A stretch of DNA of 22,479 bases from Promethearchaeota archaeon (GTDB lineage: Archaea; Asgardarchaeota; Lokiarchaeia; Sigyniarchaeales; SOKP01), in NCBI GenBank assembly GCA_016840165.1, contig JAEOSU010000016.1:1-22479 (forward strand), given 5' to 3'. How positions within the stretch are numbered: position 1 is the first letter of the stretch; each line of letters begins with the position of its first letter. This document shows, piece after piece, positions 1 through 22,479 of the stretch. The notes beneath the pieces were generated by a model. The model made no database searches. It saw only the letters and a program-made list of their open reading frames with translations, and was not told the DNA's origin. The translations under genes and the position numbers were made by a program.

Positions 1-39
1 ACCTTAGAGGATATGGACCTAGCAATGAAATTGATGTAA
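1..39 (+). CDS. 3' end of a gene truncated by the window start; possibly an archaeal histone-fold protein
   Basis: Frame 1 reads TLEDMDLAMKLM-stop (TAA 37-39), resembling the histone-fold alpha3 end (TxEDIxLA); followed by an oligo-T tract. Only 12 codons are visible. Confidence 0.3.
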   Translation, partial: TLEDMDLAMKLM

Positions 40-59
40 AATATTTTAATTTATTTCTA

Positions 60-77
60 TTTTTTTTTCTTTTTCTT
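60..77 (+). terminator. Oligo-T tract, putative archaeal intrinsic terminator
   Basis: T9-C-T5-C-TT run about 20 nt after the stop at 39, between convergent genes. Confidence 0.4.
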
Positions 78-92
78 GATTTTTAATAACTC

Positions 93-932
93 TTAAGAAT
101 TAAGAAAATATTTTTCAAGAAATTCAATCGTCGCTTTAACTTCTTTCTTTGAACATAGTGGACCGTGACCAGGAACATAAACATCAAGATCCTTTTCTAA
201 ATACCCACTCATTACATCCTTAAAGTTTTTTGGTTCTACTGCCCATGGAGTTCCATTAATACCTTTAGCCCATTCTGGATCCAGAGTTGCAAAGAGTAAG
301 TCGCCCATGAAACATATTTTACTTTCAGGAAAGTAGGCAATAGTATCATCATAGGAATGGGCATTTCCAATATTGATTATCTCAACGCTTCTTTCTGAAC
401 CATGAATAGTTATTTTATCGTGAAATATTAGATCTGGTGGGCGTAACTTAAAGTCTGGCCCTTGCATTTCCTTGTATGTTATAAGATCGTTTTCATATTC
501 TTTAATCTTTTTAGGATCAGTAGTCTTTTGGAGTAATTCTTTTGTTGCTTCTATTTGTGTAGGAGCTTGAGTTCTAAATCGATCAAATGCTTCTGCTACC
601 AGCTTATCAAATTGCTTAAAAGTGCCAAGACTACTCATAATTGGCATTTTATTTGAAAACAATCGATTTCCAAAGATGTGATCAAGGTGATAGTGGCTGT
701 TAATTAATAAAAACGGTTCCCGATTTGTGATAGATTTAACTGCTCTAATTAGATCTTTTGTTGCCCAGGGATCCATTAGCGTATCAAAAATAACAGAAAT
801 ATTTCCTAAGTCGAAAAGTCCCGCATTTGAGCTCGCTCCCATCTCCTGATTAAATATTATCGCATAAATTCCTTCTGATAAGAGATTAATATCAAAATAT
901 AAAGAATCAAATTCAATTTGCTTAACTTCCAT
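93..932 (-). CDS. MBL-fold metallo-hydrolase (cyclase/glyoxalase II-like)
   Basis: SHYHLDH (HxHxDH), NAHS, GDLL and PGHG metal-binding motifs in canonical order. Confidence 0.9.
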   Translation of the reverse strand: MEVKQIEFDSLYFDINLLSEGIYAIIFNQEMGASSNAGLFDLGNISVIFDTLMDPWATKDLIRAVKSITNREPFLLINSHYHLDHIFGNRLFSNKMPIMSSLGTFKQFDKLVAEAFDRFRTQAPTQIEATKELLQKTTDPKKIKEYENDLITYKEMQGPDFKLRPPDLIFHDKITIHGSERSVEIINIGNAHSYDDTIAYFPESKICFMGDLLFATLDPEWAKGINGTPWAVEPKNFKDVMSGYLEKDLDVYVPGHGPLCSKKEVKATIEFLEKYFLNS

Positions 933-1099
933 AATAAATACTTCCTAAGCTTTTTTCACTCTTTTGCATAAAATTGAATATAGCTAAGATTAGGCACTTT
1001 TTATAGATTAACTTTTTGAAGTATTGATGAAGTTTGAATTAATAATCAAAATCAAGAATATAGCTAAATATGTAAAAGAATTAAATAGAATAATTAGAA

Positions 1100-2029
1100 T
1101 TATTTTTTTCTCCAAAAAATTTGATTGTTATATTCACTTTTGATGATTTTGTTTTCCGATTCTAAATGTGATAATTTTTTCATAATATCTTTTTTACTCA
1201 AATTTGAACTAGTGAACGCCTTTATTATTTGCTCCTCTCTCATTGGATGTCTTGTGATTATTTTAAGCAATTCTTGCTCAAAATTACCTTGAGAATGTTC
1301 AAATGTTCCCTTTTCAGGAAAATTAATATTAGAGTAATCTTCAAAAATTTCTTTAATTCTCTCATATACTATGTCGTTTGGAATTTCTACCCAATCCTCA
1401 GTGGGAGGTCTTATGGGTACATTGATATCAATTCTGTCTGGTTGGATGAGATCTATCTTTTGTTTAATCTCAAGTAATTTCTCTCGGCTGTCATTTATGC
1501 CCTTCATAAGCATCACTTCTAGCCAAAAATAACCACTATAGGTCTTATTAAAATCGATTAATCCTTGTAGCATGGACTGATATTCAATTTGGGGGTGAGG
1601 CCGATTAATTTTTATGAAATCATTCTCGTTTCCCGCGTCTAAACTAGGCATAACCACATCAGAAATCATTAATGCATTACTTACTTTATTATTATTTAAA
1701 ATACTACCATTGGTTATGACACAGACGCGTTTGTCTGTCAGCTGTCTTGCTTTTTGAATAAGAATACCGATATCCTTATATAGCGTAGGTTCTCCACTTC
1801 CCACAAAAGTTACATAATCGAATTTATTTCGATTCATACTAATCGCGGTTTGCATATCAGTAGTGATATCTTCTATTGGATAAAAGTTAGCTCGCGTATT
1901 TGTAAAATGAGTCGTTTTTCCCAATTGACAATAAATACATTGATAATTACAGGTTTTGGGAGGAAGAGGATCAACACCGATAGATTGTCCTAATCTTCGG
2001 CTAGGAACGGGGCCATAAACATAATTCAT
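1100..2029 (-). CDS. Radical SAM Fe-S oxidoreductase (COG0731-like) with probable C-terminal winged helix
   Basis: YGPVPSRRLGQSIGVD N-terminal signature, CNYQCIYC (CxxxCxxC), GSGEPTL, ITNGS. Confidence 0.9.
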   Translation of the reverse strand: MNYVYGPVPSRRLGQSIGVDPLPPKTCNYQCIYCQLGKTTHFTNTRANFYPIEDITTDMQTAISMNRNKFDYVTFVGSGEPTLYKDIGILIQKARQLTDKRVCVITNGSILNNNKVSNALMISDVVMPSLDAGNENDFIKINRPHPQIEYQSMLQGLIDFNKTYSGYFWLEVMLMKGINDSREKLLEIKQKIDLIQPDRIDINVPIRPPTEDWVEIPNDIVYERIKEIFEDYSNINFPEKGTFEHSQGNFEQELLKIITRHPMREEQIIKAFTSSNLSKKDIMKKLSHLESENKIIKSEYNNQIFWRKK

Positions 2030-2042
2030 GGGATAATTTCGC

Positions 2043-2492
2043 TTAATCTCTTTTTATTTGTTTCTTCTTATATTTAGCTAAAGCTCGTTTTAATGTTCTA
2101 GCGGATAATTCTGCACAGTGCTTATGATCTTCTGGTAAACCATCTAATGCTTTATCAATATCTTCAGCAGTTAACTTTTCAGCATAATCTAGGGTTTTAC
2201 TAATAATGAGCGTAGTTGTTTTACTTGCTGTTGCAACTGAGGCTCCACATCCGTCAGTAATGAAACTTGCTTTTTTGATTACACCATCTTCGATGTTTAA
2301 GAAATATTGCATGGTATCTCCACATGGTCCTTTATAAGATTCTGTTATACTAATTTCACTTTCGGGGAGTTTACCCCAGTTCTGTGGATTGTGAAATAAT
2401 TTAACGATTGTTTCATTATAATCTAATAATTCTTTTTCTATAAGCTCTTTTTGCAAATTCTCAACGAACTTATCAAAATCATCTTTAGCCAT
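2043..2492 (-). CDS. IscU/NifU-N-like Fe-S cluster scaffold protein
   Basis: Three conserved Cys in GPCGDTM, DGCGAS and HKHCAEL; FHNPQNWG motif; ends 13 bp upstream of the radical SAM start. Confidence 0.9.
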   Translation of the reverse strand: MAKDDFDKFVENLQKELIEKELLDYNETIVKLFHNPQNWGKLPESEISITESYKGPCGDTMQYFLNIEDGVIKKASFITDGCGASVATASKTTTLIISKTLDYAEKLTAEDIDKALDGLPEDHKHCAELSARTLKRALAKYKKKQIKRD

Positions 2493-2650
2493 AATAGTAT
2501 CATTTAAAGAAAGAATTGATTAATTTTAAATTAGAACATCTTTTAAGCATAGTTAATTATTATTGAATAATGATTCAAAATATTTAAATTTTTAAAACAA
2601 TTATAATAAAAGAGAATATTACAATAAATATTAAACTAAGATGAATAAAG

Positions 2651-3049
2651 ATGAAGATAGCAATAAGTACAGATTCAGGGATGGTGTCTGCCCATTTTGG
2701 TCGAGCTCCTGAGTTCACGTTTGTAACTATTGAAGATAATAAAGTTATTAAAAAAGAAGTATTTCCGAATCCTGGTCATACAACCGGAAGCATACCTCAG
2801 TTTGTCAGTCAACATGGAGCCATATGTATGATAGCAGGTGGTATGGGTCGTAGAGCTGAGGCTTTTTTTAATGAATATGGTGTTGATGTAATTATAGGGG
2901 TAAGTGGTAAAATCGATGAAGTTATTAAAAAAATAATTGATGGAACTTTAGAAGGCGGAGAGAGTCTTTGTGCTCCTGGTGGAGGTAAAGGTTATGGAGT
3001 TGATAAAATTCATACAGACGCTGATGAGGGCCACGGTCATCACCATTAA
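2651..3049 (+). CDS. NifB/NifX-family (COG1433) metal-cluster binding protein with His-rich tail
   Basis: MKIAI...VSAHFGRAPEF, GGMGRRA, GVDVIIG; C-terminal HTDADEGHGHHH. Confidence 0.88.
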   Translation: MKIAISTDSGMVSAHFGRAPEFTFVTIEDNKVIKKEVFPNPGHTTGSIPQFVSQHGAICMIAGGMGRRAEAFFNEYGVDVIIGVSGKIDEVIKKIIDGTLEGGESLCAPGGGKGYGVDKIHTDADEGHGHHH

Positions 3050-3159
3050 GAATTTCCTAAATCTCTTTTTTAAATAATCTATATAATATAACTAGCATAT
3101 GAAGGATTTTACAACAGAATCTTTTAGTAAAAATTAGAAAAATAAGAAAAAATTATTAA

Positions 3160-3444
3160 TTAATCATTTGCTCGTGTGAAATACCATTTATATAGTAAAC
3201 ACATCTTTCGGGGAAATAAGCCAACCCGATCACCATCCTTCACTCGTTTTTCAAATCCAGAATACACACCATTTACAAATATATGACTTGTCTCTTCTTT
3301 CTCTATTGAAAAAAGATTAAGGATATCGGAAATGGTATTTATATTCTCGGGTCCAAGATGAATGTTTAATGGGCTATTATCCTTGATAACTTGATCCTTT
3401 ATCTTATATCGTAGTTCTCCAAATATTTTTACCAAGATAGCCAT
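3160..3444 (-). CDS. MoaD/ThiS-like beta-grasp protein lacking the C-terminal GG
   Basis: VKIFGELR...HIFVNG...VKDGDRVGLFP pattern. The ATG at 3444 avoids overlap with the AOR gene (the track start at 3468 overlaps it). Lies directly downstream of AOR. Confidence 0.8.
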   Translation of the reverse strand: MAILVKIFGELRYKIKDQVIKDNSPLNIHLGPENINTISDILNLFSIEKEETSHIFVNGVYSGFEKRVKDGDRVGLFPRKMCLLYKWYFTRAND

Positions 3445-3455
3445 GAGTTCTAACC

Positions 3456-5198
3456 TTAAGCGCCCCAAACCTTATCAAGTTCTTCTTCTGTTACGTCAAA
3501 GACAGTATTATAGGGCGGCAATTGTTCTTTAACCAAGAACTCGGGAAGGCGATCATGCTGAGGAGTAAATCCAACAGCTTTATTAAATTGTCGTTCTATA
3601 TCGATTATGGATTGTCCAAATTTAGGGACATCAGCTACAGTTAAATCTATTCCAAACACTCCATTGAGAGATTCTACAATGCCCTCTAAACCTTCAGCTA
3701 TATCTAAAATTGCAAATGCTGTAAAAAGACAGTAACCTGTTGAATCTAACGCAGCGGTTGCAAGTTGTAGATTCCTTGATAAGTCAGCCTTCTTTGTGTC
3801 TTTCGGATCTGCAGTACCACCTACACCCAATATCTCTGTTGCAATGGCATATCCCGCGGTGTGATCTGCGCCCATAGGAGTTGTGGCATATGTCACCCCT
3901 ATTCCCTTTATAGCTCGTGGATCATAAGCGGGTAACGCTTGCCCTTTAACAACAGCAACTCTAGTAACTCCAAATGCCTGTCCTGTGAAAGCTGCACCAT
4001 TTGCAAGAATTCTACCAGTAGGAGTTTTTTTCCTAATCTCATCCATCATCTTTAATGCTCCCTTGCCATCTCCGAACTCAGATAAACCTCCTTCCATTGC
4101 TACGGCTAAAATATTTCCTGCTTCAATAGTGTCTAGACCTAGATCATTGCATGCGCGATTTAATTCACCAATCGTATCTAAATCATATATACTGCAGTTA
4201 GGACCAAGGGACCACACACTTTCATATTCCAATACACCGACCGGATCTTTACCACCAGGTTTTGTCCATACTTCGGAGCATTGGATAATACATCCTGGAC
4301 TACAGAAATGGGGACGTACTCCCCCTCGCTTCTTAATTTCATCCGCTTTTGCCTCACCTGAAACTTTCTCTGAACGATCATCTTGTCCCGAAGAAAAGTT
4401 TCGTTGGGGTAATCCACCTGCTTCATTTATAATATTTACTAAAACAGCAGTACCATATGAATTTAACGCGCCTCCTGGTTTAGTGACATCATGTGTAGTT
4501 AATGCGTCGCGCAGTTTCTTAATACCTTGTCTAAATAACTCTTCATTAGCAATTTCTACTCCCGGAGCTCCTTCTTCATCCACAATAATATATTTTAAGC
4601 CTCTCGAGGCCATAACCGCTCCAACACCACCTCGACCTGCGTAACGGCTGGGAAGCCCCTCAGGGTCATTAAAGCACACTCCCGATGCAGCTCCTAACAT
4701 CTCAGCAGCAATACCGACACCGCAAATTCCTACTTTTTCACCAAATTCTTTATAAAGTTCCTTGTAAGCCTCATACAATCCCTTATTCGACCATTTCTTT
4801 GCATCCATAAATTTAACTTCATCTTTACTAATCTTTAGTAATTTGTAATCTCCTTTATGTTGCCCTTCAATAATAATCGCGGCTATTCTAAGTCGAGCAA
4901 GTTTTTGAGCAAAATTTGTTCCTGCATTTGCTTCTTTAATTCCACCAGTTAAGGGAGACTTTGTTCCAACAGAAATTCTTCCGGAAGTCGGAGCAGCTGA
5001 TCCCGTAACCATTCCTGGACTTAATACAAGCTTATTATTCGGCCCTAAAGGATGACAATCGGGAGGGACTTCCTTCACAACCACGTTGGAGGTCATAGCT
5101 CGACCGCCTAGTATTTTCCAATCTTCGGGTACATCTTCAAATTTTGTTTCGAGTGTATTCATATTCACTCTTAATATTTTTCTCGGAATTTTGTACAC
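3456..5198 (-). CDS. aor: Tungsten/molybdenum-dependent aldehyde:ferredoxin oxidoreductase
   Basis: KILRVNM, KSPLTGGIKEANAG, GRGGVGAVMASRGLK, CSPGCIIQC, EYES, GLDTIE, YDPR, GADH, DSTGYCLF; GTG start. Confidence 0.93.
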   Translation of the reverse strand: MYKIPRKILRVNMNTLETKFEDVPEDWKILGGRAMTSNVVVKEVPPDCHPLGPNNKLVLSPGMVTGSAAPTSGRISVGTKSPLTGGIKEANAGTNFAQKLARLRIAAIIIEGQHKGDYKLLKISKDEVKFMDAKKWSNKGLYEAYKELYKEFGEKVGICGVGIAAEMLGAASGVCFNDPEGLPSRYAGRGGVGAVMASRGLKYIIVDEEGAPGVEIANEELFRQGIKKLRDALTTHDVTKPGGALNSYGTAVLVNIINEAGGLPQRNFSSGQDDRSEKVSGEAKADEIKKRGGVRPHFCSPGCIIQCSEVWTKPGGKDPVGVLEYESVWSLGPNCSIYDLDTIGELNRACNDLGLDTIEAGNILAVAMEGGLSEFGDGKGALKMMDEIRKKTPTGRILANGAAFTGQAFGVTRVAVVKGQALPAYDPRAIKGIGVTYATTPMGADHTAGYAIATEILGVGGTADPKDTKKADLSRNLQLATAALDSTGYCLFTAFAILDIAEGLEGIVESLNGVFGIDLTVADVPKFGQSIIDIERQFNKAVGFTPQHDRLPEFLVKEQLPPYNTVFDVTEEELDKVWGA

Positions 5199-5251
5199 CT
5201 CACATAATTAAATTTAACGAGTAATATTAGGGTTTAGGAAAATTTAAGTTC

Positions 5252-5277
5252 TCGTTATGTATGAATAGAAACAACGA
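5252..5277. promoter_or_regulatory. ModE-like operator (imperfect palindrome) upstream of aor-moaD
   Basis: TCGTTATGTA-N6-GAAACAACGA compared with the ModE consensus TCGNTATATA-N6-TATATANCGA; adjacent to a TATA-like TTAAAT (minus strand, 5242-5247). Confidence 0.5.
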
Positions 5278-5325
5278 ATTCTAAAGATTTTAACGAACAT
5301 TTCTCCTACTTTTTTAATAATTAAG

Positions 5326-5429
5326 CAGGCCCGAGGGGAATTGTTCTCTCAATAATTATTTATTAAGATTTGAACCCCTGATCTTCGGCTTAGGAGGCCG
5401 CTGCCTTATCCAAACTGGGCCACGGGCCT
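5326..5429 (-). tRNA. tRNA-Arg(CCU) with a 29-nt intron (5341-5369) at non-canonical position 58/59
   Basis: Acceptor stem AGGCCCG/CGGGCCT plus G73; D arm with G18G19A20; anticodon loop CTCCTAA; T stem AGGGG/CCCCT. The intron forms a BHB (GTTC/GAAC helix, AAA and AAT bulges). No CCA is encoded. Confidence 0.95.
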
Positions 5430-5509
5430 TAAACAAGTATAAAACACAAATATTAAAAATATCCATTCCATAAAAGTTTAGATATAAATTTCGATAAAAT
5501 CTATATTTA

Positions 5510-5662
5510 TCACAATTTTAGCATATTTCGGTAATAATGAACTCCGCAGATCTTGCAAAAATAATTCCCATTAATAATTAATGCATCTTTTTTAGGAATT
5601 TCTTTCTGGCAGTTTTTAACGCAACATTTCACCATTATTTTCGATTGACTATTTTCCATCAT
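5510..5662 (-). CDS. Small 50-aa Cys4 zinc-finger protein (treble-clef/TRASH/LIM-like), not in the ORF track
   Basis: MMENSQSKIMVKCCVKNCQKEIPKKDALIINGNYFCKICGVHYYRNMLKL-TGA; fills otherwise empty intergenic space; C-x4-C...FCxxC spacing. Confidence 0.75.
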   Translation of the reverse strand: MMENSQSKIMVKCCVKNCQKEIPKKDALIINGNYFCKICGVHYYRNMLKL

Positions 5663-5797
5663 TTAAAGTAAAATTTGTGTTATTTATAAACATTCAAGAA
5701 TATATAATCAAAAGGTTTTAATTCTGACATTTAATCTTTAATATTAATATTTAATATTTTTTGAAGACTTTTTTATTATTAGAAGGAAAGAAATAAT

Positions 5798-6070
5798 ATG
5801 GCACAAAATAGACCAAATCGACCTATCGATTACTTAAAAAATTCGATGAATAAGGTTATATTAATAAAAGTGAAGCGAAATCGGCTCTTTAGAGGAAATT
5901 TAGGAGGGTTTGATGACCACTTGAATCTTTATCTTGAAGGAACAAGTCAAATTTTTGAATATCAAGATGAGGATGGTGACATCAGAGAGGAGCATGAGGA
6001 CTTAGGTAACATAGTTGTTCGTGGCGATAATGTAATATTCGTGAACTTAGCGAATCAAGATAACGAATAG
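5798..6070 (+). CDS. Sm-like archaeal protein (Lsm/SmAP1-type)
   Basis: Sm1 motif FRGNLGGFDDHLNLYL; Sm2 motif LGNIVVRGDNVIFV; N-terminal RPIDYL helix. Confidence 0.95.
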   Translation: MAQNRPNRPIDYLKNSMNKVILIKVKRNRLFRGNLGGFDDHLNLYLEGTSQIFEYQDEDGDIREEHEDLGNIVVRGDNVIFVNLANQDNE

Positions 6071-6071
6071 T

Positions 6072-6126
6072 GCGAGAAGCTACGTTCTTTAACTCTTTTA
6101 AATGAAAGGACTAATCCGTCCCTCGC
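6072..6126. ncRNA. Putative structured RNA element or 3'UTR downstream of Lsm
   Basis: GCGAG(6072-76)/CTCGC(6122-26) closing stem, GGAC-TAATCC-GTCC hairpin, TTTAA-CTCTT-TTAAA hairpin; GC-rich relative to neighbouring intergenic DNA. Confidence 0.3.
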
Positions 6127-6265
6127 TTTCAAAACCAGATTATTAATGATTAGTGGTACTATAATAGCAATATAAAAACTTTATAAAGCTTACTAATTTT
6201 GTAATTAAAGGGCTTAACGATATGAAAAGTAAATTAATAACTTTAATTGGGATGATTCCGAATAT

Positions 6266-8368
6266 ATGAATGAGCTATCTCAAGCAATCCATCCCCAAGT
6301 ATATATCTTAAATCCAAATTTAGGGCACCCTCTCTTTCTAAATATCGATAAAAAATTGAAGATGAGAGAATTTGAAATTCGGTTTTTATGTGCTAGTAAT
6401 GTGAGTGATATAACGGAAGCCAAACGAAAATTGCAGGAGAATATCGAAATTGTACCTGTTTTTGAATCCAAATGGGAACTAAAACGATTAATTGAAGAGG
6501 AGCAGAAAAAAAGAGTGCAAAAAATTAAAGAAGCAAAAAAGAAACAAAGTCTTTGGCGAAGATTGTTATTCAAAGTATCAAAAAAACGTAGAAGGTCATT
6601 TGAAGAAGAGATTAGTGTTGAGCATGATAAAATAATTGAAAAATACGAAGAGCAACTCAAAGAAAGAAGAGAGAATGCTATTCGAGGTAATCAAATTAAA
6701 CCCTTTTTGATTAACATTGAACCTGCATCGTTTACAGGAATTGACAAACCAGACTTTGATAGTTATTTATCACCTGTTGAATATTATAAGAAACAAGAAA
6801 TTTTGGACACGTTTATTTATTTCTTCACCATTTCCCTCAAATTCGAAATTTCTGAAGCAGTTCAAGAGTACTTAGAAATCTATAATTTTGTTATGTTTGA
6901 TATCATTCAAAGATTGGACGATAATAGAACTCGGACTAATTATCATTCGCTCATTATTTCAAAGCAAGAATGGGATACGTTTTCTTTTATACATGCCACC
7001 GATTTGCATATAGCTGAGCGCAATGACAGTATTTATGAAATAGTGAAGAATTGGTTAAAGACATTCAAATTAGAGTCTCTTGAGGATCAAAAAAATGAGG
7101 GGTTTTTTTCGAAATTAACGAAATTTTTTCAAAAAATTCCAAAAAAGCTGGAAGATACCCAAAAAAATCTAAAACCTTTAAAGAAAAGATATGTAAACCC
7201 TAATAATAACTTTCGGTCATTTATTAAAAATATAAATAATGAAGTTTTGAATAATAAAATTGAATTTGTTATTCTGACTGGAGATTTAATTGATTTTGCT
7301 ATTTTATCAACAATTTCCAAAGATTCGAGAAAATCATCAGAATTTGAATATACAACGACCAATTGGAAGACCTTTAAGAATATAGTCCTGAACCAGAATA
7401 CTCCCGATAAACGAGGTGTAATAAAGGGAGAGGAATTGTTATGTCCTATTTTTACCGTTCCTGGAAATCATGATTATCGTCCCAATCATTATGACCTTAG
7501 ATGGGGTGGCCTATATAAAAAAATTGGGTTAAATCCCAATGAAGCATTAGCCTTAAATGATAAATATATGGCCAATCCAATAACCGCAATTACAAAAAGT
7601 TTTCGAGCTTTAAAGGGATATTTACTTGAAATAAATTCTTCCTTAGATTATTTCCTTAAATTAGGGCGGAATAATTTTATCTTTTTAAACTCTGGCTCAG
7701 ATTCTTTTAAAAATTTACGAGACTTAATTTCAGGCAAACCATCGGTTACTGGATTATCCGCAAAGCAAATCAGTTTTTTAAAGCAATTAAAGAATACTCA
7801 ATTGAAATCTGGGGAACAAACATTTTTACTATTACATGGTCCTCCGATTAATCCTAAAAAGAGTATAAGTTTACTTAAAAGAGTTGGAAAAATGATTAGT
7901 TCAGATAAATTGCTTACCGAAATATCTCAATTTAAGGAATCATTTTTCCAGAAATTAGGCTTTGCAAAATCGAAGGCGAGGATTGATGAGGATTTTAACA
8001 TTCAATTCGGGACGATCTCTTCACATTGGGAGGACTTAATTGATTTCTGTAAAAATAATGTGATTCTTACCTTATCTGGGCATACTCATGAGTTAAAAGA
8101 ATTTCGATTAGGTTCCCATAATGCTAATGAAAAGAAATACAATGGATCAAAATTAGAAGAAAATAGCGATATCCCAATATATTATGATCTTTACTCTGAA
8201 ATATTTACCAACACGAACGATATTGAGGAAAATGGGCCTTTTATCGTACAAACTCCTGCATTGGGTTTAGGAGGTTATCATAATCCTAAGCTAGTTGGTG
8301 GATTTCGAGAAATTCATATAAAGAATGGAAAATTAGATTCATTTAAAGTAAAATTTATAAACAGATGA
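6266..8368 (+). CDS. Large calcineurin-like metallophosphoesterase
   Basis: HATDLH, TGDLID, PGNHD, LLHGPP and SGHTH motifs in order; about 240-aa N-terminal extension with a charged coiled coil. Confidence 0.88.
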   Translation: MNELSQAIHPQVYILNPNLGHPLFLNIDKKLKMREFEIRFLCASNVSDITEAKRKLQENIEIVPVFESKWELKRLIEEEQKKRVQKIKEAKKKQSLWRRLLFKVSKKRRRSFEEEISVEHDKIIEKYEEQLKERRENAIRGNQIKPFLINIEPASFTGIDKPDFDSYLSPVEYYKKQEILDTFIYFFTISLKFEISEAVQEYLEIYNFVMFDIIQRLDDNRTRTNYHSLIISKQEWDTFSFIHATDLHIAERNDSIYEIVKNWLKTFKLESLEDQKNEGFFSKLTKFFQKIPKKLEDTQKNLKPLKKRYVNPNNNFRSFIKNINNEVLNNKIEFVILTGDLIDFAILSTISKDSRKSSEFEYTTTNWKTFKNIVLNQNTPDKRGVIKGEELLCPIFTVPGNHDYRPNHYDLRWGGLYKKIGLNPNEALALNDKYMANPITAITKSFRALKGYLLEINSSLDYFLKLGRNNFIFLNSGSDSFKNLRDLISGKPSVTGLSAKQISFLKQLKNTQLKSGEQTFLLLHGPPINPKKSISLLKRVGKMISSDKLLTEISQFKESFFQKLGFAKSKARIDEDFNIQFGTISSHWEDLIDFCKNNVILTLSGHTHELKEFRLGSHNANEKKYNGSKLEENSDIPIYYDLYSEIFTNTNDIEENGPFIVQTPALGLGGYHNPKLVGGFREIHIKNGKLDSFKVKFINR

Positions 8369-8386
8369 ATTTATCTAAGGTAGTAT

Positions 8387-9046
8387 CTAAAAATTAATTA
8401 AACTATAACCTAGATTAAAAGCATCCAAGTTCAGGGAATCTTTTCCAAAGAAATCCTCTAATACCTCGAGCATTAGCTTTTTATTAAAAATTTCTTGAAA
8501 TTCCCTAGCACCTACTCCTAATAAGATCACATTCGAATAAATAACATCATTAAATTTTGTTTTCGCCAATTCATTAAAATCTAAAGAAATCGTACGCCTT
8601 GCAAGTTGGTCGAGAATGTCAATGATATATCCCAAACTAGGGTACTTCATTGACTTTTCCTTTTTTAAAAGAACATTTCTAGGATAATTACGATGAGTAT
8701 TCATAATTACTACAGTTCGTTCCGAAATATAGCGCAAATTTCTAATTGTTTCTAAAGGTTCGAGTCCCAATACAAGATGTGCGTCATTAATCGGAATCAA
8801 TGGAGAAATAAGTTCTTCTATTTCAAAATTTTGGTCAAGCGAATAAATTTTGCTATCAATGAGATATCTCGCAGTAGCTAATACAGATCCTTCTCTTTGA
8901 GAAACACCTCTGGTTTCAGTACCGACTACATTTTTAATCAATGGAAAGCGCATTCCATAATCCCTTAAAATATTTCCCAAAAGTACGATTCCTTGTCCAC
9001 CAACACCCGTTAATAATACATTATAAATATCTCCCGTAGTTCTCAC
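8387..9046 (-). CDS. iorB: Indolepyruvate:ferredoxin oxidoreductase beta subunit
   Basis: LLTGVGGQGIVL, ETRGVSQREGSV, LGLEPLE, NVILLG, NLDAFNLGY; starts 1 bp after the iorA stop. Confidence 0.9.
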   Translation of the reverse strand: MRTTGDIYNVLLTGVGGQGIVLLGNILRDYGMRFPLIKNVVGTETRGVSQREGSVLATARYLIDSKIYSLDQNFEIEELISPLIPINDAHLVLGLEPLETIRNLRYISERTVVIMNTHRNYPRNVLLKKEKSMKYPSLGYIIDILDQLARRTISLDFNELAKTKFNDVIYSNVILLGVGAREFQEIFNKKLMLEVLEDFFGKDSLNLDAFNLGYSLINF

Positions 9047-9047
9047 C

Positions 9048-11126
9048 TTATTCTGAATACGTTTCTTTATTAATTAGATCAATAATAGTCTTTTTTATCA
9101 TATTATCTTTACAAACTGCTTTACAGAGTCCGGGACATATATTTGGCATACAAGCACTTTGATTGATGAAATATTTATAATTATGAGGTTGAAGATTATC
9201 TTCAGATTGATCGGATTTTTTTTCTATTATCTCGATATTGATGGCCGGACAACCTAAATATTCAATACATTCATTACATTTTACGCATGAATCTAATATT
9301 TTATAATATATTTGTTGATTTGGAGATTCAATATCCTGATTTTCATAATATTTCTGTCTTCGTTGCTTCTCTAATGCGCACTCTTCATTAATAACAATAA
9401 CTTTAATGCCCGGTTTTGGAAGATTATTTAAGAATATCTTTTCTAAATGTTCTATATTATATGCACCTGAGATAATTAGATTTTCTTTTTCTAAGCCAAT
9501 GTTTTCTAAGAGATTAACTAAATTTATTTCGGTTCTTTTTGGTTCCGATTCTTTGCCTTGGCGTTGAGTGAGGGAAAGTGGGGTTCCTGCATGCTCTTGT
9601 TGTCCCGTCATAGAAGTCCAATAATTATTAAAAATAACAACGGTCATTTCTGTATCATTTTTAATCGCATTTATTAATGGTTGGAGACCGGTGTGAAACA
9701 AAGTACTATCTCCAATAAAAGCGATTAATTTTTGATCTGGGGGCACCACTCGAGCCATTCCATTTGCAATTCCAATACCTGCGCCCATACATACAACCCA
9801 ATCAAGCATTTGATACGGATAAGATTCACTGAGAGTATAACAGCCAATATCTCCTGCATATATAAATTCATAACCTTCTTCCTTCCTTAATTTTTTTACG
9901 GCTTTTTTTAGACTATAAAATACGGGTCTATATTGACAGCCTGGACAAAAGGTTGGTTCTCTAATCGGTAGATTTGGTAATATATCTTTAAGGATTTGTT
10001 CCTTAAGATCAATTTCTTCAATCAATTCATCCCTTTTTACCTCATAATGTGTAATTAAAAATCGTATTACAATATCAGTAGTGAGTTCTCCAATTTTAGA
10101 TATAAAGTCCTTTCCATGAATTTCCAAATCTCTTTTTGAGTCGCAATAATTACAGAAAGTTCGCTTAGAAACAGTTTCTATGAAAGGTTCTAATTCTTCA
10201 ACTACTAATAATTTTTTAAGGGAAAAACTATTTGCAAAAGAGCAAATCTCTTCTCTATTTATTGGAAATATTAAACCAAGCTTTAGTATTGGCGGTTTTA
10301 TATTAAGTCTTCTACAGGCTTGAATAACATAACTATAACATAGACCACTTGTAATAATTCCAATGTCAGAAATGCCTTTATTATCGCTTTTTTGACCCCA
10401 ATCCTTAATCTTGTTAAATAGATAGAATACTTTTCTATTTTTGGCAAGTTCACTTACAATTTGGAAATATTTAGATTGGTTTGATAACGCACGATTTAAA
10501 GTATTTATATAGCGATCAGGATCTTTTTCGAATTTACCTGTTTTTTGAATCGTGCTAATTTCTCCTAGTGTAACTATACCATGGCTATGGCATAATCTAC
10601 TAGTTACTTGAACATAGATTGGAATTTTATATAATTCTGAAAGTCGTAATCCTTCTTTGATGAAATCCTTACATTCTTGAACAGTCGAGGGTTCTATTAT
10701 GGGAATTTTAGTATGTAATGCATAAAGACGATTATCTTGCGCATTAGTAGACGATAATATACCGGGATCTCCCCCACATAAAATCAACATACCCCCATTA
10801 ATTCCAGAATAAGGAAATGTATGCAAAGGATCCGCAGCAACATTTAATCCTAAGTGTTTAAACATTACAACAGAACGTAAGCCTGTCCAGGATACTCCAA
10901 TACATGATTCTAACGCAACTTTTTCGTTAACCGCATAATCAAATGTAAAATTCTCTCTTTTTTTCGAAAGAAAATGGAGATAATCACCTACCTCACTTAA
11001 GGGGGTTCCAGGATAATTTGCGGCAAATCTTACTCCCGCTTCGAAAATTCCTCGAGCAAATGCTTCATTACCCGATATTAAGACTTTCTTACCCGGACTA
11101 TTTTGAAATAAGTCAGTAACATTCAC
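9048..11126 (-). CDS. iorA: Indolepyruvate:ferredoxin oxidoreductase alpha subunit
   Basis: GNEAFARG, YPGTPLSE, NEKVALE, KHLGLNVAADPL, STNAQDNR, PTFCPGC, GDIGCYTL, TPP-binding IGDSTLFH...NN, C-terminal ferredoxin cysteines. Confidence 0.93.
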   Translation of the reverse strand: MNVTDLFQNSPGKKVLISGNEAFARGIFEAGVRFAANYPGTPLSEVGDYLHFLSKKRENFTFDYAVNEKVALESCIGVSWTGLRSVVMFKHLGLNVAADPLHTFPYSGINGGMLILCGGDPGILSSTNAQDNRLYALHTKIPIIEPSTVQECKDFIKEGLRLSELYKIPIYVQVTSRLCHSHGIVTLGEISTIQKTGKFEKDPDRYINTLNRALSNQSKYFQIVSELAKNRKVFYLFNKIKDWGQKSDNKGISDIGIITSGLCYSYVIQACRRLNIKPPILKLGLIFPINREEICSFANSFSLKKLLVVEELEPFIETVSKRTFCNYCDSKRDLEIHGKDFISKIGELTTDIVIRFLITHYEVKRDELIEEIDLKEQILKDILPNLPIREPTFCPGCQYRPVFYSLKKAVKKLRKEEGYEFIYAGDIGCYTLSESYPYQMLDWVVCMGAGIGIANGMARVVPPDQKLIAFIGDSTLFHTGLQPLINAIKNDTEMTVVIFNNYWTSMTGQQEHAGTPLSLTQRQGKESEPKRTEINLVNLLENIGLEKENLIISGAYNIEHLEKIFLNNLPKPGIKVIVINEECALEKQRRQKYYENQDIESPNQQIYYKILDSCVKCNECIEYLGCPAINIEIIEKKSDQSEDNLQPHNYKYFINQSACMPNICPGLCKAVCKDNMIKKTIIDLINKETYSE

Positions 11127-11242
11127 AATAGTATCTTTATATTAAATTAAATTTTAATGGTTAGTCTATATAATAACAATTAGTGTTAAGATAAAAAAAT
11201 ATTCATTATTATTCTAAATACTAAGGATAGACAATGAAAATC

Positions 11243-11404
11243 TTAAAAAGTCGGAGAATACCACAATAAAAGTATAATTATAAATAGAAAAATGATGATA
11301 AGAGCCATACTAATTTTCATAGTTTCGTGGATCTTGATTAATCTATTTTCTATATTCTCGAGTTTTGCATTAATACTTCCATTGTCATCATTACTTTCAT
11401 ACAT
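11243..11404 (-). CDS. Small 53-aa tail-anchored membrane protein, not in the ORF track
   Basis: MYESNDDNGSINAKLENIENRLIKIHETMKISMALIIIFLFIIILLLWYSPTF-TAA; heptad-like segment followed by a C-terminal hydrophobic helix; GAGGA upstream; co-oriented between lpdA and iorA. Confidence 0.6.
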   Translation of the reverse strand: MYESNDDNGSINAKLENIENRLIKIHETMKISMALIIIFLFIIILLLWYSPTF

Positions 11405-11514
11405 TATGATCTAATTATCCTCGATTAAGATTTAAATTTTACACTAATTAAGATCAAGGCTGAAAGACATATTATAGTAAGATATAATAAAAATAAAAAA
11501 GAAATATGGTCAAT

Positions 11515-13005
11515 TTAGTGAAATGTGGGTCTTCCCTTCTTATGGATAGCCATTCCAAAAACATCCTCTGCGGCTTCTAATACCATTTCGGAGATGGTTG
11601 GATGACTATGGATAGTCTCTGCTATATCATGGATCGTGAGTCCATGCTGCATTGCTAAGGCAATTTCGGCTATCAATTCTGGAGCTTCAGCACCAATACA
11701 AGAGGCACCAATAATTTTATGAGTATCTTTATCCGCAAGAACAAGTAAGAAACCTTCTTCATGACCGGCACATTTTGCTTTTCCCAAAGATGCATAGGCG
11801 AATCTGCCCATAGCCACGTCTATCCCCAAATCTTTGGCTTGTTTTCTTCTGATGCCAACCGATCCAATGTTAGGATTAGTAAAAATGGTAGCGGGTACAA
11901 CCTTATAATCAGTAGTTCTCTCCTCTGCAGGAAAACCTCCTAAGCTATCCAATGCATTTGAAACAGCCACATCTCCCATATAACTGGCTACATGGGCAAG
12001 CATAGGCGCCCCAGATGCAGCTACATCTCCAATCGCATATATACCTTTCACAGAGGTTTCGGTTGTTTTGGTATCGATGTTAATTGCTCCTCTTGACGTT
12101 TCAATTCCTAAATCCTCTAAACCGATATTTTGAGATTCTCTGGCTCTTCCTATTGATACTAAACAATAATCCGCTTCGAAATAGGATTTTTCAGCAGTTT
12201 CTAGTTGATCCCGAGGTACATCAGCAGAACATGTAGTTGCTTTTACTCCAGAGCCGGTATTTTCCACGGACAATACATTTTGAGATACATTTAGCTCAAT
12301 ATCTAAACTATCCAATTTTTTTTGTAATTCTTTTACAACCATAGGCTCTTCTGTGGCAATTGGACTTGGAAGATATTCTAGCATAATAACTTTGCTTCCA
12401 AAAGTCGCAAAAATGTTAGCAAATTCGCATCCGATAACTCCTGCTCCAATAATTAAGAGCCGTTTTGGAACAATATTAAATTTCGGATCTAAAATATCAT
12501 CACTCGTCAGAATCCTATCATGGTCAATATTAAATGCTGGAATCATCGCAGGTGAAGAACCTGTTGCTATTATGACGCGTTTTGCTTTAATTGTTGTAAT
12601 ATTTTCCCCCTCTATTGAAATATCGAATCCTTCATTTGCATTACCTCCTAAAATTTTGCCATGACCAAAAAATACGTCATTTTTCCACCCTTTTTGTAAT
12701 CCAGCTATACCCTCGACCAATTCTTTTACCACATCGTTTTTCCGGTCTACAGCTTTAGCAAAATCTATCTTTAAATCACAATTCACTCCAAACTTCGGTC
12801 CATGTTCTCTAATAGTCTGAATTAAATCGGCAGATGCATATAATGCTTTCGTTGGAATACATCCCCAGTTCAAACACGTCCCTCCCAAATTTGCTTTTTC
12901 GATTAAAGCGACTTTAGCTCCATATTGGGCAGCTCTAACCGCAGCATGGTATCCACCGGGTCCAGCACCAAGGATGGCAACATCATATTCGACACTTTCA
13001 CTCAT
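11515..13005 (-). CDS. lpdA: Dihydrolipoyl dehydrogenase
   Basis: GAGPGGY FAD motif, GGTCLNWGCIPTKAL redox disulfide, IIGAGVIGCEFA NAD motif, IYAIGD, HPTISE. Confidence 0.95.
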   Translation of the reverse strand: MSESVEYDVAILGAGPGGYHAAVRAAQYGAKVALIEKANLGGTCLNWGCIPTKALYASADLIQTIREHGPKFGVNCDLKIDFAKAVDRKNDVVKELVEGIAGLQKGWKNDVFFGHGKILGGNANEGFDISIEGENITTIKAKRVIIATGSSPAMIPAFNIDHDRILTSDDILDPKFNIVPKRLLIIGAGVIGCEFANIFATFGSKVIMLEYLPSPIATEEPMVVKELQKKLDSLDIELNVSQNVLSVENTGSGVKATTCSADVPRDQLETAEKSYFEADYCLVSIGRARESQNIGLEDLGIETSRGAINIDTKTTETSVKGIYAIGDVAASGAPMLAHVASYMGDVAVSNALDSLGGFPAEERTTDYKVVPATIFTNPNIGSVGIRRKQAKDLGIDVAMGRFAYASLGKAKCAGHEEGFLLVLADKDTHKIIGASCIGAEAPELIAEIALAMQHGLTIHDIAETIHSHPTISEMVLEAAEDVFGMAIHKKGRPTFH

Positions 13006-13132
13006 TATGATTCAACTTCTCTCCTTTAATAGTTAGTATTTGTTATAAAATAATATGAAAATAAATTATACAACCAATATTAAGTTTAATCAAATATTAT
13101 TACTACTAATTAAATAAGTATATTTTCAATCG

Positions 13133-14572
13133 ATGAATCCAGCCTTTATAAAAAATTATTCAGAATTAATTCCACCATCTCTTACTGAATCTCAATTATT
13201 GCTTAGAACGACAATTTTGAATGCTTTAGAATTGGCAATAAATTCAGTTATGCCAAAAAATCTAATGGCCAAAGCATTAAAAATAGAAAATGGGAAGCTA
13301 ATTATTCAAAATAATCAATTTTCTCTAAAGAAATTCAAAGATATATGCATAATTGGAGGGGGTAAAGCCGTAGCTCATATGACTGCATATTTGGAAAAAT
13401 TGCTCTCAAATGTCTCAGGTATTAAATATAAAGGCATAATAAATGTTCCTGAAAATTTATCTATAGATGATTTAGAATTAAGCGAATCAATACAGATTAA
13501 TTTTGCCTCTCATCCATTACCAAATGAATCTGGCGTCATTGGAGTGCATAAGATGATGGAATTGATCAATTCGAGTTCCAAAAAGAGTCTAATATTATTT
13601 TTAGTATCAGGGGGCGGTTCTGCTCTATTACCCTTACCGAGAGGAGAGATTCAACTTAAAGACCTCCAAGCAATTAACGAATTGCTTTTAGACTCTGGGG
13701 CTTCTATTCATGAAATAAACGTGATAAGAAAGCATCTTTCTGATCTGAAAGGAGGAAATTTAGCGCGAAAAATTTTTGAGGCGAATAAAGGCACCCTTAT
13801 TTCATTAATAATCTCTGACGTGGTTGGTAATAATTTAGATTCTATTGCTTCTGGACCATCGGTAGCAGACTCTTCGACCTTTAAAGATGTTTTTACAATT
13901 TTAAATAAATATACACTATTTGATAAAGTTCCGAATTCTATTCACTCCTTGGTAGAGGAGGGGCTAAATAACAAAGCATTAGAGACTCCAAAATTAGGAG
14001 ATAAGTGTTTCGATAACGTTCATAATTATCTTATAGGGAGTATAGAAACTGGAGTTCTAGCTATTAAAAATCTTTTGAAAAAAGAAGGATATACGGTCAA
14101 TTACTTCTCAGATACAATCACAGGAGAGGCAAAAGTATTTGGAGAGAGACTTTTCAATAAAAGTATAGCTGAATTCAGAAATCATCATAATTGGAGTAAA
14201 AGATATGCATTAATTGGAACCGGAGAACTCACAGTTACAATTAAAGGAAAGGGAATTGGGGGAAGAAATCAGGAGATGCTCTTAGGTTTTCTGAATAAAG
14301 CGATAGATACTAAAATTAATAATAATTTCTGTATTATAGCTGCAAACCTTGATGGCATTGAAGGAAATAGTAATGCGATGGGGGCATTAGTAGATAATGA
14401 AGTGTGCAAAAAAGCACTTGAGTTAAATCTCAATATAACTAAATACCTAAATCATAATGATTCTAATTCTGCATTTAACTTGTTAGGTACTGAAATAATT
14501 ACTGGTCCTACAGGCTGTAATGTGAATGATATAATGATTTTTCTTTATGGAAATTACTCTAAGGAGAGATAA
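13133..14572 (+). CDS. Glycerate 2-kinase (MOFRL/DUF4147 family)
   Basis: GGGKA, SHPLP, SGGGSAL, NVIRKHLSDLKGG, ISDVVG, IASGP, GGRNQE, TGPTGCNVND. Confidence 0.93.
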   Translation: MNPAFIKNYSELIPPSLTESQLLLRTTILNALELAINSVMPKNLMAKALKIENGKLIIQNNQFSLKKFKDICIIGGGKAVAHMTAYLEKLLSNVSGIKYKGIINVPENLSIDDLELSESIQINFASHPLPNESGVIGVHKMMELINSSSKKSLILFLVSGGGSALLPLPRGEIQLKDLQAINELLLDSGASIHEINVIRKHLSDLKGGNLARKIFEANKGTLISLIISDVVGNNLDSIASGPSVADSSTFKDVFTILNKYTLFDKVPNSIHSLVEEGLNNKALETPKLGDKCFDNVHNYLIGSIETGVLAIKNLLKKEGYTVNYFSDTITGEAKVFGERLFNKSIAEFRNHHNWSKRYALIGTGELTVTIKGKGIGGRNQEMLLGFLNKAIDTKINNNFCIIAANLDGIEGNSNAMGALVDNEVCKKALELNLNITKYLNHNDSNSAFNLLGTEIITGPTGCNVNDIMIFLYGNYSKER

Positions 14573-14576
14573 TTAC

Positions 14577-14789
14577 TTGAAAGATAATCGATTTGAAAAA
14601 ATTCGTATTAGAAACACAAAAGATCATTTTATCCTTACGTGCCCTGTATGTGGTTATTCATTTCGCCGAGAGATGGATCCTAAAAATAGAAAAAGTAAAT
14701 GGAACCGATGTCCGATGTGTGGTTATAAATGGAACCGTCCCGATTTCGTCGACAATAATTATAATTCTTCAGATAAAAAATTCTTATAA
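14577..14789 (+). CDS. Small zinc-ribbon protein
   Basis: CPVCGY...CPMCGY double CxxC; likely TTG start at 14577 after AAGGAG (the track gives ATG 14547, which overlaps glycerate kinase). Confidence 0.75.
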   Translation: MKDNRFEKIRIRNTKDHFILTCPVCGYSFRREMDPKNRKSKWNRCPMCGYKWNRPDFVDNNYNSSDKKFL

Positions 14790-14903
14790 AATATATTCTG
14801 AAAAAATCTTTTTTAACTATACTTCTTATATTTACTTTAATAGCAATATTATCAATCCATAATTAATTTTTAAATAAATTAATAAAAAAAACGTGAAATT
14901 AAA

Positions 14904-17072
14904 ATGGCACGAAAGAAAGATAAGAAAAAGAAAGAGCCTAGATTTGGCTGGGGAAGCGAAGAAGTAGGTGAAGAAAAAGTAGCTGAAGGTTTAAGGCGCA
15001 CAGAAATGGATGAAGGAAAGGTGCGATTAGTTGATAGAGACATTTCAACACCTGTAATCGAGACCTATGATGCTGATACTGGAGAACTAGAAGGTTCTAT
15101 ACTCTTAAAGGATGGAAATCGGGAAGGCTTACTTGGTTTAGTAAAGATCGATGAAGCTGTGGACGTAGATTTAGATCATAATGCAAATATTGAATCAATA
15201 AATTTTACTGGAAAACTCAATGTCGAAAATCCAAGTAAGAAAGATAGAATTTGGGACATAGATATTGAGTTAAAAAATATTGAAGGCACCAATTTAGAGT
15301 CAAATGAGATTAAGATTCGGGAATTAGGTACAGATGACGATACCAATTTATATAGTGAAGATTTTTCAATTACAGGAGATGCAAAGAACCTACTTTTAAT
15401 TAAAGAATACGTAAATACTCTCCCAGATGCAGATAGTGTTTTAAACCTACGGGATATCGAAACAGATCTTATGCGCTCAAAAGATAAGTCAAGTAAAGTC
15501 GGAAAAAATGTCAAAGAAAGAAAAGTTGAAGAAACCAACGAATCTTACGATTTAGACGAGGAAGATGAGGAGGAAGAAGAAGAAGATGAGGACTTAATGA
15601 CCGACGGAGGAATTGACGCTGATGATTATTCTCTCCAATCATTTGGAATCTCCATTGACAAAGAAAATATTGTTACATTTGCTATTGCTCTCTATAGTTT
15701 ATATGATAAGCCTATTAACGATCTAAAAATAGTAAAAACAATCCCTGCGGATTTCGCTAATCCAATTATAGGGGAAACAACCGAAGGGCGTGGAGAAGTT
15801 GAGGGTAATAAAATTGTATGGAGCATTGACAAATTGGTACCTGAAACCACAGTTTTAATGAAATTTAGCTGCTCTATTATGGTGACTGACATCACTAAAA
15901 GAAGAACTGGACCAATTGAAGTGACTTACAAAGCCAGCTCTTCATTTGCAGGCGGTTTAGATATAGATAAGTATGATGCCTATACCAGGAACAAATTTTA
16001 TGTGGATACTGTTGAAAGAGATGAAGAACCGGGCGTTTGGGATTGTAAATTAGTGTTTGAAAACCCCTCTGAATTTATCCTTCAATTATTTAATGCTGAT
16101 GTCTACTCTCCGGAAGATGAATCCGAAAAGTATGTTGATATCGACCCCAAAGATGTCTCATTGTTACCAGCTGGAGCGCAATGGCATTCTAAGAAATGGA
16201 GATTTGAATCAGAGGAGTTACCGGCATTTAGAAAGAAATTGGAATTTCGTGTAATGCCTGATTTTCAGACTAATGTGAGTGGGAGCATCTCGGTATCTGA
16301 TGTTATTTTAGAAATAGCTAGTATCACTGGAGATATGTCTTACGATATCACACAAGTCCCAACCTATAAGGAACAGGATGTGGTTGCTAAACTTAAAATT
16401 ATTAACAATGGATCTGCGCCACTGAACGAAATTTCAGTTGCTCAACAATATTTCACAAATGAATTTAAACCTCCAAGTGCGAGCGAAGTGACCCTAATTT
16501 GGGATGGTGAAGAGGTAGATATAAATTCGAGTTCTGTGAATTTTGATAATAGCGTTTTCAAAATCTCTTTAACCGACTTAAGAAATTCAGATACTGGCCT
16601 GTTAATGCCGGAATCAATATTAGAATTTGAATATCCTATTCACAGTGTCAATCCAGTAAAAGAAGCTACATTTGAGTCAGATATTATCTATTTTGCGAAT
16701 ACATTTCCCTTATCTCAAGAACTTGAATTTAGACCAGAAGTACCTATTATTGAAGCCTTACATTTAAGGAGAAGGTTCAGAATAGGAAAGGAAGTAGTAC
16801 CAATTGGTGCATTAGGCAAATACCAAATCATTTTAACACTTGAAAACATTGGTACAGCACCTTTGCAGAATGTAGTGTTAATGGATAAAGTACCGGACAA
16901 CTTTGAATATGGAAGATATTCGGGCGGTAAACCTCAGATAACAGACGAAGTTGGAGAAGATACCTTGAAATGGACCATTGATTTATTGAATGCTGATGAA
17001 AAATTGGAAATCACCTATGAGATAAGCGGTACAGGAGAGTATAGTCCAAGTGATGCTCAGCTAGGATTATAG
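14904..17072 (+). CDS. Multi-beta-sandwich protein with candidate mu-homology (AP-mu/delta-COP-like) domain and C-terminal Ig/DUF11-like domains
   Basis: 722-aa ORF, clearly coding, no signal peptide or TM segment. Blocks VKIDEAVDVDLDHNANIESINFTGKL, INDLKIVKTIPADFANPIIGETTEG...KIVWSI...LMKF and GPIEVTYK...GGLDIDKYDAY resemble MHD blocks in order. The product call is by eye. Confidence 0.55.
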   Translation: MARKKDKKKKEPRFGWGSEEVGEEKVAEGLRRTEMDEGKVRLVDRDISTPVIETYDADTGELEGSILLKDGNREGLLGLVKIDEAVDVDLDHNANIESINFTGKLNVENPSKKDRIWDIDIELKNIEGTNLESNEIKIRELGTDDDTNLYSEDFSITGDAKNLLLIKEYVNTLPDADSVLNLRDIETDLMRSKDKSSKVGKNVKERKVEETNESYDLDEEDEEEEEEDEDLMTDGGIDADDYSLQSFGISIDKENIVTFAIALYSLYDKPINDLKIVKTIPADFANPIIGETTEGRGEVEGNKIVWSIDKLVPETTVLMKFSCSIMVTDITKRRTGPIEVTYKASSSFAGGLDIDKYDAYTRNKFYVDTVERDEEPGVWDCKLVFENPSEFILQLFNADVYSPEDESEKYVDIDPKDVSLLPAGAQWHSKKWRFESEELPAFRKKLEFRVMPDFQTNVSGSISVSDVILEIASITGDMSYDITQVPTYKEQDVVAKLKIINNGSAPLNEISVAQQYFTNEFKPPSASEVTLIWDGEEVDINSSSVNFDNSVFKISLTDLRNSDTGLLMPESILEFEYPIHSVNPVKEATFESDIIYFANTFPLSQELEFRPEVPIIEALHLRRRFRIGKEVVPIGALGKYQIILTLENIGTAPLQNVVLMDKVPDNFEYGRYSGGKPQITDEVGEDTLKWTIDLLNADEKLEITYEISGTGEYSPSDAQLGL

Positions 17073-17089
17073 AAAATTCAACTTACAAA

Positions 17090-17098
17090 TTTTTTTTT
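17090..17098 (+). terminator. Oligo-T tract after the 722-aa gene
   Basis: T9 run about 18 nt downstream of the stop at 17072. Confidence 0.4.
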
Positions 17099-17185
17099 AT
17101 TATATTTTTATATTTTCAAACGAATTATATAGATCTATAAGATTTTGTAAATCATTCAAATTTTAGGATTTGATAAGTATCAACT

Positions 17186-18853
17186 ATGCCTGAAAAAGAT
17201 AAGAACTTCGATCTCAACTGGATGTTTGAATGTCCTGATGCTATTTTAACATGTTCGGTATTACACTGTGGAGATCAGTCATATTTTGTGTTCGGAGGGC
17301 ATGATAAAACACTCTATCTTATGGATCAAGAATTAACCATCTTAGATTCCATTACATTTGATGGTTGGTGTCGATGCAGTTACCCTATTGACATAACTGG
17401 AGACGGTTGCGATGAAATTTTAGTGGGTGCTGGGGATGGCAATTTTTTAGTGGTTAAATTTGTAAAGGGCTTAAACAAATTAGCCGGTATTATGAATTAT
17501 AAGATTACTAAAAAAGTTTTATGTGTTACCGCTGGAGACTTCACTCGAGATGGTAATATTGAACTAATTTTAGGGAGTGAAGATAAGACTCTTAAGATCT
17601 TTGAAAATATTGAGGCTAAAGAACCGAAGTTTACTCTTTATTACGATTCTTGGGTAACAGCTTGCGCATTAGGATACTTAAAGTTATCGGAGAACAATAG
17701 TCCAATATTTGGATTATTAGTAGGTACTAAAAACGGAGATCTCCAACTAGTCCAATTTGAAAATAACCAACCGGATATTATTTGGCAGAAAAGTATTGGA
17801 GCCCAGATAAACGTGGTTGCTATCGGTGATGTTACAAATGATGGTTATCATGAAATAGTAATAGGTACCGACGATTCAAAATTAACCATCTTAAATAGTG
17901 AAGGAGAGGCTCTAAACTCAATAGAAATTGAAGAAGGGCGTCCTATTTCCATAAAATTAGATGATATCGATGGTGATAATGCAAAAGAAATCTTAGTTGG
18001 CTGTGCTGATGGCTCATTAAGAATATATCACAATCCCAAACTAAATTCATCTGATATTGAATTAAAATGGAAAACCTCAACCTCATCCTCCATAAAAATC
18101 GTCTCCTCAATGAAAGATCCAGAAAAAGGATTAGCAAGCATTCTTTATGGAGGTTATGATCGAAGTATTCGTTGCATCTCAGATTGTGAATGGGGTGAAA
18201 AACCAACCTTAGATATACCATATAACATTATAGTTTCTGAAAAGCAACCAAAAGAAAAAGAAAAGCCAGTAGAAGAATTGATAAAACTTGAGACTGTGCC
18301 TACAAACATTAGAGAATACATTTTGAAAATTTTAATCGATAAAAGAATCATTGAAGGAATTGCCAATGATTTAGTTAAAAGAGGCTATGTAAAGGAGAAA
18401 GTTGTTGAAGAATTTGAAAAAATGTTAACTCAAAAATCGGTTAATATCGAACAGAAAGAATTTCTTATATGGGACATACCAAAGGAAAAAGTAGATAAAG
18501 GCCTTGTTGTTCCTAGTAAAGAAGATATCAAGAGTAAAAAAATTACTCCAATAGTCATTGAGGGAGATATTGAAGAGAAAGGAACCACATTGATAGATGC
18601 ATTAAAGAAAGAAACAGAGGGAATTAAAAGTTCTCAATCTTCAATTAAAAATGAAAATTTAAGGTATATTATTATTGATTATCTGGAGAGAAATAATATC
18701 GTAGCTACTAAAGGGAAAATTGTGGATGATATTATAATTCTTGGCTATGATAAAAAGACTGTCAGTGATTTGATCGAAGTTATGAAGGAAGAGGGTAAAA
18801 TTTTATACTCTCGTTCTGAACCAAAAGGCTGGATGCTTAATACTGGAGAATAA
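17186..18853 (+). CDS. Cytoplasmic FG-GAP/VCBS-type beta-propeller (BBS2/ITFG2-like) with C-terminal winged-helix domain(s)
   Basis: Four DxxxDxxxEIxxG repeats (DITGDGCDEILVG, DFTRDGNIELILG, DVTNDGYHEIVIG, DIDGDNAKEILVG); no signal peptide; C-terminal IIDYLERN...TKGKIVDD...GYDKKTVSDLIEVMKEEGKILYS...GW. Confidence 0.75.
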   Translation: MPEKDKNFDLNWMFECPDAILTCSVLHCGDQSYFVFGGHDKTLYLMDQELTILDSITFDGWCRCSYPIDITGDGCDEILVGAGDGNFLVVKFVKGLNKLAGIMNYKITKKVLCVTAGDFTRDGNIELILGSEDKTLKIFENIEAKEPKFTLYYDSWVTACALGYLKLSENNSPIFGLLVGTKNGDLQLVQFENNQPDIIWQKSIGAQINVVAIGDVTNDGYHEIVIGTDDSKLTILNSEGEALNSIEIEEGRPISIKLDDIDGDNAKEILVGCADGSLRIYHNPKLNSSDIELKWKTSTSSSIKIVSSMKDPEKGLASILYGGYDRSIRCISDCEWGEKPTLDIPYNIIVSEKQPKEKEKPVEELIKLETVPTNIREYILKILIDKRIIEGIANDLVKRGYVKEKVVEEFEKMLTQKSVNIEQKEFLIWDIPKEKVDKGLVVPSKEDIKSKKITPIVIEGDIEEKGTTLIDALKKETEGIKSSQSSIKNENLRYIIIDYLERNNIVATKGKIVDDIIILGYDKKTVSDLIEVMKEEGKILYSRSEPKGWMLNTGE

Positions 18854-18864
18854 TCTATATATCA

Positions 18865-19296
18865 CTAAAAAAAACTTTTTATTTCTTCAGTAAACGGTTC
18901 GAATTGATCTAATTCTGTAAAATCCTTATTAGAAAAAGTGGTAACGAATAAACTTAAGATTGGTTCAACTTTTTCAAAAAATCTTTTAACCACTTTATCT
19001 GTATCTTTCTTTGGCTTATTGATTAAACCGTATAATATTACAGGTTCTTCGTAATTACAATCCATCGCTTTTACTTGAGCTAATTTAAAAACAAATAGAA
19101 TCTTATCAGATTCTAAATATTCTAAAGAAACGTTATTAAATGCATTAGTCGCAAATGAATTTATCGCAGATATAAATGCTCCTCGCAAATCTTTACTTTT
19201 TTCTTGGATCTCTTTGATAGTTGATAACTTTTTGAATTTATGTTTAACTAGCACAAATCCCCTAAAAACAATCCCTAACTCAAATAAGTCTTTCAT
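18865..19296 (-). CDS. Standalone longin-domain protein
   Basis: Longin-type topology: ELGIVFRGFVLV beta hairpin, DLRGAFISAINSFA helix, strands, terminal FEPFTEEIKSFF helix. ATG 19296 preferred over the track start at 19329. Confidence 0.7.
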   Translation of the reverse strand: MKDLFELGIVFRGFVLVKHKFKKLSTIKEIQEKSKDLRGAFISAINSFATNAFNNVSLEYLESDKILFVFKLAQVKAMDCNYEEPVILYGLINKPKKDTDKVVKRFFEKVEPILSLFVTTFSNKDFTELDQFEPFTEEIKSFF

Positions 19297-19412
19297 AACG
19301 GATATTTTCACTAATTTAAATTGGCTCACGATAAAAGCTATTAAAATAAAAAAAATTCATGTATTTAATTTTACTCAAATGCAAGAATTCTTAATGGGAA
19401 TGGGAAAAAGGA

Positions 19413-20219
19413 TTATGAAGTACCTTTCAATTTCAATGAAATCGCTTTTTGAGGACATTTAGAGATACAGATTCCACATCCAAAACAAAAATCTGGTTTC
19501 AATTCTAAATGAAAATTTAAGTAGATTCGTGCTCCAAAATAGCACCATTCTGCACAATTACCGCAATTAATACAAATTTGGGTATCTGTCTCAGCTATAA
19601 AGTCACTCTTGACCATCTGTGGTGATCCATAGCGAAGGAATCTATTCAATATAATACAACAACATGGGCAACAATTGCATACAACATAATAAAAGTTAGG
19701 ATTAGGATAATAAATTAGCTGATGTATTAATCCTTCTTGATCGCATCTTTCTAATAAATCAATAACCTTTTGTTTAGAGACTTTTTTTAGATTTTTGGAT
19801 TTAAAAGGTATATCATACAAGGACTTACCTGTGCCAATATGAATACACGTTCTTAATGGATGAGTACAATTCGGTTCATTATAACGCCTTTGAGTTTCCC
19901 GGCAATAGCAATTCGCGATTCCTGTTACATTTGATCGACTTAAAATTTCAATAATTTCTTGAGAAGGCAAAAATCGAACTTCGCTTGCTATTGATGTGTT
20001 GAGGGTTATAACCCTTCCGCCCCATTTATTCTTCAAAATATAACGGTTAAGGATATAAAGTGCATTAATTTTAAATCTTTTTTCTATTATTCTAGCTAAC
20101 TCAAGCATTGTCCATTCTTGAAAGCCAAATAATGAAGTTAAAATCTTTCCAAGTAAAGGAATTCGCTCAGTAAGTTTGTCAATCAGCTTAATAAAAGGTT
20201 TATTATGTGAAAAGGACAA
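19413..20219 (-). CDS. 4Fe-4S ferredoxin-domain protein
   Basis: CYCR, CTHPLRTC and CNCCPCCC, plus two ferredoxin motifs CINCGNCAEWC and CFGCGICISKCP; TTG start. Confidence 0.88.
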   Translation of the reverse strand: MSFSHNKPFIKLIDKLTERIPLLGKILTSLFGFQEWTMLELARIIEKRFKINALYILNRYILKNKWGGRVITLNTSIASEVRFLPSQEIIEILSRSNVTGIANCYCRETQRRYNEPNCTHPLRTCIHIGTGKSLYDIPFKSKNLKKVSKQKVIDLLERCDQEGLIHQLIYYPNPNFYYVVCNCCPCCCIILNRFLRYGSPQMVKSDFIAETDTQICINCGNCAEWCYFGARIYLNFHLELKPDFCFGCGICISKCPQKAISLKLKGTS

Positions 20220-20429
20220 TTTTATGTCAGATTACTAGTTATCGATTATATGGAAAAAGTTTATAGCAAATTTATTTCTTATGCTTTTAGGAGAGAATTT
20301 AATCTAAATGACGAATTAAATCTTTATTAGGCATAATTCCATTAAATTTTAATAAGAATATTTAATAATTTTTTAAACTAATAGTATTTTATTTAACATA
20401 TCAGAAAAAACATTTATGTAAGATTTATT

Positions 20430-20675
20430 ATGAGCGACGAAGAGGAATCACGATTCTGCCCATATTGCGGAATAAAATTGACAAAACCCTACTGGGTTCA
20501 TATTCAGAAAGAGCATCCTGAAAAATATGCCCAAAAAGAAACGTGGATTAAATTATATCAAGATTATCGAAAGATAGGGATGGATCAGGAAGTTAGCATT
20601 AAAGTTATTTCTGAATTGTTTAATTCCACAGTTGAAGAGATAACCTCCTTTTTAAAAAACTCAAACAATCTTTAA
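20430..20675 (+). CDS. Small C2H2-type zinc-finger protein with C-terminal helical (HTH-like) region
   Basis: CPYC...HIQKEH; C-terminal ISELFNSTVEEITSFL. Confidence 0.75.
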   Translation: MSDEEESRFCPYCGIKLTKPYWVHIQKEHPEKYAQKETWIKLYQDYRKIGMDQEVSIKVISELFNSTVEEITSFLKNSNNL

Positions 20676-20712
20676 ATCTGTTATTAATATTAATTTTTTG
20701 TCAAAATTATTA

Positions 20713-21255
20713 TTAAATAGTTTTAAATTGTAAATATAATCGTTCAATAATTGCATTAAATGCATTAACTACTCCTTGCCCTGTTTTAGCAGATGTGAAA
20801 AAAAAATTCAGAAATTTATATTCATCTGCAAGTGTTTTAATTTTTGATTTATTTATACTATTTTCATCTATTAAATCAACTTTATTAGCAAATAAAACGA
20901 TAGGAATGTCTCCACAATTCTTTTTTATTACTTCATACCAGTTTTCTATATGTGTAAAACTCTTCTTACCAAGTGTATTTTCTTCAAGACTATATACGAT
21001 AATAGCTGCTTTACTCTCTTTATAAAAGAGTGGTTGCAGAAAATTAAAATCTTCTTGACCTGCAATGTCCCAAAACACTAATCTGATTAAATCTCCGTTA
21101 AATTTTTTATTATATTTCGAAAATTGAGCGCCAATGGTTTTCACATAATCCTTTTCAAATGTTCCTTTGGTGAATTTTTTGATTAAGGAGGTTTTACCAA
21201 CCGCTCCATCTCCAACAATAACAATTTTAAATCGATATGTCTCAGAATTTTCCAT
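20713..21255 (-). CDS. Rab-like small GTPase (Ras superfamily)
   Basis: G1 GDGAVGKTS, G2 YVKTIG, G3 WDIAGQE, G4 NKVD, G5 TSAK; no C-terminal Cys motif. Confidence 0.95.
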   Translation of the reverse strand: MENSETYRFKIVIVGDGAVGKTSLIKKFTKGTFEKDYVKTIGAQFSKYNKKFNGDLIRLVFWDIAGQEDFNFLQPLFYKESKAAIIVYSLEENTLGKKSFTHIENWYEVIKKNCGDIPIVLFANKVDLIDENSINKSKIKTLADEYKFLNFFFTSAKTGQGVVNAFNAIIERLYLQFKTI

Positions 21256-21349
21256 TAGATTTCTATAACTTAATCTAAGTGAATTTGTTTTTAATGTATG
21301 ATTAGGATTAGTTTAATATTAAAGTTTTGTGAATATGAGTGATTAAAAC

Positions 21350-22479
21350 TTATACGTATTCTATATTTTTTCCCAAAATAAAAACTTCTGTAATCAATGA
21401 TTCAAGCGATGGAATACTGTCTGATTGAATTATTTTACTTTTTTTGAGAGAGTTCTGCAAAGATTTCCAAATAAGACTCTCATTCTGTATAGATTCGAGA
21501 AATTGCTTAGTTTTACGATGAGCAAAATAAGAGTACCCTTTAAAGATATAACATATTAAAAATGGTTTAAGGGGCATCATAAGAAGAGTATATTGGCCAA
21601 AAACGGCTCTTTCAAGGCCTTCAGAAAATACCTCATTAATAATATAATTTATGGTGGTTAGGAAGCCTCCTAATATATCATCTTCAAAGGAAATATCTTC
21701 TATAAATCTTTTAGAGAACATTAGGTCCCCTCCTTCCGTTAGAATTAATAACATTACAGGTTCTTCTTTTGATGTTTCTTGAAGTTCAATCATCCGTCTT
21801 TTTACCATATTTTCCATTTGCTCATTCAAACCAGTAAGTTCAAAACGCTCAGATAGAGATAGATCTGAGAAATTTATACTCTCCCAAATCTTAGTTAATT
21901 TGAGTAATTCATCATGTTCATATGAGATTTTCATTGCTAATCGTTTCATACCATACGATTCCGCTATTTTTTGAGCTTTAGTTAAAAATCGACGAGCTGA
22001 TTTCGAATCATTCTCTATTAAGGCTAGTTTAGCTTGTAATAGGAATGTCTCACAAAAGACTAAATATGAATGTTGTTTTTCAGCAATATCCAATAACCTG
22101 GAAATATAATAATTAAGTTCATTAAGTACTTCAATATTAGTTTCTATACGATATTCCGTGAGAAGTATATCACAAAGATGGATATGAGCTTTTATAATAA
22201 TGTCAAACTGTGTTGTATCCGTTTCTATAATTTCTTTGAATAATTCTTCTGCTGTTGATTTATCTCGAATTCGAGAACTTGTTTTTAAAATTAGTGCTTT
22301 AGCGAATTTATATCCAAGATTATCTCTATCGCCTCTTTTCTGGTTAATAATGTTTTCCAAACGATGAAAATACTTTTTAGCACGCTCATTATCTCCTTGT
22401 TCAATAGTTATGTCTATTAAACCTTCAATATTACCTTCAATAGAAATAAAACCCTGAGGAATTTGCTTTAAAATATTTA
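21350..22479 (-). CDS. TPR/alpha-solenoid protein with C-terminal longin-like domain; 5' truncated by the window edge
   Basis: The frame stays open upstream of the track TTG (22360) to the window end (...EQGDNERAKKYFHRLEN...). TPR-like helices (ARRFLTKAQKIAESYG); C-terminal LLILTEGGDLMFS...DDILGGFLTTINYIINEVF longin pattern. Confidence 0.8.
   Translation of the reverse strand, partial: NILKQIPQGFISIEGNIEGLIDITIEQGDNERAKKYFHRLENIINQKRGDRDNLGYKFAKALILKTSSRIRDKSTAEELFKEIIETDTTQFDIIIKAHIHLCDILLTEYRIETNIEVLNELNYYISRLLDIAEKQHSYLVFCETFLLQAKLALIENDSKSARRFLTKAQKIAESYGMKRLAMKISYEHDELLKLTKIWESINFSDLSLSERFELTGLNEQMENMVKRRMIELQETSKEEPVMLLILTEGGDLMFSKRFIEDISFEDDILGGFLTTINYIINEVFSEGLERAVFGQYTLLMMPLKPFLICYIFKGYSYFAHRKTKQFLESIQNESLIWKSLQNSLKKSKIIQSDSIPSLESLITEVFILGKNIEYV

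Follow-up and report, generated by a model that had tools for sequence, protein, structure and literature searches.

Conserved linkage of a mu-homology-domain protein and an ITFG2/BBS-type propeller protein in Lokiarchaeia, next to independent longin and TPR-longin/GTPase genes

The window analysed here is a complete contig of 22.5 kb (22,479 nucleotides) from a Lokiarchaeia-type (Promethearchaeota) Asgard genome. The sequencing runs listed for it were all DNA runs, from marine sediment, soil and marsh, with no RNA run among them. Seven open reading frames (ORFs) were checked, and all of them were found where an earlier inspection of the letters alone (the sequence-only reading) had placed them:

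14904 to 17072, forward strand: mu-homology-domain (MHD) protein, 722 aa, cytosolic (AF2 model, structural alignment and Pfam)
17186 to 18853, forward strand: ITFG2/BBS7/BBS2-type propeller protein, 555 aa (Pfam, and profile against PDB sequences)
18865 to 19296, reverse strand: stand-alone longin-domain protein, 143 aa (model and structural matches)
19413 to 20219, reverse strand: 4Fe-4S dicluster-domain protein, 268 aa (Fer4 family matches in Pfam)
20430 to 20675, forward strand: zinc-ribbon protein, 81 aa (weak Zn-ribbon matches)
20713 to 21255, reverse strand: Ras/Rab-like small GTPase, 180 aa (Pfam Ras, 147 bits)
21350 to 22479, reverse strand: TPR-solenoid protein with a candidate longin-like tail, 375 aa, partial (weak TPR signal; the tail assignment consists of leads)

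Hydrophobicity over windows of 19 residues did not exceed 1.43 in any of the seven proteins, and no signal-like N-terminus, signal peptide or membrane span was found in any of them. The sequence-only reading had remarked on five trafficking-like genes without signal peptides within about 7.5 kb, and this proved to be real with respect to the ORFs, the folds and the N-termini. Asgard archaea carry many single domains of the eukaryotic trafficking machinery, and we know of almost no evidence as to which of these trafficking-like domains work together. In eukaryotes, both the MHD and the BBS/ITFG2-type propeller occur as building blocks of coats and coat-like complexes.

The AF2 model of the 722-aa protein (pLDDT 82.3) contains the elongated, all-beta MHD fold with its two beta-sandwich subdomains. 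Residues 73-466 aligned with the C-terminal domains of AP-2 mu2 at Z 15.6-17 (210-235 residues of about 250, rmsd 3.4-4.2 Å; for the matches at Z 16-17, 224-228 residues and an rmsd of about 3.5 Å) and with the MHDs of mu1, mu3, mu4 and delta-COP at Z 14-15 (14.4-14.9 for delta-COP), and the mu-homology identity first suggested from motifs is upheld by the mu2 alignment. The match became clear with a second structural aligner and not with Foldseek, where the whole model returned mostly multi-Ig proteins (integrin legs and pilins) at TM below 0.2. At the sequence level, Pfam PF00928 (Adap_comp_sub) scored 22.5 bits (E 8.5e-5), below its gathering score of 31.6; of 38 MHD family members, 21 match it at E<=1e-3. 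In the closed sister-family genome G213 the propeller-linked ortholog reaches 47.4 bits, above the gathering score. The single sequence found no match among PDB sequences (phmmer). When the family profile was used, mu3, mu1 and mu2 came out on top, weakly (E 0.007-0.5), and nearly all of the PDB sequence matches were AP mu subunits.

A disordered acidic insert (residues 201-241) interrupts the MHD, which is followed by a pilin-like Ig domain (residues ~471-620) and then a DUF11/CARDB-like Ig domain (residues ~625-722; DUF11 Pfam match of 28 bits). Residues 1-72 are disordered or form short hairpins in the model, and the N-terminus is polybasic, a feature conserved in genera g1, g2 and g7. The likeness to the mu subunits of AP-1 to AP-4 and to delta-COP lies in a two-subdomain MHD fold that covers nearly the whole reference domain, and the sequence likeness to AP mu is weak but specific, one ortholog passing the Pfam cut-off. 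Unlike AP mu, however, the Asgard protein has no N-terminal longin domain, which was absent from the model and gave no Clat_adaptor_s match in Pfam. It also differs in its acidic insert, its two extra Ig-like domains and its polybasic N-terminus, in having a propeller protein gene as conserved neighbour, and in the lack of adaptin-type solenoid genes nearby (no adaptin-like genes were seen in roughly 130 loci inspected). A 232-aa gene that lies upstream of an MHD homolog in other Asgard classes was considered as a longin, and hence as part of a split mu, and was rejected since it encodes a metallo-beta-lactamase fold with an HxHxDH motif.

The product of the neighbouring gene exceeded the cut-off of 27 bits with three Pfam families, PF23743 Beta-prop_BBS7 (81.4 bits), PF14783 BBS2_Mid (49.0) and PF15907 Itfg2 (49.2). 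Against PDB sequences its family profile matched ITFG2 best (E 1.8e-13), then BBS7 (1.2e-5) and BBS2 (7e-5). Judged from these matches, the 555-aa protein is predicted to be a seven-bladed FG-GAP-like propeller of the BBS2/BBS7/ITFG2 type. The propeller spans residues ~1-345; the description of this protein as BBS2-like was right as to propeller type, but the nearest relative is ITFG2. The remaining ~200 aa have no Pfam match and gave only winged-helix leads (Atlas, scores <=0.81). The propeller type is that of ITFG2 in KICSTOR and of BBS2 and BBS7 in the BBSome, whereas the short tail with its winged-helix leads probably does not correspond to the coiled coil, GAE, platform and helical tail of BBS2/7/9, and neither KPTN, SZT2 nor any further BBS-like partner was seen.

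The two protein families both figure in earlier catalogues of Asgard ESPs. Such Asgard proteins were listed as PF00928 candidates by Eme et al. 2023 (PMC10307638), where one listed sequence visibly shares motifs of the present MHD family, and a 2026 preprint (10.64898/2026.10.28.762692) has a BBS7/ITFG2 Asgard-eukaryote structural cluster among already catalogued ESPs. In the literature on an Asgard mu-homology-domain or ITFG2 gene pair, we found no paper describing the linkage.

We surveyed this linkage in 80 species-representative genomes. The MHD gene lies directly upstream of the propeller gene in all 72 loci counted (72/72), and the adjacency is visible by coordinates in about 50 genomes. 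Within family f1 this proves little by itself, because unrelated metabolic genes are just as syntenic: the glycerate kinase gene, a lipoamide-dehydrogenase-like gene, POR subunits and LSM keep their places equally well. Such strong general synteny would also be expected if the adjacency were simply inherited gene order and the two proteins, without functional coupling, acted separately. A T9 tract resembling a terminator, together with TATA-like boxes, lies between the two genes, which makes separate transcription of the pair possible and likewise suits inherited order, as do two exceptions. In G138, a 99% complete genome that yielded no MHD ortholog, the neighbour of the propeller gene encodes an unrelated CARDB protein of 1936 aa; in G282 a gene of the TPR-longin family occupies the position expected for the MHD gene. 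The 1936-aa protein was examined as a possible diverged MHD protein and rejected.

Two further observations make mere inheritance of gene order unlikely, however. In the sister family f2 the pair was found within 7 kb in seven of the eight genomes tested (G213, G165, G237, G312, G306, G310 and G307, the exception being G282), and the proximity has survived at least three rearrangements while every other neighbour changed. The two genes stand tail-to-tail, tail-to-tail with one unrelated gene between them, in tandem, or 5.4 kb apart, amid unrelated housekeeping genes (for example TFIIB, GH26, an AIR-synthase-like gene and LysE), and the propeller ortholog is essentially single-copy in f2. Moreover, the conserved locus of genera g3 and g4 and of some g6 genomes runs straight from the glycerate kinase gene to the longin and Zn-ribbon genes, with precisely the two pair genes absent; neither an MHD nor a propeller ortholog was found elsewhere in these pair-less genomes, which are 82-100% complete. 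In the tree, the propeller-linked MHD proteins of f1 and f2 form one clade (support 100/98). A related MHD clade in the Asgard family f29 has no propeller neighbour.

The 143-aa protein encoded next to the pair was modelled with a pLDDT of 82. Its elements follow the order E-E-H-E-E-E-H and show the longin topology beta2-alpha-beta3-alpha, and in a wide structural search its top 30 matches were all longin domains (Z 8.4-11.8), among them synbindin (11.8), the VAMP7 longin (11.0), sedlin (10.7) and the mu2 N-terminus (10.3); in Foldseek the model gave nothing below E 1e-3. The structural matches confirm the assignment as a stand-alone longin. Its gene is convergent with the propeller gene, and a GTG at 19329 is a possible alternative start for a longer ORF.

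Since the longin gene lies directly downstream in 76 of 78 loci of the survey, since its product resembles sigma subunits, mu N-terminal domains and TRAPP longins at Z 9-12, and since the MHD protein has no longin domain itself, the three proteins could in principle form one complex in the manner of a split mu (longin plus MHD) joined by a propeller. We consider this unlikely. The longin gene is present in 61/61 f1 genomes and keeps its place in the genera that lack both pair genes. In f2, by contrast, an ortholog was detected at E<=1e-5 in only 2 of 14 genomes (best 1.8e-14), and no longin was found near the pair there, even at E<=10 (hmmsearch), while in g4 genomes the longin gene sits beside a gene for a 334-aa GTPase-domain protein instead. 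We conclude that the longin gene is part of a conserved backbone at this locus, a constant neighbour whose presence is independent of the MHD-propeller pair. The Zn-ribbon gene is likewise a backbone gene, being present in 51 of 64 syntenic loci and also in loci without the pair. The Fe-S gene is a variable one: 28 of the 64 loci carry an Fe-S gene, and the protein has 30 relatives within the same genome.

The two genes at the end of the contig behave differently again. The 180-aa GTPase has a Ras-superfamily G domain (PF00071, Ras, 147 bits; TIGR00231, 98 bits), and no prenylation cysteine was found at its C-terminus, there being no cysteine in the last 60 residues. The TPR protein is cut at its 5' end by the end of the contig, full-length relatives having 560-750 aa; its TPR signal is weak (19.5 bits, below cut-off), and its longin-like tail is a candidate, which hhalign aligned with the longin at a probability of only 14%. 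The TPR-longin family is patchy, with 0-22 copies per genome, tandem arrays and some pseudogenes. The order, with the TPR-longin gene upstream and the GTPase gene downstream, is repeated in the same genome at C29:48660-51084, where a close GTPase paralog again directly follows a TPR-longin paralog, and it recurs in other contexts in genera g1, g2, g4 and g7 (GTPase scores of 224-320 bits). Near the MHD-propeller cluster, the GTPase was found within 6 kb at one of 64 loci and the TPR-longin gene also at one of 64. The only other contigs in which they accompany the cluster are ~99% identical to the present one, and neither gene is there in the nearest relative with sufficient sequence (85% identity). 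We conclude that the two form a separate, recurrent two-gene cassette, which stands beside the pair only in this species.

These counts bear directly on the proposal that the MHD protein, propeller, longin, Rab-like GTPase and TPR-longin protein together make up a proto-coat, that is, one GTPase-recruited membrane adaptor. Eukaryotic coats do use folds of all five kinds, and in another Asgard family the same propeller type is fused to a Ras-like GTPase, so that a link between propeller and GTPase is plausible in general. However, the genome holds 61 Ras-family genes, which gives a probability of ~0.18 that one lies within 6 kb of a random point, and the clustering of the five genes is therefore no more than chance would give, a possibility that the sequence-only reading had itself raised. 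These genomes contain so many GTPase, longin and TPR genes that finding them close together says little by itself. The comparison across Asgard genomes that had been suggested retained the MHD-propeller pair, but the longin turned out to be independent and the GTPase and TPR-longin genes were not conserved; with no conserved co-localisation, and with a GTPase and TPR-longin cassette that exists elsewhere, the five-gene module is largely refuted and is now very improbable.

Among the five genes, only the MHD-propeller pair behaves as a unit. It is likely that the 7.5 kb hold three independent units. In the first, the MHD-Ig-Ig protein and the ITFG2/BBS-type propeller protein would act jointly in the cytosol and probably form a heteromeric complex. 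The second comprises the small longin, the Fe-S protein and the Zn-ribbon protein as pair-independent backbone genes. The third is the TPR-longin gene followed by the Rab-like GTPase gene, whose likeliest role would be that of a GTPase with its own regulator or effector. For the pair, the most likely arrangement is a two-subunit cytosolic complex, physical binding being what we infer from the linkage. Within it the MHD may serve as a platform for peptides or lipids, the conserved polybasic N-terminus could hold the protein on acidic membranes, and a second binding platform might be provided by the propeller and its tail. A complex prediction limited to MHD protein residues 73-722 and propeller residues 1-345, run on custom alignments, scored 0.00 in both runs, without controls, and speaks neither for nor against binding.

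As the two genes remain linked despite rearrangement and disappear together, their partnership is a concrete and testable claim. The coats COPI and TSET contain beta-propeller subunits alongside an MHD subunit, and the genetic linkage of MHD and propeller proteins is reminiscent of delta-COP with alpha/beta'-COP and of TCUP with TTRAY1/2. In COPI and TSET, however, the propellers are of the WD40 type and fused to alpha-solenoids, and large solenoid subunits and a small longin subunit are needed; WD40 propellers, solenoid subunits and a small longin subunit are not linked to the Asgard pair. That the pair acts as a minimal two-subunit adaptor, associated with membranes through the polybasic N-terminus and selecting cargo or partners, is doubtful, and any trafficking role would be an extrapolation from the folds. 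If true, the MHD-plus-propeller logic that underlies COPI and TSET would have a relative in archaea, and this could be studied in Lokiarchaeia with the pair in closed genomes.

The TPR-longin/Rab-like GTPase cassette and the stand-alone longin fit the known Asgard pattern of longin or roadblock genes lying beside small GTPase genes, of which the Lokiarchaeal Rag-like GTPases 8yl2 and 9m28 and the roadblock-longin 8yqg are solved examples. The cassette departs from that pattern in the long TPR solenoid of its regulator, whose family numbers up to 22 copies per genome. The model of the 143-aa longin matched 8yqg at Z 10.2.

The sequence-only reading had proposed that five genes in the last 7.5 kb of the window may form an archaeal proto-coat or adaptor module. 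The window makes up the whole of contig C88 (22,479 bp) in the genome of an Asgard archaeon (3.6 Mb, 99.7% complete), and these last 7.5 kb contain seven ORFs:

14904-17072, + strand: 722-aa mu-homology-domain (MHD) protein
17186-18853, + strand: 555-aa beta-propeller protein
18865-19329, - strand: stand-alone longin, 143-154 aa
19413-20219, - strand: Fe-S protein, 268 aa
20430-20675, + strand: Zn-ribbon protein, 81 aa
20713-21255, - strand: GTPase, 180 aa
21350-22479, - strand: TPR protein, truncated where the contig stops

No membrane spans or signal-like N-termini were found among the proteins of all seven ORFs, and the ORF coordinates and the fold and profile matches described below confirm that the five trafficking-like genes are present. 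Upstream, the glycerate kinase gene is overlapped at its end by an 80-aa zinc-ribbon ORF with four cysteines (14547-14789, +); most related loci retain a small ORF at this position, even where the MHD and propeller genes are absent.

A model of the 722-aa protein (pLDDT 82.3) was built on a 38-sequence alignment spanning the phylum. In this model, residues 73-466 align with the AP-2 mu2 C-terminal domain at Z 16-17 (224-228 residues aligned, rmsd approximately 3.5 Å) and the MHDs of mu1, mu3, mu4 and delta-COP at Z 14-15, which bears out the mu-homology fold proposed for this protein. The domain is interrupted by a disordered acidic insert (residues 201-241) and is followed by a pilin-like Ig domain (approximately residues 471-620, Z about 14) and then by a DUF11 domain. 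PF00928 scores 22.5 bits on the 722-aa protein, which is under the cut-off, but it matches 21 of the 38 family members, one ortholog exceeds the cut-off at 47.4 bits, and a profile of the family run against PDB sequences matches almost exclusively AP mu subunits. The sequence signal is weak yet specific. Asgard PF00928 candidates have been listed previously (Eme et al., 2023; PMC10307638), one of which visibly has the motifs of the MHD family; that study states that the PF00928 and longin domains are combined in no protein.

The other assignments were largely upheld. The 555-aa protein, read as a BBS2-like propeller, is over the Pfam cut-offs for the BBS7, BBS2 and ITFG2 propeller models, and a propeller-family profile ranks ITFG2 first (E 1.8e-13), with BBS7 and BBS2 next; its 200-aa tail gave weak winged-helix leads only. 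A model of the 143-aa protein has a longin fold (pLDDT 82), and its best 30 structural matches are all longins (Z 8.4-11.8). The 180-aa Rab-like GTPase matches the Ras family at 147 bits and lacks a C-terminal cysteine. The TPR gene is likewise present, although the longin-like tail ascribed to its product is backed by leads only.

We compared gene order at 40 MHD-homolog loci sampled across the phylum, and then at 80 loci from species-representative genomes that carry close homologs of the propeller. In the latter set the MHD gene lies immediately 5' of the propeller gene in all 72 loci having enough sequence, and the longin gene immediately 3' of it in 76 of 78; the conserved co-localisation proposed as a check fails for the GTPase and TPR-longin genes, each within 6 kb in 1 of 64 loci, and, as described below, for the longin gene, which is separable from the other two. 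Within f1, the family of the window, adjacency of the MHD and propeller genes alone is weak proof of a relationship, because the same degree of synteny is seen for unrelated genes (glycerate kinase, a lipoamide-dehydrogenase-like gene, POR subunits and LSM). The rearrangements seen in the sister family f2 and the joint absence of the pair do more. In f2, where the propeller gene is essentially single-copy, the pair stays together though all other neighbours differ (for example TFIIB, GH26, an AIR-synthase-like gene and LysE): genomes G312 and G306 have the two genes tail-to-tail; in G213, G165 and G237 they are also tail-to-tail but separated by one unrelated gene; G310 has them in tandem; and in G307 the distance between them is 5.4 kb. 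Two of these genomes, G213 and G312, are closed. In the f1 genera g3, g4 and part of g6, the locus retains glycerate kinase, the small ORF, longin and, further on, the Zn-ribbon gene, and lacks precisely both genes of the pair; neither ortholog was found elsewhere in these genomes (82-100% complete).

In a tree, the MHD proteins linked to a propeller in f1 and f2 fall in one clade (support 100/98), which also contains a group from family f29 without a propeller neighbour. There were two exceptions. The propeller gene of G138 adjoins an unrelated 1936-aa CARDB protein, and that of G282 is tail-to-tail with a TPR-longin family gene. In G138 (contig C25; L085:1-5808, +) the gene in the place of the MHD gene encodes a protein with multiple Ig domains (at least 1936 aa; CARDB, TMEM62-Ig) that has no similarity to the MHD protein. 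In the window, the DNA separating the MHD and propeller genes has TATA-like boxes and a T9 tract, which suggest separate promoters.

The longin gene is separable from the pair. All 61 f1 genomes have an ortholog, pair-less ones included, while only 2 of 14 f2 genomes with the pair have one above threshold and no longin of any kind lies near the pair in f2 loci; we therefore regard it as a stable backbone gene and not an obligate partner. In genus g4 it lies beside, and is divergently paired with, a gene for a GTPase-domain protein of 334 aa, which scores 73-76 bits against the GTPase of the window (L080:10548, +; L081:10580, +). In the genome of the window, a GTPase paralog (C3:356-901) and a longin paralog (C3:2941-3405) are 2 kb apart.

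The GTPase and TPR-longin genes are outside the MHD/propeller/longin block. The Zn-ribbon and Fe-S genes are within 6 kb in 51 and 28 of 64 loci, respectively. In the closest relative that offers enough sequence (85% identity), neither the GTPase nor the TPR-longin gene follows the Zn-ribbon gene, and the GTPase at the cluster is shared solely by contigs approximately 99% identical to the window. As the genome has 61 Ras-family genes, about 18% of randomly chosen points would be expected to have a GTPase within 6 kb. The cassette of TPR-longin gene followed by GTPase gene recurs, as a TPR-longin paralog and a close GTPase paralog, at C29:48660-51084 of the same genome and, in other contexts, in g1, g2, g4 and g7. 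The TPR-longin family is patchy, with no match in 23 of 41 genomes and up to 22 copies in others, including tandem arrays with pseudogenes; arrays of at least eight genes spaced 2.0-2.4 kb apart, some with in-frame stops, are found at G049:C33:2424-22231 and G030:C3:20926-54147.

We conclude that the five genes are not one module, and that the proposed proto-coat is for the most part unsupported. What has been shown is genetic coupling, throughout an Asgard order, of two cytosolic proteins, one with an MHD and the other with an ITFG2/BBS-type propeller. The two probably bind each other, with the MHD and the propeller as putative interaction platforms, and the polybasic N-terminus of the MHD protein (residues 1-20), conserved in g1, g2 and g7, could bind acidic membranes. 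A BBS7/ITFG2 cluster is counted among catalogued ESPs (2026 preprint, 10.64898/2026.10.28.762692), and a literature search for an Asgard MHD/ITFG2 gene pair found no description of linkage. We consider the pair a real, moderately novel candidate complex.

Related architectures were also seen. The genome of the window encodes a 317-aa MHD-only paralog (C30:280811-281764; L002:1162-2112) with 56 bits to the 722-aa protein and no Pfam match; its gene lies between those for a CxxCxxCC-domain protein and a PCMT methyltransferase. An MHD homolog of approximately 595 aa occurs across the phylum, and in several families (f9, f10, f21, f28; L048-L051, L056-L059, L062, L063, L069) the gene directly upstream, on the same strand, encodes a product of 229-267 aa whose HxHxDH motif marks it as a metallo-beta-lactamase-fold protein. 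MHD-family proteins of f24 and f16 have a short HEAT_2 repeat at the N-terminus (28-53 bits; L053:9229-11442, -; L055:8543-10759, +; L066:9231-11405, -), and so combine solenoid and MHD in one chain. Finally, in f9 proteins of 757-776 aa a BBS7/BBS2/ITFG2-type propeller is joined to a Ras-like GTPase at the C-terminus (155-160 bits to Pfam Ras; L198:1697-3967, -; L199:2380-4680, +; L201:2204-4531, +); about half of the f9 genomes searched (38/76) have a match to this fusion, which ties propellers of this type to small GTPases.

Follow-up and report, generated by a model that had tools for sequence, protein, structure and literature searches.

A probable mu-homology domain followed by three Ig-like domains in a protein family of Asgard archaea

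The gene for the protein P0001 lies in the window, by which is meant the whole stretch of 22,479 nucleotides that was analysed, and its product is a Lokiarchaeial protein for which over 350 homologues of full length (about 715-730 amino acids) are known; it is divided as shown in Table 1, where the two genes that follow it are also listed.

Table 1. Coordinates of P0001, of its parts and of the two neighbouring genes
Feature	Residues	Position	Strand	Description and basis
Whole gene		14904..17072	+	722-aa cytosolic protein P0001: N-terminal tail, mu-homology domain (MHD), three Ig-like domains; ORF and translation
N-terminal tail	1-72	14904..15119	+	sequence
MHD subdomain A, N-terminal part	73-171	15120..15416	+	six strands; AF2 strands, mu2 structural alignment
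Block 1	80-107	15141-15224	+	
Lineage-specific insert	176-253	15429..15662	+	long helix, then disordered Glu/Asp-rich loop; separates subdomain A from B
MHD subdomain B	254-344	15663..15935	+	inserted Ig-like sandwich, DUF11/CLIPPER type; includes block 2
Block 2	271-322 (271-311, then LMKFS at 318-322)	15714-15869	+	
Block 3	336-360	15909-15983	+	
Subdomain A, C-terminal return strands	353-390	15960..16073	+	end of block 3 onward
Ig-like sandwich 1	391-469	16074..16310	+	AF2 model of 380-722
Ig-like sandwich 2	470-622	16311..16769	+	pilin/cohesin/CLIPPER-like
Ig-like sandwich 3	623-722	16770..17069	+	DUF11/CLIPPER domain; conserved C-terminal GxGEYxPSDAQ motif
P0004		17186..18853	+	BBS7/ITFG2-like FG-GAP beta-propeller with helical/winged-helix tail; PF23743, E 9.5e-23
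P0125		18865..19329	-	154 aa, possibly longin-like; nearest named Atlas cluster

The N-terminal tail is made up, in order, of a polybasic stretch, a conserved Gly-Trp motif, acidic residues and the sequence TYDxxTGxxEG, which leads into the MHD. The tail is conserved among orthologues, and the TYDxxTGxxEG lead-in is found in distant subfamilies as well. With its 72 low-complexity residues, the tail has neither the length nor the complexity of a longin domain. The longin profile PF01217 (Clat_adaptor_s) was absent from P0001 and from 43 relatives in a Pfam scan, and neither a Pfam scan nor an Atlas search detected a longin signal in the N-terminal extension of about 100-140 amino acids that is carried by one subfamily. 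The fusion of a longin to an MHD, which defines the medium subunits of the AP mu and delta-COP type, is thus missing from P0001, as had been proposed in an earlier, sequence-only reading of this DNA.

The N-terminal part of subdomain A includes, besides block 1, residues Glu84 and Gly103 and the invariant Asn109, as determined from column conservation. In the insert that separates this part from subdomain B, the helix occupies residues 182-206 and is followed by a region with a pLDDT of 56-70 in the AF2 model; the insert is assigned specifically to the Loki orthologues because the two conserved blocks that flank it are contiguous in most relatives, a form of 588 amino acids being one that has no such insert. 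The C-terminal Ig module, which is kept in 88 cluster representatives, was modelled by AF2 with a pLDDT of 91.6, and structure comparison shows its three domains to be similar to the Ig domains of pilins, cohesins and integrin legs. Sandwich 2 matches an SpaD pilin domain (Z 13.9, 137 residues aligned, rmsd 2.7; VIA) and the CLIPPER domain 9ifr_A (Z 11.3). Sandwich 3 matches PF01345 over residues 643-707 with 28.1 bits, above the curated cut-off of 24.6, and also matches TIGR01451; its C-terminal motif recurs family-wide.

The sequence-only reading had pointed to nucleotides 15135-15983, which correspond to residues 78-360, as carrying three blocks in the order found in MHDs, and all three blocks are indeed present in that order in the open reading frame. 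The Pfam profile PF00928 (Adap_comp_sub) matches P0001 over residues 260-364 (E 8.5e-5, 22.5 bits, profile positions 130-240 of 259), a score that lies under the curated gathering cut-off of 31.6 bits, and the match is confined to subdomain B and the next strand; a six-frame search of the genome with the same profile gave 21.7 bits for P0001. Relatives that score above the cut-off include P0119 (34.5 bits), P0040 (34.0), P0229 (35.2), P0160 (40.7) and P0275 (34.2), and 19 of 43 distant relatives match PF00928 at E <0.01, the best at 1.9e-10, with one of the 43 matching the muniscin muHD profile PF10291. A phmmer search of the PDB with the whole P0001 sequence gave no match, and MHDs were reached only by a family profile, which was derived from 111 relatives and searched against 177,635 PDB sequences. 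This profile produced 31 matches, 29 of which are the mu subunits of AP-3, AP-1, AP-2 and AP-4 or delta-COP (best E 7.5e-5), the two non-MHD matches occurring at ranks 28 and 30 with E values of 0.13 and 0.19. The matches reach past subdomain B into a strand resembling the SGLxV strand, and the sequence GGLDIDKYDAY of P0001 is aligned with SGLKVNRLDMY of mu3. When a profile of the N-terminal block alone was used, the best PDB match, which is marginal (E 0.022), was the start of the yeast delta-COP MHD, in register. The likeness of the three blocks to MHDs exceeds chance.

The structural evidence for the MHD is derived throughout from predicted models. The AF2 model of residues 66-400, which was made without templates (pLDDT 89.9, pTM 0.81), has a strand order of 6 + 7 + 3, subdomain A being interrupted by subdomain B and then completed by the C-terminal strands. 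Subdomain A would accordingly consist of one beta-sandwich, to which the N-terminal side contributes six strands and the C-terminal side three that return to it, and into which subdomain B would be inserted as a second, Ig-like sandwich. The return strands are placed at residues 353-361, 364-371 and 379-387, and the domain extends over residues 73-390 or so, its last three strands reaching to about residue 390 (nucleotide 16073), beyond the end at nucleotide 15983 that had been given before.

Prediction of the structure followed by a structure search, which had been suggested as a check, returned MHDs by two methods. The best 50 Foldseek matches are all MHDs, with E values down to 4.5e-9 over about 300 aligned columns and moderate TM-scores of 0.56-0.68, up to 0.68 by target. 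An exhaustive structural aligner was run over 48,161 chains, and the ten best of these are MHDs (Z 13.6-10.4, 192-210 residues, rmsd 2.8-3.9); the ranked Z scores are 13.6 for mu2, 13.4 for mu4, 13.3 for mu3, and 12.2 and 10.4 for bovine and yeast delta-COP, and identity to solved MHDs is 9-16%. The best match, mu2, is aligned over model residues 8-329, with model residue 8 corresponding to mu2 residue 168. The return strands are included in the alignments to mu2, mu3 and mu1, which run from model residue 8 or 9 to 327-329. No non-MHD two-domain protein is close to the model among the 48,161 chains, and single Ig domains match subdomain B only; independent Ig domains of the DUF11 or CARDB type, which would have pointed away from an MHD had they been the best matches, are not found among the ten best. 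In the ESM Atlas, whose models were made independently, relatives match at TM-scores of 0.67-0.78, and a eukaryotic delta-COP cluster matches at 0.53 over residues 8-328. Based on the models, it is very probable that residues 73-390, approximately, constitute a genuine MHD, with both the MHD fold and its interdigitated two-subdomain topology. Its homology to the MHDs of AP mu1-4, delta-COP and the muniscins is most likely. The proposal of an archaeal MHD is therefore upheld by the profile matches to AP mu and delta-COP and by the structural matches of the model, and the interpretation of which it formed a part is, as a whole, partly supported.

The same interpretation had placed a lysine where mu2 has its tyrosine-binding aspartate, and had taken this to be a feature shared with delta-COP. 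The first part is correct, since the register of the aligned structures and the conserved Glu84 place Lys81 at the position of mu2 Asp176. The second part is not, since yeast delta-COP has a serine at this position and the column is variable in the 111 relatives (K19, E16, N12, R10, D9, others). P0001 thus does not possess the Asp176 equivalent of the conserved tyrosine pocket, and canonical YxxPhi recognition by P0001 would be unlikely, because the position is occupied by lysine in P0001 and is unconserved in the family.

A specific relationship to delta-COP, in which the domain would be a tryptophan-motif-binding MHD orthologous or functionally equivalent to that of delta-COP rather than to those of the AP mu subunits, could be argued from the fact that yeast delta-COP is the only match, albeit a marginal one, of the N-block profile, that the highest identity among the structural matches (16%) is to bovine delta-COP, that delta-COP is the eukaryotic cluster ranked first when the Atlas was searched by shape, that the aspartate is missing from P0001, and that the N-terminus of P0001 has its own conserved Gly-Trp motif with acidic residues after it. 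However, the Z scores of mu2, mu4 and mu3 are at least 1 above that of bovine delta-COP and 3 above that of yeast delta-COP, the AP-3 and AP-1 mu subunits are the best sequence matches of the family profile in the PDB over subdomain B and the C-terminal strands, yeast delta-COP has serine in place of Lys81, and the Lys81 column, which has no conservation across the family, carries no signal. The delta-COP-like assignment originally made is consequently improbable, the P0001 MHD being as close to mu1-4 as to delta-COP, or closer.

The neighbourhood of the gene bears on a further proposal, according to which P0001 is one part of a “split” mu or delta subunit that is completed in trans by the longin-like P0125, perhaps together with the propeller and a small GTPase, to give an AP/COPI-like adaptor or a proto-coat. 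The MHD gene, the BBS7-like propeller and the small convergent gene are kept together as a trio in the protein's own family (62-72% identity), an orthologue of P0125 that is 58% identical occupies the equivalent position in the related locus L001, and a Ras-family GTPase gene lies 1.4 kb beyond the trio. The propeller adjoins the MHD gene in the same family and is still adjacent to it, in convergent orientation, in the sister family (L016, L017), and the same adjacency is shown by the locus tags of deposited genomes; P0004 is a possible partner of P0001. Among public sequencing runs, no RNA run was listed for nucleotides 14500-19400. The nearest named Atlas cluster of P0125 carries Fuz_longin_1 in 34% of its members (score 0.89), which serves as a lead only. 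Against the proposal, this lead is of the Fuz/Mon1 type with a score below 0.9, and P0125 itself has no Pfam or NCBIfam match. Clat_adaptor_s, the longin of sigma and mu subunits, has no match in the 99.7%-complete genome, although the control genomes gave none either, so that its absence is not proven. The neighbourhood is lost in distant relatives, no homologue of the propeller or of P0125 being found within 9 kb of a family member in seven other Asgard families and four distant metagenomic relatives; what is kept across the family is the MHD with the three Ig domains, without a recurrent partner gene. In addition, no protein uniting both domains is reported by Eme et al. 2023 (PMC10307638). 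Completion in trans must be considered very unlikely.

Subdomain B requires separate consideration. It had been suggested that block 2 could also fit a DUF11 domain, and in relatives the subdomain B stretch scores against DUF11 as well as or better than against PF00928, and it is for this reason that part of the PF00928 sequence signal may be generic to CLIPPER-type Ig domains. In addition, the CLIPPER domain 9ifr_A matches subdomain B (model residues 94-279, Z 10.1), and positions 107-193 of the family profile match P0001's own C-terminal DUF11 domain. That P0001 is no MHD homologue, and is instead a cytosolic array of DUF11/CLIPPER Ig domains of which the first two pack in an MHD-like manner by convergence or very remote ancestry, is a reading to which these resemblances, the Ig character of the C-terminal trio and a same-fold Atlas cluster labelled Thermoplasmatota lend some weight, but it is highly improbable in view of the match of the ten best chains over both subdomains and the returning strands, the extension of the PDB sequence matches, MHDs save for two weak ones, beyond subdomain B, and the in-register match of the N-terminal block on its own to the start of the delta-COP MHD. 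The data point toward an insertion point and strand order that are common to the family and to eukaryotic MHDs and not shared by other DUF11 proteins.

DUF11/CLIPPER domains are typically extracellular adhesin repeats. An extracellular adhesin reading of P0001, considered on that account, was rejected in view of the scan of 111 family members, which found no signal peptide in P0001 or its 110 relatives and no consistent hydrophobic or transmembrane segment, a crude hydropathy scan having flagged weak internal segments in 3 of the 111.

In eukaryotes, adaptor and coat complexes have a central place in the endomembrane system, but where they come from among prokaryotes is uncertain. P0001 might tentatively be regarded as an adaptor-like scaffold, in which the ligands of the MHD would be short peptide motifs or partner proteins, attachment to an acidic membrane could be provided by the polybasic N-terminus, and additional surfaces for binding would come from the Ig-like tail. 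A more far-reaching scenario combines three proposals: that all eukaryotic MHDs descend directly from the Asgard family, the MHD having arisen in archaea by insertion of a DUF11/CLIPPER Ig domain into another beta-sandwich; that the longin was fused later, in the eukaryotic stem; and that Lokiarchaeales possess a primitive membrane adaptor or coat module which also includes the propeller, the longin-like protein and the small GTPase. Taken jointly, these proposals are unlikely to hold.

The family profile is present in 252 of 301 Asgard genomes, in 77 of the 90 that are of high quality, and in 65 of 70 Asgard genera. All named relatives are from Asgard archaea, including those in thirty Atlas clusters that were looked up; one same-fold Atlas cluster is labelled mostly Thermoplasmatota, and if this label is true, the fold is not limited to Asgard archaea and eukaryotes.

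An MHD in Asgard archaea is not new. No mention of one was found in the main texts searched; the prior report is part of the supplementary material (section 4.3.1, Table S3) to Eme et al. 2023 (Nature 618:992; PMC10307638), where Asgard Adap_comp_sub (PF00928) proteins are listed among the ESP candidates. Table S3 contains Lokiarchaeales entries with the identical motifs DAYTRNKFYVD and WDCKLVF and one Jordarchaeia entry with all three blocks, and the P0001 family is the family already present among these candidates. That study, which was based on Pfam matches, described the mu C-terminal domain in Asgard archaea as lacking a fused Clat_adaptor_s and called its distribution sparse. The present work differs from it in the use of a family-specific profile, which reaches the genome counts given above, in the modelled fold and in the description of the full architecture. 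The additions made here are modest, and consist of structural support for the fold, near-universal presence in Asgard archaea and the DUF11/CLIPPER-like nature of subdomain B. They give firmer footing to the published Pfam-level hint, because the whole MHD fold, beyond one Ig-like piece, is predicted at high confidence, and the occurrence of the family in most of the Asgard genomes searched provides a concrete protein for binding and localisation work in cultured Lokiarchaeia.

With regard to known systems, the architecture of P0001 is unlike that of a eukaryotic mu subunit, since it has no longin, and has its MHD near the N-terminus, an insert within the MHD and three Ig-like sandwiches after it. 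The MHDs of the AP mu subunits (9fiw, 4ikn, 4mdr, 1w63) have the same two-subdomain interdigitated beta-sandwich (Z 12.1-13.6, 193-210 residues), profile-level likeness over subdomain B and the SGLxV-type strand, and a conserved strand-1 glutamate in matching register. They differ in possessing an N-terminal longin and a C-terminal MHD, whereas P0001 has a helix and acidic insert between the subdomains, lysine at the Asp176 position, three extra domains after the MHD and no known adaptin-trunk partners. The delta-COP MHD (4o8q, 5fjw; Z 12.2, 10.4) shares the fold, with strands 1-2 in register with the N-block, and like P0001 does without the canonical tyrosine-binding aspartate; P0001 differs from it in having lysine rather than the serine of the yeast protein, and in lacking both a longin and the context of a COPI F-subcomplex. 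The muniscin MHDs (SGIP1 5awr, Z 11.2; Syp1 3g9h, Z 10.6; PF10291), which are used as protein-interaction hubs, resemble P0001 in occurring without a longin, but they are C-terminal, after an F-BAR domain or linker, while the MHD of P0001 is N-terminal with Ig domains downstream. The DUF11/CLIPPER domains (PF01345; PDB 9ifr) count the last domain of P0001 as a member and are matched by its subdomain B; unlike the typical extracellular repeats, P0001 is without an export signal and has one such domain set inside another sandwich. This likeness of subdomain B hints at a way in which the MHD fold could have come together.

The region under study (15135-15983, residues 78-360) lies wholly inside a single open reading frame of 722 residues, that of the MHD (mu-homology domain) protein, in an AT-rich window (G+C ~31-32%) with typical Asgard genes for an LSM protein, a Ras-family GTPase and a BBS7/ITFG2-like FG-GAP propeller. 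The three "blocks" on which the sequence-only reading based its MHD assignment are all present in the translated protein, in the order claimed, so that observation is correct as written.

The fold was predicted with AlphaFold2, run without templates on A1, an alignment of 111 family regions corresponding to residues 66-400. The resulting model of residues 66-400 (pLDDT 89.9, pTM 0.81) consists of six strands, a helix with a low-confidence loop, seven strands and three strands; since the last three occupy residues 353-387, the domain would end near nt 16073, past the end of the region under study. The first 50 Foldseek matches in the PDB are all MHDs (mu2, mu1, mu3, delta-COP; E down to 4.5e-9, ~300 aligned columns), and an exhaustive aligner applied to 48,161 representative chains places ten MHDs first. 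Single Ig domains, led by CLIPPER 9ifr (Z 10.1) and then pilins, rank below all ten, with matches confined to model residues ~94-281, which correspond to subdomain B. A shape search of the ESM Atlas finds relatives whose independently made models superpose with TM 0.67-0.78, and a eukaryotic delta-COP cluster that does so with TM 0.53 over model residues 8-328. The three structure searches agree: as modelled, these residues form an interdigitated two-subdomain MHD rather than two independent Ig domains. Best matches to separate DUF11 or CARDB Ig domains, the outcome that would have refuted the sequence-only reading, are not what the searches give.

Features of the MHD protein and its surroundings, and exhaustive-aligner matches of the MHD model
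Feature	Location	Detail
Zinc-ribbon gene	14547-14789 (+)	80 aa, double Cys-x2-Cys
MHD protein gene	14904-17072 (+)	722 residues
N-terminal segment	14904-15119	residues 1-72
Block 1	residues 80-107	
Block 2	residues 271-322	
Block 3	residues 336-360	
Propeller gene	17186-18853 (+)	BBS7/ITFG2-like
Small-protein gene	18865-19329 (-)	154 aa
GTPase gene	20713-21255 (-)	PF00071, E 4e-43
TPR-like gene	21350-22477 (-)	
mu2	model 8-329 on chain 168-417	Z 13.6; 209 residues, rmsd 3.7
mu4		Z 13.4
mu3		Z 13.3
Bovine delta-COP		Z 12.2
mu1		Z 12.1
SGIP1		Z 11.2
Syp1		Z 10.6
Yeast delta-COP		Z 10.4

The MHD reading is also reached from sequence profiles. The Adap_comp_sub profile (PF00928) matches the protein itself below threshold (22.5 bits, E 8.5e-5; residues 260-364 on profile positions 130-240 of 259) and passes its cut-off of 31.6 in several relatives (34.0-40.7 bits). 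In these relatives DUF11 matches the same stretch, which bears out the earlier caveat that block 2 alone could fit DUF11. The A1 profile, searched against all PDB sequences, gives 31 matches, all but two of which are AP mu chains (AP-3, AP-1, AP-2 and AP-4; best E 7.5e-5) or delta-COP chains, the two exceptions being weak (E 0.13 and 0.19), and the alignment takes in the SGLxV-type strand of block 3. Searched alone, the N-terminal block has its best, though marginal, PDB match (E 0.022) in yeast delta-COP, where it aligns in register with the first part of the MHD. The family has two conserved blocks (~residues 79-179 and 250-397), and because these are contiguous in most relatives, the helix and acidic loop at 176-253 constitute a lineage-specific insert and the core domain has ~260 residues, the size of an MHD.

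The sequence-only reading had further proposed a delta-COP-like domain, with Lys at the place of the Tyr-binding Asp of mu2. The register set by model residue 8 (mu2 residue 168) and by the nearly invariant Glu84 does put Lys81 at this Asp, residue 176 in a mu2 numbering that reportedly goes back to Owen and Evans in 1998. The Lys81 column is unconserved across the family (K19, E16, N12, R10, D9, others), so that, judged on this column, a canonical Tyr pocket is unlikely. A particular likeness to delta-COP is not supported: yeast delta-COP has Ser there, the Z-scores favour mu2, mu3 and mu4, and the stronger sequence matches are to AP-3 and AP-1 mu.

The remaining proposal, a "split" mu subunit completed in trans by a nearby longin, is not supported. 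The protein indeed has no N-terminal longin of its own, the MHD being preceded merely by 72 low-complexity residues. Clat_adaptor_s has no match in the 99.7%-complete genome (control genomes gave none either), and the 154-aa neighbour has no Pfam match, its only lead being a weak Atlas link to a cluster with Fuz_longin_1 in 34% of members. The gene order glycerate kinase, zinc ribbon, MHD protein, propeller and convergent small protein is kept within the organism's own family; in a sister family (loci L016 and L017) the genes for MHD protein and propeller are still neighbours but convergent, where those of the window are co-directional. In seven other Asgard families and four distant metagenomic relatives, the surroundings of the family gene include no homologue of the propeller or the small protein. 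A functional link between MHD protein and propeller is plausible within Lokiarchaeales.

Several features of the neighbourhood may be recorded in their own right. The MHD-propeller adjacency, found in two families of the order, has survived a rearrangement. The zinc-ribbon gene lies just upstream of the MHD gene here and in the orthologous loci L001 and L011. The Ras/Rab-like GTPase gene is directly downstream of the TPR-like gene and 1.4 kb from the gene of the small, possibly longin-like protein; with the MHD and propeller genes, this pair brings several trafficking-type genes close together.

Beyond the MHD, a second model (residues 380-722, pLDDT 91.6) contains three Ig-like sandwiches, of which the second is similar to pilin, cohesin and CLIPPER domains (highest Z 13.9) and the last is the DUF11 domain, matched above the Pfam threshold at residues 643-707. 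The best Foldseek matches of the whole module, integrin-alpha legs and pilins, are generic tandem Ig arrays. In integrins these legs come after an FG-GAP propeller, and the MHD gene here adjoins an FG-GAP propeller gene, but the integrin match probably reflects no more than Ig arrays in general. Because the module is kept in 88 cluster representatives, the family core comprises an MHD and three Ig domains and measures ~590 aa in the shortest members. A1 positions 107-193 (subdomain B) match the protein's own DUF11 domain (E 4.8e-6), and a CLIPPER-type origin of subdomain B is supported at the sequence level. N-terminal additions vary among relatives (P0209, P0210, P0212, P0215, P0221, P0258; P0178, P0222, P0255; P0136), some having long proline-rich PPAPPG-type repeats together with a C-terminal Cys-x2-Cys zinc-ribbon-like end and others HEAT or TPR repeats, which suggests modular reuse of the core.

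A hydropathy scan of 111 family members found no signal peptide or consistent transmembrane segment, which points to a cytosolic family, unlike the classical DUF11 adhesins. In the N-terminal segment a polybasic run precedes a conserved Gly-Trp motif and acidic residues; the segment might serve to bind membranes, or provide a Trp motif that the protein itself binds. Distant paralogues begin with similar hydrophobic-then-basic motifs (e.g. Phe-Gly then Lys/Arg runs).

Full-length homologues (~715-730 aa) number more than 350, and every named one is Asgard (Promethearchaeota, Lokiarchaeota). Residues 66-400 match 202 clusters in an exhaustive search of 1.84 billion cluster representatives. Of 301 genomes sampled across the Asgard phylum, 252 match the A1 profile; among high-quality genomes the count is 77 of 90, and by genus it is 65 of 70. 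Copies number one to six per genome, and one family with ~1.3-1.4 Mb genomes has no match. The organism's own second copy (317 aa, contig C30:280811-281764 (+), equivalent to L009:1510-2463) is an MHD with ~60 more residues and without the three-Ig module; its family-profile E is 1.8e-55, yet it has no Pfam match. A 52-member Atlas cluster (776-aa representative, DUF11 and AF2028_C) superposes on the whole MHD model with TM 0.67 over 253 residues. Its label, mostly Thermoplasmatota, derives from 16 members and may reflect mis-binned genomes; should it hold, the fold would also occur outside the Asgard archaea.

What the analysis shows is the fold, architecture, cytosolic location and distribution of the protein. 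As to mechanism, it may be an adaptor-like scaffold for interactions: the MHD would recognise peptide motifs or bind other proteins as partners, the N-terminus, being polybasic, might touch acidic membranes, and the Ig-like tail would supply further binding surfaces.

Eme et al. 2023 (PMC10307638) reported Adap_comp_sub, the mu subunit's C-terminal domain, from most Asgard phyla, where its occurrence is sparse and it is never joined to Clat_adaptor_s. The 44 candidates in Table S3 of that study include Lokiarchaeales proteins with the exact motifs of the MHD protein and one from Jordarchaeia in which all three blocks occur, so the core claim is already published. Beyond this, the present analysis describes the protein's whole architecture, shows with a profile built for the family that its distribution in Asgard genomes is near-universal, recognises subdomain B as CLIPPER-like, confirms the complete MHD topology on a predicted model, and rejects the delta-COP and split-mu proposals.
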